Shown in pieces: positions 1-64,000 of a DNA stretch of 64,000 nt. Source of the stretch: an uncultured bacterium (lineage in GTDB: Bacteria > Patescibacteriota > JACMRA01); the NCBI GenBank assembly GCA_963704645.1, contig OY969926.1, positions 352,001 to 416,000 of the forward strand, read 5' to 3'. The notes beneath the pieces were generated by a model, which was given only the letters and a program-made list of their open reading frames with translations, made no database searches and was not told where the DNA came from. Within the stretch, counting starts at the first letter, position 1. Every line of letters starts with the position of its first letter. Made by a program: the position numbers and the translations under genes.

Positions 1-64
1 TTGTCTCCTTGGCTACCTTGTTTGACAAATATGGTGTACGCGTGGTTTTGTTAGCAATAAACTC

Positions 65-799
65 ATGTCTAAATTAAGTATTGTCATTCCGGCTTATAAT
101 GAAGAAAAAACTTTAGAGAGCATTGTTAACCAAGTTTTAGAAATAAAACTTCCTAATAATTTTGAAAAAGAAATTATAATTGTAAACGATGCTTCTAAAG
201 ATTCCACTTTGGAAATTGCACAGAAATTGTCTTCTCAAAGTGCTGAAATAAAAGTTTTAGATAACTCCTTAAATTTAGGTAAAAGCCAGACTGTAAAGAA
301 AGGAATTTTGGCTTCTACAGGAGACTATGTAGTTATTCAAGACGCCGATTTAGAATATAACCCTCAAGAAATTGCCTTTTTATTGGAACAACTATTAAAA
401 CATAATTGCAATGTTGCTTATGGGAATAGGTTTGGTTTGCACAACGGGGTAATTTATACTCAAAACTTTGTTGGAAATTTACTACTTTCTTTTGTTTCTA
501 CAATATTCACTACAATTCGTTTACGTGTAGTTATTCCAGATATGGAAGTTTGTTATAAAATGATTCAAGGTAGTGTAGCTAGAGAAATAGCAACAGGCTT
601 AAAAGCTACTTCTAACTTTGGCTTTGAGCCAGAAATTACAGCTAAACTGTCTCGGTTTATGTTGAAGGGGGAGCATTTAAAATTTATAGTTTTACCAATT
701 TCCTACAACCCTAGAAGTGTTGCTGAAGGTAAAAAGATGTCTGCTTTTAAAGACGGTTTTAAGGCCTTAATTGAAATATTAAAGTACAACATTTTCTAA
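65..799 (+). CDS. Glycosyltransferase family 2 (DPM-synthase/GtrB-like polyprenol-phosphate glycosyltransferase)
   Basis: N-terminal SIVIPAYNEE, VNDASKD, QDADLEY (DxD), DMEVCYK and FGFEPEITAK motifs typical of DPM/DPG synthase-like GT2. Confidence 0.9.
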   Translation: MSKLSIVIPAYNEEKTLESIVNQVLEIKLPNNFEKEIIIVNDASKDSTLEIAQKLSSQSAEIKVLDNSLNLGKSQTVKKGILASTGDYVVIQDADLEYNPQEIAFLLEQLLKHNCNVAYGNRFGLHNGVIYTQNFVGNLLLSFVSTIFTTIRLRVVIPDMEVCYKMIQGSVAREIATGLKATSNFGFEPEITAKLSRFMLKGEHLKFIVLPISYNPRSVAEGKKMSAFKDGFKALIEILKYNIF

Positions 800-826
800 G
801 TATTTTCAAACTTAAAATTCAAACTC

Positions 827-2416
827 ATGACTTATCTCAACGATTTTAAATCTACACTAAAAAATATCCAAAATTGGTTTACTTCAACCAGCAATAAGAA
901 TGAAATTATTTGGATTTGTGGCCTGGTTTTTACCTTCTCTTATTGGTTAATTTCAAGGAATAATGGCTATTTTAGCGGAGACATGAGTATTGTTGGAACA
1001 ATTACTAAAGACTTTGCGCAGGGAAATTTTTATTCATGGTATTTTTATGGACAAGATTATTTTGGTAATTTAGAGCCAATTTTCCTTGCTATTTTAACAA
1101 AAGTAACAGGAAATACTATTCAAACTTTATATTTTTGGGAGCATTTTTGGTATTTTCTTACCTCGCTTTTTGTTTTCCTAACAATTCCTAAACTAAAAAA
1201 CTGGCAGACAATTCTTTCTGTCTTAGCTTTCTTTTTTAGCGTTAGGTATTACAATTACACATACTATCCACAAGGTTTTGCTTTTACTTTATTGCTGCTT
1301 ATTATGTTTTGGGCATTGTTTGAAAAAGTTTACTCCTCAACAAAGGTTAAAAATTGGCATTTTTTGGCAGTCGGTTTTTTTACTACTTTGGGTATTTGGT
1401 TCAACCCGACCATTTCAATTATTTTTCCAATATTTTTATTAATTTACGCTTATTTGTGGAAAACAAAAAAATTAGAGTTTAAGCTAATGCCTTTCGTTTA
1501 TGGAATTGTTGGTTTAACTTTTGGAATTATACCTTTTGTATTAGCTTATTTTCACACAGATGGATGGAATTTACTTTGGTTTAGTACTAATAAAAGCAGC
1601 AATATTATAGAAAATATTAGATATTTTGGAACAGATTTTGCTTACTACTTTGTGAATGAAGCTAGTTTAAATTTAGCAAACACAAGTACTATTCTAAGCA
1701 GCACATTTTTAAATGTTAGAAATTTGTTTGGGTTAATTTTAAGCTTTCTAATTTTTGTAATTACAGTAATTAGTTTTAAGTTCTGGAAGCAGAATTTGGT
1801 AACTTTATTATTCCTATCTTTTTCACTTCTTCTTCTAGTAAATAAAGATTTGGGCGATTCTAATTACCTGTTTGAGTACATTAGATATTCTATTCCTGCC
1901 CTAACATTTATTTTAATTTTAATTTTTAAAATTCCAACTTTAAGTTTAGATTTTCCTACAATAAACAAGTTTAATTTCAATGCAGTTTATAAAAATGTAG
2001 CTTTAATTTTAATAATAACACTTTCTTTATTTGGAATTTCACGAGCCTGGAATTTGTTTAAATATCCAAATCGTGATCCACAACTTTATGAAACTGTAGC
2101 TAATAAATTAGTGTATAAATATAATACGAAGAATTTATTTTGTGATAATTTTTATGATATGTGCATGGCAATAAGTTACGTAAATAAAGATAAAAATTTT
2201 AACGTGGAAATTATAAATAACAATGAAGAAATGGCTCCGCGTAGAAATCCTGGAACTATTGGCAAAGTTCAGAAAGCATATGAAAACGGTGAGGTTGTAT
2301 ATTCTTTAATTAGGGCAAATATTTTAAAACCAACTTGCAAAGTGGAAGAAACATTCTCTTTTACTGAAAGCTCTACAAAGTACTTTTTAGTTAAGGGAAA
2401 ATATTCAGATTGTTAG
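827..2416 (+). CDS. Multi-pass membrane glycosyltransferase (GT-C/ArnT-PMT-like)
   Basis: About 11 hydrophobic segments; GD..YFYGQDYFGNLE in first loop; RY motif late; sits between GT2 and GtrA. Confidence 0.6.
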   Translation: MTYLNDFKSTLKNIQNWFTSTSNKNEIIWICGLVFTFSYWLISRNNGYFSGDMSIVGTITKDFAQGNFYSWYFYGQDYFGNLEPIFLAILTKVTGNTIQTLYFWEHFWYFLTSLFVFLTIPKLKNWQTILSVLAFFFSVRYYNYTYYPQGFAFTLLLLIMFWALFEKVYSSTKVKNWHFLAVGFFTTLGIWFNPTISIIFPIFLLIYAYLWKTKKLEFKLMPFVYGIVGLTFGIIPFVLAYFHTDGWNLLWFSTNKSSNIIENIRYFGTDFAYYFVNEASLNLANTSTILSSTFLNVRNLFGLILSFLIFVITVISFKFWKQNLVTLLFLSFSLLLLVNKDLGDSNYLFEYIRYSIPALTFILILIFKIPTLSLDFPTINKFNFNAVYKNVALILIITLSLFGISRAWNLFKYPNRDPQLYETVANKLVYKYNTKNLFCDNFYDMCMAISYVNKDKNFNVEIINNNEEMAPRRNPGTIGKVQKAYENGEVVYSLIRANILKPTCKVEETFSFTESSTKYFLVKGKYSDC

Positions 2417-2433
2417 AATTAATTTAAAATGAC

Positions 2434-2871
2434 ATGCCAGAAATTAATTTAAAATCCCCAGAAATACAAAGAATTGTTAAATACATTTGCATTGGTTTAT
2501 TTACCACTTTCATTACTTATATTATTTGGACTGCTTTAATTGAGCTTACCAAAAATGTTAATTTAGACAAAGAAATTAGGTTCTCTGGTTCACAGTTCGT
2601 TGCATCATCTAGTACTATTTTATTAAGTTTTTATTTAAACCGAAGAATTACATTTAAAGATAAAGCTAGAAGGCACAATAAAAAAAGAATTACTTTAATA
2701 AACGTTGTAGGTCTTTATTTAGCTTCTCCGGCCTTAGCTTCTTTACTTACATATTTAATTCAAATTATTTTACCAGGTGTTTTTATAGACGAGCTTTTAA
2801 AAATAATTGGTCTTGGGGCTGGCATGGTTATTAATTACACAGGTCAGCGTTTCTGGGTATATAGAAACTAG
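2434..2871 (+). CDS. GtrA family protein (lipid-linked sugar translocase)
   Basis: 4 TM; KYICIG, SFYLNRRITF and NYTGQRFWVY match the GtrA pattern. Confidence 0.85.
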   Translation: MPEINLKSPEIQRIVKYICIGLFTTFITYIIWTALIELTKNVNLDKEIRFSGSQFVASSSTILLSFYLNRRITFKDKARRHNKKRITLINVVGLYLASPALASLLTYLIQIILPGVFIDELLKIIGLGAGMVINYTGQRFWVYRN

Positions 2872-2929
2872 ATATTTCAGCGGTTTGTTTTATCTTGACA
2901 AAGACTTTATCAGAAAGCACACCTAAAGT

Positions 2930-4297
2930 ATGATTCAATGCCAATATTTGATAATAGGAAGTGGACAAACTGGCCTTAATGTTGCTATGAAGTTAGCTTC
3001 GCTTGGGAAAAAAGTAATTCTTGCAGAGCAGACTATTCTAGGTGGAACATATATTCACAACTACGAAACCCCAAAGCAGCTTATTCAAAAAGAGTCTGCA
3101 GATTTTGCAATTAGTTTGAAAGCTTTTAAAGATAATCCAACCACCTTTTCTGTTTTAATAAAAAATAGGCAAAAAATAACCTCTAAAATTTCATCTGTAA
3201 TTCAGTCTAAATTCATTAATCTCAGAGAAACTTTAAAGACCACAAAAAACCTAACAATTATTAAAGGGCAAGCTAATTTTGTTTCTAAAAGTTTAATTGA
3301 AATTAACTCTGAAGCCGAAAGACACTTAGTTAATTTTGAACAGTGCATTATTGCAGTTGGTAAAACTCAGTTGGTTAAGCCAAACATTGCAGGATTAGAC
3401 GATATTCCTTTTTTATACCAACATTCTTGTTATTTGTTTCAAGAGATTCCTTCTAAACTAAGTATTATTGGTATTTCTAAAGAAAGCTTAGAAGTTGCAG
3501 ATGTATATTCAAATTTAGGTGTAAAGGTTTGTCTTTTTGAAGAAACAGATGGTTACAAACAATTACCTAAGCTAGATAGAAGCTGTTTAAACTATTTAAT
3601 AAAAAAGCTTGCTTCCAAACAAGTAGAATTTTATTTTAATACCAAAATAATAAAAGCCAAGAATAGTAAAACTGGCATTGAACTATTTGATAACTTAGAA
3701 AATAGCTACGAAACTAGCCACATTTACATAGACTTAGCCGAAAACTTTAGCGAAGAAACTTTAGGTTTAAGTAAAATTGGGGTTACAGTTAGTAAGAAAG
3801 GTATAGTAACAGATTTAAGTGGTAGAACAACTAAGAAAAATATTTTAGCCTTAGGTGAGTGTAATTCTCAATCTTCTGAAAATACCAAAGTGGCCATGAT
3901 TCACAATTTTTTGAATAAAGAAATGAAGCTGCAAAATGATAAAAAACTTAATTCAGAATACTTAAACTTTATTAACGAAAATGAAAGCAAAATTATCAAA
4001 ATTAACTTTGAATCTATAGACTGCGGTAGTCCTGTTGCCACATTAGCTTTAACCGAAAATGAAGCTGTTGGAAGATACGGTCCGTCTGTGAAAACAAAAA
4101 CCCTTACTTTAAATGAAATGGAAGGCTTTGCTAAAATAGTCTATAAAGATTTAACTGGAGAAATATTAGGTGTAAGTTTATGTGGAGAATTTTGCATAAA
4201 GTATCAAACTTATTTTGCTAGCCAATTTACAAAAGGTTTTAACATGAGACAATTCCTAGATTTCTTCTCTGGTTTTAGTTTATACAACTTGGTTTAA
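2930..4297 (+). CDS. Pyridine nucleotide-disulfide oxidoreductase family protein (LpdA/MerA-like), lacking the redox cysteines
   Basis: IIGSGQTG FAD motif, RTTKKNILALGE; canonical GGTCLNxGCIP is GGTYIHNYETP here. Confidence 0.75.
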   Translation: MIQCQYLIIGSGQTGLNVAMKLASLGKKVILAEQTILGGTYIHNYETPKQLIQKESADFAISLKAFKDNPTTFSVLIKNRQKITSKISSVIQSKFINLRETLKTTKNLTIIKGQANFVSKSLIEINSEAERHLVNFEQCIIAVGKTQLVKPNIAGLDDIPFLYQHSCYLFQEIPSKLSIIGISKESLEVADVYSNLGVKVCLFEETDGYKQLPKLDRSCLNYLIKKLASKQVEFYFNTKIIKAKNSKTGIELFDNLENSYETSHIYIDLAENFSEETLGLSKIGVTVSKKGIVTDLSGRTTKKNILALGECNSQSSENTKVAMIHNFLNKEMKLQNDKKLNSEYLNFINENESKIIKINFESIDCGSPVATLALTENEAVGRYGPSVKTKTLTLNEMEGFAKIVYKDLTGEILGVSLCGEFCIKYQTYFASQFTKGFNMRQFLDFFSGFSLYNLV

Positions 4298-5319
4298 ATA
4301 TCATCTCTTAAGGCTAAGCCCAATGCTGTAGCTAGTTGACTTACTATTGGGTAAATATAGGGCTTATAGTCTTCTGTAACCACTATTCTTCTTAAACAGT
4401 TACCAATGTAAACAGGGGTGTTAAACTCCTTAAAAAATTCAATGAAGCCTGGTGTATAAACTCCGCCTCCAGAAATTACTATTTTTTGTGGATCCTGTGA
4501 AACTTTTTTGTTCAAATCTACAAAAATTGCAAGCTCAGATTTTAATATAGTTAAATTGTCAGTAATTTGTTTAGGTAAACTGAAAAGATTAACAAGATTT
4601 ATGTCCATTTTAAAGAATTCTGCAATAGGCATTTCAAGCCCTAAAGCCTTGCTTAAATCTTCAGTTATTTTGTCTGTACCAAGTGGTACATGAGAGCTAG
4701 ACCTTAAAACTCCGTCTACAATAATACTGAAAGTGGTATTCTTGCCACCAATATCAACTAAAATAGTGTTGCCTTGATCGGGGGTTAAACAAGCCCTTAT
4801 TTGTGAAATAGTTTGATTTTCTAAGGCTGCACCGTCTAAATTAACATGTTCAAGTAAATTTTTACTATTTTCAATTACGAAATCTGGTAGGGCATTTATA
4901 ATAACTCTTTGCTTTCCAGTGTAGGCTACAATTCTAGGATCGTTTTTTATTAAACTCCAGGAAAGACGCATTTCATCTGGTGGATATGGTAAAAAGTATG
5001 GAGCTTGTTTATCTATTTCTTCTTGAATTTGCTTCTTGTTCCAAGTTGCTTCAAAGTCCATAGTGGTAACATAAACATCTTTACTTTGAACACTCATGAC
5101 AGTTTTAACTCCAGCAAAGTTTCCTGCTTTCATAATTTCTGTGATGATACTTCCAATCTGTCTCAGTCTTGCACTATCCCAATAACCGTCTAGTGCTAAG
5201 CCGTGTTTTGCAATGCCATAAGTTTCTAATTGCTTACCATTTTTGTTATGCGAAACTTCCACCATCTTAATGGAATCAGAGCCAATATCTAGGCCTATTA
5301 TGGTTTTATCAGAAAACAT
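4294..5319 (-). CDS. pilM: Type IV pilus assembly protein PilM (actin-like)
   Basis: IGLDIGSDSIKMVE, LVDIGGKNT, ISGGG and LATALGLALR motifs. Confidence 0.9.
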   Translation of the reverse strand: MFSDKTIIGLDIGSDSIKMVEVSHNKNGKQLETYGIAKHGLALDGYWDSARLRQIGSIITEIMKAGNFAGVKTVMSVQSKDVYVTTMDFEATWNKKQIQEEIDKQAPYFLPYPPDEMRLSWSLIKNDPRIVAYTGKQRVIINALPDFVIENSKNLLEHVNLDGAALENQTISQIRACLTPDQGNTILVDIGGKNTTFSIIVDGVLRSSSHVPLGTDKITEDLSKALGLEMPIAEFFKMDINLVNLFSLPKQITDNLTILKSELAIFVDLNKKVSQDPQKIVISGGGVYTPGFIEFFKEFNTPVYIGNCLRRIVVTEDYKPYIYPIVSQLATALGLALRDDI

Positions 5320-5454
5320 TTGAACTTCAAGAAGATATAATTATGGCGTCTAACCAATTATACTCTTAATCTTCCTTTTTGGCAAAAAATAATTAGTTTT
5401 GTTGTAAGCACTTTCTTGACATAATCTAGGTGTAAAGTTGTTATTATAAGGCTT

Positions 5455-5529
5455 GCGCAGTTAGCTCAGTGGTAGAGCATTTCCTTGACGTGGAAAGGGT
5501 CGGGGGTTCGAACCCCTCACTGCGCACCA
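5455..5529 (+). tRNA. tRNA-Val(GAC)
   Basis: Acceptor GCGCAGT/ACTGCGC, anticodon arm TTTCC-TTGACGT-GGAAA, GTTCGAA T-loop, encoded CCA. Confidence 0.95.
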
Positions 5530-5623
5530 GTTTAAAGCACTCAAAACTAGACAAAGTAAATAAATTTACTCTAATTTAAAACATAGCTTTGTAGTTAGAT
5601 ATAAAAAAGTTTTTTACATTTAT

Positions 5624-5700
5624 GGCGGTTGTAGCTCAGTTGGTAGAGCGCTGGGTTGTGGTTCCAGTGGCCGCGGGTTCGAATCCCGTCGATCGCCCCA
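5624..5700 (+). tRNA. tRNA-His(GTG)
   Basis: G-1 with C discriminator, anticodon arm CTGGG-TTGTGGT-TCCAG, GTTCGAAT T-loop, CCA. Confidence 0.95.
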
Positions 5701-5731
5701 TGACTTTAAACAAATATAACAAATAACATCT

Positions 5732-5805
5732 GGGCCTTTAGTTTAGCGGTAAAACATATCCTTTGCAAGGATAGGTGGAGGGTTCAATTCCCTCAAGGTC
5801 CACCA
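5732..5805 (+). tRNA. tRNA-Ala(TGC)
   Basis: Acceptor GGGCCTT/AAGGTCC with G3:U70 alanine determinant; anticodon arm TATCC-TTTGCAA-GGATA; CCA. Confidence 0.95.
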
Positions 5806-5814
5806 ATCATAATT

Positions 5815-5838
5815 CTCTCCCTAAAGGGGAGTTTTTTT
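5815..5838 (+). terminator. Intrinsic terminator after tRNA cluster
   Basis: CTCTCC-CTAAA-GGGGAG hairpin followed by T7. Confidence 0.7.
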
Positions 5839-5911
5839 GTTATATAAATTTTAATTTTTTCCTAGTAAAATAAGGCCTAATTAATAATCTTTCAATAAAG
5901 ACTTTAGAAGA

Positions 5912-6382
5912 CTATAGAACTATACAAAATAAGCTTTTCTGGCTATCACTGGAAATTAGCGAAAAGCCAGATTTGGTTAATATATTTTTTAAAATATAGT
6001 TTTCTATCTTGCAGTAAGTATATACTTTTTTTATTTTTTTCTTAAAATTAATATAGTTTAAAACAAGATCAAGAACTTCAGTAAATATTTCTTTGCCATC
6101 TAAATTATCATTATTAATGAAAATATCCAGCACAAACTTGTCGCTAATTTTAATTATAGTAACAAATCCAGAACACTCCTTAGTATTTACATTCTCTACA
6201 GACCATATAATTGAATTTTTATTATTTCTATTTTCCTCGTAAAAATCAATATTACCTTGAGCAGATGAGCTTATTTTGCTATCTGTTAGCGACAAATATT
6301 GATCTGTATTTAAATTATCAAAATCAGATAAAAGTGGCTTTCTTAACTTAATCAATTGGCCTAATAAACTTTCTACAAACAT
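5912..6382 (-). CDS. GNAT family N-acetyltransferase (RimJ/RimL-like), divergent
   Basis: IKLRKP at N-terminus, IIWSV..CSGFV, ENYILKNILTKSGF C-terminal motif. Confidence 0.6.
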   Translation of the reverse strand: MFVESLLGQLIKLRKPLLSDFDNLNTDQYLSLTDSKISSSAQGNIDFYEENRNNKNSIIWSVENVNTKECSGFVTIIKISDKFVLDIFINNDNLDGKEIFTEVLDLVLNYINFKKKIKKVYTYCKIENYILKNILTKSGFSLISSDSQKSLFCIVL

Positions 6383-6507
6383 AAAAAAATAGCTACATTA
6401 ATACCTAGCTATAAGTTAAATTTTAAGCAAACATTAAATCAAATGATACTTTTTTGAGTATACCTATGTTATAATCTAATTAGTTTTAAAATTAAGGATT
6501 TTTTTTA

Positions 6508-6990
6508 ATGCCAAATATTTCAGAAGAAAGCCAGCAACCAAGCTTGCAGATTACACCAATTAATCCAGAGCTTTGAGAAAAAGAGGAGTAAGTTATTTTG
6601 CTTGGTTTGTTCAGGCTTTTACTTGAAATAGATAGCAAAAAGAATTCTGAAAATAATAAACTACATTTTTCTATGTCTAAAAACGACCTTTCAATTATTA
6701 TTACTATTTTTACAAAAATTCTAGGACTTTTATTCGTCTTTGGTGGCTTTATTTTACAAATTGTTGAGGTTATGAGGTAGGTATTTGTATGTCAGGATTT
6801 ATTTTAGAATTTTACAGTCAACTTAACAACAGGGAATTAGCGTTGATTTTTTGGTCTTTAGCTTTTTATTTTCTTTGTTGTTGATTTTGATGTTTTATCC
6901 AGTTCTATATTTTTTAGAATTATTTAAAACTTACCGATGGCATTTTGTGAGTTGGTAACAATTTAATTAAAAACAATTTTTATTTTTATT
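6508..6990 (+). pseudogene. Degraded small or membrane-protein coding remnants
   Basis: ATG at 6508 with in-frame stops before LLGLFRLLLEIDSKKN; a second fragment MSGFILEFYSQLNNRELALIFWSLAFY is also broken by stops. Confidence 0.3.
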
Positions 6991-7098
6991 AATTCCAAAC
7001 ACCCAAAATCATATTATTTACCTAAAATAACTGGAGCTGTATTATTCCGTTAGAGTGGGTTAAATGACAAAACGCCCTAATGTATTTATAATGGCAGA

Positions 7099-7524
7099 GT
7101 GAATACCGAAACCAATTGCCCATTTTGCAACAGAAATAATATTGTAAATCAAATTGTTTGGGAAACTGATGAAACCCTTATTTTAGTTCCTCACTGGCCA
7201 AGGTGTAAAGGTCATTTGTTGTTTATTCCTAAATTTCATACACCAAACATTGTAAAGCTGCCAGATGCCAATCTAATAGATATTTTTAACCAAATTAGAA
7301 AAGGGGAAAAACTTTTAAATTTAGCCTATAATGCCAATGATTTTAATATTTTAACAAATCAAGGAGAGCTGGCCATGCAAACTGTTTTTCATCTACATTT
7401 TCATCTTTTGCCAAGAATAAAGAAAGAAAAAATTGATCCGCTTAGGTTAATTGGAGAAGACGAAAACTTAAAAAGAACCAGAACAATAATTTCGGTTAGA
7501 GATAAATTAAAGGGTTTGCTTTAG
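7099..7524 (+). CDS. HIT family nucleotide hydrolase
   Basis: N-terminal CPFC, GHLLFIPKFH, QTVFHLHFHLLPR histidine triad. Confidence 0.92.
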   Translation: MNTETNCPFCNRNNIVNQIVWETDETLILVPHWPRCKGHLLFIPKFHTPNIVKLPDANLIDIFNQIRKGEKLLNLAYNANDFNILTNQGELAMQTVFHLHFHLLPRIKKEKIDPLRLIGEDENLKRTRTIISVRDKLKGLL

Positions 7525-7590
7525 TGAGTATTTCTTCATAAAGTTTAAACAAAAAAACTACGGTCTATTTATTTTTGCGTATTAGTTAGT

Positions 7591-7668
7591 TTAGACCTCG
7601 AGCCGAAACTGATACTGAGTTAAGCTCAGCTCGCACCTGCTTTTTGAAACAAGTTCAGGGTCACAGTT
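7591..7668 (+). repeat. Dispersed REP/MITE-like palindromic repeat, long copy 1
   Basis: TTAGACC...CTGAG-TTAAG-CTCAG...TGAAACAAGTTCAGGGTCACAG closely matches 37883-37961; degenerate core copy at 7684-7707. Confidence 0.75.
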
Positions 7669-7718
7669 GCGCTCGCAATATCATCTGAAATTAGTTCCAA
7701 GCGACAGCTCACTAAATT

Positions 7719-8600
7719 TTACCTTAAAGTGCCGCCCCACACAAACCAGGCAAGAAAAGATTTTGCAACCAAGCTTAAAATGATATAGCTTTTTTCGCCG
7801 AACAAATAGCTTTTCCAAGGCCCAACTTTTTTGTACTGCAAAATCATGTTAATAGCGAATAAGTTAAAGAAAATAAATAAGGCTGGGAAAATAAATCTTA
7901 CGTTGTTCAAAACATCTTTTACTTGTTGTGGAAGTTGTTCTACATTTCCAAGCCTGTCTAAGGATACAAAGAAATATATTCCCATTACAATCCAAGGTAA
8001 AATCCCAGCAAAACAACCGTAAACGAAGCTAGACCAATTTGGTTTAAAATTAGCATCATCGTCCAATTCTACAACGTTTGTATCTACATCATTTCCACCA
8101 TTTTGCTTAATGTAAGAAAGTTTTCTTAAGGCAGAATTGTGCATTTCCATTGCTCCGCCAAACAAGTTCATACAAGCGTTAATTCCCACTAATAAAAGTA
8201 AGGTTGTTGCATCTCTAATTCCACACTGAATAGCAATTACATAAACCATTACTGAACTAGAAATTGCATACTCATACCATCTAATTAAATTAACTTTTTC
8301 TTTTAGTTTGCTAATATACCATTCATAAACACCAGGCAGAATAGTTATGAAATGTGCAGCTGCAGATAAAAATAAGAAGCTGGAAATTGTATAGCCTAAA
8401 TTAACAGAATACCAATTTTCTGGAAATAAACTAAAAGACCTACTTTTTACATCAACTTGGGGCAACCAAAGGCTTATTTGAATTAGAGTTTGCTTCGATA
8501 AAAACGCCATTATCAAACCTTGAACAAGGTGCAAAATACCCATAATCAAATTCCATTTGCGTAAATTTTGGTAGGAATTATTAATTTTGCTGTTAGACAT
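7719..8600 (-). CDS. heR: Heliorhodopsin
   Basis: LRKWNLIMGILHLVQG, SAAAH, NLIRWYEYAISSSVM and TM7 GEKSYIILSLVAKSFLAW (retinal-binding Lys in SLVAK). Confidence 0.95.
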   Translation of the reverse strand: MSNSKINNSYQNLRKWNLIMGILHLVQGLIMAFLSKQTLIQISLWLPQVDVKSRSFSLFPENWYSVNLGYTISSFLFLSAAAHFITILPGVYEWYISKLKEKVNLIRWYEYAISSSVMVYVIAIQCGIRDATTLLLLVGINACMNLFGGAMEMHNSALRKLSYIKQNGGNDVDTNVVELDDDANFKPNWSSFVYGCFAGILPWIVMGIYFFVSLDRLGNVEQLPQQVKDVLNNVRFIFPALFIFFNLFAINMILQYKKVGPWKSYLFGEKSYIILSLVAKSFLAWFVWGGTLR

Positions 8601-9120
8601 ATGGTTTAGTAATATAGGTGTAATTAATTTTAAATTAAGTGGAAGAAATTAATGTATGAATTATTTGTCAATTTCTAATATTTGCCCATAAAAAAGTAGG
8701 TCGTTTTAAAAACAAAACCTACTTAAATTTTAACTACAGCAATTGGTTTACTAGAAAAAATATTTGAAACAACTAATCTGCCTCCTATGCAAATATATAC
8801 TAAAGAACATGATATTAAATCATTGTTTCTAGCATTTGATCGTTTGGTAATTCTACAAGATGTCAAATTATTCTTTCTGCTTTGATGTCTAGACTTTGCC
8901 AAGCTCATAATTTTTACCACTCAACTCCGCAACTAATTTATGGGTACTAAAACATTTGTATTTGTTCGTCAATGTTTTCTACCTTCTTGTTTTCCCAAAG
9001 CTCAATAAAACCAAGATTTTAGCCTATCTTAAAAAAGTTAAAACTGGTAAATATGCTTGACAACTCAGTTTTCCTGTCAAACATTTAAGTATCACCCAGA
9101 TTGGGTTTTTTATAATATCT

Positions 9121-11232
9121 ATGCCTCGTCAGACCCCTATAAATAAAACAAGAAATTTTGGAATTATTGCTCATATTGATGCAGGAAAAACTACTTTTAC
9201 AGAACGTGTTCTTTTATACACTGGAAGAACCCATAAAATTGGAGAAGTTCATGAAGGTGCAGCTACTATGGATTGGATGGAACAAGAAAAAGAACGTGGA
9301 ATTACAATTACTTCTGCGGCTACAACTTGTTTCTGGGAAGCCCCAGAATGGGTATACGGAGCAGATAAGAACAGAAAGACAAGATTTAACATCATCGATA
9401 CGCCTGGTCACGTAGATTTTACTGTAGAAGTTGAACGCTCTCTTCGTGTACTTGATGGTGCTATTGCTGTATTCGACGGTGTTGCTGGTGTAGAAAGTCA
9501 AACTGAAACTGTGTGGAGACAGGCTGAAAAATACAATGTTCCAAGAATGTGTTTTATTAACAAATTAGACAGAACCGGAGCAGATTTTTACTACGATATT
9601 CAAACTATTAAGGATAGATTAACAGATAACGCTGTAGTAATGCAACTTCCAATTGGAGCTGAAGACGGTTTTAAAGGAATGATCAATTTGTTAGAAATGA
9701 CAGCCAGCGTTTATTATGACGATATTGGAAATGATATTCGTGAAGAAGAAATTCCTGCAGACATGCTTGAAAAGGCTAAGCAATACCGTGAATTATTGGT
9801 TGAAAAAGTAGCAGAAACAGACGATACATTAAGTAACAAATTTTTAGAAGGTCAAGAAATTAGCATTTTAGAATTAAAGCAAGCTATTCGTGCTGCTACT
9901 ATTAAAAATAACTTACATCCAGTTTTTTGTGGTTCAGCTTTAAAGAACAAAGGTGTTCAGTTAATTTTAGATGCTGTTTGTGAATATCTTCCTTCCCCAT
10001 TAGATATTCCAGAAATTGAAGCTCATGATGTAGACGACGAAGATACAAAAATTTTAATTAAACCTCAGGATGAAGGCCACATGGCCGCTTTAGCTTTCAA
10101 AATTGCTAATGACCAATTTGGAGCTTTAACTTTCTTCCGTGTTTACTCTGGAGTTGTTAAAAAAGGTGACGAACTTTTCAACCCTAGAACAAGAAAAACT
10201 GAAAGAGCTGGTAGAATTGTATTAATGCACTCTAACAACCGTGAAGACGTTGAAGAAGTTTATGCTGGTGAAATTGCCGCCTTCGTAGGTTTGAAAGAAG
10301 CTAGAACAGGAGACACTTTGTGTTCTAAATCCAATCAACTTTTATTAGAAAGTATTAACTTCCCACAACCAGTTATCTCTTTGGCTATTGAGCCAAAAAC
10401 TAAGGCTGACCAAGAAAAAATGGGTACTGCTTTAAGCAAATTAACAGGAGAAGATCCTTCCTTGAGAGTTGAAACCAACGAAGAAACAGGACAGGTTGTA
10501 TTATCTGGAATGGGTGAACTTCATTTAGATATTATTGTTGACCGTTTGAAGCGTGAACATAAAGTTGAAACCAATGTTGGAGCTCCTCAAGTTGCTTACA
10601 AGGAATCTATTAGAAAAGAAATTGAAATTGAAGGTAAGTATGTTCGTCAAAGTGGAGGTAGAGGTCAATTTGGTCACTGCTGGTTAAGAATTAGACCAAA
10701 CGAAAAAGGACTTGGCTTCCAATTCGAAAATAAAGTTGTGGGTGGTGTTATTCCTAAAGAATTTATTCCAGCTATTGGAAAAGGTTGTGAAGAAGTATGC
10801 CAAAACGGTGCTTTGGCTGGTTACCCAGTTTTAGATGTTCATGTTGAAGTTTACGATGGATCATACCATGACGTTGACTCTTCTGAAATGTCATTCAAAA
10901 TGGCCGGTTCTATTGCAATGAAAGAAGGTATTTTGAAGGCCGACCCAGTTCTTCTTGAACCTATTATGAAACTAGAAGTAACAGTTCCAGATGAATACAT
11001 GGGAGACATTATTGGAGATTTAAACGGAAGACGCGGACAAATTAATGGAACCGACAAACGTGGAAAAGCTACAGTAATTAAAGCCGATGTACCTTTAGAA
11101 AACTTGTTTGGTTATATTTCCTCTTTACGTGGAAACACCAAAGGACAAGGAACAGCTTCTATGGTTTTCGGACATTACAGTGAAGTACCAAGAAATATCC
11201 AAGAAAAAATTATTGCAGCTAGAGCTAAGTAG
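9121..11232 (+). CDS. fusA: Elongation factor G
   Basis: [45 protein letters not shown]. Confidence 0.99.
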
Positions 11233-11263
11233 TAATTACTTACCCTGTAGTTAGTAACAGTTT

Positions 11264-11284
11264 CCCTCCTCACGGAGGGTTTTT
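11264..11284 (+). terminator. Intrinsic terminator of fusA
   Basis: CCCTCC-TCAC-GGAGGG followed by TTTTT. Confidence 0.8.
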
Positions 11285-11404
11285 GTTTTGGGGAAATAAT
11301 GTAAATATTTTTTTGTTTTTAGTAGAGTATTTTTGACTAATTAAATAATATATGCCTATGTTAAGTGGTATTGAGTATAAATTTTCGTACAATTGGAGAT
11401 AATA

Positions 11405-12091
11405 ATGAGTTACATTAGAAGATTAAATGTTGGTTTTGCACTAATTATGGCAGTAATTTCTATGTGTCTTACTATAGCCTGCACGCCAACAAATTCTGTA
11501 CAACAGCAATCAACACCTACTCCGCAAGTTCAAACTCAGCAGATGTTGTTTGATGGAAAAAGCTATTTTCCACTGGTAGAAAACTTTGTTCAAAATATCG
11601 GCAAAGGTGATAGTTGGGAACAGTCAGCAAAAAAGACGGAGACTAAGAAAGGAGCTACACTATCTGTTGATGTAGAAAATACTTCTACTTCTTATACCAC
11701 TAAACTTGTCGGGGAAAATAATCCTAAAATGATTTATTTCTTTTTGGTTCACCCAGACGGCAAAATTGGCGGAGAGAATAATGTGACTGGAGCAATTCAG
11801 CTTGATCTTGCAAATGCTACTACTGTAGATGGTAAGATTAGAGTTCCTTGTGCTTTTAGCAATTTGGATAGGAATACCTGGGAGTTTAACTTAAACTTAA
11901 AACTTCAAGGCTACAGTGGTAAAAACACAAGTCCAATAGCTGCTCAAAACGATGAGTTTACTCCATCGGAACTGTCTTTAAAATCTTTCCGGGGCAATCA
12001 AACTTATATTGAGTTACTTGTTGTGAATGGCGACGTAACACCCTCTGATATAACTAGATTGGAAATGGTAACTTCTCCTGCCATTTGGTAA
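11405..12091 (+). CDS. Hypothetical lipoprotein
   Basis: Signal peptide with LTIA-C lipobox and Q/T/P-rich linker; ATG at 11405 preferred over TTG 11393. Confidence 0.6.
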   Translation: MSYIRRLNVGFALIMAVISMCLTIACTPTNSVQQQSTPTPQVQTQQMLFDGKSYFPLVENFVQNIGKGDSWEQSAKKTETKKGATLSVDVENTSTSYTTKLVGENNPKMIYFFLVHPDGKIGGENNVTGAIQLDLANATTVDGKIRVPCAFSNLDRNTWEFNLNLKLQGYSGKNTSPIAAQNDEFTPSELSLKSFRGNQTYIELLVVNGDVTPSDITRLEMVTSPAIW

Positions 12092-12142
12092 ATTTTTTAA
12101 CCAATATTACTTTCCCAATAACAAAATTTTGGGAGATTTTTT

Positions 12143-13501
12143 TTATGCCAAATATTTTAAAATTAACTTATTAACTAATTTGGTTTCTTTGGCTGGACCT
12201 ACTGTGGTTAAAGACATTCGGCTTGGCACAAATAAGTCTAGAGCTAATGATCTTAAGCTTGCTGCGTCTACTTTATCTATTTTATTTAACAAATCTTGCA
12301 ATTCAAAAGTTAAACCTGAACCCACTAAATAGTTAATTTGCCAAATGGTTGAAGCTAATAAGTCTTCTTGTTCCAAAATTAATCTTCCTTTCAGATATTC
12401 CTTAGCTTTGGAAAGTTCGTTAATTGAAACTGTTGTTTTCTTAAGGGCTTCTAAGGCGCTGAAAACGCTTTCTAAGGCAAAAGTGAATTGGTTATTTTCG
12501 CATAAACCAGCAATTTGTAAGAAGCCCGTAGTTCTAAATAATTTAACACTACTTTCTATGGTTTGAAAGAAAAATTCTTCTTCTACAGTTTTAGTCCATA
12601 ATCTGGAAGATTGACCTTGTCCTAGAATGGCACTTAAAACTAATAACTTAGACCAATCAGTAAGAACTTCTTCTTGCATTTGTTTTGGGTCAATGTTGTC
12701 ATCATCGGTAGAGTTTCTTAAAGCCTCTGGTTGTAAACCGCCTTCTAAAATAAAAGCTAAGCTAACTTCGGTGTGACCAATTCCGCGCTGTCTGTATGTA
12801 ATTCTTGGAAAAGTGCTGGTGTCTACTTGGCTTAAATCTTCGGTTTCAATATATTTCCTAGTTTTTGGGTTCCAAAAATTCCATTCCTGTTCGGTTAATT
12901 CTAAACTAGTTTTAGAGTCGAAATTCCCGGCTAGTACTAAAAAGCATTTATTAGGCGAATATTGATGAGCTAAATAGTTTTGTATAGTTTCTTGGCTAAT
13001 AGATAAAACGGTGTCTACAGTTCCTTCTATGGCTTCACCAAGGCCAGTGTTGTTGTATAAACTTCCAAGTGAAAGTCTTTCTGGGTCTGGCTGGCTATTT
13101 TCTTCTAGGTTTTTTACAGTATCAACCTGCTTTCGTTTATAATTTTCTAAGTCGTAAGTATCAAAATATGAATTCTGCATTACTTCTGCTAGCATTGAAA
13201 TAGCTTTATGTTGATGATAGCTTGGAACTGTTAAATAGAATTGAGTTAATTCAAAAGAAGTTAAGCTTTGAAATTGTCCGCCCATGCCTTCTAAAGCCAA
13301 ATTCAAACTTTTGGTGGAAGGGTGTTTATCGGTGCCAGACCAAAACATTTTTTCTACAATTAAACTGGTTCCTTGTGGAAAGTGATTGAATTCAGATAAA
13401 CTGCCTGTTAAGGCCACAAAACCAACTAAAAATGCGCTGCTACTTGGCCGAGGTAAACGCAAAACTGTTATTCCATTTTTTAATATTATAGGTTTTAGCA
13501 T
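12143..13501 (-). CDS. M16 (insulinase/pitrilysin) family protein, probably non-catalytic
   Basis: LKNG..V, GS..E, ILGQGQSSRLW, ELSKAKEYLKG match M16B; HxxEH replaced by LIVEK. Confidence 0.8.
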   Translation of the reverse strand: MLKPIILKNGITVLRLPRPSSSAFLVGFVALTGSLSEFNHFPQGTSLIVEKMFWSGTDKHPSTKSLNLALEGMGGQFQSLTSFELTQFYLTVPSYHQHKAISMLAEVMQNSYFDTYDLENYKRKQVDTVKNLEENSQPDPERLSLGSLYNNTGLGEAIEGTVDTVLSISQETIQNYLAHQYSPNKCFLVLAGNFDSKTSLELTEQEWNFWNPKTRKYIETEDLSQVDTSTFPRITYRQRGIGHTEVSLAFILEGGLQPEALRNSTDDDNIDPKQMQEEVLTDWSKLLVLSAILGQGQSSRLWTKTVEEEFFFQTIESSVKLFRTTGFLQIAGLCENNQFTFALESVFSALEALKKTTVSINELSKAKEYLKGRLILEQEDLLASTIWQINYLVGSGLTFELQDLLNKIDKVDAASLRSLALDLFVPSRMSLTTVGPAKETKLVNKLILKYLA

Positions 13502-13601
13502 TTTAATGTCTTTACAAAGCTAAATTTTGCCTTTACGGTAAGCTTTGTCAACCAGCTATGAAAAGCCCAGTAAACATTTATAGATAATTAAAACCAACAC
13601 C

Positions 13602-14279
13602 GTGTCCACAGATAACTTAGAACATAACCTTCAGCTAGAAGATGCTATAATTCCAATATATAAGCCTGTTGGTTTAAGCTCATTTAAAGCTTTGTCTTTG
13701 TTTAAAAGAACATATAAATTAAAAAAGGTTGGGCACGCCGGAACCTTAGATCCGCTGGCTGAAGGTTTGTTAATTTTAGCTACAGGTAAAGCTACAAAGC
13801 AAATTAGCCAAATACAAGATCTAACTAAAAATTATATTGCAAAAATTAGGCTAGGGGCTGTTACAGCTTCTTTTGACCGTGAATTTGAAGAGGAAAATGT
13901 CACTTCAGTCGACCATTTGTCGGAATTCCAAATTAATACCGCTTTACAGACTTTTGTAGGGAAAATTCAGCAAACACCACCCGCTTTTTCCGCTGTAAAA
14001 ATTAATGGCAAACGGGCTTATAAATTAGCTAGGGCTGGTTTGGAAGTAGAAATAAAGCCTAGAGAAATTGAAATTTATTCTATAAGAATTATTAGTTTTG
14101 AATCTGCACAAAATTTTGATGTAGAAATTATTTGCTCTAAAGGCACTTACATCCGGTCTTTAGCCAGAGATTTGGGTTTGAAGTTGGAAGTAGGTGGATA
14201 TTTAAAAGCTTTGCAAAGGGTTAGTATTGGCAATTACCACATTAACCAGGCTATGCATCTAAACTTGAACCAGATTTAA
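13602..14279 (+). CDS. truB: tRNA pseudouridine(55) synthase
   Basis: KVGHAGTLDPLAEGLL, QTPPAFSAVKINGKRAY, CSKGTYIRSLARDLG. Confidence 0.96.
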   Translation: MSTDNLEHNLQLEDAIIPIYKPVGLSSFKALSLFKRTYKLKKVGHAGTLDPLAEGLLILATGKATKQISQIQDLTKNYIAKIRLGAVTASFDREFEEENVTSVDHLSEFQINTALQTFVGKIQQTPPAFSAVKINGKRAYKLARAGLEVEIKPREIEIYSIRIISFESAQNFDVEIICSKGTYIRSLARDLGLKLEVGGYLKALQRVSIGNYHINQAMHLNLNQI

Positions 14280-15681
14280 ACTTTTTTAAAATTAATAAGT
14301 TTTCTAAATGTGGAGTTTGAGGGTATAAATCAAAACCCTGTTGGCTAATAATTTCGTAGTTGGTTAACAAAAGTGAAACATCTCTTGCTTGGGTGAATGG
14401 GTTGCAGCTTAAATAGACAATAATTTCGGGCAAAGTTTCCAACAACTTATCCACAACTTTTCCTTGAAGACCACTTCTCGGTGGGTCAATAATTACAACA
14501 TCTTCATCTCCAATTGCTTCTAAAGTTTTTTCTGTTGCACCTTCCCAAATTTCTAATTTAGAAACATCTAGGCCATTGTTTTTAGCATTTAATATTGTTA
14601 ATTCTTTACTTTTTAAACTAATCTCTACCATTTTTACTTTAGAAAATAAATCAATAACCGATAGGCCAATAGTTCCAACACCAGAGTACAAATCTGAAGC
14701 CACAAGAGGCATTTTTCCCTTAAAATAAGTTTCTGTAACCTGCTTAATTTCGTTTTTAAGTGTGGTCATTGTCTTCTCAAATTCAGCTATATTTATTTGG
14801 AAGAAATTATCTATGCCAAATTCAAAGTTTAAGTTTAAAAGCTTTTCAACTAAAGTAGTTTTGCCCGCACTAGCAAGCTCTTTTGTAACAATAGATGCTG
14901 GGCTTAAAGGTGAAGAGAAGGCTACTTTTAGGCCAATTAAAATTGAGTCAATTAATGGTAAAATTTCGGCTGAATTTATTTCAACTGTTTCGTCTTTAAT
15001 AAACAATGTAGCCATAACTTGGCCTTGTAAATTAGATCTTAAAAGAACAGTTTTTAGTTGAAACCCACCAAGCTTTTTGGAATTCACCCAATTTAAAATT
15101 TTAGCTGCGGCGATGTCTAAATTTTTATGAATTAAACAACAGCTTTGTACAGGAATTTTACCAAAATGGCTTCCCCTTTTGAAGAAAGATAGACTTGTTT
15201 CTTCAGTAGCCTTGTCTGTGTAAAAACTATATTCCACCTTGTTTCTGTAATTCCATCTATTTTCTTCCCCACAGGCCTCAAATTTTAAATTATTTAATTT
15301 TATATCGTAATTTTTAAAGGCTTTTTCTAGCAAATCTTTTTTGGTGTTATACTGTTCGTCGTAGTTTAAAATTTGCCATGGAGAACAAGAAGTAAAGTGA
15401 TTCTCTCTTGGTTCTAGCCTATTTTTAGACTGGTTGCTTATAGTTACGGCATTACCAAAAATATCTTTTCTTTTTATGTTGTGAATTTCAGCTTCTACAG
15501 TTTCACCTGGTAAAGCGTTTAAGATAAAATATCTATTTTTTAGGTTATTCTGCTCTGCTGTTTGTTGAGCAGGAGTTGGATTTAGTATTGGCTCTACCTT
15601 CGGGCTTATCTTGCCAATTCCATAGCCTTGTTCATCTAATTCAGTAATTGTAACGGTTTGATTTGGAAATGTTCTTTTCAT
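14251..15681 (-). CDS. RNA (uracil-5)-methyltransferase, RlmD/TrmA family
   Basis: TRAM-like N-terminus, YRNKVEY, FFQIN, DLYSGVGTIG, DPPRSG, YLSCNP, DLYPQTPHLE; ATG at 15681. Confidence 0.9.
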   Translation of the reverse strand: MKRTFPNQTVTITELDEQGYGIGKISPKVEPILNPTPAQQTAEQNNLKNRYFILNALPGETVEAEIHNIKRKDIFGNAVTISNQSKNRLEPRENHFTSCSPWQILNYDEQYNTKKDLLEKAFKNYDIKLNNLKFEACGEENRWNYRNKVEYSFYTDKATEETSLSFFKRGSHFGKIPVQSCCLIHKNLDIAAAKILNWVNSKKLGGFQLKTVLLRSNLQGQVMATLFIKDETVEINSAEILPLIDSILIGLKVAFSSPLSPASIVTKELASAGKTTLVEKLLNLNFEFGIDNFFQINIAEFEKTMTTLKNEIKQVTETYFKGKMPLVASDLYSGVGTIGLSVIDLFSKVKMVEISLKSKELTILNAKNNGLDVSKLEIWEGATEKTLEAIGDEDVVIIDPPRSGLQGKVVDKLLETLPEIIVYLSCNPFTQARDVSLLLTNYEIISQQGFDLYPQTPHLENLLILKKFKSGSSLDA

Positions 15682-15887
15682 AATTTGGTTGTACAAACTA
15701 TTTTGAAAGATAGCAATAAAATTAAGTTTTTGTTCTGTGGATTATACTTTCTTAATATTTATTAAGCTGTCACTTCTGGATCGATGGGTAAAAGCTAGAT
15801 TTGCCATATAGTTTAGTCATTTTTTATTATTGCAGAGACTAACTGAATTTTGACAAAGTGGCTGAATTAGGATAATTCAAGATTATT

Positions 15888-17315
15888 ATGCCAGATGCTA
15901 TAAATTCTAAAGATAATAATAAATCTGTTAATTCTTCTAATAATTCAAGACCAAACTCATTTGATTTCCCTAACAATAAAAAGCCAAAAGAAGGTAAAAA
16001 TTTCTTCCAAAAAGTTGGCGATTTCTTTAGATTAATTGGAATTTTAATCATTTTAATTTTATTAGCAGTTAGTTCTTTGTTTGCATTTTTGGTAATTAAT
16101 CCTGATCATGAATTTAGTAAATGGATAGTAAATAACACTCCAATTAACCGTATTTTGGGTTTAAATACAAATAAATCAGACGACAAGAAAACTGAACCTG
16201 CTGCAATTAATAATTTGCTTGGGTTAAATAATGACAATCAAAAATACGCTTTCGCCCCTGAAACTTCTACTAAAAGCACAACTGCAGTTGTTAATGAAGT
16301 TCTACCTTCGGTAGTTTCAATTTTGGTAAAGTCTAAGAGTACAGCAAGTAATGGTTCTGTTTTTGCTGGAACTGGTTACATTGTAGATAACACCGGACTA
16401 GTTGTAACGAACAAACACGTTATTGCTTCAACTTGTGGCTTGTCTAATGCTTCGGCAACAATTATGGCGGTAACTTATGACCAAAAAGCTGTACCGCTAA
16501 CTTTGCAAAGCGTTGATCCAATAAACGATATCGCTATTTTAAAAATGAGTAATGCGCCAACTAATTTAACTCCGGTTAAGTTTGCAGACAGTAACCAATT
16601 ACAACTTGGAGCTGAAGTTATAGCTATTGGAAACGCACTGGGTGAATTAGACAACACTGTTACTAAAGGTATTATTTCTGGTTTAAATAGAAACTTAGAT
16701 TACCCAGATTTAGACACTTGTACAGGCAAAAAAGTTAATACAAATGGTTTAATTCAAACTGATGCAGCTATAAATAAAGGCAATTCTGGCGGTCCACTTT
16801 TCGATTCTTTTGGAAGGCTTGTAGCGATGAATACTTTTGGTGCTACAGAAGGTGAAAACATAGGGTTAGCAATTCCTTCTAACTTAATTAAATCTGGTTT
16901 AGAAAGTTTTTCTAAGAACAACAAAATTTCTAGGGCCAGACTTGGTGTAACTAGCCAAAGCATTGACCCATTTACTAAGCAAGCCTACGAACTACCTTTA
17001 GATTACGGAGAGATTATTTTAGCAAGTAGTAATATAGTGCCAGCTATAGCAAGTGGTTCAGCTGCAGAAAAAGCTGGATTAAAAGAGGGTGATATTATTT
17101 TAGAAATAAATGGAGAAAAACTAGTTTCTAGTAATTCAAACCCAGCACCACTTCGCAGAGCTTTAAGTTCTTTAGAACCGAACACAAAAATTACTTTAAC
17201 TGTTTTGAAAGTTAAAACAAGGAACGCCAATATATTTAGCTATCAGGAAAATTCTGAAAAAATAGAAATAACTTTAGGCGAAGTTAGTGTAGATTTAGCT
17301 AATCCGCAGAAGTAG
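15888..17315 (+). CDS. htrA: Membrane-anchored HtrA/DegP serine protease with PDZ domain
   Basis: TM anchor; TNKHV, DIAILK, QTDAAINKGNSGGPL triad; PDZ AEKAGLKEGDIIL. Confidence 0.93.
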   Translation: MPDAINSKDNNKSVNSSNNSRPNSFDFPNNKKPKEGKNFFQKVGDFFRLIGILIILILLAVSSLFAFLVINPDHEFSKWIVNNTPINRILGLNTNKSDDKKTEPAAINNLLGLNNDNQKYAFAPETSTKSTTAVVNEVLPSVVSILVKSKSTASNGSVFAGTGYIVDNTGLVVTNKHVIASTCGLSNASATIMAVTYDQKAVPLTLQSVDPINDIAILKMSNAPTNLTPVKFADSNQLQLGAEVIAIGNALGELDNTVTKGIISGLNRNLDYPDLDTCTGKKVNTNGLIQTDAAINKGNSGGPLFDSFGRLVAMNTFGATEGENIGLAIPSNLIKSGLESFSKNNKISRARLGVTSQSIDPFTKQAYELPLDYGEIILASSNIVPAIASGSAAEKAGLKEGDIILEINGEKLVSSNSNPAPLRRALSSLEPNTKITLTVLKVKTRNANIFSYQENSEKIEITLGEVSVDLANPQK

Positions 17316-17349
17316 TAAAACAAAATATCCCCCTTTAGGGAGGATTATC

Positions 17350-17379
17350 TTGAAAATAGCCAATTGTATATGATACAAT
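17350..17379 (+). promoter_or_regulatory. Sigma70-type promoter in front of an ORF-free structured region
   Basis: TTGAAA (17350-55), 18-nt spacer, extended -10 TGA-TACAAT (17371-79); lies just after the htrA terminator-like hairpin (17327-17345). Confidence 0.6.
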
Positions 17380-17385
17380 GGCAGG

Positions 17386-17968
17386 GTGGTAAATTTTGCT
17401 TTACTATGCTAGCTAGATATTTCTAGCAAATTCAAATTCAGTTCATCTTTAGACTAACTGACAAGTCTTGTCCAAGTTTACAACTAACACAATAAAGATT
17501 ATGTGAAAGTTTTAGGTTAATCCTAGAGCACAAGGTGAAAAAGTGCTTTTAGTAAACTTGCTCGAGAGGTCCAGTAACTCGTTAGTTACGGCAATTGCTT
17601 TATAATTAGAATGAGTAAATCGATACTAATTGCAAAGCAAACTTTTTCTAGTTTTAAATCTAAAAAATAATTACTTTGTTTAGCAAAGTAACAACCCCGA
17701 TGGTTATTGGCCATGTAGACCGATTATTGGTATGCTCCAACCAGCTTGATTCGTGTGTTGTGTAAGCCCGTGCTACACTATCAATACAACCTATAGAATC
17801 ATCTAAGTTGTATTCAATTAATAGCATCAAATTTGCTCTTCGTCAAATTACTATTTCCAATGTTTTGTGTTGAAGTGGTGCATCCCTTCCCAACAAGTAT
17901 AACATCAAACTGCTTTATCAAATATATACTTTTGGGCTGGCAAGTTTTGTCATGGTATATTTACCATG
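17386..17968 (+). ncRNA. Candidate large structured non-coding RNA (~470-580 nt), family unknown
   Basis: No ORF of 60 aa or more on either strand; more than 10 nested stems found by eye, including a perfect 9-bp CAAGTTTAC/GTAAACTTG and a 15-bp stem at 17595-17640; upstream promoter. Confidence 0.5.
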
Positions 17969-17982
17969 TTGAATTAAATAGC

Positions 17983-18819
17983 TTAAAGACCCACACTTTC
18001 GTTTCTTTTTAATCCTAGTTTTAGTATTAACTTAGACAAAAAGTACAACACCAAGCACCAAAATATTCCTCCTAAAAATACGTAGATTGTTTCAAGCCAG
18101 GTATATTTTCCAAGGTAAACTTGCATTGGGTGATAAACTATAAAAGACCAAGGTAAAATCTGTAAAGAAGTTCTTAGCCAGTCTAAGGTAATTAAATTAT
18201 AAGGGAAAATTACACCCAAAATTAAGGGTACCATGTTTTCATATAAATTGGCTTGTCCGTAAATTGTAACCGTCCAAAAAGATGTTAGGCCAAGTATAAA
18301 AGCTATAAAATATCTAATTAAAATTGCCACACCAACAAGTAAAATCAATAAAAATATATTTAGTGGGTTAAAATTTAAAACTAATTTATCTGGAATTAAA
18401 AAGAAAAGCGGGAAAAGAATAATTGTATAATAAATAAAAATTCTTAAGGTAAAACCTGTTGTTATGAAAAAATTGTATGTAAGTAGTGAAATTGGTAAAA
18501 TTAAACTTTTAGCAATACTTCCATGCTCAATACTACCGCCCAAAGACCAGTAAATTGTGTTGGTTGTAATAACAAAAAGAATTACTCCTAAAATTAAGTT
18601 GGTAATAATTTCAGATGAACTATTGGTATAATTCCAAATTAAAACAGCCGAATAAATACTAACTGTTTGGCCTAGAAAATGTAGCAAATTGTTTACGAAA
18701 TATTTCCCATCCACTTTATAAAAATATTTCACAACATACCACCACTTGTAATTTTTACCCAAAAGTTTTTCCAGAAAGGTAGTCGTTGTATTCATATTTA
18801 ATTCTATTTTTAACTTCAT
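17983..18819 (-). CDS. ABC-2 type transporter permease (DUF990-like)
   Basis: 6 TM; IEHGSIAKSLILPIS, GLTSFW, ILPWSFIVYHPMQVYLGK; true start may be ATG 18795. Confidence 0.8.
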   Translation of the reverse strand: MKLKIELNMNTTTTFLEKLLGKNYKWWYVVKYFYKVDGKYFVNNLLHFLGQTVSIYSAVLIWNYTNSSSEIITNLILGVILFVITTNTIYWSLGGSIEHGSIAKSLILPISLLTYNFFITTGFTLRIFIYYTIILFPLFFLIPDKLVLNFNPLNIFLLILLVGVAILIRYFIAFILGLTSFWTVTIYGQANLYENMVPLILGVIFPYNLITLDWLRTSLQILPWSFIVYHPMQVYLGKYTWLETIYVFLGGIFWCLVLYFLSKLILKLGLKRNESVGL

Positions 18820-19036
18820 TTATAAAGTAAAACGTGTAAAGTTATAGGTCTCATGCTTCCTAAAATTTGCTTTGTTGCATTGAAATTCTACAAACTTTAA
18901 ATTGATTGTCGAGTATACTCTATTGTTAGAATAACAATCCGGTTTGGATATTCCTGTTGAAATTAATGGCTATCCTCTACAAGATATACACTATAAAATT
19001 CACTACTGGATATTTGTTTCAGTGTGTTAATCAGTC

Positions 19037-19065
19037 TAGACTCTGAAACGAGTTCGGAGTGGCAG
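19037..19065 (+). repeat. Short REP-like palindrome (core of the 7591/37883 repeat)
   Basis: TAGACTCTGAAACGAGTTCGGAGTGGCAG folds ACTCTGAA/TTCGGAGT and aligns with the TAGACCC..TGAAACAAGTTCAGGGTGACAG consensus. Confidence 0.6.
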
Positions 19066-19128
19066 GCTCACCACACTAATTTAAATGAGCAACTTGCTCA
19101 AAAAGCTAATTCTAAATATTCAATTTTC

Positions 19129-19800
19129 ATGAGCTTAAAAGTGCAAATTGAACCAGAATGGAAAGAGGTTTTACAGGAATATTTTAAGAAAGATGAGTTT
19201 GAAAATTTAACTACTTTTGTTAAAAATGAGTATCTTACTAAAACAGTTTTTCCCAGTCCTGAAAACATTTTTAAAGCTTTTTGGAACACTCCTTTTTCTA
19301 AAGTTAAAGTGGTAATTTTAGGGCAAGATCCTTACCATGGTTTTGGCCAAGCTCACGGCCTTTCTTTTTCGGTTCAAGATGGGGTAAAAGTTCCACCTTC
19401 ACTTCAAAACATATATAAAGAATTGCAAGATGAATTTGGAATAAAAAAAGATTTTAGCAATGGTAATTTAGAAGGTTGGACTAAACAAGGTGTCTTTTTA
19501 TTAAACTCGGTTTTAACAGTTGTGGCTAATTCTGCGGCTTCACATCAGGGGAAAGGCTGGGAAGAATTTACCAATTTTGTAATTTCAAAACTGTCTGATG
19601 AAAGTGAACATCTAGTGTTTTTATTGTGGGGAAATTTCGCTAAATCTAAGGCTAATTTAATTGATTCTTCAAAACATTTAATTTTAACAGCTCCACACCC
19701 TTCGCCTTTTTCTGCTCATTCTGGGTTTTTTGGCTGCAATCATTTTAAACTTTGCAATGAATACTTAAATAAGAATGGTTCACAGGCAATTGAATGGTAG
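19129..19800 (+). CDS. ung: Uracil-DNA glycosylase family 1
   Basis: ILGQDPYHG, HGLSFSV, PPSLQNIYKEL, LLNSVLTV, HPSPFS; ATG 19129 preferred because the 19024 extension runs through a REP. Confidence 0.97.
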   Translation: MSLKVQIEPEWKEVLQEYFKKDEFENLTTFVKNEYLTKTVFPSPENIFKAFWNTPFSKVKVVILGQDPYHGFGQAHGLSFSVQDGVKVPPSLQNIYKELQDEFGIKKDFSNGNLEGWTKQGVFLLNSVLTVVANSAASHQGKGWEEFTNFVISKLSDESEHLVFLLWGNFAKSKANLIDSSKHLILTAPHPSPFSAHSGFFGCNHFKLCNEYLNKNGSQAIEW

Positions 19801-19889
19801 TGTAGTGGTAATTTACCCTTAAATTGGCATTTGTGGCTGATTGACAACCTGGCCATTTAAATTCACTATTAAGTAAAGTCAAGCAAATT

Positions 19890-20273
19890 ATGGTTAACGC
19901 AAGCGCAACAACTTTCAAAAAAAGAAAAACTAATTTACACAAAAAAGACCGAGAATTTATTTTAACAGTTTCTTTATTTTTATTAAATCAAGAAGAGCTT
20001 AGAAAACTTTTTTGGAGTGTTAAATCTGTAAATTACGACACCACTTATCAAACCTTAGGTGTTGGCATCTCTACCACAAAAGGAAAATATGGAACAACGT
20101 TGGCCAAATTAAGAAAGTGCAGCCGAGATTTATCTGATCATTTATATGAAAATGGTCTTACTTTTCGTAAGGCAAAAGTTAGCTTCTTCATTAGCAAAGA
20201 AGATTTTGAGTTGGAAAGATTATATAGTTTGCTTGCAGATACCGAAAGAGCTTTAAAAGCTGAACAAGAATAG
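19890..20273 (+). CDS. Hypothetical protein, possible divergent ribosome-binding factor A
   Basis: 127 aa, basic; helix-strand-strand-helix-helix-strand hydrophobic pattern and C-terminal ERLYSLL resemble RbfA. Confidence 0.4.
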   Translation: MVNASATTFKKRKTNLHKKDREFILTVSLFLLNQEELRKLFWSVKSVNYDTTYQTLGVGISTTKGKYGTTLAKLRKCSRDLSDHLYENGLTFRKAKVSFFISKEDFELERLYSLLADTERALKAEQE

Positions 20274-20278
20274 ATAGT

Positions 20279-21256
20279 ATGAATTTTTTCCAGGAATTAT
20301 TTTACCAAATAGTTTACAGACCGCAATTAAATCTTCTTCAGTTATTTTATAATATTACCAACGATATAGGTGTTAGTATTGTAATTTTATCTGTTATTTT
20401 GAATTTGTGTTTGTGGCCTTTTCTAATTAAGACCTACGTTAATGGTCAAAAAGTTAGAGTATTACAACCAAAATTGAAAGAAATTCAAGCTAAATACAAA
20501 GGTAATCAGCAAGAAATGTTAACCCAAACAATGGCTTTTAATAAGAAGCATGGTGTTAGCAGTGGTTCAACTTTTTTGGTTCTATTTTTACAATTATTTT
20601 TCATTTCTGGTTTGTGGGTTTTAACCACAGATGTTTCTACGGGTAAACAGGTTGGAGGAATATATAGTTTTATTTCTAGTACAGATATAGCTACTTTTGG
20701 AACCCAGGCTTTCGGCGTTTTAAACATTGGCGACCCTGGCTCTAAAAATATTATTTTGCCTTTGGCCTATTTTGTTTTATCTACTTTGTATGGTCTTTAT
20801 TTATACAGATGGTCACCTAAATTAGAAATCCCAGAAGATTTAAAAGCGAAGGAGAAAAAGAAAGACGACAAAGAAGAAAAGCCAGTTTTTGACCCTGAAG
20901 CTTTCAACAAAAGTTTGGAATTCCAAACAATTTACGTAATGCCGTTGTTCCTGTTTTTTATTAACTATGGTTTAACAACTGGTGTTAATTTATATTCTGT
21001 TACTGCTGGTGTTCTATCACTTTTAAGACAGATGTATATTACCAAATTTTACAGATTAGATGTTGGTAAATTGCTTGAAAGCGTGGCCGACAGTGACCCT
21101 ACAAGCAAAGATAATATTACTAGTAACAATTTGAATATATTGGCAGATCCAAGCCAAATGGCAGACGCAGAAGTTGCTACACTAGTTATAAAAAAAGATA
21201 AATCCAAGCCTCAGAGTTCATCTAAAAAGGTTAAATCTGTTAAAAAGAAGAAGTAA
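20279..21256 (+). CDS. yidC: YidC/Oxa1 membrane protein insertase
   Basis: GVSIVIL..LWP, LQPKLKEIQAKYK, YVMP, GVNLY..Q motifs. Confidence 0.9.
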   Translation: MNFFQELFYQIVYRPQLNLLQLFYNITNDIGVSIVILSVILNLCLWPFLIKTYVNGQKVRVLQPKLKEIQAKYKGNQQEMLTQTMAFNKKHGVSSGSTFLVLFLQLFFISGLWVLTTDVSTGKQVGGIYSFISSTDIATFGTQAFGVLNIGDPGSKNIILPLAYFVLSTLYGLYLYRWSPKLEIPEDLKAKEKKKDDKEEKPVFDPEAFNKSLEFQTIYVMPLFLFFINYGLTTGVNLYSVTAGVLSLLRQMYITKFYRLDVGKLLESVADSDPTSKDNITSNNLNILADPSQMADAEVATLVIKKDKSKPQSSSKKVKSVKKKK

Positions 21257-21306
21257 AGTTTGTAGCTTGGTTTTGACAGTTAAAGCCAAATTAAACTTAT
21301 TGAAGT

Positions 21307-22281
21307 ATGAAGATTTTGTTAATTGATACGGCTTATTTAACTTACCGTTCTTACTTTGGCTACCCAAAAGATTTTACAGCTAAAGTTGACGGTGGTGAAG
21401 TTCCAACTGGTGCAATTTATGGTTTTGCAAAGACAATCTTAGCTTTAATAAAAAAGTATAAGCCAGATCAATTAATTTTTACAAACGACACTCCTGCACC
21501 TACTTGGAGACATAAAGAAAAAGATGACTACAAAGCTGGTAGGGCAGAAATAGAGCCTGCCATGATCTCGCAGCTGCCTTTAATTAAAGAGTGGTGTAAG
21601 CTGGTAACACCTAACTATTTAGAATTAGATGGTTGGGAGGCAGATGATTTAATTTACACCGTTTGCAGTCAATTTTTAGGTAATTTTGGACAAACAACTA
21701 AAGCCGAGCAAATTTTAATTTTTTCTTCAGATAGAGACTTGTTGCAATTGTTGGTTTACCCTGAAGTTGTTTTTTTGCAGTCCAACCCGTTTAAGAAAAT
21801 AATTCAAGAATTAGGTGGAGAAGAGTTTAAAGAAAAATATATTTTAGAGCCAATTCAGTGGTTAGATTACAAAGCTTTGGTAGGGGATAATTCAGATAAT
21901 TTACAGGGAATACCAGGAATAGGTCCTAAAACTGCCACAGACATTTTAAATATTTTTGGAAGTTTATATAATTTGTTTAACTTGTATGGTTTAGAAACAG
22001 GTATTTTTAGTCCAACCTTGCCCTTGCCTGCAGGCTTTGATGAAACAAAAATTCCTAACAGATTATTAAAATTTATAGAGTTAATTAAACAAAGCCAAGA
22101 AAGCCTGGCTATAACTTACCGTTTATCTAGGTTGGAACTTGTACCTAACACTCAAATTTCTAGCACCAAAGCTAGCTTTACCAATTCAATACCTTTCATG
22201 CAGAAATACAGTTTGAATTCTGTAATAAACGAAGTAAAAATATTGGAAGATAAGGAAGTTAGAAGTGAAGGGTTGTTTTAG
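21307..22281 (+). CDS. Stand-alone 5'-3' exonuclease (PolA N-terminal/FEN-like)
   Basis: LLID, YKAGR, EADDLI, SDRDLLQL, LVGDNSDNLQGIPGIGPKTA (H3TH); no polymerase domain. Confidence 0.92.
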   Translation: MKILLIDTAYLTYRSYFGYPKDFTAKVDGGEVPTGAIYGFAKTILALIKKYKPDQLIFTNDTPAPTWRHKEKDDYKAGRAEIEPAMISQLPLIKEWCKLVTPNYLELDGWEADDLIYTVCSQFLGNFGQTTKAEQILIFSSDRDLLQLLVYPEVVFLQSNPFKKIIQELGGEEFKEKYILEPIQWLDYKALVGDNSDNLQGIPGIGPKTATDILNIFGSLYNLFNLYGLETGIFSPTLPLPAGFDETKIPNRLLKFIELIKQSQESLAITYRLSRLELVPNTQISSTKASFTNSIPFMQKYSLNSVINEVKILEDKEVRSEGLF

Positions 22282-22412
22282 TTGAGAAAAGTAAAATTGC
22301 TTTTTATTATTTGGTCAGACAAGTTATTGTGCAATGTTTTTTCTAAAATAAATTCTTTAAATTATGCAATTTCTATCTAACACAGCGTGTAGGGTTAGTG
22401 CTCAGTAATTAT

Positions 22413-23469
22413 GAGTTAATAACCAAAAACTATCACTTAAAAACTCCACTTCTGTTGATTAAATAGATATATTATGGCATAATAACTTAAACACTCCAAG
22501 TTTTTGTATGTCTAGACACTGTATTTTCTGTTATTCAATTGAAGTTATTAAGAAAGGAAAACAGTCTGGAAGACAGAAATATTTCTGTAGAAATTGTAAC
22601 AAATACTTTCAATCCAAACCTCAAAAATCTCGTAAGGTTGATTCTATTGTTAATGCCTTAACTTTTAAAAAAATTACTCAGATTTAGATCTAAATAATAA
22701 GACTGTTCGTAAAATTGTAGATGAATATGAAGTTAAATTTACTCAGGTAGAGCCAAGTATAATTAACCTAGTCTGTGACTGTACCTTCTTTAGAAAAAGA
22801 AAAGATAAAGATGGTTTAATAATATTCTTTGATTCAATTACAGGAAAAGTATTATGGCATAAGTTTATACAATCTGAAACTAAGTCTAATTATTTAGAAG
22901 GATTAAACTACATACTCCAGAAGGGTTTTAAAATACAATCTGTAACCTTAGATGGAAGAAAAGGTATTCCAGAGGTATTTAGAGATTATCCAGTCCAAAT
23001 ATGTCAGTTTCATATACAAAAGAGAATAAGCACTTTAATTACAAAGAATCCTAGAACAATAGCTGGAAAAGAACTTAACCAAATAAATAACTTATTCATT
23101 AAAAACAAATTAACAGAACAGAGATTAGGTAAAACTCTGGCTTTATACACAAAAAGAAACCAAGACTTTCTAAGCCAAAGAAATGAACAAGGACAATACC
23201 TACATAGTAGAATAATTACAGCTTTAAAAACATTCAAAAGAAATATGAATAGATTGTTTGCTTTTCAAGAATAGCCAACTCTTAATATCCCTAATACAAC
23301 CAATCATATTGATGGAGGAATAAATACTAAATTAAAAGATTTAAATAGAAGGCATAGAGGAATGAGACAAGATAGAAGGAATAAACTTCTCACCAATTTA
23401 TTGTATAATTTGAAGGGCGAAAAGGTTAGAAATATATAATTTCAGGTGATAGTTTTTGGTTATTAACTC
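22413..23469 (+). mobile_element. IS256-family (IS1249-like, Zn-ribbon) insertion sequence, copy 1, 1057 bp
   Basis: Perfect 24-bp TIR GAGTTAATAACCAAAAACTATCAC; 8-bp TSD GTAATTAT at 22405-12 and 23470-77; second copy at 41406-42462. Confidence 0.92.
22508..23439 (+). pseudogene. Transposase interrupted by a frameshift (A7 run 22667-73) and an in-frame TAG (23272-74)
   Basis: MSRHCIFC..KKG..GRQKYFCRNC Zn ribbon; -1 frame continues with DCTFF, DGRKG, QICQFH, then TAG, then PNTTNHIDGG and HRGM. Confidence 0.85.
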
Positions 23470-23660
23470 GTAATTATAATTGCAAATGAATAGAGGTAAT
23501 TATACCTTAACAACAAGTATCAACTGAAAATGTCTATTTGATGAATTAGTTTGGTAGTTTAATTGTTAAGAAGGAAGACTCACCTGAATACACAACAAAC
23601 ACGTTGACATTTTGTGCATTTAACTATAGTTGTAAGTAATTCAAATTTTCAATCTATTTT

Positions 23661-23975
23661 ATGAACAATAATCAACTAGACGCCAATTCTGAACTTTATA
23701 AAAAAGCAAAATTAAGAGTAGAAGAACTTAAGGGATATTACACCCACTTAGGAATATATTTTATAGTAAATATTTTCTTATTTTTACTAGATGTTTTTAA
23801 TGACCCTTCTCAGTGGTGGTTTTACTGGACTACTTTAGGTTGGGGAATCGGTATTGCAGCTCATACATTTGCAATTTTTGGAATAGCTGGAATGTTTGGA
23901 GAGAAATGGGAAAACGAACAAATTGAAAAATATATTCAAAAGAATAATTCCGATCAGTCTAACAAAACAGAATAG
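23661..23975 (+). CDS. 2TM domain-containing protein
   Basis: AKLRVEELKGYYTHLGIYFIVN..WWFYWTTLGWGIGIAAH..WENEQIEKY. Confidence 0.85.
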   Translation: MNNNQLDANSELYKKAKLRVEELKGYYTHLGIYFIVNIFLFLLDVFNDPSQWWFYWTTLGWGIGIAAHTFAIFGIAGMFGEKWENEQIEKYIQKNNSDQSNKTE

Positions 23976-24112
23976 TTTTACAGATTATTTTATTCTATCA
24001 CTGAGACAATTTTAAAATAAATTAGACTTATTGAATTAATGGATACAGTCTTTATCTATAATCAATATAAGCATTTCTTGACTTAGGTTTTTATGTTAAA
24101 TAAAACTGTTAG

Positions 24113-24844
24113 GTGGTTAATGAAATAAAAAGAATGAAAATAGAAAGCTTTGACGCTTATTTAAATTACATATTTGGAGCCATTTTCTTTGTTAGCATTT
24201 TTTTATTTACTAACAGTATTACTTTTGAGTTTGCAAGAAACCTTAGTGAGGTATTTTTATACGTTTGTGTAATTGTATTTCTAACAGCAATTTATTTAAG
24301 TTATAAATATCAGCTTAAATTTAACTGTAGAAATTTTGTTATTTGGTTGGTAATTACTTTTATTCTTACCTTAATTTTGGAAATGGTTGGAACGGCAAGC
24401 GGTTTAATTTTTGGGGAATATAAATACGGACAAGTATTGCAGCTGCAGTTATTTAGAACACCATTAATTATTGGTTTAAATTGGGCTATAATAATTTTAA
24501 GTGCCACAGAAATAGCCAGAAATATAGTAATTTCTATTAATAAATCTAAGAATACAGACTCTAATATTTTTTACTTCATAACTGGAATTTTAGCGGCTTT
24601 ATTAACCACAGCGTTTGATTATATACTAGAGCCAGTAGCAGTGTATTTAGGCTATTGGAATTGGGGAAATTCGGATATTTACAAAGTTCCATTGCAGAAC
24701 TATATAGCCTGGTTTGTAATATCTTTAATATTTAGTTGTTTCTACTTATTTTTGAAGATCAAAATAAAATCATCTTTTGTTAGAAATATTTTCTGGATGC
24801 AGTTTATATTTTTCCTGATGTTATGGATTTATTTGGTTTTGTAA
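24113..24844 (+). CDS. Carotenoid biosynthesis protein (CruF-like 1,2-hydratase)
   Basis: EMVGTASGLIFGEYKY, PLIIGLNW, FDYILEPVA..GYWNW, VPLQNYIAWF. Confidence 0.85.
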   Translation: MVNEIKRMKIESFDAYLNYIFGAIFFVSIFLFTNSITFEFARNLSEVFLYVCVIVFLTAIYLSYKYQLKFNCRNFVIWLVITFILTLILEMVGTASGLIFGEYKYGQVLQLQLFRTPLIIGLNWAIIILSATEIARNIVISINKSKNTDSNIFYFITGILAALLTTAFDYILEPVAVYLGYWNWGNSDIYKVPLQNYIAWFVISLIFSCFYLFLKIKIKSSFVRNIFWMQFIFFLMLWIYLVL

Positions 24845-24946
24845 AAATTTTCAAATACTATTTAAGCTTATCAACAGGTTTATTTATTCAAACGTTTTTA
24901 CTCTTTTAATTTATTAATTCCTGCCTTCCTATAAGGTACAACAATC

Positions 24947-25252
24947 TTATTTTTTAGGTGATATTTTTATAGCAATTATTGGTAAAATAGTAGATAAACT
25001 TATAAAAATAATGCCAGCAGTACCAATACCATTTTCGTATATAAATATGAAATTTAAAATCAGGTTTAGAATTGTAGCTAATAATAAACCAAGCCAATAT
25101 TTAGGTTTAGCAAGATGAACTATAGCGGCAATAATTAAAACAATATTTCCACTAATTCTTAAAGCTTCAGGTTGATTTATAGCCACATGAACAATAATAT
25201 CTATAATATTTACTAGAATTAAAGCGTAGGTAAGGGTGTTTTTTTGGTTCAT
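24947..25252 (-). CDS. Small membrane protein
   Basis: Four hydrophobic segments; 10 bp downstream of the SDR gene. Confidence 0.6.
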   Translation of the reverse strand: MNQKNTLTYALILVNIIDIIVHVAINQPEALRISGNIVLIIAAIVHLAKPKYWLGLLLATILNLILNFIFIYENGIGTAGIIFISLSTILPIIAIKISPKK

Positions 25253-25262
25253 GTTGGTTTTG

Positions 25263-26108
25263 TTATTTTAGTAACTTTTCTACATAATCTAAACTTACCC
25301 TCCAAAGTTTATCTGCAAGGTCTTTATTTTTAGACATTTCGCTTGATTCTGCTTCCTGGTGGCCGTGCCAATATTTTCCTGATATGCCTTCAACTTGGTT
25401 AGATAAAGCTAGGAAAATGCTAGTTTGGGCTCCTTCTTCTGGGGTTATATAATTACCTAAAAAAGATTTATCTTGTTCATTCATATTATCAAATAATGCA
25501 GTTTTAACAACTCCTGGATGAAGACTATTTATGGTTATATTTGAAATATTTGCTTCTTCAAATTGTTGTTTTAAACTAAGTGAAAACAGTAAATTGCATA
25601 GTTTTGATTGAGCATAACTGTACAGCCCATTGTAATCTGGGTTTCTAAATTCAATGTCGTTGAACTGTAAAATATTTCTACGGTGAGCGTTGGATGAAGT
25701 GTTAATAATTCTTCCCGATTCAGATTTAAGAATATTTGGTAATAACAAGTTTGTAAGTAGAAATGGAGCTAAATGATTTACAGCAAAATTCATTTCAATA
25801 CCATCGTTACTTTCTTTAAATTCCATTTCCCAAGTTCCAGCATTGTTTAGTAAAACATCAATAATCGGGAATTTATGAATAACATTTTTAGCAAAATTAC
25901 TTACAGATTCTAAAGAAGCAAAATCGCCCTGAAAACAATGTATATTTTTATTACCGCTTGCTGAAATAATTTCCTGCTTTACTTGTTCGCCCTTTTCTAG
26001 GTTTCTAGTATTGAAAATAATTTGATTATCCAAGGAATTCTTGGCAATTTCAATAGCTGTTATTTTACCAATGCCAGAAGTTGCGCCTGTAATTACAAAA
26101 GTTTTCAT
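25263..26108 (-). CDS. SDR oxidoreductase, retinol-dehydrogenase-like subfamily
   Basis: ITGATSGIG, NNAG, FAVNHLAPFLLT, YAQSK, LHPGVV.T, GAQTSIFLA. Confidence 0.88.
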   Translation of the reverse strand: MKTFVITGATSGIGKITAIEIAKNSLDNQIIFNTRNLEKGEQVKQEIISASGNKNIHCFQGDFASLESVSNFAKNVIHKFPIIDVLLNNAGTWEMEFKESNDGIEMNFAVNHLAPFLLTNLLLPNILKSESGRIINTSSNAHRRNILQFNDIEFRNPDYNGLYSYAQSKLCNLLFSLSLKQQFEEANISNITINSLHPGVVKTALFDNMNEQDKSFLGNYITPEEGAQTSIFLALSNQVEGISGKYWHGHQEAESSEMSKNKDLADKLWRVSLDYVEKLLK

Positions 26109-26275
26109 AAGAATAAGTGTTAACCAAATCTGTAAAAATTAATTGTTTGGGTCAAGCTATATATCTTTTCTTAATTACTATTAGTAACTATTCCACAACA
26201 ACATGTATCAACTTAAAAGTATTCATTTAAAGATAAAATTTAGGCTATACTTTTTAAGAAGTTATACTAACCTTA

Positions 26276-27088
26276 CTATTTATAAATACTTTCAATAATA
26301 TATTCCGAGTCTACTTTTGATAGTTTAAACTTTACAACTAGATCGGTGGATGTACCATCAACTGTTGTAAAAGTTCGATTGTCTGTTCTAATGAATATTC
26401 TAACATTAAGATCTGCATTTTTTTCCATGTCGAATGGATTAAAGCTTACAAAACTAGATTTCAATAAGTTATTTTCATTTAGAAAAGCTTTAAAAGCCGA
26501 TACATTTTCAGATCTTCTTAAGTCTAATTTCCCCCATTCAGAATTAGTATAAATAAATATTGCTGAGGATGTATTTAGAACTGTTAAACCTTCTCCAAAG
26601 TTCACAAAAGTACCGGTTTGTGACTTTAAAAATGCACCGTTTTCAAACTCTGTAAAATCCCAATTATTATTCTTGTTTAAGAGTTGTTCAAAAACATTAT
26701 CATAATCAATTTTTTGTTGGTTGTAGCTTGAAAATAGTTCGCCTTGGTAATATACTTTCAAATTCGGATATTTATTAAATTTTAAGTTATAGTAAAAATC
26801 TTTTGTGGTTGTAACACTGCAACCATATTTTATTCCTGGGTAAAAAAATAATCCAGAAGTGCTTTCATAAGTACTTGATATTTTAGGATTATATAAACCA
26901 TCAACCTGCATTTCAATCTCAGGATTGCTTTTAAGCGTATAAGTTTTTGAAGAATATTCTTTGTTTAAATTTGCGCAATTAGCAGTATGAATTTGTGACC
27001 AACTAAACTGCCATCCAAAATACACAAATATAATAATTACAGGAATTAAGATTACAGCAAATATAATTTTAAGAGTAGGTTTTTTCAT
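26276..27088 (-). CDS. Hypothetical membrane-anchored protein
   Basis: 270-aa ORF with an N-terminal TM helix. Confidence 0.55.
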   Translation of the reverse strand: MKKPTLKIIFAVILIPVIIIFVYFGWQFSWSQIHTANCANLNKEYSSKTYTLKSNPEIEMQVDGLYNPKISSTYESTSGLFFYPGIKYGCSVTTTKDFYYNLKFNKYPNLKVYYQGELFSSYNQQKIDYDNVFEQLLNKNNNWDFTEFENGAFLKSQTGTFVNFGEGLTVLNTSSAIFIYTNSEWGKLDLRRSENVSAFKAFLNENNLLKSSFVSFNPFDMEKNADLNVRIFIRTDNRTFTTVDGTSTDLVVKFKLSKVDSEYIIESIYK

Positions 27089-27223
27089 ATATGCTTGAAG
27101 TTAATTTCATCATCATAAAAGGTAAATATACTAATGAAGTCAACTTATTATCTATATTACAATTAAAGCTAAAAAATGTTTAATTATGTTGCACTAAATT
27201 GCCAAGCTTGGGAAACTTAAAAT

Positions 27224-27634
27224 TTACATTTTTCCTATAAACTGTTCAATTGCATTTTTAATTTTATCATCCCAAAAATCACCAATGGGAATTCCAAAAA
27301 CAATCGATTTTGTTTCAAAAACATATTCTTGGGAAATTGGTAAAACAGCCCTTCTTAGATAAGCATTGGTTATATCTTCTCTTTTGATTTCAAATCCGTA
27401 CATACCCAAAGATTCAGCCCATTTTACATTAAAAATTTTCACAAATTTCCCAACACTATAGACAATCCTTTCCGAAGTAATAATCAGGCGAGCACCTACT
27501 GTTCCTGAACTACCAATTCCATTTAAAAAATCTGCAGATTGATTCTTGTAGAAGGTTATTTCTCTAGAATTAAAAAAGGAGGTGGAATATAAAATTTCTT
27601 CAGTTTCATTTTGGATAAATTTGGACATATTCAA
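27224..27634 (-). CDS. Hypothetical protein (possible PH/GRAM-like)
   Basis: GARLIITSERIVY resembles PH/GRAM strands; same strand as its neighbours. Confidence 0.45.
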   Translation of the reverse strand: MNMSKFIQNETEEILYSTSFFNSREITFYKNQSADFLNGIGSSGTVGARLIITSERIVYSVGKFVKIFNVKWAESLGMYGFEIKREDITNAYLRRAVLPISQEYVFETKSIVFGIPIGDFWDDKIKNAIEQFIGKM

Positions 27635-27661
27635 GTAATTTTAAATTTTTTACAAGTTATT

Positions 27662-28021
27662 TTATTTCCTCAATATTTTATCCATACTTTTACCCTTGGC
27701 TAGTTCATCAATTAGCTTATCTAAATACCTAATTTCTTTCATTAACGGTTCTTGAATATCTTCTATTCTTACCCCGCAAATAACGCCTTTCACTAAAGTT
27801 CGAAGCGGATTAAGTTTAGCCTCTGCAAAAAATGTTTCGAAATTTACCATGTTTTCTAGTTGCTTTTCAAATTCTTTTTGAGTGTAACCAGTAAGCCATA
27901 AAATAATTTCATCAACCTCGTTTTTGGTGCGACCTTTTCTTTCTGCTTTTTGAATGTACAATTTATACACACTGGCAAAAGACATGTTGTAAATTCTTGG
28001 TTTGATTAGGGTTTCAGACAT
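27662..28021 (-). CDS. DUF2200 family protein
   Basis: [53 protein letters not shown]. Confidence 0.92.
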
Positions 28022-28034
28022 ATACTAATTGAAT

Positions 28035-29522
28035 TTATATAATTTGATTTAACAGAATTGCACTCTCAACAGCCAGGGGCATACCCCCTCCAGGATGAAC
28101 GCTGCCGCCTGTATAAAAAAGGTTATCAATTTTTTTGTCTTTGCTTTTTGGTCTATAAAAAGCATTTAACATAACGTTGCTATTTAGGCCGTACAAGCTG
28201 CCAAGATAACTGCCAGTTTCAGATTCTATTTCGTTGGGATTCATAGTTTTTTCGCAAGTGATATATTTCTGGAAGTTTTTGATGTTTAAAACTGTTTCAA
28301 CTTTACTAATTACTTTAAATTTAATTGCTTCAATTTTATTTTCATCAAGCTTAATTCCTGCGGGTAAATTAACCATTACAAACCAATTTTGATGTCCACT
28401 TGGTGCATCGTTTTTGGTAATTAAACTAGAAATTGCAATATACACAGTTGGGTCTTCTGGAATTTTTCCTGCAAAAATTTGGTCAAACTCTAATTCATAA
28501 TTTTGACTGCATAATAAATTGTGGCTTACTAATTCTGTAAAATTGTGGCTTATTCCCCAATAGAAAATTAGACTAGACATTGAAAGCTTGTCTTTGCTTG
28601 GTGGTCTAAAATTAGTATTATTAAGAATTTTTTGGGTAGTGTAATAATCTATATTCGACACAAATAAATCAGCTTCTACTATAGAATTTTTACCTTCACT
28701 ATTTTGAACAACAATATTTTGAATTTTATTTTGGCTATAGTTAATTGATAAAAGTTTAGAGTTATAATTAATTTTTACTCCTAGTTGCCCACAAATTTTG
28801 GTTAATTGTTTTGGAAGTTCATAGATCCCATTAATTGGTGTGTATTGTTTCTCACCTCCATATTCAATTTGATTAATTAAATTAAACAAAGCTGAAGTTT
28901 GATATGGGTTGGAACCATTGTAGGTAGCCATTCTTGCAAAGATTTGCTTAGTTTTAAAGTCATTAAAATATTTATCTAATGAATTACTCATGGTTTGAAA
29001 CAGTTTGGCCTGAGGTAACAAGATTAGAGATTTCCAAAATTGTTTTTTTAATACAAGAGCTAATGAAAAATGTGAAAACAAAAATAAACTAGAGCAAATA
29101 TCCCACTGTTTTTTAGTATCTTTTATAAATTTTAAAAGTTTTACAGAATTATCGGAGGTCTTTTTTTCAAGCTCAATACCAAACTTTTTAATGTCAGGAT
29201 AGGTCTGAATAAATTGGTTGTAACTCCAAAAATATTTTGCCCCAACTGTAACTTCTACAAGAGGGTTTAGTTCTTCAAAATTATAGCCAAGCTGTTGGTA
29301 CAAGTCTTGCCAGATTGGCAACAAACTAAAAAGCGAAGGGCCAGTGTCAAAACGGTATTGGTGGTTTTGATTAAATTTAGATTGTAAAAATAATTCTCTA
29401 GCCTTGCCACCACTGTTTGAATTTTGTTCAAATAATTCAACTTCAAAACCACGCTTGGCTAGTAATGCGCTTATTGCAAGACCGCCCAAACCAGCCCCAA
29501 TTACTATTACTTTTTTAGGCAT
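28035..29522 (-). CDS. Phytoene desaturase family carotenoid desaturase (CrtI/CrtD-like)
   Basis: VIGAGLGGL, YRFDTGPSLF, ATYNGSNPY, DPTVYI, DAPSG..NWFVMVN, GSLYG, GGSVHPGGGMPL. Confidence 0.88.
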   Translation of the reverse strand: MPKKVIVIGAGLGGLAISALLAKRGFEVELFEQNSNSGGKARELFLQSKFNQNHQYRFDTGPSLFSLLPIWQDLYQQLGYNFEELNPLVEVTVGAKYFWSYNQFIQTYPDIKKFGIELEKKTSDNSVKLLKFIKDTKKQWDICSSLFLFSHFSLALVLKKQFWKSLILLPQAKLFQTMSNSLDKYFNDFKTKQIFARMATYNGSNPYQTSALFNLINQIEYGGEKQYTPINGIYELPKQLTKICGQLGVKINYNSKLLSINYSQNKIQNIVVQNSEGKNSIVEADLFVSNIDYYTTQKILNNTNFRPPSKDKLSMSSLIFYWGISHNFTELVSHNLLCSQNYELEFDQIFAGKIPEDPTVYIAISSLITKNDAPSGHQNWFVMVNLPAGIKLDENKIEAIKFKVISKVETVLNIKNFQKYITCEKTMNPNEIESETGSYLGSLYGLNSNVMLNAFYRPKSKDKKIDNLFYTGGSVHPGGGMPLAVESAILLNQII

Positions 29523-29626
29523 TTTGTTCTAAACAAAGGTTACCTATAAAGCTAACATTTTGGCAATTTTTCTGCCTATGGTTAATGGAATGGTTGTCGG
29601 AGTTGTTTTTGGTGTAGAAAATAGTA

Positions 29627-30010
29627 CTAGCTAACCTTTAAAACGTAGTCGCTTAATAGTTGATACACAACGTCTATATTGCCACTTTTTCCAAATTTTA
29701 AAGAAACTGGAGATGGATAACCTTTTAGGTAAAGTTGAATTTCACTGTCTAAATCGAAGGTGCCAGCACTTTCTTTTGTAAACACAGATATTTGAGAGTA
29801 GGGAAGTGATTTAAAGCTTTTCTTTCTTCCAGTAAGACCTTGAGCATCAACCAGTATTAATCTTTCGTTAGTAAAAATTATATAGTCTCTAATGGTTTTG
29901 AAAGCAGTAAAAACAGATTCATTTTCTATTAATAAATTTGAAACTAAAGGGTTGTATTCTTCAGGTGTTGCAGTAGTTGCATTACCTAACATGTTTTGTA
30001 AAAATGACAT
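29627..30010 (-). CDS. Bacterial PH domain protein (YvbH/bPH_1-like)
   Basis: RDYIIFTNERLILVDAQGLTGRKK..SLPY..ESAGTFDLDSE. Confidence 0.9.
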   Translation of the reverse strand: MSFLQNMLGNATTATPEEYNPLVSNLLIENESVFTAFKTIRDYIIFTNERLILVDAQGLTGRKKSFKSLPYSQISVFTKESAGTFDLDSEIQLYLKGYPSPVSLKFGKSGNIDVVYQLLSDYVLKVS

Positions 30011-30085
30011 AGATTATTGTTTGAATTGTGTAATTTTAGGCTGAATAGATACTTTGGTTTTGTAAAGAAGTACACTACGTCAAAC

Positions 30086-30188
30086 TAACCCGAAACGTGC
30101 GGTTTCATCCCTAGATAGGGGTACTTTGAGTGAAGCTAAGCAAAAGTACCCCTGCTGGTAAGGGGTCAGAGCGAAGCTCTGGGGGTAG
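30086..30188. repeat. GC-rich multi-hairpin palindromic element
   Basis: AGGGGTACTTT/AAAGTACCCCT 11-bp stem (30117-30153) and CAGAGC-GAA-GCTCTG (30167-81) in an AT-rich spacer. Confidence 0.5.
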
Positions 30189-30206
30189 CTCTGCTAAGCT
30201 AAATCT

Positions 30207-30605
30207 TTAAGCTGCTTTAGCCCAAACTTTATTCATTTTTTCATCAAAAGTGTGAAGATTGGATATTTTGTTAAATCTACACCAACTTAAATGAAAATTA
30301 TCTTCTAAGCCTAAATTATTGTTTGAATCTTTTTCTAGGGCTAAAGAAATAATTTGTTTATCTTCAAATTCAATAATGTCTAGTTGCAAAAATTTATAAA
30401 TTAATGTGTTAGTTTCTTCTTTTCCAAGTTTCAGTGTTTTAAACAAAACCCAATAAACTTCAAATAAAACTACATTATTTGAAACAAGCTTTATGTTTGA
30501 AGTAACGCATTCTATAAAGAATTTTGAAACTAAATTATACTGTTCTAAATTGTCTTTTAATAAATACCTTAAAATGTAATTTGTATCTACAAACTGTTTA
30601 TTCAT
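30207..30605 (-). CDS. PIN domain (VapC-like) toxin
   Basis: FVDTNYILRYL, EVYWVL, LED, TFD acidic PIN residues; ATG 30605 overlaps the antitoxin end. Confidence 0.88.
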   Translation of the reverse strand: MNKQFVDTNYILRYLLKDNLEQYNLVSKFFIECVTSNIKLVSNNVVLFEVYWVLFKTLKLGKEETNTLIYKFLQLDIIEFEDKQIISLALEKDSNNNLGLEDNFHLSWCRFNKISNLHTFDEKMNKVWAKAA

Positions 30606-30870
30606 AATCTTTATATTTTTCTTCTTTTGCTTGCTCAATTAACTTTTCCAAATCTTCATTTGTTTCAGCTCTTAAATTTTTTGGAATAGGCAGTGATCCA
30701 GCCATTTTTTTAATTTCTTCTAATTGGTTTACAAGTCTGTAGCCTCCACGAATATCTTTAACCAGAATTAAATAATTATTTTCAACGTTTTTTTGAAAAC
30801 CCAAGTCTTCTAAAACATCAACAGGAATAGTACCCTGATTTTTCTTACTAAGTTTTACTTTATAAGCCAT
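30598..30870 (-). CDS. AbrB/MazE-like antitoxin
   Basis: KVKLSKKNQGTIP swapped-hairpin motif; overlaps the PIN gene. Confidence 0.8.
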   Translation of the reverse strand: MAYKVKLSKKNQGTIPVDVLEDLGFQKNVENNYLILVKDIRGGYRLVNQLEEIKKMAGSLPIPKNLRAETNEDLEKLIEQAKEEKYKDYE

Positions 30871-30968
30871 AGTAGGTTTATTGTATGTTAAGTAGGGGAA
30901 AATGTCAAGACTAAAGTTTTGTTAATTTAACAAATTTGAAAATTCATTAATATTTTTATTATTTATAT

Positions 30969-31562
30969 CTAAGGACTTAAATTAGGGTAAGAGTTTAGTA
31001 TTTCAATATCAATCTTTTCACAAATAGATACTAAAGTTGGAAGATATTTATAACGAATATCTTGAATTGTCGTTAAAACATTGAAATCATGAGCGTACTT
31101 GTGTCTTTTATCTTTAATTTCGTCTACCATGACGAGAATTTCATTTTCAACAAGATTTTTTATTTTAATTCCGAATAGTTTGTATACTTTTTCTAATCTA
31201 TCTATATTAATGGATATACTATCCTGGAAACCATCAATTTTAAAATTGCCTGTTTTACCAATTTCGTCATCAGGCAAATCTATCAAGCTTTTTTTGGCGT
31301 AAAAATTTAGTAACGCATGAGTCGCTTTTACTTGCACAAGGCTTGAATTAACTTGTTCCAATATTGCTTCCACAATTGATTTGTTATATGATTCATACAT
31401 AGCACAAAGTGTAATTACGAAGCTACCAACTAAAATATTATTATTAGCTATGAAGAATCCGTCTTGATTTTTTTGCTCTTCAAGTTGTCCTAATGCAACT
31501 TGTTCAAGTGCAGATTCAATAGTAGCAATGTTACTCTTAAAATCCTTAAGATATTTTGTCAT
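30969..31562 (-). CDS. HEPN domain protein (MAE_28990/RiboL-PSP-like)
   Basis: VITLCAMYESY (conserved E) and KRHKYAH (RxxxxH); ATG 31562 overlaps the DUF262 gene end. Confidence 0.75.
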   Translation of the reverse strand: MTKYLKDFKSNIATIESALEQVALGQLEEQKNQDGFFIANNNILVGSFVITLCAMYESYNKSIVEAILEQVNSSLVQVKATHALLNFYAKKSLIDLPDDEIGKTGNFKIDGFQDSISINIDRLEKVYKLFGIKIKNLVENEILVMVDEIKDKRHKYAHDFNVLTTIQDIRYKYLPTLVSICEKIDIEILNSYPNLSP

Positions 31563-32697
31563 TAGCCAAGAGTTTGATATCACTGATAATAAATTTATTC
31601 CAAAGCTCTCTTCTGCTCAATATACTTTTCTTTTGAGCAGTACCACCTTGTAATGTTTGAATGAAGTTGGGATCTTTGCACATTTTTTCATAATTAAGTA
31701 GAATGTTTGCTTTTTTATTATCAATAACATCCCAACCAATGTCTCTAAGGCCTGACATTTGTATGTCGTAGTATGAAATGCCAGTACGCTTATTAGTTTT
31801 ACTTGCACCTTTAAAAGTTAACTCTCCAAATACAGCCTTACATTTACTAAAAGTATCCAAAAAGTCATTTTCCATTTCTAATATTTTTGAACTTGTTTCA
31901 TACTCATACTTTTTCATAATTTTATCTAAAAATAATGTTAGCTTGGTCTCTTTATAATCCTCTATGTTATTGTCATAGGAGAGAGCAAAATATCTTAAAA
32001 CCAATTCTTCATCATATTTTCTATCAATTAAATCTGTTCTTTCTTCATATTCACCAGTTTCTTCATTATATTCTGATTTTTGTATGGTTCCAGAAGAGGA
32101 TTTAGGCAAAAATTCTTTTACATGAGAGCCTAGTGTGTCGAGAAGAGTAGTAAAATTTCCGTTTCCTGTGTATTGAGCATGCCTTATCTCTTGATCTTCC
32201 AACTTTACGCCTCCAGCATTAAGTCTTCTAAATATTTCTCTGATTGCTCTGTCGTCGTTTTGAGTATTAAGCACGATGCATCTTATAGCATAGTCATAGA
32301 CTTTAGATTTTGTTACTAAATCCAGCTGATTATAGCTCTTTCCATTCAGTTCAGTTAAAATTTGTAATCCTTTCAAGGGAAATGGTTTGTCAATGCCTTG
32401 TAACTGCTCTTCATCTCCCATAAATTTAAGTAAGCTGTTCATTCTTTGCACACCGTCGATAATTTCATAAACACTGTCTTTATTTTTATATATATAAAAG
32501 TTTGGAATTGGGATTCCTAGAATACATGATTCAATAAGCTCTGAAGCTTTTTTTTCATCCCAAATATAGCGCCTTTGATAATAAGGATCAAACTTTAGTG
32601 TATTATTTTTGTATTTCAGCTGCAAGGTCTGTACAGTCAATTCAAATGTGCTAAAAGTAAGTTCTTTAATTGATTGCATGTTATTTTCGTGAGGCAT
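31546..32697 (-). CDS. DUF262 (ParB/Srx-like, GmrS-like) domain protein
   Basis: PYYQRRYIW, LIESCILGIPIP, IIDGVQR, IFRRLNAGGVKL. Confidence 0.9.
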   Translation of the reverse strand: MPHENNMQSIKELTFSTFELTVQTLQLKYKNNTLKFDPYYQRRYIWDEKKASELIESCILGIPIPNFYIYKNKDSVYEIIDGVQRMNSLLKFMGDEEQLQGIDKPFPLKGLQILTELNGKSYNQLDLVTKSKVYDYAIRCIVLNTQNDDRAIREIFRRLNAGGVKLEDQEIRHAQYTGNGNFTTLLDTLGSHVKEFLPKSSSGTIQKSEYNEETGEYEERTDLIDRKYDEELVLRYFALSYDNNIEDYKETKLTLFLDKIMKKYEYETSSKILEMENDFLDTFSKCKAVFGELTFKGASKTNKRTGISYYDIQMSGLRDIGWDVIDNKKANILLNYEKMCKDPNFIQTLQGGTAQKKSILSRRELWNKFIISDIKLLANDKIS

Positions 32698-32703
32698 AAT
32701 TCT

Positions 32704-35154
32704 TTAATTTAAATTTTTCAAAAACTCACCTAGCCCCTCCAACCCAACCTTACTCTCACCCTCTTGAGTGCGTACTGACACCTGACCTTCGGCAATATCT
32801 TTTGGCCCAACAATAATTAAAACTGGCACTTTTTGCATTTCGGCTTCTCTAATTTTTTTACCGAGTGATTCAGAACGGTCATCAACTTCAAACCTAATTT
32901 CGTTGTATTTTAGTGGTTTCATTAATACAGTTTCGCCTAGAATTTCTTTTACCTTTTCAACATATTCTAAAGTTTCAGGTTGGGTATTAATAGTTAAAAT
33001 TTTAACTTGAGTTGGGGCTAACCAAAGCGGGAAACGTCCGCCGAAATGTTCTATTAAAACACCCATAAAACGTTCTGCACTACCAGCAATTGCTCTGTGA
33101 ATAACTACTGGTCTTTCGTCTTCTCCGTTTTCATTTACAAAACTTAGGTTAAACCTTTCTGGTAAATTAAAGTCTATTTGTATAGTAGAAAGTTGCTGTT
33201 GTCTGCCAATTACATCTGTGAACATGAAGTCTAGTTTTGGTCCGTAAAAAGCAGCTTCGCCTTCAACCATTTTGTGTGGAATGTTGTGTTTAATAGCAGC
33301 CTGTTTTAAAGCATTCTCTGCAGTTTCCCACATTTCATTTGTTCCAAGCCAGTTGTCTGTAGAATCTCTAACCGATAAACTTACCCATTTTGGTTCCATG
33401 CCAAAAGTAGCCATAAATTCTTTAATAATTTCAACAATTGTACTAACTTCATCTTCTAATTGGGTTAATCTTGCAAATAAATGTCCGTCGTCTTGAGTAA
33501 TATTTCTTACTCTGGTTAGTCCGCTAAGTTGTCCTGTTTTTTCGTCTCTGTAAACAGTAGCGTGTTCAAAATACCTAATAGGCATGTCGCGGTAGCTAAA
33601 TTTATTATCGGCAAATAACTGCATATGATGAGGGCAGTTCATTGGTTTTAAGTAGAAATTTTCTTTGGAAGTTCCACCATAAACACTAAACATATCATCT
33701 AAATAATGTTTTGCATGTCCGGAAGTTTGATACAAAATTTCCTTGGCCATGTGCGGTGTCCAAACTTCTTTATAGTTTTTATTTTTATGAAGTTGCCACA
33801 GGTATGCCTGAATATTTTTGCGAATTATGTTTCCGTTGGGTTGGAATAAAGCTAAGCCAGAACCTACCAAATCTGAAATTGTGTAGTACTTTTGGGTTTC
33901 ATTTAAAATTCTGTGATCACGCTTTTTAGCTTCTTCCCTATCGGACTGAAACTTTTCTAACTCATCTTTTGTTTCAAAAACCAAGGCGTAAATTCTTTGC
34001 ATTCTAATATCGCGATCTTGATCACCACGCCAATATGAAGCCGAGAATTTGTCTAAGGCAAAGCCAAGACCTTTTAGCTCTTTAACATGACCAATATGTG
34101 GCCCTTTGCACAAATCTTCAAATACAATTTCCCCTGTGCTTTCGTCTACTATACGTTCTAGGGTTATGGTTGGAATTGTAGAAGATAGTTTGTTAAATTC
34201 GTTCTCTAAATTAGTTTCTCCTTTAACATAGTGGATTCCTGCAATGCCAATTTCCTTTGCAGCTTCAACGTTGTGTACTAGATCATCAATGAATACTGAC
34301 TCCGCTGCTTTGATAGAGTATTTGTTAAGTAAAAAATGGTATATTTGTTCATTAGGTTTTGAAATACCTGCTTCAATATCGGTAACACCTCCATCAAACA
34401 AGCTAAATATTTCTGCTTTTGTTCTTGTTACAAATATTTTTTCTTTGGTGTTAGTTAAGTAAAATAACTTATATCCTTTTTGTTTTTTACCTCTAATAAA
34501 ATTCTCTACTTCCTTTATAGTTTGGTTGTTATTTATAAACTTATCAAACAGTTTAGCACCGTCTGAATTTTGTAAACCAATTTGAACGGCGTAATTTTGC
34601 CAGAATTCTAATTCCAAAAAATTGTTGGCTTTCTCAGATTCTTCCCAAACTTTTTTACCGAAATAATCTTGTCCATCTTGAAGTGAATATTCTGAGGCAA
34701 TATATTCTACCACGGCTACATGCTGCTTTTCAAAAACTACATCTCCAAAATCTAGTATTATATTTTTAATTTTAGATTCAGCAGCTAAGCTTTCTTTTTC
34801 CTCTTCAGTCATACTAGTAGTTCCCTTGGTTCGTAAATCATTAAGCAACTCAACTTTCAATGGCTGGCCGGCATTTTCAAAATGAATAATAGCTTCTTCA
34901 ATAGACAATGCCTGGGTTTTGAATGAAAGATGTCTTTTCAACAATTCTCTCATTTTAGCTTCAATTAAAGGAAGATCTTCTGGAATTAAAGTTCTTGGTA
35001 AAATGAAATCGTAATAGCAACCATTTTCAATAACGGGGCCAACGCCAAACTGAGTTTCTGGGAACATCTGTCCAACGGCCGCAGCCATAATGTGAGCCAT
35101 GGAATGACGTTTTGTATCTAGGGGTAGGTTTTGTGAGTTTTGAGGGAGAGACAT
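32704..35154 (-). CDS. thrS: Threonine--tRNA ligase with an inserted HAD-like hydrolase domain
   Basis: RHSMAH, DLCKGPH, DHR, KPMNCPHH, GLTRVR.TQDD, GEAAFYGPK, IHRA; about 200-aa HAD insert in the editing domain. Confidence 0.96.
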   Translation of the reverse strand: MSLPQNSQNLPLDTKRHSMAHIMAAAVGQMFPETQFGVGPVIENGCYYDFILPRTLIPEDLPLIEAKMRELLKRHLSFKTQALSIEEAIIHFENAGQPLKVELLNDLRTKGTTSMTEEEKESLAAESKIKNIILDFGDVVFEKQHVAVVEYIASEYSLQDGQDYFGKKVWEESEKANNFLELEFWQNYAVQIGLQNSDGAKLFDKFINNNQTIKEVENFIRGKKQKGYKLFYLTNTKEKIFVTRTKAEIFSLFDGGVTDIEAGISKPNEQIYHFLLNKYSIKAAESVFIDDLVHNVEAAKEIGIAGIHYVKGETNLENEFNKLSSTIPTITLERIVDESTGEIVFEDLCKGPHIGHVKELKGLGFALDKFSASYWRGDQDRDIRMQRIYALVFETKDELEKFQSDREEAKKRDHRILNETQKYYTISDLVGSGLALFQPNGNIIRKNIQAYLWQLHKNKNYKEVWTPHMAKEILYQTSGHAKHYLDDMFSVYGGTSKENFYLKPMNCPHHMQLFADNKFSYRDMPIRYFEHATVYRDEKTGQLSGLTRVRNITQDDGHLFARLTQLEDEVSTIVEIIKEFMATFGMEPKWVSLSVRDSTDNWLGTNEMWETAENALKQAAIKHNIPHKMVEGEAAFYGPKLDFMFTDVIGRQQQLSTIQIDFNLPERFNLSFVNENGEDERPVVIHRAIAGSAERFMGVLIEHFGGRFPLWLAPTQVKILTINTQPETLEYVEKVKEILGETVLMKPLKYNEIRFEVDDRSESLGKKIREAEMQKVPVLIIVGPKDIAEGQVSVRTQEGESKVGLEGLGEFLKNLN
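34185..34773 (-). other. HAD-IA phosphatase domain inserted in ThrRS
   Basis: IKNIILDFGDVV (motif I), YLTN (II), GISKP (III), VFIDD..NVEAA (IV). Confidence 0.88.
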
Positions 35155-35163
35155 ATTTAAATG

Positions 35164-35192
35164 TTGACAGTTTGTAGTTTTTTGTATATTAT
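35164..35192 (+). promoter_or_regulatory. Antisense sigma70 promoter facing the toxin 3' end
   Basis: TTGACA (35164-69), 17 nt, TATTAT (35187-92); no + strand ORF follows. Confidence 0.6.
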
Positions 35193-35198
35193 AAGTTT

Positions 35199-35246
35199 AT
35201 TAATGGCCTTTGGTCGACGATCCCCCGAAAGGGGGTGATTTCTTTG
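35199..35246 (+). ncRNA. Candidate ~48-nt antisense sRNA over the PemK 3' end
   Basis: TGGCC-TTT-GGTCG hairpin then CCCCC-GAAA-GGGGG hairpin with TGATTTCTTT tail, directly after the promoter. Confidence 0.4.
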
Positions 35247-35634
35247 TCATCAGATTAGAAGTTGCCAGCTGTATTTTTTCAAAAACAATATCTGAGACTT
35301 TATGGTTAGAATTATACCTCAACCTTCTGGCGTCAAGAGATCTTAAATGAACCAAGCAAACGTATGAGACTTTATTTCCATAATTAATTGGAAAGTAAAA
35401 TGGATTGTTAGATTTATCTTTGGAAGTTAAAGGAATACCCCAAAATTGATGTTTGTTAAATTTTTTTATAATTAAAACTGGCCTAGCAAATCCGTAGCCT
35501 TTTCCATCAATTTCTACACCTACATTCACACCAATACTACACCACCAAATTTCTCTTTCACGGAATGGTAAAACATTAGGCTTAAAATTAATATCAATTT
35601 TCTGTTGAATCCAGCTAACGAAATCTTTCAGCAT
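35200..35634 (-). CDS. PemK/MazF family toxin (no adjacent protein antitoxin)
   Basis: EREIWWCSIGVNVGVEIDGKG..FARPVLIIKK..GIPLTSK..LRSLDARRL. Confidence 0.9.
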   Translation of the reverse strand: MLKDFVSWIQQKIDINFKPNVLPFREREIWWCSIGVNVGVEIDGKGYGFARPVLIIKKFNKHQFWGIPLTSKDKSNNPFYFPINYGNKVSYVCLVHLRSLDARRLRYNSNHKVSDIVFEKIQLATSNLMTKKSPPFGGSSTKGH

Positions 35635-35682
35635 AACTTATTATAAATGAAGAGTAAAGGTTTATTTAAAATTTGTGCAAAT

Positions 35683-35733
35683 AAAAACTCCCAACCTGGG
35701 AGTAAAATTATTTTGTAAAACAAAACTACTCCC
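35683..35733 (-). terminator. Attenuator: terminator and antiterminator of the thr leader
   Basis: Terminator ACTCCCA-GGT-TGGGAGT+TTTT (35703-35683); leader end GGGAGTAG (35733-26) can instead pair with TTACTCCC (35705-35698). Confidence 0.85.
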
Positions 35734-35773
35734 GTATTTGGGTTGTAGTGGTTGTGATTACAAAAATTTGCAT
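35726..35773 (-). CDS. Threonine attenuator leader peptide MQIFVITTTTTQIRE
   Basis: ATG CAA ATT TTT GTA ATC ACA ACC ACT ACA ACC CAA ATA CGG GAG TAG: five consecutive Thr codons upstream of thrS. Confidence 0.88.
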   Translation of the reverse strand: MQIFVITTTTTQIRE

Positions 35774-35779
35774 GTTCTT

Positions 35780-35808
35780 ATTTTAAATCCATAGTTATTT
35801 AATGTCAA
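35780..35808 (-). promoter_or_regulatory. Sigma70 promoter of the thr leader (leaderless start)
   Basis: TTGACA (35808-03), 17 nt, TAAAAT (35785-80), 6 nt, ATG at 35773. Confidence 0.85.
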
Positions 35809-36202
35809 AAGTGTTTCTGCCAAGTAGTGGTTCAATTTCTATAATATTTCCGTCTACAGCTACAGCCAGAACTTTTAGAATAACATTCTCCGTTCCCATA
35901 TATCCACCTTTTCTAAACACTCTGGTGGAATTATTTACAGACCAAGATATATTTGAGCTATTAAGTTTTCTATATAAATTAATTGTTCCAGGTAGTGTAG
36001 TTAGAGATATAAAATAAGTCTTACTAAAAACAATTATTGAAATTATTACTAATGAAACCAATGAAGAACTTATATTAAAAATATATGTAAAATAAAAACT
36101 GCACATTGTAATGGCTGTTATACTTAGCCAATAAAATATAACATGTTTCAAGTGACTATTTAATATAGTTTTAAGCCTGTATATGTCTTTCGATTGGATC
36201 AT
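35795..36202 (-). CDS. Hypothetical membrane protein
   Basis: 135-aa ORF with two TM segments. Confidence 0.5.
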   Translation of the reverse strand: MIQSKDIYRLKTILNSHLKHVIFYWLSITAITMCSFYFTYIFNISSSLVSLVIISIIVFSKTYFISLTTLPGTINLYRKLNSSNISWSVNNSTRVFRKGGYMGTENVILKVLAVAVDGNIIEIEPLLGRNTFDIK

Positions 36203-36229
36203 AGAAATTTAGTTTTACAGTTATAAAAA

Positions 36230-36640
36230 CTACCTTTCGTAACACATAAATTCCATTTTAAAACCGTTCATATCTTCCCAAAATACAGCATAGTACCCTT
36301 CGTCATAATCTGGATAAAATTTAGGTTCGTCTAAGATAGTTACGCTCATATCTACTAACTGTTTGTAAACATTATCTACAGCAATTTTATTTTCCAATTG
36401 CAAAGCAAAGTGATGTAATCCAACTTGATATTTATTAAATTTGGAATCTTTAAATTCGTCGTTTTCTGGAAAAATTTCGAACATAAAATTACTTGAAAAT
36501 CTTACTCCGAAAACGTCAATATCATTTAAAACTATTTCACCCCCAAAGTAACCTACAAACAAATTAGTATAAAATTCTTTGGATTTTTGGAAGTCTTTAA
36601 CAGTTAGTGTGATATGGTCAATCCTAGGATATATGGACAT
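36230..36640 (-). CDS. VOC/glyoxalase family protein
   Basis: IDHITLTVKD..SKEFY, GLHHFAL, GYYAVFWEDMNGFKMEF; ATG 36640. Confidence 0.9.
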   Translation of the reverse strand: MSIYPRIDHITLTVKDFQKSKEFYTNLFVGYFGGEIVLNDIDVFGVRFSSNFMFEIFPENDEFKDSKFNKYQVGLHHFALQLENKIAVDNVYKQLVDMSVTILDEPKFYPDYDEGYYAVFWEDMNGFKMEFMCYER

Positions 36641-36786
36641 AGAATTAGAAAATGCTAATTGCGAATACCTAGTCAAGAGTTTTTACTACAAATTGATATA
36701 TGGGTGTTGGCGGATAATTGCTATTTATAAGTAGATTTTCAGCCAGTTAAATTATAAGTAGAGAGTATTTAATAATTGCCCAAATA

Positions 36787-37779
36787 CTATTCCATCTCTT
36801 TATTTAATTTTAGTTGATTAGCTAAATTATAAAGTTGACTAGAATTTTCCCTAATCATTCTTTCTGCTAAAAGTTTTAAGGCTCTGATATTTTCAAAACC
36901 TGCCTTATCCATTGCTTCGTCAAGACCGTCTAACCTTGGTTGAAAGCGATAATATTCACCAAATTTAGCTTTTTCAAAAAGTTGACGCAGTTGATAGTCT
37001 ATAGTTGTTTCCACTCCATCAAAAACTACATTCAAAACTGGCTGAGCCCATTTAGCAAGGCCCCAACCTTTTAAATCGTTATACTTTAATTGTTTGGTTT
37101 GTGATCCTGTCCCCAAGGAAACCAAAATCATTTTTTCGGCATCTGGATACATGGTTTTAGCTTCTACAAAAGCACACATTGCTGGGTTGTTGGCATATAC
37201 TCCTCCATCAATAAAACTATAATAGTCTGGTGAACCGGGCACATCAATTTTATGAGGTTCAAAATATGTTGGGGCGGCAGAAGTACTTCTGGCAACGTCT
37301 CGCATTAAAAAATCGTAATTTCCGTCCTCTTTACCTTTTCTACTTTTAAAAAACCAAGAAATTCTACGTTCGGTTTCATAGGCAGTTATTATTGTAGGAA
37401 TAAGACTTTCAGACAATTTTGTTTCTCCAAAATATTTGGTCAGAACCTGTTCAATGCCCTTACTCGTATACTTTTCTTCAAGTAAGTTACCAGCTGCAAT
37501 AATGCTGTGTATTAGATCAATTGCAAATATTTTTGAACCCTCTTTTTCGTACATATCAACCAAATCGCTAGCAGTATAGGCAGGGGTTAAATCATCAGAG
37601 GATTTTGGCTTGGTAAGCCCTAAGCTTAGAATTCCCCCTGTTGAAGTTCCGGCTACTAAATCAAAAATTTGACTTACTGGCTTACCACTAATTTTTTCTA
37701 TTTCATTCAATATCATAGCAGGAATAATTCCCCTTATTCCACCGCCATCAATAGACAAAATGGTTACAGTTTTTGGCAT
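36787..37779 (-). CDS. Patatin-like phospholipase
   Basis: SIDGGGIRG, AGTSTGG, STSAAPTYF, IDGGVYANNP; ATG 37779. Confidence 0.95.
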   Translation of the reverse strand: MPKTVTILSIDGGGIRGIIPAMILNEIEKISGKPVSQIFDLVAGTSTGGILSLGLTKPKSSDDLTPAYTASDLVDMYEKEGSKIFAIDLIHSIIAAGNLLEEKYTSKGIEQVLTKYFGETKLSESLIPTIITAYETERRISWFFKSRKGKEDGNYDFLMRDVARSTSAAPTYFEPHKIDVPGSPDYYSFIDGGVYANNPAMCAFVEAKTMYPDAEKMILVSLGTGSQTKQLKYNDLKGWGLAKWAQPVLNVVFDGVETTIDYQLRQLFEKAKFGEYYRFQPRLDGLDEAMDKAGFENIRALKLLAERMIRENSSQLYNLANQLKLNKEME

Positions 37780-37882
37780 GTACCAACCAGCCATGAAAAA
37801 TACAAATTGTCAACGCAGTATATCTTCACACCATATCTCAAAAATGTAATTAAAAACTCTTTGTTCTATCGTATTAATCCAC

Positions 37883-37961
37883 TTAGACCCTTGGGCCGAC
37901 ACTGACGCTGAGCCAAGCTCAGCTTGCACCAGCTTTCTGAAACAAGTTATGGGTGACAGTT
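37883..37961 (+). repeat. Dispersed REP/MITE-like palindromic repeat, long copy 2
   Basis: TTAGACCC...GCTGAG-CCAAG-CTCAGC...TGAAACAAGTTATGGGTGACAG aligns with 7591-7668. Confidence 0.75.
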
Positions 37962-37971
37962 TACTATGGCA

Positions 37972-38457
37972 TCACGGTATAATTGAGACAGTAATTACTT
38001 TAATTCCAAACTCTTCTCTAATTTTATAAAGTAGGGTATCCAAATAATTTTCGTAACCAAAATGTGGCCATTTTTTCTTCATTAAAATACATTGCAAAGC
38101 TGTTTGAAAAACCTTGGGAAAAGTTAAAACAAATCTTCTAATTAAACGGAGAGGGCCAAACATTTTTAGCAATTCTATAATAAAACCTTGCTTTATAACT
38201 TTTGCATATGTTTTCACACCAATTTGGCAACCAAAAAAAGTTCTAGTTTCTAATAATAATTCTTCAGCCGAAGATGTTCCTAGCCCAAAAACTACATGGG
38301 CAACATCATGGGCTTTCACAGTATTTATAGGCATTCCAAGTAAGCCAATATCTATTTCAAAGCTGGGGTTTTTCTGGTAATATTCTTCTAATCCTTCCCT
38401 TAAAGTTAATTGGCAATTTTGCCTAGAAAAACTATATAATTTATAAGGTTTTTTCAT
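37972..38457 (-). CDS. Hypothetical protein with HDxxH motif (Coq4-like)
   Basis: AHDVAHVVFGLGTSSAEE. Confidence 0.55.
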   Translation of the reverse strand: MKKPYKLYSFSRQNCQLTLREGLEEYYQKNPSFEIDIGLLGMPINTVKAHDVAHVVFGLGTSSAEELLLETRTFFGCQIGVKTYAKVIKQGFIIELLKMFGPLRLIRRFVLTFPKVFQTALQCILMKKKWPHFGYENYLDTLLYKIREEFGIKVITVSIIP

Positions 38458-38509
38458 AATTTAAATGCTTAACTTTAAGCGTGAAAGCTTTTGAAACTAT
38501 TCTAAATCA

Positions 38510-39130
38510 TTAATACTCCATATCAAATCCACCATATTGATTTGGATCTGTAACTACTTGGCTTGAATCTGATGATGTTTCATTTCCTTGGTTGAAGATA
38601 TCTTTTAGAGATTGAAACTTTACGTTAGAAGGTATGCTAAATAAAGAATCATCCAGCTTGGTTGTTTTACAACTTTTCTTAAAATCTTCAAGATCTTCCT
38701 TCTTAGCTAAACTACTAATTATACTTTGACCCATTATTGTGCTGTCTGTATAAGCATTTGAGTTGAAAATATTTTCAGGTTTCAAGTCTAAAAGAACGCC
38801 TTCTGTTTTACTATTTTCCCAAATATACATTCCTGAATTGTTCAATACAAAATTATCAGAATCTGTTTTACGGGCCATTGAGCCTTCCTTAAAATATATT
38901 ATTTCCTCTTTTCCATTTTCTATTGTTTTGCATTCTAGACTTGCATTTGTACCAAACAAATCGGAATCTGGGTTAAAGTTTGAAGAGGTTGTAGTGATAT
39001 TATTTTGTACTGTTTTAATAAGATTGTCAGTTCCTCTTTGAACCGTAAAAAATACAGTTATAATCAAAATAATTACCAAAACAAGAGCTCCTAAACCAAG
39101 GCTGATATATAAATTTGTTTTATTTTTCAT
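38510..39130 (-). CDS. Hypothetical membrane-anchored protein
   Basis: N-terminal TM, MYIW and C..LDDSLFSIPSNVKF C-terminal motif. Confidence 0.6.
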   Translation of the reverse strand: MKNKTNLYISLGLGALVLVIILIITVFFTVQRGTDNLIKTVQNNITTTSSNFNPDSDLFGTNASLECKTIENGKEEIIYFKEGSMARKTDSDNFVLNNSGMYIWENSKTEGVLLDLKPENIFNSNAYTDSTIMGQSIISSLAKKEDLEDFKKSCKTTKLDDSLFSIPSNVKFQSLKDIFNQGNETSSDSSQVVTDPNQYGGFDMEY

Positions 39131-39231
39131 AGAAAGTTTTTAAGTTAAAAAGACTCTTTCTTTACAATGTTGTCAAAGACCTGTGTTCTTAGCTGTTCAT
39201 AAATTTGAAACAATTTTAGGAAGGTGGGAAA

Positions 39232-39411
39232 GTGGCTGTTAAAACTAAAATAGTATTTTTAAATGAAAACCAATCTGAATCCATAGAAGCTGGGCCTGAA
39301 CTAAACCTTCTGGAAGCCTTGGCGCTTGTAGCCAAAGTTTTTGATGAACAGAAGTACGAAGGACGACCTGCCAAAAGAGTTATAATTGATATGGAAAACT
39401 CTGTTTTGTAA
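39232..39411 (+). CDS. Small hypothetical protein (59 aa), absent from the ORF track
   Basis: GTG after purine-rich AGGAAGGTGGG; MAVKTKIVFLNENQSESIEAGPELNLLEALALVAKVFDEQKYEGRPAKRVIIDMENSVL. Confidence 0.5.
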   Translation: MAVKTKIVFLNENQSESIEAGPELNLLEALALVAKVFDEQKYEGRPAKRVIIDMENSVL

Positions 39412-39431
39412 ATACTTTTTTAAATTCACTT

Positions 39432-40406
39432 CTATTTCGTTAAAGCATTGGCAGTAGCTTCTTTAGTTTTTGCCTCGGCTTCTAGGGCCTTTAAACCAAA
39501 ATTCATACTTGCAGTGAAAACCTGCAATTTTTTTTCTGGTGATGCATTAGGAATTTCATGGAACTGATTAATAATTAACAATGTAACTTGTTCTTTTATT
39601 TCTTTAGGAAGGCCAGATAATTTATTAATAATCTGATCTGAGTTTAATTCATTTATAAAATTTAAATACGAAATAATTGTTTCTCTTTCGCCATTACACA
39701 TTTTTAAGGCCTGATTAAGATTTGTTCCAATCAAATTTGAGTAGTCTTTAAATACTTTGTCTAAATTTTCAAAAGAACTTTGCTGAGAATTAATATCTGA
39801 AATGATTGAATCTATTTTTAAGCAAACTTTTGTTAAACCACTATCATTTAAACTTTTTGCTACTCCAATTGAGGTTTTTAGCTTGTTAAGTTTTTCATCA
39901 GAGTTTTTATCAGCAAAGAATATTATATCATCTTTTATCTTTGGTATAATATTTTGAATTGATATCGATTTTGTTTGTTCAAGTATGTCATCTAATTCAA
40001 TTAAAAACTTTGTCATATCTATAGACAAGTCTTGTTCAATTTTTAGTCCAACTTGAATTTGCTGCATTTTATATTCCAAACCGTTTCCAATAATATTATC
40101 CAGCTCAGTTAAAATTGTATTTGGGTTAATCTCTTTTTCTTGTTCCAGAAGAGTTGATCTTAATTTGACTAAAAGTTCAGACTTTTCGCTGGAATTTAAA
40201 GTATTTAGATAGCTTTTTCTGTCTTTAAGTTTTGTTTTGTCTCCATTTTCAATAATCTTCATTAACCTGGCTAGTTCTTGAATACTTTCAGTTTTAATTC
40301 CAGAATTTTGGCTGGCTAACTGTTTTTCCAAATTAATTCTAGTTTCCGTAACAGAACTTATTGGAATAATAAGTTCATTACTTTTTGAAATTGTTGCCTC
40401 AGACAT
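39432..40406 (-). CDS. Hypothetical helical/coiled-coil protein
   Basis: 324-aa ORF rich in K/E/L/I. Confidence 0.6.
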   Translation of the reverse strand: MSEATISKSNELIIPISSVTETRINLEKQLASQNSGIKTESIQELARLMKIIENGDKTKLKDRKSYLNTLNSSEKSELLVKLRSTLLEQEKEINPNTILTELDNIIGNGLEYKMQQIQVGLKIEQDLSIDMTKFLIELDDILEQTKSISIQNIIPKIKDDIIFFADKNSDEKLNKLKTSIGVAKSLNDSGLTKVCLKIDSIISDINSQQSSFENLDKVFKDYSNLIGTNLNQALKMCNGERETIISYLNFINELNSDQIINKLSGLPKEIKEQVTLLIINQFHEIPNASPEKKLQVFTASMNFGLKALEAEAKTKEATANALTK

Positions 40407-40554
40407 TTATTTTTTCTTTCCCAAAGTTTAACTTACAAAATTGTTATTTGCAATTTCACCACAAAACTATGGACGAATTTAGTTTTTTAAAAGTTTTATA
40501 ATAAAACTAGAGTAGGTGGCGTAGTAGTCTCCCATTATTTCAAACTTAACTTAT

Positions 40555-40587
40555 GGTCACTTTGCGGTCATTTTAATTTGATATAAT
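40555..40587 (+). promoter_or_regulatory. Putative OmpR/PhoB-type tandem binding site plus -10 box
   Basis: GGTCAC-TTTGC-GGTCAT direct repeat with 11-bp period, followed by TATAAT, upstream of the response regulator. Confidence 0.5.
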
Positions 40588-40621
40588 TTAGAAAAGTAAA
40601 TAAACAAATTATATTCATCCC

Positions 40622-41281
40622 ATGTCCCATATTTTAATTGTTGAAGACGAACAGCGAATGGCTGCAACTTTGCAAAAAGGGTTGAAACATGCTGGTTTTG
40701 AAACGACAATAATTTCTAATGGTCTAGCGGCTAGAGCTTTAAATATTACCGAATTTGATTTAGTTTTACTAGATTGGATGTTACCAGGAATTGCCGGAAT
40801 TGATTTATTGCAACATTGGCGAAGTCAGAAATATTTAACTCCAATTTTAATGCTTACTGCCCGCGATGCTTTAAAAGACAAAGTTTCCGGGTTAGATTTT
40901 GGGGCAGATGATTACCTTTCTAAATTTTTTGAATGGCCAGAATTAATTGCCAGAATAAAAGTTTTGTTAAGACGAAATTCAACTGAGCAAATTCAACTGG
41001 GTAATATATTTTTTGATAGAAACAATCAAGTTTTTTTAGAAGATCAGCAAATTGTAAATTTAACTTCCACAGAATACAATATTTTAAAATACTTTTTTGA
41101 TAGGCCGGGTAGGCTTATTACCAGAACAAGTTTACTTAGAGCTATTTATCAAGATTCCAAAGACCCTTTTTCCAACGTTATTGAAAGACACATTAAAGGC
41201 ATTCGTCAAAAACTAAATTATGACCCTATTACAACAATTCGCGGACTCGGTTACAGGCTTAAGTCTTCCACCTCAGTTTAG
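40622..41281 (+). CDS. OmpR/PhoB family response regulator
   Basis: ILIVEDE, LLDWMLP, LTARD, GADDYLSK; winged helix with TIRGLGY. Confidence 0.95.
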   Translation: MSHILIVEDEQRMAATLQKGLKHAGFETTIISNGLAARALNITEFDLVLLDWMLPGIAGIDLLQHWRSQKYLTPILMLTARDALKDKVSGLDFGADDYLSKFFEWPELIARIKVLLRRNSTEQIQLGNIFFDRNNQVFLEDQQIVNLTSTEYNILKYFFDRPGRLITRTSLLRAIYQDSKDPFSNVIERHIKGIRQKLNYDPITTIRGLGYRLKSSTSV

Positions 41282-43223
41282 ATTAATTAGAATTAAACTT
41301 ACAGCCTTTGTTTTTGTATTTTTAAGTTTAGTGCTGCTTTTAAGCGGTTTTAATGTCTACGACACAAGTAGACAGGGTTTAGAAAATTTCAGAAATCAAA
41401 TAAATGAGTTAATAACCAAAAACTATCACCTGAAATTATATATTTCTAACCTTTTCGCCCTTCAAATTATACAATAAATTGGTGAGAAGTTTATTCCTTC
41501 TATCTTGTCTCATTCCTCTATGCCTTCTATTTAAATCTTTTAATTTAGTATTTATTCCTCCATCAATATGATTGGTTGTATTAGGGATATTAAGAGTTGG
41601 CTATTCTTGAAAAGCAAACAATCTATTCATATTTCTTTTGAATGTTTTTAAAGCTGTAATTATTCTACTATGTAGGTATTGTCCTTGTTCATTTCTTTGG
41701 CTTAGAAAGTCTTGGTTTCTTTTTGTGTATAAAGCCAGAGTTTTACCTAATCTCTGTTCTGTTAATTTGTTTTTAATGAATAAGTTATTTATTTGGTTAA
41801 GTTCTTTTCCAGCTATTGTTCTAGGATTCTTTGTAATTAAAGTGCTTATTCTCTTTTGTATATGAAACTGACATATTTGGACTGGATAATCTCTAAATAC
41901 CTCTGGAATACCTTTTCTTCCATCTAAGGTTACAGATTGTATTTTAAAACCCTTCTGGAGTATGTAGTTTAATCCTTCTAAATAATTAGACTTAGTTTCA
42001 GATTGTATAAACTTATGCCATAATACTTTTCCTGTAATTGAATCAAAGAATATTATTAAACCATCTTTATCTTTTCTTTTTCTAAAGAAGGTACAGTCAC
42101 AGACTAGGTTAATTATACTTGGCTCTACCTGAGTAAATTTAACTTCATATTCATCTACAATTTTACGAACAGTCTTATTATTTAGATCTAAATCTGAGTA
42201 ATTTTTTTAAAAGTTAAGGCATTAACAATAGAATCAACCTTACGAGATTTTTGAGGTTTGGATTGAAAGTATTTGTTACAATTTCTACAGAAATATTTCT
42301 GTCTTCCAGACTGTTTTCCTTTCTTAATAACTTCAATTGAATAACAGAAAATACAGTGTCTAGACATACAAAAACTTGGAGTGTTTAAGTTATTATGCCA
42401 TAATATATCTATTTAATCAACAGAAGTGGAGTTTTTAAGTGATAGTTTTTGGTTATTAACTCAAATAAATAAACAAGTTGAAAGAGATAGGTTAATGCCA
42501 AGAATTGCCAATCAAATTGATGTGGTGGAAGAAGCCAGATTAAATGCATTGGGTAGAATTCAGTTTTTAATTGTTATAAATAATGCTAGTCTGGTTGTAT
42601 TTCTAACTTTAATTACTTGGGAAAGCTTGTTCTTTTTATTGCGTCCACTGGCTAAAGCTACACAGGCTAGAGAAGATTTTTTAATACAAGCAACTCATGA
42701 ATTACGTACACCTTTGGCTATTTTGTATTCGGAATTAAGTTTGTCTGAAAATGAAAATAATATTGATGAATTAAAGAAAACACATAAAGATGCCCTGCAA
42801 GAAATTCAACGTTTGCAGCAGCTTAGCAACACTTTGCTAGGAAGAAAAGAAGAAAAATTGCAAACCGTTAAAGTTGAAAAAGTTATACAGCAGGCCTGGA
42901 GTAATTTATCTAAATTCAACGTAAATAACTTAACTCTAAATTTTAATTTTAAAGGAAAAACCATAATTAAATCTGACACGGTTAAATTCTATCAACTAAT
43001 ATTTAATATTTTAGAAAATGCTGTGAAACACGGAAAAGCAAATTCCAAGTTAAATATACAGTTGGAACAAAACCAAATTATATTTTCCAATCAGTCTGAA
43101 TTTAATATTTTTGTTGAAGGAGTTGGAGCTTCGGTAAGCAAAAGTTTGGCTGAAGATTTAGGAATGGATATTAACTTTGAAATGAACAATTACGTCTACA
43201 AAGCCAAGCTAAACTTAGCCTAA
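41220..43223 (+). pseudogene. Sensor histidine kinase interrupted by IS copy 2
   Basis: TM1 fragment ends ..FRNQIN; downstream part KQVERD..THELRTPL..NILENAVKHG; removing the IS plus one TSD restores the frame. Confidence 0.88.
41406..42462 (-). mobile_element. IS256-family (IS1249-like) insertion sequence, copy 2, 1057 bp, inverted relative to copy 1
   Basis: Same 24-bp TIRs; 8-bp TSD AAATAAAT at 41398-405 and 42463-70; same frameshift and TAG (41601-03). Confidence 0.92.
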
Positions 43224-44069
43224 AAATATAATTATTAATACTCCCAATACTGTAATTATTCCAGCTATTATTTTTTGTGCAAAGCCAGATTCCTTTAATA
43301 AAACTTTTCCATAAATTATATCTAAAATTATATCTAATCTTTTTATTGCACTTACATAAGCTGGTTGGGATGTAAGACTTATAGCCGTAAAATCGGAAAT
43401 CCAGCTTAAAATACTTAAAATAGCAATCCAAATACTATCAGCTCTAAATATTTGTTTTTTAGGAAAAGCGTTGTTAAGAATTACAATGTCAATAATAAAA
43501 ATTAGAATTCCCATTGTTAAATTTAAAGCCGAAACAAACCCGAATAAGTTTGAGTTTCTTATGCCCAAAACCATTGCAACTGTACCAAATGACCAAAGCA
43601 TAGAAACAATAATAGCCAAAATTGAGCCCAAGCCAAATTTAAAAGACAAACCATCTCTCTTAATTTTAGTGTGAGCAATTAGTGACCCGAAAACTACAAA
43701 AAATACTCCAATTAAACCAAGAAGTTGGAAGGGTGAATTTAGAAAAATAATGTTCAGAAAAAAAGAAAAAACTGTAGCTAAAGATAGCAGGGGAATTATG
43801 GATGAAAGCTCATCAATTTTTAAAGCGTAGATTAGTAATAAGTTGGCTACACTTTCAATAATAACCGAGGCAATAAAATACCACAAAAAATTTCCTGTAA
43901 AACTTGGTAATCCTTGCCAAAAAATTATAGCAATATAAATTGGAGCAGAAATTAAATTAGGCATCCAAAGCACAGCTAAAGAATTTACTTTATCAGCCAA
44001 ATCTTTTTTCAAAGGTGAAACTATAGAATTACAAACAGCTGAAAATATTGCAAAGTAAAACCATGGCAT
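43215..44069 (-). CDS. EamA/DMT family transporter
   Basis: 10 TM in two repeats; ALKIDELSSIIPL, AYVSAIKR. Confidence 0.85.
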   Translation of the reverse strand: MPWFYFAIFSAVCNSIVSPLKKDLADKVNSLAVLWMPNLISAPIYIAIIFWQGLPSFTGNFLWYFIASVIIESVANLLLIYALKIDELSSIIPLLSLATVFSFFLNIIFLNSPFQLLGLIGVFFVVFGSLIAHTKIKRDGLSFKFGLGSILAIIVSMLWSFGTVAMVLGIRNSNLFGFVSALNLTMGILIFIIDIVILNNAFPKKQIFRADSIWIAILSILSWISDFTAISLTSQPAYVSAIKRLDIILDIIYGKVLLKESGFAQKIIAGIITVLGVLIIIFLG

Positions 44070-44149
44070 GTTTAGCTATGTAAGCTTGATTAAAATTTAA
44101 GGTCAATATAATTGTGTACAGCTTTTTAATAAACTTTATACTCATAAAA

Positions 44150-45814
44150 TTACCAACTTCCTCCCCCTCCAGAAAAACCTCCTCCACCATCGAAACCCCC
44201 GCCTCCATCTGAACTTGGCGGAGTATAAAAACTTACAGCTGAATACGTGGAATAAATTAAACTGGTGTTATCTAATTCGCTATAGTTGGATATTAATTCA
44301 GCAAAATATTTTTGAAATTTAGGTAGAACAGCAAAACTGGCAGCAAATGGTACGGCAATTAAATATTTCTGAACTCCCACCTCCGGGTTGTTACTAAAGT
44401 CTAATTTCCATTTTTCAACATTTTCTAGGTAATATTTGTACCTTTTTGAATAAGCAGCAACTTCTATACCTTTTTGATTCAATTTAGATAATTTAATAAG
44501 AATAAAAGTAAAGCCAACTGCAATAAATAATATGCTGGCAAAAAGTAACAAGCCCCAGCTATTACCAATTAGAAAAGTATCTTGGAAAATGCCGAAGGTG
44601 AGGGCTATAAAAATACTTGGAAAAATTAATATTCCAAAAGCCCAGCCAATTGGTTGATTAATTGGGCTTTGTTTATAAAATTTTCTCATTTCTTTCTTTA
44701 CAGTATCTTGTGTAAAATTTAAATGCTCGGCTGGGTTAATTTTGGAAGCTAAAATACCCTCTTTAAATCCAAGCAATGCAATTTGTTTTACAGTTTCGTT
44801 GTATATTTCTGGAAGGCTGTTATTAGTTGGCAGATCTTTCAATATTTCTATTTCGATAGATTTTTCAGATTTTGGAATTGAATTGTCTTTATCTTTGCTA
44901 ATTAGATGGATGTATTTTTTGTTATTCAACCACAAAATGTAGCTTAAAAGTGTATTCTTTAAATCAATTCGCCCTTCATCAATTAAAAAACTTGCTTGCC
45001 ACGGGTATAAATCTGGCGCTTCAAATTCTGGCCTATCAACTTTTTGGTTTCCCCAATCATCCCTAGCTACGTAGTACCAGATAAAGTAGAAAAATATGCT
45101 TACTATAATTAGTAAGGCCAAGTAAGGCCAAGTATTGATCCAAATATTGATAAGTAAGCTAGACTTAGGTTTTTGGCTATTTAATAAGAAAGAGGTTTTT
45201 TCTGTGCCACAGGATGCTTGATTGGAATATTCAGCAATTACTCCCTTACTTGTACAAATATCAGCCTTATTAAAGCTAAGACGAATATCGTTGTTGCTAA
45301 CAACTTCGCCCCAATCTTCTAAAAAAGTAAAGTTATAGGCTAAATTTGGATTGTAATCAGCTTCAATTTCTAGACCGTAAAAATAATATCCTATGGGCAA
45401 TTCCTTGTTTTTATCCCCAATTCTTATTCTAAACTGACTCCATTCATTAATTAATTCATATTTTTCTACCTCCCAGTTTAAACTTTCTGCACAACTAACA
45501 TCACAAGTCTTATTTGAACTTGCTTTTATAACATTACTAACCTTATATTCGATCCAAACACCATCTTGATTCTTGGGTAAAGCCAGAAATATACCGCGGC
45601 TGGGCTTGTTAAATTTTTCAGCTACAAAATATTTTATAGTAACTTTGTTGTTTTTATAATCTGTACTAGTTTGTATTGAAATGTTTTCTGTTTCGTTTAC
45701 AATATCACTTTCAGAATCTTGTGCCTGCAAGTTAATTATATTGAAAGGTGTTAAAATTAGTACTAAAGCTAGAACAAAACTTAAAAATTTAAAGTAAGAG
45801 AATATTTTTTTCAC
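44150..45814 (-). CDS. DUF2207-like membrane protein
   Basis: Signal peptide, RGIF, internal TMs, KYL..PFAASF, C-terminal GGGGFDGGGGFSGGGGSW. Confidence 0.75.
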   Translation of the reverse strand: MKKIFSYFKFLSFVLALVLILTPFNIINLQAQDSESDIVNETENISIQTSTDYKNNKVTIKYFVAEKFNKPSRGIFLALPKNQDGVWIEYKVSNVIKASSNKTCDVSCAESLNWEVEKYELINEWSQFRIRIGDKNKELPIGYYFYGLEIEADYNPNLAYNFTFLEDWGEVVSNNDIRLSFNKADICTSKGVIAEYSNQASCGTEKTSFLLNSQKPKSSLLINIWINTWPYLALLIIVSIFFYFIWYYVARDDWGNQKVDRPEFEAPDLYPWQASFLIDEGRIDLKNTLLSYILWLNNKKYIHLISKDKDNSIPKSEKSIEIEILKDLPTNNSLPEIYNETVKQIALLGFKEGILASKINPAEHLNFTQDTVKKEMRKFYKQSPINQPIGWAFGILIFPSIFIALTFGIFQDTFLIGNSWGLLLFASILFIAVGFTFILIKLSKLNQKGIEVAAYSKRYKYYLENVEKWKLDFSNNPEVGVQKYLIAVPFAASFAVLPKFQKYFAELISNYSELDNTSLIYSTYSAVSFYTPPSSDGGGGFDGGGGFSGGGGSW

Positions 45815-46021
45815 AATTCTGTAAAAAGTTGTAAACTATTTTTTGTCTAGTTGTATTAGTATCATTGTTTAGCCATTTTTCATTGTAAATAAGAATAACA
45901 AATGGTTTTAATACATGGCATTTATTGACAGATTTTTTAGATTGGCTTACTATATAACAAATTGCTAAGTTTTAAATTCAGCAAAATTCATTGAATAAGG
46001 CCATAACAGCCAGATCACAAT

Positions 46022-47515
46022 ATGAGTTACATAGATACTGATACAGTAAATCAATACGGATACAAGCCAAACTTTATTCTAGTTAATAGCCCTACAAAAA
46101 GTACTTTCTTCGGAGACATTATTCCCGTTTACAAAGTTACACAAGAACTTACAAGCATTGTAATTACATCTTGGGAAAGCCTTTCTGAATTTATTTTGTA
46201 CGGACAGAACTTTTTAGTTTGTGTATTAAGCTTCTTAAACCAAGCTATTAATAATACAGCTTACCAGAGTTACTTAATAATTAATTTTGCTTATCAGCAA
46301 GTTTTAGAATTTCCTAGCATTTTAGGCGATTATACCAAACAAATTGAAACTGCTTTCCATACAATTTCACAAGAAAGTACTAGAGAATTATGGTGGCTAG
46401 AAGTTAAATTAGATGTTAGAACTTTATTGGATAAGGTTGTTAAAAATGTGGAAAGTATTTGGTTTGTTCTACAAAAGTTTTATTTGGCTGGTTTCGTTTT
46501 ATTGTGTTTGGCTTTTTTGAATTTCAGCACTCCAATTTTAGCTAGTACCAATTCTAACAGTTTTTTAGCAAAATTCTTAAATAACCATAGCTATATAAGT
46601 CAGTCTAGCTTGTTAGCATCTCCCAATTTTGCTGTTACAACTAATTTAAACACATCTACTAGCGCAGTAGTTATTCCAACTGTTTCAGCTTATACTGTAA
46701 AAGAAGGCGACACTATCGATAAAATTTCTGAGTCATTTGGTGTAAAAGCAGATACTATTTGTTTCAATAATTATGGTAAATTAGATAATTGTGTTGTTAA
46801 AGCAGGCGATAAGATGTATATTCCCTGGGTTGATGGTTATATTTATAACGCCGTAGCAGAAACTACCGCTAATGACTTAGTTTCTATTTATGGAGTTTCT
46901 AAAGAGGAAATAACTAGCTTTAACAATTTTAGTTACAATCCTACTTCAGACAGTTTTTCTAAAGACACTTTGGTTTTAATACCTAGTACAGATTTTGCAA
47001 AAATAGCTGAAGCTAATAAGAAAGAGCAAGAAAGAAAAGATGCTGTTGTTAAAAGTGCCGAGCAAGCAGCTAGAAACAAAAATTTACAAACTAAATCTAT
47101 TCAAAGAACTAATGCTAAGCCAGATTTAAACTACATGAAAAATGGTTTTATTTGGCCAACCGTAGGTTTTATTAGTCGATGTGTTCAACCAGGCCATATT
47201 GCTTGTGATATTGCTAACTTTAATTCTCCAGCAATTGTTGCTTCCAAGTCTGGGGTAGTAACCAAAACTGGTTACGATGCTGGTGGTTATGGAAACCATA
47301 TCATAATTGACCATGGTAAAGATGAAAAAGGTAAAAGCATTAAAACGCTATATGCTCACTTAGCATCTATTTCAATAAGTAAAGGGCAAAGTGTAACTCA
47401 GGGTCAGAAAATTGGTGTAATGGGAGCTACAGGATATTCTACAGGTATTCACTTACACTACGAATGCATTGTAGATAATGTTAAGCAAAACCCGCTAGAA
47501 GTTTGTCTTCCTTAA
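46022..47515 (+). CDS. LysM + M23 peptidase (murein endopeptidase)
   Basis: YTVKEGDTIDKISESFGV LysM; HIACD, GYGNHIIIDH, YAHL, STGIHLHYE. Confidence 0.9.
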   Translation: MSYIDTDTVNQYGYKPNFILVNSPTKSTFFGDIIPVYKVTQELTSIVITSWESLSEFILYGQNFLVCVLSFLNQAINNTAYQSYLIINFAYQQVLEFPSILGDYTKQIETAFHTISQESTRELWWLEVKLDVRTLLDKVVKNVESIWFVLQKFYLAGFVLLCLAFLNFSTPILASTNSNSFLAKFLNNHSYISQSSLLASPNFAVTTNLNTSTSAVVIPTVSAYTVKEGDTIDKISESFGVKADTICFNNYGKLDNCVVKAGDKMYIPWVDGYIYNAVAETTANDLVSIYGVSKEEITSFNNFSYNPTSDSFSKDTLVLIPSTDFAKIAEANKKEQERKDAVVKSAEQAARNKNLQTKSIQRTNAKPDLNYMKNGFIWPTVGFISRCVQPGHIACDIANFNSPAIVASKSGVVTKTGYDAGGYGNHIIIDHGKDEKGKSIKTLYAHLASISISKGQSVTQGQKIGVMGATGYSTGIHLHYECIVDNVKQNPLEVCLP

Positions 47516-47517
47516 AT

Positions 47518-48180
47518 TTAAGATACTTTTCTTAGGAAGTCTACCAACGGATTTAAAGATTTGAAATTGTTAACAATAACTCTGTTAAGCTCATCGTAAC
47601 TTATATCATTCAAATTGATATAACGAAAAACCACGAAGTTGGTGTGCCTTAATAGGTCAATATTTTCATCTTCGATAGAATATCCTTTCGGATGAGCTTT
47701 TAAATTAGCAGAGTCGTCTAAATTTCCATAAGTTTTAAAAAATGTTGGTTCAGCTAAAATTGAACGAAAAACATTTGGGTTTTTAACAATTGCCTGTCTT
47801 ACTAAACTAATTTGTTTGGAATCTAGCATATACCATCCTCCTCCTATCATAATTTGTCCTGAAGGTTGAATTTGGAGGTAATAGCCAGGGTTGCTACCAT
47901 TTTTACCTGAATGAATAAAGGAAGCCCCTAAAACCGTTTTATAAGGTTGTTTATTTTTGCTAAATCTTACATCACGATTAATTCTAAAAACACAATCTTT
48001 TAAACTTAAAAACCTTAAGCTTTCGTCGAAATTGGCAACTTCAACTAAAATGTTGGAAACAAAGCTTTCAAAATCCTTTTTAATTTCTAAATACTCGGCT
48101 CTGTGTTGATCAAACCAAATTCTGTTGTTGTTCTGGCTTATTTGTTCTAAAAATTCTACAGTTTTTTGGAAAGTGTACAT
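47518..48180 (-). CDS. DUF2461 family protein
   Basis: NNNRIWF, FRINRDVRFSKNKQPYK, GYYLQI. Confidence 0.92.
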   Translation of the reverse strand: MYTFQKTVEFLEQISQNNNRIWFDQHRAEYLEIKKDFESFVSNILVEVANFDESLRFLSLKDCVFRINRDVRFSKNKQPYKTVLGASFIHSGKNGSNPGYYLQIQPSGQIMIGGGWYMLDSKQISLVRQAIVKNPNVFRSILAEPTFFKTYGNLDDSANLKAHPKGYSIEDENIDLLRHTNFVVFRYINLNDISYDELNRVIVNNFKSLNPLVDFLRKVS

Positions 48181-48396
48181 ATAAATTTAATTTTAAGTTT
48201 TTTTGTTACATATCAAACTCGTATGTTTTTTATACTCAGTTTATTTGGAAACTAACTTTTCGACAATCTCACTTTGTATTTCACTATCTCTAAAACTAGT
48301 TGAGTGATAAGAAGTCTTAAATGAAATTGCCTAACAATCTTGATTTAACTATAATTTATTAAATGTTTACTATTCCTTATTCTATGATTTAGACAG

Positions 48397-49023
48397 TTAA
48401 GCTTTAGAATTTCTTGTAAAATAAATCCAAGAGTAGATTTGTATAAGTAAAATTATTAGTGTTGGTAAGCCATATTGCAAAGCATTTGCTAAATTTAAGC
48501 GAACACCGCCAATTACTTCCCTGCCTGGTTGAAACGAAGTGTGAATAACCAATAAAAACATTACTGGATAAGTTAAATTGTGCAATCTTTGCCACCATTT
48601 TCTCATTTTTTTAACCGAATAATTGTTTGAGGTAATAAGTAACGGTAGACAAAGGAAAAAACCTAATGTGCCAGCTATTTGATATAATGGAACAACTGTT
48701 GGAAAACCATTTAATATACAATCAAAGCCTCTAACCCAAAAATAGTGGATAGCTGTTAAAATAAACATTAAAATACCTAATTGCCGGCGGTTTATTTTTA
48801 ATATTGTTTGTACATCCTTTAAAATTCCAACTACTTTAAATCTGCTTAAAATACCTGGGATGGCAATTAACCAAAATGTGTAAATGGCAAAACGCCCAGC
48901 TAAAGTGCCTAAGTTAAATAAATCTAGTTGAATGAAGAAAAAACTAAGGGTGAGAACGGCTAAAAAGGAATAATTTAATGTTAAAAGCCCAAACTTAATT
49001 TGCTTAGCAATTGCAGAAATCAT
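48397..49023 (-). CDS. Ferric-reductase-like transmembrane protein (MsrQ/YedZ-like)
   Basis: RRQLG..H, PLLITSN..WQRLHNLTY..H heme ligands. Confidence 0.85.
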   Translation of the reverse strand: MISAIAKQIKFGLLTLNYSFLAVLTLSFFFIQLDLFNLGTLAGRFAIYTFWLIAIPGILSRFKVVGILKDVQTILKINRRQLGILMFILTAIHYFWVRGFDCILNGFPTVVPLYQIAGTLGFFLCLPLLITSNNYSVKKMRKWWQRLHNLTYPVMFLLVIHTSFQPGREVIGGVRLNLANALQYGLPTLIILLIQIYSWIYFTRNSKA

Positions 49024-49065
49024 AATTACTTAAATATTAAACCAGTATGCAAAAAGTAATCAAGT

Positions 49066-49806
49066 TTATCTAAACCAAACTGCTTCAAAACGGCTAAGTT
49101 CTGGATTGCTTAATTCACTATTTTTAAAACCAATGTCTTGATATTTTTCTAAAGTGAAACCCTTATCTAGAAATAATTGAATAGTAGAACCTAAACTTCT
49201 AGAAATAATTTTAGCAGATTTATCTTTTTTGCCAGAAATAATTGCTGGGAACCAACTATTTTTTGGAACAATTTTAGACTGAATTATCCAATTAGGTTTG
49301 CCAATGCCAAGCCTTGTTAGAACTGCTGAAAGAAAACTTTTGTAAATTTTAGAAGGGTATAATTGGCTTTGGCTAGAGGGGTTAATAACCAAAATTTGCC
49401 TAGCTTGATTGTCTTTCAAAAAGTCTAAATATTTACCAATTACTTCTTCATCCATCTCGCACAAACTTAAACAAAAAATTACCAAACTTAAATTATGTTC
49501 TAAGTCTAAATCTTCCGTTTTAAGTTCGTCTAATAAAAGAAACTTGAACTGTTCGTTTGGTATGCCAAGTTTGTTAACAAAATCTATGGCTTTAGGTTGA
49601 ATGTCTAAGCCTAAATATTTTCCTTTAAAATCTAGAGTATCTAAAATAGATGCAAGACGTCCACTTCCAAAGCCAATTTCTAAAATTGACGAATACCTGT
49701 AATTAATTAAATTCTTAGTAAGAAAACCAGTTAATAGTTTAAAGTAATCGCTAGACGATCTTTCCCAATTTTTATCATATTTTTCGTAATTATATTCTGC
49801 CTTCAT
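49066..49806 (-). CDS. Class I SAM-dependent methyltransferase
   Basis: ILEIGFGSGR, YLGLDI; ATG 49806. Confidence 0.8.
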   Translation of the reverse strand: MKAEYNYEKYDKNWERSSSDYFKLLTGFLTKNLINYRYSSILEIGFGSGRLASILDTLDFKGKYLGLDIQPKAIDFVNKLGIPNEQFKFLLLDELKTEDLDLEHNLSLVIFCLSLCEMDEEVIGKYLDFLKDNQARQILVINPSSQSQLYPSKIYKSFLSAVLTRLGIGKPNWIIQSKIVPKNSWFPAIISGKKDKSAKIISRSLGSTIQLFLDKGFTLEKYQDIGFKNSELSNPELSRFEAVWFR

Positions 49807-49864
49807 GATTTGGAACATACAACAGATTTACTATTTAGTCCATTTTCACCAAGTTAGAAAAAAA

Positions 49865-50800
49865 ATGTTTACTTTTTCGGAAATTTTTAGAATTACAAAA
49901 GTTTTGCCAAGCTCTTTAAAATCTGAGTTAAAAGCCACTATTGATCCATTTTACTACTTAACTCAAAGCGGAAAGGGTTATAATAATTTGCTTGAAAAAT
50001 CTATAAATTTATATAGCCAACCAGAACTGATTTCAGTAAAAAAAACTGATTTTGGGCTTTCTAGTGGCTTATATAGTTTTACAAACAAAACTTATCAAAA
50101 ACCTGAAGAAAGTTACTATTTTTGGAATTTATTTCAGTCTACAAAAAATCTATCAAACATTTTAAAAATTCCTGGTGTGCGAAATATTTATGTGTTTGGA
50201 TCTAGTTTGCAAGGTTGTGCCACCCAAACCAGCGATGTTGATATTGCGGTGCAAACTTCAAGAAATATGGCTGTTGCAGTTAGAATTTTGGTTAAGTTGT
50301 ATTTAAAAATTATTAATAAGGACGTTTACACCTTTAGATTTGGAATGTTAAGGAAGTTTAATTTGCTGCTTTTTAAGCTTGGACTTGTTTCGCTAGAAAA
50401 ATACAAAGTTGCCTTAAATTCAGTTGATACAAAGGTTTGGGAATATAGACATAGAGCTGGTATTAAAATTGATGCTGGAATTTTTTTTGATGATATTGAA
50501 AACTTAAAGAAGGTATTCTATAAGCCCGTAGAACATTTATTTATGTATGATGTTCGTTTATTTAGTTATTATAAAAAAGGAAAAATTTCAATTCCAAGTT
50601 TGTTACCAATTCCAAAAGACGCTAAAATAATTGAACCAAGTTTAATAGATTATTTTTTCAATTTTGTTCTATATATTCCAAGTTCTATTTATGTTTTTTG
50701 GCAGAAAGGGCAAAGCTATAATCCAAATCACCAAGTCTCAAAAAATTGGTTAAATTTTGTACCCATAGGCCCAGAGCCAAAATATTTGGTTAAATTGTAG
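49865..50800 (+). CDS. Nucleotidyltransferase domain protein
   Basis: IPGVRNIYVFGS..SDVDIAV pol-beta NTase motif; ATG 49865. Confidence 0.7.
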   Translation: MFTFSEIFRITKVLPSSLKSELKATIDPFYYLTQSGKGYNNLLEKSINLYSQPELISVKKTDFGLSSGLYSFTNKTYQKPEESYYFWNLFQSTKNLSNILKIPGVRNIYVFGSSLQGCATQTSDVDIAVQTSRNMAVAVRILVKLYLKIINKDVYTFRFGMLRKFNLLLFKLGLVSLEKYKVALNSVDTKVWEYRHRAGIKIDAGIFFDDIENLKKVFYKPVEHLFMYDVRLFSYYKKGKISIPSLLPIPKDAKIIEPSLIDYFFNFVLYIPSSIYVFWQKGQSYNPNHQVSKNWLNFVPIGPEPKYLVKL

Positions 50801-50887
50801 CTAAGTTTAAATCCATTAAGACCCACTCCCAATTTATAAGAATGTTGACATTGTTTTAAGTGGGGCACATTTTTAATTATTAGGTTT

Positions 50888-52168
50888 ATGAATTTTAGTT
50901 TAACTTCTTGTGAAATTGGTCCCAACTTTCAGTTAGACGATGCTTTGATTGCACTAAGTTCTCCCTTTCTATTTTCATCAAATAAAACTGAATCTAAAGA
51001 TTTTGTAGTCAATTTTTTTGGCAATAAATACAACAATCATTTTAGGCCAAAATATTTTACGGCAGCAAGTAGAACTAGTTTATATTTACTTCTAAAATCT
51101 TTAAATTTACCTCCAAATTCCCAGGTGGCTCTGCAAGCCTTTTCTTGCGTAGTTGTGCCAAATGCAGTTTTGCAAGCTGGCTTAAAACCTTTAATTTTAG
51201 ATGTAAACTCAACAAATTATAATTTAGATCATAGAACTTTTGCAGCTGTATTTAACCCAAATGTGAAGGTTTTAATTATTCAACACACTTTTGGTTTGGC
51301 TGCAGATTGGACTGAAATTGTAAATTTTTGCAACCAGAACAATGTTATAATTATTGAGGATTGTGCTCATGCTTTAGGCACATATGTAAATATTAATAAT
51401 AAAATGGTGGAAGTTGGAAATATAGGGCAGGCTTGTTTTTTTAGTTTCGGTCGGGATAAAATTATTTCTTGTACTAGCGGGGGTGTGGCTTTAATTAAAG
51501 AAGAATATAAACAGTGGAATGATGAAATGGAAAAAAACTATGCTAAATTAGAACAAACAAACTGGTTAGAGAGTATCCGTTTACTGGTTTATATTTGGAG
51601 TACAACTTTGTTAATTCGGCCTTTCTACGGTTTATTTGGAAAAGCATTGTTCAAATTTATGGCCAATCTTCAGTTTTTAGGAGATGTCTATACTTTAGAA
51701 GAAAAAGAAGGGACTAGCAAAATTATTAATGCTAAAACTTTGCATCCAAATTTGTTCCCTGTATTGGCTAACCAGATTTCTAAACTAGAAAATTTTAATT
51801 TACACCGCAAAGAAATAGCTAAAATTTATTCCAATAAATTAGGTATAAAATATGTGGAAGGTTCGGTATTTCTACGCTTTCCTGTTCGGGTAAATTCTGA
51901 AGAATACAATCAAATAAAGCAGGCTTTAAAAACTAAAAATATTTTACTAGGACAGTGGTATCTTTCTCCATTTATTCCATTACAAACCAAAGCAGATAAG
52001 AATTTAGATAAGTTTTTTTATTCAGCTGGTAATTGCCCTGTGGTAGAAAGTTTAATTCAAGAAAAAGTATTGAATCTTCCAACTAACCCTAATACTTCTT
52101 TTAAAACTGCACTAGAAATTGCAGAAAAATTTACTACAATACGTCTTAAATTTGACAAAGCTGAATGA
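50888..52168 (+). CDS. DegT/DnrJ/EryC1/StrS family aminotransferase
   Basis: QHTFG, IEDCAHALG, FSFGRDK (PLP Lys), LNLPT. Confidence 0.9.
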   Translation: MNFSLTSCEIGPNFQLDDALIALSSPFLFSSNKTESKDFVVNFFGNKYNNHFRPKYFTAASRTSLYLLLKSLNLPPNSQVALQAFSCVVVPNAVLQAGLKPLILDVNSTNYNLDHRTFAAVFNPNVKVLIIQHTFGLAADWTEIVNFCNQNNVIIIEDCAHALGTYVNINNKMVEVGNIGQACFFSFGRDKIISCTSGGVALIKEEYKQWNDEMEKNYAKLEQTNWLESIRLLVYIWSTTLLIRPFYGLFGKALFKFMANLQFLGDVYTLEEKEGTSKIINAKTLHPNLFPVLANQISKLENFNLHRKEIAKIYSNKLGIKYVEGSVFLRFPVRVNSEEYNQIKQALKTKNILLGQWYLSPFIPLQTKADKNLDKFFYSAGNCPVVESLIQEKVLNLPTNPNTSFKTALEIAEKFTTIRLKFDKAE

Positions 52169-52187
52169 CACAGCCTTGATTGTTCTT

Positions 52188-52275
52188 GGAAGTGTCGCCT
52201 AGAGGTCTATGGCGGCGGTCTTGAAAACCGCTTGAGTGCAAGCTCTCGTGGGTTCGAATCCCACCACTTCCGCCA
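52188..52275 (+). tRNA. tRNA-Ser(TGA)
   Basis: GGAAGTG/CACTTCC acceptor, G discriminator, GCGGT-CTTGAAA-ACCGC, long variable arm, CCA. Confidence 0.95.
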
Positions 52276-52314
52276 CAATTAAATTGTATACATAAAATAA
52301 GCTTCTCATAAAAT

Positions 52315-52623
52315 ATGTCTGAAAACCAGTTAAAATTTAATTCTAAAGCATTTTGGTTAAAGAATAAAAATTTAGGAGTAGCAATTGTAGTTGCCATATT
52401 GGCTATTTTAATTGTTGGCGGGTTAATAGTGTTTAATGTTTTCAAGCCGAAAGAAGCCACTAAGGAAACAGTAAAACAATCTGAAACACAAACACAAAAC
52501 ACCAGTACAAATCAAACTTCAAACATCAAAGATCAAGATCAGCCCGCTACGGCTGACCCAGCTAATCAAGACAAACCAGTAAACCCAGTTCCACCGGTAA
52601 GCACAAATTTACCAATTAGGTAA
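52315..52623 (+). CDS. Small membrane-anchored protein
   Basis: Single TM followed by a T/Q/N/P-rich tail. Confidence 0.6.
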   Translation: MSENQLKFNSKAFWLKNKNLGVAIVVAILAILIVGGLIVFNVFKPKEATKETVKQSETQTQNTSTNQTSNIKDQDQPATADPANQDKPVNPVPPVSTNLPIR

Positions 52624-52643
52624 TTACTGGCATTTATGGAAAT

Positions 52644-53423
52644 ATGGCATTTACTTACAATATTAGCATTGCTTGTTTAGTTACCAACGATAAATTTAAA
52701 TGGGAAGAATTGCTATGCCAGAATTGGCAAAATGAGCAAATTATTATTGCCCTAACTAACCCAATTTTTAACTTGGGAAATTTATCTAAATTGCCAAATT
52801 GCGTTGTAGTAACTGGTTCAAACGAAGAATTAGAAAATTTAATTTTAGAAAAAGTGCAGGGGGAATATTTGGTTTTTATCAACCCGCAAGAAAGTATTCA
52901 AAAAACTTTTGTAGAAGATTTAAGAACTTGGTTAACAGCAAATTATTCGGCTGATAAATTACTATACGGTTTAGGTTTTGTATACAGAAACAAGGCCACA
53001 ATTTTTAGTTCCGAGGCTTTACCATTGCTATCTAAACCAATTGCCATTGAAAATATTTTAAATAATTTTGCCTACTTATTACCATGGGTAAAATATGTTT
53101 GGAAGGTAAGTTTAATTAAAGATTGGAGTTTGAAATTTGATTCCTCAATATCATCTTGGATGATAAAACAAGCGGTGTTTAACCTAGACTACATTTCTAG
53201 TTTATATAAAGTAAATGGATACGTTCAGTTAAAATCTGCGTCTATTCCTTTTGCCTGCATTTCAGGTTTTGACCCAGCTACACCATTTTTAAAAACCCAA
53301 GTTCTAGAAGAAAAAATTGAAGACAAGAGTGAAATTTGGCTAGCCAACCCTTTTAGCAAAGTAGCCCTAAAATACCGTTGGTTGAAGTTTAAAAAGGGTA
53401 AGGTTTACAATAATATTTATTAA
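52644..53423 (+). CDS. Hypothetical protein, degenerate GT2-like
   Basis: NISIACLVTN and VQGEYLVFINPQE echo the GT2 ISIIIPVYN and KGEYLxFLDxDD motifs without the DxD. Confidence 0.45.
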   Translation: MAFTYNISIACLVTNDKFKWEELLCQNWQNEQIIIALTNPIFNLGNLSKLPNCVVVTGSNEELENLILEKVQGEYLVFINPQESIQKTFVEDLRTWLTANYSADKLLYGLGFVYRNKATIFSSEALPLLSKPIAIENILNNFAYLLPWVKYVWKVSLIKDWSLKFDSSISSWMIKQAVFNLDYISSLYKVNGYVQLKSASIPFACISGFDPATPFLKTQVLEEKIEDKSEIWLANPFSKVALKYRWLKFKKGKVYNNIY

Positions 53424-53443
53424 ATTTATAAAATAACTAAATT

Positions 53444-55144
53444 ATGAGCGAATTATTAGAAAGTCACCGAGTAAGTTTAGATGAAATACTTGGAAACGGT
53501 AAAATTTATAAGATACCAGATTTCCAACGGGACTATTCTTGGAGTAAAGAAAACTGGGAAGATTTGTGGTTCGATATGGTGGAGCTTTTAGACCAAAAAA
53601 GTGCACATTACATGGGTAGTATAGTACTACAAAATACATTGGAAGAAAAAAAATATTTGGTTGTAGATGGACAACAAAGGCTTACCACCCTATCTATTTT
53701 CATACTATCCGTAATCAACTTTCTGAAAAATTTAGCTGAAAAAGGCATAGAAGCTGAAAAAAATGAGGCAAGGGTTGAGGTTTTAAAAAATAAATATATA
53801 GGTACAAAGCCTGCCACCACTCTATTTTACACTACTAAATTAGAGCTAAATAAAAATAATGATAATTTCTATAAACAATATCTAACTGAATTTAAACCGC
53901 CTATTAATATAAATAAACTTAAGAGCTCTGAAAAACTACTATACGATGCTTACTATTATTTTGTTGATAAATTAAATATAGAATTTAAAGATGATAATGG
54001 AACTAAAGTAACCAATTTCTTAGAAAATATTATAGCGAATAAATTATACTTAATACAAATCATAGTAGATGATGATTTAAGTGCGTACACAGTGTTTGAA
54101 ACTTTGAATGCAAGAGGAGTAGATCTTACAACAACCGATTTATTAAAAAATTACCTGTTTTCATTGGCAAGTAAAGACGGATCAGATATTCAGATTTTGC
54201 AAAATAGTTGGACAGAAATAGTTGATTCTGTTGGATTCAAAGATTTTCCTAATTTTTTAAGATATTATATAAATAGTAAAAAGAGCCTAGTACGGCACAA
54301 TAGATTATATAAAGAGTTAAAAAGTGAAATAACTAACTCATCAAAAGTTTTTGAGCTAATTGAAGAATTGAAAAAATTTGTGTACCTATATATTGCAATT
54401 AAAAACCCTTCTGACGAGTTTTGGAATGGACATCCTAAGCATCAACTGATTAGAAAATATTTGGAAGAGATGAATATTTTTGGAGTAACTCAACCAATTC
54501 CAGTTTTGTTTGCTGTTCATAGCTATTTACCAGAACTATTTTCTGATGCTTTAATAATACTTTCAGTTATATCTTTTAGGTATAATATTATTGGTAAATT
54601 AAACCCAAATGAACTGGAAAAAGTATATAACAATTTAGCAAAAAAAATTAGTAATAAAGAAGTAATTAATAAAAAACAAATTTTGGAACACTTACGCTCA
54701 ATTTATATTAATGATGATGAGTTTGAAAACACTTTTTCAACAAAATCTATTTCTACCAAAGTAGCAAAAAAAATTGTAAAATATATCTTAGTAAAGTTAG
54801 AAAATCAAATATCAAATATTGAACACAACTATGAAAATTCTGAGATTACCATTGAACATATTCTGCCAGAAAATTATACTAATGATTGGACTAATTCGTT
54901 TAGCACAGATATAGATTCATATTTATATCGGTTGGGGAATTATACTCTTTTAAATGATGGAGATAATAGAAAAGCTGGTGTTCACGTTTTTGAAAAGAAA
55001 GCAGAAATATACAAGTTATCAGGATTTAAACTTTCAAGTGATAAAATAAACTATGATAGTTGGAATTCTGGAAACTTAAACACAAGACAAAGGGCTTTGG
55101 CAAAAATAGCTAAAACGGTTTGGAAAGTCGATTTTGAAACATAG
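53444..55144 (+). CDS. DUF262-DUF1524 (GmrSD-like) protein
   Basis: IPDFQRDYSW, VVDGQQRLTT, FETLNARG, TIEHILPE, LGNYTLL..N (HNH-like). Confidence 0.92.
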   Translation: MSELLESHRVSLDEILGNGKIYKIPDFQRDYSWSKENWEDLWFDMVELLDQKSAHYMGSIVLQNTLEEKKYLVVDGQQRLTTLSIFILSVINFLKNLAEKGIEAEKNEARVEVLKNKYIGTKPATTLFYTTKLELNKNNDNFYKQYLTEFKPPININKLKSSEKLLYDAYYYFVDKLNIEFKDDNGTKVTNFLENIIANKLYLIQIIVDDDLSAYTVFETLNARGVDLTTTDLLKNYLFSLASKDGSDIQILQNSWTEIVDSVGFKDFPNFLRYYINSKKSLVRHNRLYKELKSEITNSSKVFELIEELKKFVYLYIAIKNPSDEFWNGHPKHQLIRKYLEEMNIFGVTQPIPVLFAVHSYLPELFSDALIILSVISFRYNIIGKLNPNELEKVYNNLAKKISNKEVINKKQILEHLRSIYINDDEFENTFSTKSISTKVAKKIVKYILVKLENQISNIEHNYENSEITIEHILPENYTNDWTNSFSTDIDSYLYRLGNYTLLNDGDNRKAGVHVFEKKAEIYKLSGFKLSSDKINYDSWNSGNLNTRQRALAKIAKTVWKVDFET

Positions 55145-55188
55145 ACATTAATTTTGACAAAAAGGGTTGGGGTAACTTTCCTTAAAGC

Positions 55189-56010
55189 ATGATTCAAAAA
55201 AAGCTAAGGCAATTTTTTAAAAACAATTTATCGGCTATTTTATTTTTTGGTTTAATAATATTTGGGGTTGCTTCCTTTAGTATAAAAAATTCTCAGGAAT
55301 CTAACTATGCTAGAGAAATTATAGATTATGCCGAAAGTTCTGTGCCAACTTTACGTACTAAGTTTGCCGAAATAGTTGAGGTAAGCGAAAACCGTAATAA
55401 CGATGATGAAACTTACACTGAAGTTTTTAATAAGTTAGACGATTACCAAAAAATGGTGACAGATTTAGCAGCTAAAGTACCAAGTAAAAGCGGCGATGCG
55501 GATACTAGAAAACTTGAACAGGCTTTGAAAGACTTTGTTTTAAGAGTAAATGACGAAAATATAAAAACATTGCAAACCGAGTACAAACTTCGCCAAGAAA
55601 TTAGGCAAGATCAAAATAATTACGCCGATATAAAAACTGTTATTAATACTGATGGTTCTAAAAAAGAAGATTTAGAAAAAAGCTATAATTCAGGTTTAAA
55701 AGTTTTAGAATTTAACAGGAAAATAGAAAAAAATGGAACTAATTTGCAGGAGCAAGCTTCAGCTAAATCTAACAACGATTCTCTGGAATCTAGTTTAAGT
55801 AAGGTAAAACAAGTCTTGGGTAATTCCGCCGATACTTTAAGTGGAAATGACAAACAAGCAGTTTCTCAAATTTACGCCGATGGCTGGCCTGTAAAACCTT
55901 TGGTATTTTCTAGTATAAGCCAATCAGATTTAGAAAACGACGATTTTGTTGGAAACATTAAGCAGCTTCAGCAATTTGTAAAAGCAATTCGTCAAAAATT
56001 TAATTTATAA
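55189..56010 (+). CDS. Hypothetical membrane-anchored helical protein
   Basis: N-terminal TM; TAATG coupling to the next gene. Confidence 0.6.
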   Translation: MIQKKLRQFFKNNLSAILFFGLIIFGVASFSIKNSQESNYAREIIDYAESSVPTLRTKFAEIVEVSENRNNDDETYTEVFNKLDDYQKMVTDLAAKVPSKSGDADTRKLEQALKDFVLRVNDENIKTLQTEYKLRQEIRQDQNNYADIKTVINTDGSKKEDLEKSYNSGLKVLEFNRKIEKNGTNLQEQASAKSNNDSLESSLSKVKQVLGNSADTLSGNDKQAVSQIYADGWPVKPLVFSSISQSDLENDDFVGNIKQLQQFVKAIRQKFNL

Positions 56011-57020
56011 TGAGTGAATACTTTACTAACTCAAAACAAAATAAGTTTAAAGTTTTAGCCCCGGCTAGAGCTAATTTCAACTATGTTCGGCTAAACACGA
56101 ATAGGTTAAGTTTTCTACCCTCTCTGTTCATTTCATTTCTTAGTTTGGTGGCCGTCGTTTGGTTATTTATTTATTTTAACCCAATAGGATTGTTTACCAG
56201 AAACCCACAAATTGCTGGTGTGGAAGAAAAAATTTCGCTAGATCAATCTGATCTAAAATTAGATAATGCTAGTGAGATTAATAACCAACCTTCTTCCTTA
56301 GACAAATCTGTTTTAATAACCAAAGGGTCCTCTTCTTGCAAGCTAAATTACCCTATTAATTTTAATTTACCAGTTACAGCTTTAATTAAAAAAGATAAAC
56401 AAAGTTGGTGGCTTCCAGCAATAGATAATTGTTCTGATTCTAATATACAAGCGGTTCAAATAGTTCAACTAAGTAATGAAGAAGGCTTGCAAGTAAAAGT
56501 TGGTTTGAACCCGTCTAATATATTTTTAATTTCGGCTAAAGATAACATTTACGCACTAGTTTACACTAAAGATAAGCAAATTTCAAGTTATAATTTTTCG
56601 GAATTTGGGGAAAATTTGCTAGAACCTACTTTTGCTTCTTCTAAAACTTTTGATGCTTTAAAAATGTACGATACTAAAATTGTAGACAATTGGTCTTACC
56701 AGTTAAGTGTTGGTTGCCAAGCTAAAAGTGTTGAAGATAATTGTATTATTTGGAAACAAAATCAATATTCTGGAGTAGTTTATAAATTAAAGCCAGATTT
56801 ATACTTAGATCTTCAAAATTTAAGTTTGCCTTACAATAAAGAAAAAAGCTATTTAAAATTTGCAAAAAAACAGGACTCTAATTCTGATATTAATTTAATT
56901 TTTGGTAATCTTGAAGATTCAGATTATTTTCTAATTAAGCTGGGTGTAAAAAGCAACTCTATTTCTTCAGCTTCAAAATATAGTTTATCTGACCCAGACT
57001 ATAATTCGTATTTTAGGTAA
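56010..57020 (+). CDS. Hypothetical membrane-anchored protein
   Basis: Single TM then PQIAGV; translationally coupled to the previous gene. Confidence 0.6.
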   Translation: MSEYFTNSKQNKFKVLAPARANFNYVRLNTNRLSFLPSLFISFLSLVAVVWLFIYFNPIGLFTRNPQIAGVEEKISLDQSDLKLDNASEINNQPSSLDKSVLITKGSSSCKLNYPINFNLPVTALIKKDKQSWWLPAIDNCSDSNIQAVQIVQLSNEEGLQVKVGLNPSNIFLISAKDNIYALVYTKDKQISSYNFSEFGENLLEPTFASSKTFDALKMYDTKIVDNWSYQLSVGCQAKSVEDNCIIWKQNQYSGVVYKLKPDLYLDLQNLSLPYNKEKSYLKFAKKQDSNSDINLIFGNLEDSDYFLIKLGVKSNSISSASKYSLSDPDYNSYFR

Positions 57021-57041
57021 CAATCCCCGTAGCGGCGAAGT

Positions 57042-58316
57042 TTACGAGCCATTATTCTGAGTGGCTAATTCTTTCTTAAGCAACCAATTCAAAACAAAGG
57101 CCTTAATAATTAAATCGAATAAATAGGAAATAATTGTGGCTATTACAGCTCCGTTAAGGCCAAAATTTGGAATTAAGATAATGTAAAGTATAACTGCTAA
57201 AGTTGCAGTTAAAGCCGTGGTAATTAAGTCGTATTTTTCCTTGCCCAAAAAAATTGTTGTATCTTTAAAAATTAACATTGGGCAAATAAATACTAAACTA
57301 ATTCCCAGTAATGGTAATATTTGAGCTGTTTGATTATATTTGTTTTGTGAATCAATTAACCATATTGCAAGCCACCCAAAAAGTGCTATTCCTATGCTTA
57401 AAATAACACCTAAACCTAAAGCAAAACCTGCAAATCTAAACAATATTTTTTGTTTCTCTTTGGAATCTTTTTCAACTACAATTTGCTTAGTAACCAAGCT
57501 GGAAATTGCAGGCATAACTAAACCTGGAACCACTTGGGCAATTTCGAAAAGCTTATAGGCATTGGAATAACTGTTAATTGAATTATCTGAAAATTTAAAA
57601 TAAGCCAAAAATAGTTTGTCTGTGGTTAGGTAAATTGCAATAGCCAAATTAGCCAAAGCCAAATACACCAAACCCTTAGAATTTTTTTGAAGTGTTTTAA
57701 AATTAAACTTACCAAAATGGGTAAATTTTCTCTGCCAAAAAGCATCTATTACAAGGGAAATACTGTAAGCTATAATGCTTAAAATTATAAAGTAATACAA
57801 AGGTGCAAGACCAAAATACAAAACTATATTTCCTAAAATCAAACCACAAACTAAAATAAATTTTCCTAAAAAATCGGTAACACTAAATTGCCAAGTTCGC
57901 CCTACAGCCTGACAAATTGACCTATAATTTAAGTCGGCTACTAAAATAAATTGGGCTGTAAATAAACTTAAAATTAAACCAAGATCTTGAGTTTGGGAAA
58001 TTGGATAGGTAAAACAAATTAAAACTACTGCTAAAAAATAACTTACTACCCTTAAAATTGTTATTGTTGTCCAAACATCACTATTTTCCTTTGCATTTTG
58101 GTTGTGAGTATAAATTTTTTGAAGGGTTTGCGGAATTCCAAAATCAATCAAAACCAATAAAACAGCATTATAAGCAAGTATTAAATTATAGTTTCTATAG
58201 TCCGAAACAGACAAAACTTCTACCAACCAGCGGGTTGTAAAAAAGCCAAGCCCAATGGCTAAAAATTTAATTACAACTTGCCAAATAAGGCCACTAGAAA
58301 ACTGCTTGGTAAACAT
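57042..58316 (-). CDS. Polysaccharide flippase (Wzx/MOP family)
   Basis: About 12 TM; IDFG, TDKLFL, YSNAYK, LIPNFGLNGAVIAT. Confidence 0.85.
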   Translation of the reverse strand: MFTKQFSSGLIWQVVIKFLAIGLGFFTTRWLVEVLSVSDYRNYNLILAYNAVLLVLIDFGIPQTLQKIYTHNQNAKENSDVWTTITILRVVSYFLAVVLICFTYPISQTQDLGLILSLFTAQFILVADLNYRSICQAVGRTWQFSVTDFLGKFILVCGLILGNIVLYFGLAPLYYFIILSIIAYSISLVIDAFWQRKFTHFGKFNFKTLQKNSKGLVYLALANLAIAIYLTTDKLFLAYFKFSDNSINSYSNAYKLFEIAQVVPGLVMPAISSLVTKQIVVEKDSKEKQKILFRFAGFALGLGVILSIGIALFGWLAIWLIDSQNKYNQTAQILPLLGISLVFICPMLIFKDTTIFLGKEKYDLITTALTATLAVILYIILIPNFGLNGAVIATIISYLFDLIIKAFVLNWLLKKELATQNNGS

Positions 58317-58521
58317 TTATTTAGAGTTGTTTAGGGTAGGGTAAATGTCAAAATCAAATTTACTGCTAAGTACTACTGAGTAAGAGCACAGCAAGTATTT
58401 TTGTTTAATTACGTGAAACGTTTCGCCAATAATCGTATTCTAAAAACTTGTCATCATACAAATTTTATGAACCTAGTTTCAGTAGGGTAATAACCAATTT
58501 CTACCCTACAAAAAATAACCA

Positions 58522-58944
58522 ATGAAACTTGATGAATATTTGCGTAAAATTTTATTCATTTTAACTGTAGACGAAGCTGAGGAATTATTGCCTTATTTGC
58601 TGAAAGTTAAAGATTTGAATATGTCGGAAGTTAAAGTCTTTATTGTGAAAGATTCTGTTTTCGATAATAAAACTGAAGCAGATATTAGGATTGCAATTTT
58701 TAATTTATATAAGCTGAGTATAGTTGTTACAAATAGTTTAGGAGGTTTTCTAACTGGGTTTGTGTTTAGATCTGACTCTGATCTTAGGAGTTGCGATCGG
58801 CCTATCAAATTATTTTTTATAGGCAATATTAAACCTCAGGGTTGTAGCCCAGAGCACTATTTAGGTTCTGTAGGATGTTTTGTTTCAAAGTTGCAGTCAG
58901 GTAATTATACACAGCTTAAATCAATCTTTTCTGACAAAGTTTAG
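58522..58944 (+). CDS. Hypothetical protein, paralog of 59115-59507
   Basis: Shared LFILT.DE, IR.AIF, NSL, C..Y.G.VG.F..LQ. Confidence 0.65.
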   Translation: MKLDEYLRKILFILTVDEAEELLPYLLKVKDLNMSEVKVFIVKDSVFDNKTEADIRIAIFNLYKLSIVVTNSLGGFLTGFVFRSDSDLRSCDRPIKLFFIGNIKPQGCSPEHYLGSVGCFVSKLQSGNYTQLKSIFSDKV

Positions 58945-59114
58945 TTCGCTGTAAAAATATTCACCATCCCATTTAGAAATAAGTGGGTTTTTAATTGTGC
59001 TTGCCTTTTTTCTTGAAAACAGTTGTAAATAAACTATTTAAATGCTTGCCATTTAACCAAAATTGTGAGTCTACATTTAAAGTAGGTAGTATCTAGTTTT
59101 CGGAAAAGTGAAGT

Positions 59115-59507
59115 ATGATTGATTCTTATTTTACTGAATCTTTGTTTATTTTAACTCCAGATGAAGTCAAAAGGCTGTTTGGATCGGTCGAACACTTAGC
59201 TTCCACAGATATTAAAATATTTGAAGTTAATAGTGTAGTCTCTAATGATCAGATTAGGTGTGCAATTTTTGGAGCTAAAAGTCTTAAATTTATTGTGGTA
59301 AATAGCTTGGATGAAAGAATTCATAGTTTTCCTAAAAGAAGTACAAGTAATCTGAAATTAGTTTCAATAGCTGATGTTGTGCCTCGTTGGTGTAATGATA
59401 AGTACTATTTTGGCCCAGTTGGAAACTTTATTTTTCAGTTGCAGCAAATGGATGAGAAAAAGTTAAAAGCACTTTTTGTTGATGCAAATAATCATTTACC
59501 TGTTTAG
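59115..59507 (+). CDS. Hypothetical protein, paralog of 58522-58944
   Basis: Same motifs; both genes are followed by a similar TTTAGAAATAA-containing hairpin and T-run. Confidence 0.65.
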   Translation: MIDSYFTESLFILTPDEVKRLFGSVEHLASTDIKIFEVNSVVSNDQIRCAIFGAKSLKFIVVNSLDERIHSFPKRSTSNLKLVSIADVVPRWCNDKYYFGPVGNFIFQLQQMDEKKLKALFVDANNHLPV

Positions 59508-59575
59508 AAATAAACGGGGTTTTTTATTAGTAAAATCTTTTGACACTTTTTTGTATCCAATCTAATGTTAGACAA

Positions 59576-61009
59576 ATGCCTAATAATTCTAAAACCTCTC
59601 TTAAAACTATTGTAGATTTTGCCCGTCGCAAAGGTTTCGTTTTTCCTTCCTCAGAAATTTATGGAGGCTTTGCCGCCACTTATGATTTCGGCCCGCTTGG
59701 TGTTTTATTAAAGAAAAATATTGAACAAGCCTGGAGGCATTGGAACGTTACCAGCAGAACAGATATGGTAGAAATAGAAGGAGCAATTTTTATGCACCCA
59801 AAAGCCTGGGAAGCCAGTGGCCACATCGGCGGTTTCTCCGATTTATTGGTAGAAGACACAGTTACACATAAAAGGTATAGAGCAGACCATTTGGTGGAAG
59901 ATGCTAAGATTGTTTGGCCGTTGTCTGAGTCTCAAATTGTCACTAACGCAGGTTCTTTTTCCGCTGAAGAAATTGACCAAATTATTGAACATTACAAACT
60001 AAAATCACCAGATGGAAATTCTCTTTCTAAGGCTAAAAAGTTTAATTTGTTGGTTAAAACTCATTTGGGTCCTGTGGAAGATGAAACCAGTGTGGCTTAT
60101 TTAAAAGGTGAAAGTTGTGCCAACATTTATGTAGATTGGAAGGCGGTTCAAGAAACCACAAGGCGTAAATTACCTTTTGGAATTGCCCAAATTGGAAAGG
60201 CTTTCAGGAATGAAATAACAGTTAAACAGTTCATGTTCCGAACCCGTGAGTTTGAACAAATGGACGTAGAATATTTTGTAAAACCTGGGGAAGAAAGTAA
60301 GTTTTACCCCGAATGGAAGCAGAACAGATGGGATTTTTATACAAAGGCTTTAAATTTTGATGAAGCCAATTTGCAATATCGCCAGCACGATAAAGATGAA
60401 CTGGTTTTTTACGCCAAAGAAGCTTGGGACGTTGAATATAATTTTGGGGAAATTGGTTTTAAAGAACTAGAGGGAATTCACAATCGAACCGATTACGATA
60501 CTGTTCAACACAGCAAATTTTCCGGCCAAGATTTAACCTATTTTGATGCTGAAACCAACACCAGATATAACCCGTACATTGTAGAAATGTCAGCAGGTTT
60601 TAACCGAATGTACCTAGCTGTGATGTTCGAATTTTATACTGAAGAAATTCTTAAAACCGAGAAAGGTGAAGACGAAACAAGAATTGTTTTTAAATTACCT
60701 TATGTTTTAGCTCCATTTAAATTAGCAGTTTTACCTTTAATGAAAAAAGATGGGCTAGGGGAGTTTGCTTTTGAATTATACTCGAAGCTGCGCAAACAAG
60801 GAATTTCAGCCGATTACGACGAAGCTGGTTCAATTGGTAAGAGATACCGAAGACAAGACGAAAATGGTACACCATGGTGCTTATGCGTAGACTACGAAAC
60901 AATTAAAGAGGGCGAACAACAAAACACAGTAACCTTACGCCACCGAGACACAATGGAACAAACAAGAGTAGCAATTTCCGACCTAGAAAATTTCATAAAA
61001 GGTTTTTAA
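59576..61009 (+). CDS. glyQS: Glycine--tRNA ligase, alpha2 type
   Basis: SEIYGG..YDFGPLG, WEASGH, AQIGKAFRNEIT..FRTREFEQM, IGKRYRRQDE.GTP; ATG 59576 (the TTG at 59540 is the -35 box). Confidence 0.97.
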   Translation: MPNNSKTSLKTIVDFARRKGFVFPSSEIYGGFAATYDFGPLGVLLKKNIEQAWRHWNVTSRTDMVEIEGAIFMHPKAWEASGHIGGFSDLLVEDTVTHKRYRADHLVEDAKIVWPLSESQIVTNAGSFSAEEIDQIIEHYKLKSPDGNSLSKAKKFNLLVKTHLGPVEDETSVAYLKGESCANIYVDWKAVQETTRRKLPFGIAQIGKAFRNEITVKQFMFRTREFEQMDVEYFVKPGEESKFYPEWKQNRWDFYTKALNFDEANLQYRQHDKDELVFYAKEAWDVEYNFGEIGFKELEGIHNRTDYDTVQHSKFSGQDLTYFDAETNTRYNPYIVEMSAGFNRMYLAVMFEFYTEEILKTEKGEDETRIVFKLPYVLAPFKLAVLPLMKKDGLGEFAFELYSKLRKQGISADYDEAGSIGKRYRRQDENGTPWCLCVDYETIKEGEQQNTVTLRHRDTMEQTRVAISDLENFIKGF

Positions 61010-61011
61010 AT

Positions 61012-61085
61012 GTAGGGGCGAACCCCGTGTCGCCATTGGTGCAGTATAAATAAAAAAACCATGCAGGGGCATGATTTATCCGCCC
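61012..61085 (+). repeat. Two degenerate GTAG-type REP-like palindromes
   Basis: GTAGGGGCGAACCCCGTGTCGCC (61012-34) and GCAGGGGCATGATTTATCCGCCC (61063-85). Confidence 0.55.
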
Positions 61086-61174
61086 ACCTTGGCCAAGCGA
61101 ATGAATTGACCAAACAAATATTCTGTGCCACGTTAGAAAAAGGAAAATTTAAAACATTTTCTTAAATTCAAATA

Positions 61175-61561
61175 TTGAGGAAGCTAGAAGTGTCAGAAAG
61201 ATGTCCATCAAAAGCGATTCAAAATGAATCTATTAAAGCTTACCATAACACTGATGATAACACAGTTTGGTTTAGCAAGTTGAATGATGTTGAAGATGAT
61301 CAGCTTACACTGTTACAAGGTTTTAAAATTCTTAAAGCATTATTAGAGTTTTTAAAATTTGATGTATCAGGCGCTGGATCGATTCAAGATTTATTGAGGT
61401 TTGGTAAGCAAGATCGTACTTTCTATAGTTTTAAATCTCAGTATATTCTGGGAGATCAAGAAGTAATGCTTTCAACAAAATTAACTAATGAAAGTTTTGA
61501 AAACACGATTTTCTTCCCTGAAGAGAGTCTTGCCAAAGCTTTTTATGATTCTCTAAATTAA
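61175..61561 (+). CDS. Hypothetical protein
   Basis: 128-aa ORF (start may be GTG 61190) followed by a terminator hairpin. Confidence 0.55.
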   Translation: MRKLEVSERCPSKAIQNESIKAYHNTDDNTVWFSKLNDVEDDQLTLLQGFKILKALLEFLKFDVSGAGSIQDLLRFGKQDRTFYSFKSQYILGDQEVMLSTKLTNESFENTIFFPEESLAKAFYDSLN

Positions 61562-61578
61562 AAAAATTATTAAGAATT

Positions 61579-61610
61579 CCCAACTGCAAAACTGTGTAGT
61601 TGGGGTTTTA
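61579..61610 (+). terminator. Intrinsic terminator
   Basis: CCCAACTGCA/TGTAGTTGGG stem followed by a T-run. Confidence 0.7.
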
Positions 61611-61638
61611 TTTTTTGCCTAAAATTTCATCCAAAATC

Positions 61639-62580
61639 CTACTTCTTCAAGCTTTCAATATACCAATCAAAAGTAAGCTTAAATCCTTCTTCGTAACTTG
61701 TTGGTTTTAAATTAGGAAACAAACTTTCAAATTTGCTAGAATCTAGGTTGTAATCGTTTTCGCTTTGATACATCATTTCGTGTAGTTCTCTTAAAATTGG
61801 AACAAAAATACCTAGCCACCAAGCTGTGTTTTGGCGTAGAGCTGTTAATTTTAGCTCTTTTCCAGAAATACTCTCCAATAATTTATGGAACTCTGTTCCT
61901 TTTAAGGGTTTCCCAGTTGGCAAATTAATGTTTCCAGAATAATTGCTTTCGGCCAGGGCAATTAAAGCTTCGGGGATGTCGTTTACAAAAGTGTAGTTAT
62001 GAATTTTTTCTGGGTTTCCAAATGCTTCAAATGTATTTTTGTTAATAATTAAATCAAAAAATCTGTCTCCTACAACAGATGTAGTTATGTTATGTCCATA
62101 AAAATCGGCTGATTTGGCTATAACGCCCTTAATTTCGCCTTTTTCAATAGCATCCAATACTAAGTCATCTAAAATTTTTCTAACCTTTCCTTTTTTGGTT
62201 TCTGGCTTTAGGGGTGAAGTTTCAAGCATTGGCCCTTCTACTAAACCGTAGCCATAAACATTATCAAAGAAAATTAGTTTAGCTCCGCTGTTTTTACAAG
62301 ATAAAATTATTCTAGAAATTAAAGGCTGCCATTCTTCTTCCCAAACCTTAGTTTTGTATTCTAGGCCAATTAACATGTAAATAGTTTCACTGCCCATGCT
62401 AACATTATCTAGCTCATTTTGTTCAGAATAATTTACTGCAAAATTTTCTACATTGGGTAAATCAAATTTAGGTTTATTTCTTCCAGCTGCTTTAACAATA
62501 TAGCCTTTTTGGGATAAAGCAAATACAAGCAACTTTCCAATATTCCCGGATGCTCCAAGTACCGTGACAGTTTTAGACAT
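61639..62580 (-). CDS. NAD-dependent epimerase/dehydratase family protein
   Basis: VLGASGNIG, FFDNVYGYG, KKGKVR, ADFYG. Confidence 0.88.
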   Translation of the reverse strand: MSKTVTVLGASGNIGKLLVFALSQKGYIVKAAGRNKPKFDLPNVENFAVNYSEQNELDNVSMGSETIYMLIGLEYKTKVWEEEWQPLISRIILSCKNSGAKLIFFDNVYGYGLVEGPMLETSPLKPETKKGKVRKILDDLVLDAIEKGEIKGVIAKSADFYGHNITTSVVGDRFFDLIINKNTFEAFGNPEKIHNYTFVNDIPEALIALAESNYSGNINLPTGKPLKGTEFHKLLESISGKELKLTALRQNTAWWLGIFVPILRELHEMMYQSENDYNLDSSKFESLFPNLKPTSYEEGFKLTFDWYIESLKK

Positions 62581-62708
62581 GTGCCAGTTAGTAATTCTTA
62601 AAATATCTTTGTCAATTTAAACAAGGCGTAGCCACAACCAAATGTATTATCTTAATATAATTATTGACTAATTTAAGTTATGCTATAAATATTAGTAGTG
62701 TTTTAATA

Positions 62709-63011
62709 ATGGACAACATAATGGCAGTAGCAGAATTGCTGAATTACATGGTAGATTCACCTCCTGTTGCAGCAGAGATTGTTAAAAGGTTAACATGTAG
62801 AACGCTAAATGAAAATACTACAGTTTTTTTGAAAAGCGATTCCACTGTTATTGTAGTCTCATACGACCGCAGCCTTATTGAAAATTACAAACAATTGTTT
62901 GCAGACACGGGTAATGAATTTGAGCTAATGACTTACAATTCAATTTGGGGAATAGAAACCGCCTTTCCAGATTATAACGAAGCTCTTGAATTCTATAATA
63001 ACTTAATTTAA
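62709..63011 (+). CDS. Hypothetical protein
   Basis: ATG 62709; C-terminus resembles that of 61175-61561. Confidence 0.5.
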   Translation: MDNIMAVAELLNYMVDSPPVAAEIVKRLTCRTLNENTTVFLKSDSTVIVVSYDRSLIENYKQLFADTGNEFELMTYNSIWGIETAFPDYNEALEFYNNLI

Positions 63012-63064
63012 TATAACAAATTATTAAATTTAAATCGCTCCTAAAAATTTTAGGGGCTTTATTA

Positions 63065-63478
63065 TTATATTTTTTCCAAACCGTTCAAAATTGAAAATAC
63101 TAACTCTGGAGATTGTCCTCCTACCAAATCTTGTGTTAATTTGCTATAAACATTAGCTAATTTAAGCTCTGTGGTTTGTTCTAAACCTAATTCATTAAAC
63201 TCTACAAATGCAGCTGCTAAAATAGCTTTTACAAGTAAAAATGTTTTGCTTGAAGTACGAAGTTTCAATTCTAAAAAACTTTGAAAGTCGGAATCTAATT
63301 CTTGTAATTTAGAAACTTTTGTTGAAACAAATTCAGTCCATCCTTCGGGGTAAATAAAATCTTCAATTATGGGCAGCTCAGAAATATCTTCTTGTAGTAT
63401 GTTGGAATCGTAATCTTTCCAGAACAGAATTTGATATATTTTACTAACCAGAAGAAATCTATTTTCTTTTAGCCACAT
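63065..63478 (-). CDS. Divergent NusB-like antitermination factor
   Basis: All-helical; ELD..,KAIL..EF, KL....GGQSPELVFSILNGL follows the NusB pattern; directly downstream of rpmF. Confidence 0.6.
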   Translation of the reverse strand: MWLKENRFLLVSKIYQILFWKDYDSNILQEDISELPIIEDFIYPEGWTEFVSTKVSKLQELDSDFQSFLELKLRTSSKTFLLVKAILAAAFVEFNELGLEQTTELKLANVYSKLTQDLVGGQSPELVFSILNGLEKI

Positions 63479-63491
63479 AATTTAAAAATAA

Positions 63492-63677
63492 CTAAACTAA
63501 CTTAGCTAAAATTTTCTTTCCTTTGTAAAAACCACAGTTAGCACATACTGCATGTGGTCTTACTCTGCTTGCACAATTTGAACAGGTAGCTAATTGCACA
63601 GCAAATACTTTACCGTGTCCTTGACTTCTTCTATTTCCTTGTCTTCTTTTGGTTAATCTTTTTTTAGGTACAGCCAT
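63492..63677 (-). CDS. rpmF: 50S ribosomal protein L32
   Basis: MAVPKKR..RR, CSNC..PHAVCANCGFYKG. Confidence 0.97.
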   Translation of the reverse strand: MAVPKKRLTKRRQGNRRSQGHGKVFAVQLATCSNCASRVRPHAVCANCGFYKGKKILAKLV

Positions 63678-63678
63678 A

Positions 63679-64000
63679 CTAATTTTTTAATACAATGGTT
63701 TGGGCGATACTATCATGTACACTCATTTTGGTAGACCTTGTCAAGATAAGAATCAAACTTGCTGTTTGTAACCAGCTTAAAATTGCCACAAAAGTACCAA
63801 AACTAGGGTTTAAATAGCTAATTGCTAAAAAGATAAATAACATTACCCAAACAGTCTCACGTGCCACACTTTGTATCCAAGAAATTGGTTTTTGGGTTAA
63901 ACTTAAAACCTTTATTTTGAATAATTTTTTACCTAAAGTATTAAACTTTGACTTGGTAAGAATTATAAAATAGATACAATGAATAGTAAGCAACATTAAA
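63679..64000 (-). CDS. RDD family protein (5'-truncated by the window edge)
   Basis: TLGKKLFKIKV, ARE, HDSIAQTIV. Confidence 0.85.
   Translation of the reverse strand, partial: LMLLTIHCIYFIILTKSKFNTLGKKLFKIKVLSLTQKPISWIQSVARETVWVMLFIFLAISYLNPSFGTFVAILSWLQTASLILILTRSTKMSVHDSIAQTIVLKN

Follow-up and report, generated by a model that had tools for sequence, protein, structure and literature searches.

A probable genus-restricted structured non-coding RNA of ~400-500 bases in a small-genome uncultured bacterium

The DNA considered here, referred to as the window, is a stretch of 64,000 nucleotides (contig OY969926.1) from an uncultured bacterium of the Patescibacteriota, the genome of which (G000) is 1.27 Mb long with 33% GC. 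It includes a gap of 667 nt (17316-17982) devoid of open reading frames of at least 60 aa, which the initial annotation had correctly estimated at ~670 bp. On one side lies htrA (15888-17315, plus strand), displaying Trypsin_2 and PDZ domains, and on the other an ABC-2 permease gene (17983-18819, minus strand, stop at 17983-17985). What, then, does this gap encode? A large plus-strand RNA extending from 17350 to 17968 had initially been proposed. The analysis presented here makes it reasonably likely that a structured non-coding RNA (ncRNA) is encoded there by a gene of its own, on the minus strand, and the candidate is probably a new, genus-restricted ncRNA of ~400-500 bases.

The conserved block between htrA and the permease gene

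Comparisons were based on two full sequences, from G000 and from G001, which represents the one other species in the genus, and on partial contigs of one closer relative. BLAST aligned positions 17330-17724 with G001 at 81% identity. Over the block 17317-17722 identity amounted to 81-85%, with 36-47 of 50 positions identical per alignment block, while 17725-17982 was not found conserved in G001 by BLAST. The 3' 405 nt of the unit (17722 to 17317, minus strand) were thereby shown to form a conserved core, and the initially proposed extent had to be abandoned. For the same pair of genomes, identity was 86% for RNase P RNA and 93% for tmRNA, which the candidate resembles in size and in conservation; neighbouring proteins were only 55-70% identical and synteny was scrambled.

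A search of sequencing runs listed three DNA runs of sediment metagenomes from two studies (X1, X2 and X3), which contained small shares of the sequence, and no RNA run. Contigs from X2 and X3 represented the close relative and displayed ~96% identity across the gap versus 89-93% in the flanking genes; this conservation spanned the whole gap, 17725-17982 included. X1 contributed one 314-nt contig, identical to 17363-17676 and without informative flanks.

A decayed protein gene found no support in the reading frames. The largest ORFs of the gap encode 59, 56 and 42 aa and none of the three matched Pfam. The 42-aa frame (17586-17714) is interrupted in G001 by a stop at its eighth codon, and no ORF was common to both species in the candidate RNA region. 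Their six-frame translations shared short pieces only, with frame shifts at indels, and no residual frame was common to both.

In G001 the block occupies a different locus, HtrA (64% protein identity) being encoded on another contig. A MazF/PemK gene and dispersed repeats adjoin the RNA there, and the gene upstream (SBP_bac_5) is divergent, on the other strand. This change of locus and these neighbours, the occurrence in one genus only and a repeated 76-nt element flanking the unit in G000 would suit a mobile-element remnant or cargo, recently passed between species, the conservation of which reflects transfer instead of selection on an RNA. Such an origin is nevertheless unlikely. An identity of 81-85% is not that of a recent transfer, the compensatory changes described below exceed chance, and synteny between the two genomes is scrambled in general. 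Furthermore, the unit is single-copy in the G000 genome and carries its own predicted promoter and terminator; no transposase, integrase or terminal repeats were seen around it in G000 or G001, and phage, plasmid and viral collections yielded no match.

The 76-nt element (17898-17973, strand not assigned) lies directly past the permease stop and holds the CATGGTA/TACCATG hairpin that had been taken as the end of the RNA. This hairpin is present, but it belongs to an element with a second, 82% identical copy (G000:524937-525012), which has the grpE stop on one side and a terminator-like hairpin on the other. The element probably lies outside the candidate RNA.

Strand, promoter and terminator of the predicted transcript

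The terminator scan called an intrinsic terminator at 17317-17345 on the minus strand only, composed of a hairpin (17345-17327, AUCCUCCC-UAAA-GGGGGAU) followed by AUUUUGUUUU. The initial annotation had attributed this hairpin to htrA. Its T-run, however, stands on the minus strand, hairpin and U-run are kept at the other locus in G001, where they travel with the block, and no such hairpin was found downstream of htrA in that genome.

At the opposite end, a promoter was predicted at 17818-17846 on the minus strand, with a -35 hexamer TTGACG (17846-17841), a 17-nt spacer and TGC preceding a -10 hexamer TATTAA (17823-17818). Its counterpart in G001 (TTGACA-17-TGC-TATATT, locus L002, 1356-1384) occupies the matching place, and the minus-strand pattern common to both species reads TTGAC(A/G)-17-TGC-TAT(T/A)(A/T)(A/T). 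The X2 relative carries the two hexamers of G000 without change. The G000 promoter was not called by the scan because its -10 hexamer ends in A, instead of the usual final T. The string 'TTTGACAA' was encountered upstream of the RNase P and tmRNA genes as well as at the predicted RNA promoter, and the candidate shares with these two genes a 'TTTGAC(A/G)A' -35 region.

Transcription, strand, ends, promoter and function were all deduced from sequence. From this sigma-70-type promoter, transcription would start near 17811 and would end at the terminator hairpin and its U-run down to 17317, yielding a predicted transcript of ~495 nt (17811 to 17317) and RNAs of ~495-500 nt across the two species. 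The predicted 5' leader (17723-17811, minus strand), placed in the RNA by the promoter position only, is species-specific: 13/50 and 20/50 alignment columns were identical between G000 and G001, and the hairpin of G000 (17742-17810) is replaced by another one at the same place in G001.

The plus-strand RNA that had been proposed would be ~600 nt long, extending from a motif at 17350-17379 to ~17968 and closed by long-range helices. A promoter-like site with an extended TG (TTGAAA-18-TACAAT) does exist at these positions, but it reads TTGAGA ... TACGCT in G001, the latter hexamer standing in place of the -10. It also falls within the minus-strand unit, in the conserved 3' part, where it overlaps the predicted minus-strand helix GCCAUUGUAU/AUACAAUUGGC (17359-17382), and can hardly serve as a functional start. 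No plus-strand terminator was called within 17000-18300, the U-run of the conserved hairpin belongs to the opposite strand, and conservation in G001 does not extend to 17725-17968. The letters of the proposed closure ATGCTA (17406) with TAGCAT (17822) are present, but ATGCTA is CCGCTA in G001; both this closure and that of the 5' end with 17844-53 reach outside the conserved block, into the non-conserved part and over the predicted minus-strand promoter. Some observations do fit the plus strand: its folds also beat shuffles (z of -4.05 and -4.74 in G000 and of -2.81 in G001), three one-sided changes give G-U on this strand only, and a G-T pair of the 17742-17810 helix works there, becoming A-C on the minus strand. 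Taken with the energies given below, this plus-strand RNA is considered very unlikely. The minus strand was favoured because of terminator polarity, of a promoter common to two species and of a lower energy in both.

A minus-strand transcript could also be the long, structured 3' UTR of the permease mRNA, ending at a convergent terminator common to the permease gene and htrA. No clear terminator was found between the permease stop (17983-17985) and 17345, the whole gap is conserved at ~96% in the X2 relative, and the second 76-nt copy lies in the apparent 3' region of grpE. However, no permease homologue was found in G001 with this query, the gene upstream of the RNA in G001 is the divergent SBP_bac_5 gene, and the RNA is preceded there by its TTGACA-17-TATATT promoter, to which a promoter corresponds in G000. 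A permease 3' UTR is therefore highly improbable.

A cis-regulatory leader or riboswitch was rejected for both species. In G000 the minus-strand terminator directly adjoins the 3' end of htrA, a convergent gene; in G001 repeats and an oppositely oriented gene come after the RNA, and no gene on the RNA strand lies downstream. As no gene lies downstream on the RNA strand in either species, the candidate RNA would act in trans. Its predicted features (promoter, intrinsic terminator, conserved structure and no conserved ORF) are those of a stand-alone bacterial ncRNA gene.

Predicted fold and compensatory changes

Compared with dinucleotide shuffles, the interval 17375-17968 folded better than expected on both strands (z of -4.05 on plus and -3.99 on minus), which bears out the strong structure initially suspected. 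The conserved unit was more extreme and favoured the minus strand: z-scores of -6.22 (minus) and -4.74 (plus) were obtained for 17312-17730, and of -4.76 (minus) and -2.81 (plus) for the unit of G001. Minimum free energies (MFE) on minus and plus were -135.3 and -128.1 in G000, and -134.9 and -119.1 in G001, a difference of 7 and 16 kcal/mol, respectively, in favour of the minus strand. After adjustment for GC, the MFE of the minus-strand unit fell below all 520 sampled genome windows; GC-adjusted residuals for comparison were -1.7 for RNase P and -0.8 for tmRNA.

The conserved core (17317-17722, minus strand, ~405 nt) displayed ~14 predicted helices, most of which agreed between separate MFE folds of G000 and G001. 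Its predicted fold is a mostly local series of hairpins with one four-way junction, possibly completed by a long-range GGGU/ACCC helix. Most stems listed in the initial annotation are present in the sequence, although they are preferentially assigned here to the minus strand. This holds for GCTAGA/TCTAGC (17412-27), TCAGTT/AACTGA (17438-61), CAAGTTTAC/GTAAACTTG (17473-81 with 17552-60), GTAACT/AGTTAC, the 15-bp stem at 17595-17640 and TTACTTTG/CAAAGTAA.

The four-way junction domain (17473-17560, minus strand) was predicted independently in both species. It is closed by CAAGUUUAC/GUAAACUUG and encloses three hairpins. Between G000 and G001, an A-U pair of the closing stem becomes G-C and a U-A pair becomes U-G, the latter pairing on the minus strand only; two of the inner hairpins also show compensatory changes. 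The long stem at 17595-17640 (minus strand, helix 4) varies in length, with 15 bp in G000 and 11 nt less in G001, and two of its pairs are compensatory. The hairpin GCUAGA-AAUA-UCUAGC (17412-17427, minus strand) corresponds to GUUAG-UGUUU-CUAAC in G001, with a C-G to U-A change; it was misaligned by MAFFT, was read from the sequences and is left out of the five double-changed pairs counted below.

Other parts of the core are invariant. The hairpin UCAGUU-A-GUC-UAAA-GAU-G-AACUGA (17438-17461, minus strand) belongs to a stretch of 35 nt without any difference between G000 and G001. The 5' end of the core (17693-17721, minus strand) displays two hairpins, GGUC-UACAU-GGCC and (AU)AACC-AUCGG-GGUU(GU), within an identical stretch of 32 nt; their U-G pairs would be A-C on the plus strand. 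Identical stretches measured 35, 32, 27 and 24 nt and covered not only stems but also loops and linkers, which suggests that more than base pairing is under constraint. A palindrome, CUCGAG, was found in a predicted linker inside one of these stretches.

Compensatory double changes were seen in five or six predicted helix pairs. Among the 88 pairs of the consensus structure, five had changed on both sides and three on one side to G-U, while sliding the partners by 1-3 columns gave zero or one double change. This consensus derives from the same two sequences, and the 9/500 figure obtained for it with shuffles is not a probability. When the structure was taken from one species only, five double compensations were found versus 1.25 or 1.72 expected (five were reached in 30/5000 and 103/5000 permutations), and broken pairs numbered 18 versus 24.3 expected (143/5000) or 12 versus 26.0 (0/5000). 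With the MFE structure of G000, 18 of the 31 variable pairs were broken in G001. Changes distinguishing G-U from A-C fitted the minus strand in five cases and the plus strand in three, a weak difference. In the X2 relative, T17586C yields a G-U pair when read on the minus strand, versus A-C on plus. Homology was encountered in G001 but not beyond the genus, and two full sequences, with partial contigs of one relative, provide only thin covariation.

Distribution, known RNA families and possible role

Outside the genus, no convincing homolog was detected. BLAST of the gap against 61 genomes returned G001 only, beside three low-complexity matches of 22-31 nt. Three covariance models were applied to the 26 family genomes. 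Model R1 (central domain) retrieved G000, G001 and a 28-bit match in G012, rejected as lying inside a 525-aa ORF; among 151 sampled genomes of the phylum, a sample not including G001, it retrieved G000 only. Model R2 (5' domain) matched two of the 26 genomes. Model R3 (3' domain) matched four, of which two were rejected: the match in G013 is a 5S rRNA gene and that in G007 the last part of a 75-aa ORF that has a Shine-Dalgarno site, each accompanied by a look-alike terminator. A 25-mer from the invariant hairpin region, allowing up to three mismatches, was present in two of 401 phylum genomes (G000 and G001). A search of genome contigs found the G001 contig only, and metagenome contigs gave nothing in one search and, in the other, a single 20-mer match due to chance, located in GC-rich coding sequence. 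Both searches of viral contigs were empty, and blastn against phages and plasmids gave no match.

The candidate RNA thus appears restricted to one genus of small-genome uncultured bacteria. Neither BLAST nor the three models revealed it in the remaining 24 genomes of the family, whereas BLAST recovered RNase P RNA in 24 of the 25 family genomes besides G000; the candidate may therefore be young or dispensable. No description of it was found in the literature by search of article text, which is blind to sequence.

No known family was recognized either. With Rfam gathering scores, cmscan of the window reported four tRNAs only (5455-5802 and 52188, the nearest >11 kb from the candidate). At E-values up to 10, the region 17200-18100 gave only weak, unrelated matches to mir-1422, U4 and RAGATH-22, all of at most 18 bits. 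RNase P RNA (G000:315718-316057) and tmRNA (286415-286889) lie elsewhere in the genome, both above their curated cut-offs, and neither model matches the region. Guide and element RNAs encoded by mobile systems adjoin the gene of their effector, namely IscB/TnpB, an IS110 recombinase or a reverse transcriptase. HEARO (the IscB/TnpB omega RNA), the IS110 bridge RNA and the retron msr-msd were accordingly rejected, the neighbours being unrelated in both species and no Rfam match being obtained.

SRP RNA and 6S RNA deserved separate attention, since the small and large SRP RNAs (RF00169, RF01854) and 6S RNA (RF00013) all went undetected in the G000 genome, and the candidate might be a very divergent universal RNA missed by Rfam. 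None of these models matched the region, even at E-values up to 10. The SRP model RF00169, insensitive in this phylum, found 0 of 31 relatives, and the miss is thus general, not special to the genus. 6S RNA is a rod-like hairpin of ~180 nt with a central bubble, and SRP RNA carries a GGAA-tetraloop/AGCA motif in helix 8. The predicted folds consist of several hairpins in a row instead of one rod with its central bubble, and no such helix-8 motif was seen by eye. A universal RNA would moreover be expected in the other 24 family genomes, where the three models found nothing real. It is extremely unlikely that the candidate is either of these RNAs.

The initial annotation had placed the RNA in the size class of OLE, ROOL and GOLLD, possibly as a new family. 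Like these, the candidate, as predicted from sequence, is long, strongly structured, rich in helices, stand-alone and of no known function. The class assignment itself did not hold: none of their covariance models matched, even at E-values up to 10, and the candidate is shorter (core of ~405 nt, predicted transcript of ~495 nt), is mostly made of local hairpins without demonstrated pseudoknots or kissing loops, and is confined to one genus. Many GOLLD RNAs are described as exceeding 800 nt (PMC12286853). ROOL and GOLLD are described there as phage- or prophage-encoded, near tRNA islands; the candidate is flanked by htrA and the ABC-2 permease gene, away from any prophage or tRNA island. The suggestion of a new family agrees with the lack of Rfam matches, and relies on two genomes and partial contigs of a third relative.

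Another parallel is offered by the orphan candidate RNAs that comparative genomics has brought out in intergenic regions, for example in a survey of 224 motifs (PMC5737381); the candidate likewise came to light as an unusually long intergenic region, free of ORFs and folding well, with compensatory changes and a narrow distribution. Comparison with these motifs was made through Rfam 15, and a published but uncurated motif could coincide with the candidate.

Regarding function, targets were sought in the G000 genome by short-word BLAST with the RNA as query, which returned one 18-mer and one 17-mer, both judged to be chance matches; the 18-mer was rejected as a pairing site because it has the sense of the mRNAs at that place. 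Among possible modes of action, that of a stable scaffold RNA which binds protein is considered the most likely, tentatively and at less than even odds, because stretches of 35, 32, 27 and 24 nt stayed identical between two species with proteins only 55-70% identical. The narrow distribution (one genus, represented by two genomes and by contigs of a third relative) limits comparative proof and points to an accessory role, not a universal one. Structured RNAs of several hundred nt are rare in bacteria, and most of those known, such as RNase P, tmRNA, OLE and the ROOL/GOLLD nanocages, have fundamental or unexpected roles. That the candidate founds a new class of large structured RNAs, with its own biochemical role in a lineage of ultra-small uncultured bacteria, is given only a small chance. 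If so, it could for instance be a ribozyme, or an RNA-only complex that self-assembles as OLE, ROOL and GOLLD do, instead of a simple regulator, and the invariant stretches of 24-35 nt would be sites of tertiary or intermolecular contact.

A genome of 1.27 Mb leaves little room for spare DNA. The conservation of the candidate between the two species is close to that of RNase P RNA, although proteins dropped to 55-70% identity, which argues for a real job. If transcribed, it would, at ~400 nt, be tractable for structure probing or cryo-EM, and would represent a new RNA family in these poorly known, uncultured small-genome bacteria.

A conserved block between htrA and an ABC-2 permease gene

The genome holding the window (G000) is a single contig of 1.27 Mb with 33 % GC. 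Here htrA (15888-17315, plus strand, Trypsin_2 and PDZ domains) converges with the gene of an ABC-2 family permease (17983-18819, minus strand) on a 667-nt gap (17316-17982), which, as the initial annotation stated, contains no ORF of at least 60 aa. The gap is long yet not unique: 39 of the 982 stretches without an ORF of at least 90 aa genome-wide reached at least 600 nt. Three further such stretches of the window (22282-23660, 1379 nt; 41282-42425, 1144 nt; 6383-7098, 716 nt) displayed no Rfam match at gathering scores.

A plus-strand RNA had been proposed at 17350-17968; sequence conservation marks a different unit. BLAST of the gap over 61 related genomes returned one real match, in the genus's only other species (G001), covering 17330-17724 at 81 % identity and leaving 17725-17990 unmatched. 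The alignment delimited a block with ATCGGTCTAC (17722) on one side and the last base of a T-run (17317) on the other, with identical stretches of 35, 32, 27 and 24 nt. As yardsticks, RNase P RNA and tmRNA were 86 % and 93 % identical between the two genomes. Apart from these RNAs and the block, the pair has diverged widely. HtrA shared 64 % protein identity and its G001 gene lies on another contig than the block; five further neighbouring proteins were 55-70 % identical, their genes being scattered in G000, and a search of G001 with the G000 permease as query yielded no homologue. The G001 block is flanked by a divergent SBP_bac_5 gene on one side, and by two short repeats and then a MazF/PemK-like gene.

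A ~90-nt repeat (TTGACA promoter-like site, then hairpin ACCTCTG-GAAA-CAGAGGT) occurs twice beside this MazF/PemK-like gene (~1925-2215 of L002, the G001 locus) and in G000 at C1 ~512511-512599, 1115531-1115613 and 1116096-1116177, where it flanks a MazF homologue (1115621-1116016). This suggests a tie to a MazF/PemK toxin-antitoxin locus.

A third, closer relative was encountered in contigs of two sediment metagenomes from one study (X2/X3), with gene order as in G000. Read as lists of differences per contig, its htrA was 90 % identical to that of G000 (25/250 and 29/305 differences) and its permease gene 89-93 %, against 96.3 % over 17283-17445 and 96.5 % over 17498-17988 in the gap, which by these counts changes at about a third of the rate of the genes flanking it. 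The gap outside the conserved core (17317-17722) was likewise ~96 % conserved and folded better than shuffles (z -3.44). It would include a species-specific 5' leader with a predicted hairpin (17723-17811, minus strand), a different hairpin being found there in G001. A 76-nt element (17898-17973; core CCAGCCCAAAAGUAU.UAUUUGAU.AAG.AGUUUGAUGUU as read on the minus strand, with TTTGAT twice) has an 82 % copy at C1 524937-525012 (1501-1576 of excerpt L006), flanked by the grpE stop and a hairpin resembling a terminator; both copies sit just past the stop of a minus-strand gene (ABC-2 permease and grpE).

Folding and compensatory changes

In folding, the initially annotated interval (17375-17968) beat dinucleotide shuffles by ~4 sd on both strands, and 17312-17730 displayed z-scores of -6.22 (minus) and -4.74 (plus). 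Because AT-rich DNA may yield chance hairpins, as the initial annotation had warned, 520 windows of 419 nt across the genome were folded and MFE was regressed on GC. The GC-adjusted residual of the minus-strand core was -3.34 sd, below all 520 windows; for the plus strand it was -2.98, with one window lower. RNase P RNA and tmRNA of the same genome displayed -1.69 and -0.78.

Besides the candidate, the best-folding sampled window (-3.0 sd) lies outside the window under study, within C1 540536-541964 (L030), 1.4 kb without an ORF of at least 90 aa. This stretch matched nothing in Rfam at E up to 0.1 and is unconserved in G001 apart from a ~45-nt repeat with 23 matches there.

The stems listed initially are present in the sequence, as is the promoter-like site, and separate MFE folds of the two species had most core helices in common. 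Read on the minus strand, the predicted core opens with two small hairpins in an invariant 32-mer, followed by helix UACUUUG/CAAAGUA, an AU-rich hairpin differing in sequence between species, a long stem (17595-17640; 11 nt shorter in G001) and helix CCGUAACU/AGUUAC(U)GG, which separates the latter from a four-way junction domain with three inner hairpins (17473-17560). Then come an invariant hairpin (17438-17461), hairpin GCUAGA/UCUAGC (17412-17427), helix GUAAA/UUUAC (17389-17404) and helix GCCAUUGUAU/AUACAAUUGGC (17359-17382), the last before the terminator. A long-range GGGU/ACCC helix, invariant in both species, possibly encloses most of the core according to RNAalifold.

The consensus structure comprised 14 helices with 88 pairs. 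Both partners differed between the species in five of these pairs and a single partner in three, all still pairing. A sixth compensation (C-G to U-A), in GCUAGA/UCUAGC, had been misaligned by MAFFT. Sliding the partners by 1-3 columns left 0-1 double changes and 35-43 % pairing. Since this consensus derived from the same two sequences, a second test predicted the structure from a single species and reshuffled the observed substitutions among nucleotides of the same kind (5000 permutations). The G000 structure on G001 displayed five double compensations against 1.25 expected (reached in 30/5000) and 18 broken pairs against 24.3 (143/5000 as low), the 18 showing that single-sequence MFE includes wrong helices. 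The G001 structure on G000 displayed five against 1.72 (103/5000) and 12 broken pairs against 26.0 (0/5000). For these two full sequences, the permutations lend real but modest support.

Strand, predicted promoter and terminator

Terminator polarity, a predicted promoter common to both species and lower MFE favour the minus strand over the plus strand proposed initially. The terminator hairpin (17327-17345, minus strand), AUCCUCCC-UAAA-GGGGGAU then AUUUUGUUUU, was called as an intrinsic terminator on that strand only. It had been attributed to htrA. Hairpin and U-run are kept with the conserved block in G001 although htrA sits elsewhere there, followed by a tRNA gene and no hairpin, so the hairpin is part of the unit rather than of htrA.

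Predicted promoters were TTGACG-17-TGC-TATTAA in G000 (17846-17818, minus strand; start near 17811) and TTGACA-17-TGC-TATATT in G001 (L002 1356-1384; start near 1391), giving predicted RNAs of ~495 and ~500 nt. 'TTTGACAA' also precedes the RNase P and tmRNA genes of G000. Motif CTGCTTTGACAA, found ~30-40 nt upstream of both genes (C1 315718 and 286889, respectively; -10 regions weak), may be the promoter form typical of stable RNAs in this lineage. The candidate would be a minus-strand gene standing by itself, bounded by a promoter and an intrinsic terminator of its own; in G000, permease transcription may read through into the RNA.

MFE was -135.3 (minus) vs -128.1 (plus) in G000 and -134.9 vs -119.1 in G001, with G001 z-scores of -4.76 vs -2.81. 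Two one-sided changes (U-A to U-G, junction stem; G-U to A-U, long stem) and T17586C in the X2 relative keep pairing on the minus strand only. Against the minus strand, an unbiased G-U tally over strand-symmetric helices favoured minus by a slim margin only (five vs three), the promoter scan did not call the G000 -10, whose last base is A, and a G-T pair in leader helix 17742-17810 fits the plus strand. The plus-strand promoter-like site annotated initially is present in G000; in G001 it reads TTGAGA ... TACGCT and lies inside a conserved minus-strand helix.

Identity, distribution and possible role

A coding gene was rejected, as translation in six frames revealed nothing in common between the two species beyond short pieces whose frame shifts at indels; a 42-aa ORF (17586-17714) has a stop at codon 8 in G001, and small ORFs of the gap displayed no Pfam match. 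A leader was rejected since no minus-strand gene follows the terminator in either genome. The core is single-copy. In Infernal searches against Rfam 15 the gap matched no family at gathering scores, and relaxing the threshold to E up to 10 added no meaningful hit. Both RNase P RNA and tmRNA, already dismissed initially for want of a signature, are encoded elsewhere in G000. Neither SRP RNA (small and large models) nor 6S RNA could be detected in G000; a universal RNA of this kind was rejected because other family members lack the candidate. The small SRP model matched none of 31 genomes of the phylum (G000 and 30 relatives) vs 12 of 14 controls, and this lineage may have an unusually divergent SRP RNA. 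The size class of OLE, ROOL or GOLLD, suggested initially, did not hold: the candidate is no member and is less grand.

Three covariance models (R1-R3) jointly covering the core, whose E-values are rough owing to short calibration, had real matches only in G000 and G001 among 26 family genomes. Three weak matches were rejected: a site inside an ORF, and a 5S rRNA gene and a small-ORF end, both pulled in by a look-alike terminator. Terminators behind unrelated genes of the family share the shape UCAAGA..(C)CCUAAAGG(G)..UUGUUUU (compare 17317-17350); examples follow a stand-alone 5S rRNA gene (G013, L028 1660-1710) and a 75-aa ORF (G007, L029 1501-1545) in two other family genomes. R1, the central-domain model, matched none of 150 further phylum genomes that were sampled, and an invariant 25-mer (up to three mismatches) occurred in two of 401. 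No further homolog came from pattern scans of the genome, metagenome and viral collections or from blastn against phages and plasmids. Plain BLAST with RNase P RNA found 24 of 25 other family genomes, so search reach at that distance does not account for the missing candidate. These searches and the X2/X3 contigs yielded homologs in G001 and the X2 relative; outside the genus the RNA would be either absent or much faster diverging.

The region probably encodes a new, genus-restricted structured ncRNA: a structured RNA of possibly new family stands as first proposed, whereas strand and unit are replaced by a minus-strand core at 17317-17722. Neighbours differ between species, so the neighbourhood gives no pathway hint. 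The product would be a stable multi-helix RNA acting in trans. Long invariant stretches span loops and linkers besides stems, implying constraint beyond pairing; RNA-RNA tertiary or intermolecular contacts would be a bolder explanation than protein binding. The likeliest single mode of action, held tentatively and at clearly less than even chance, is that the RNA binds a specific protein partner in a scaffold or ribonucleoprotein role.
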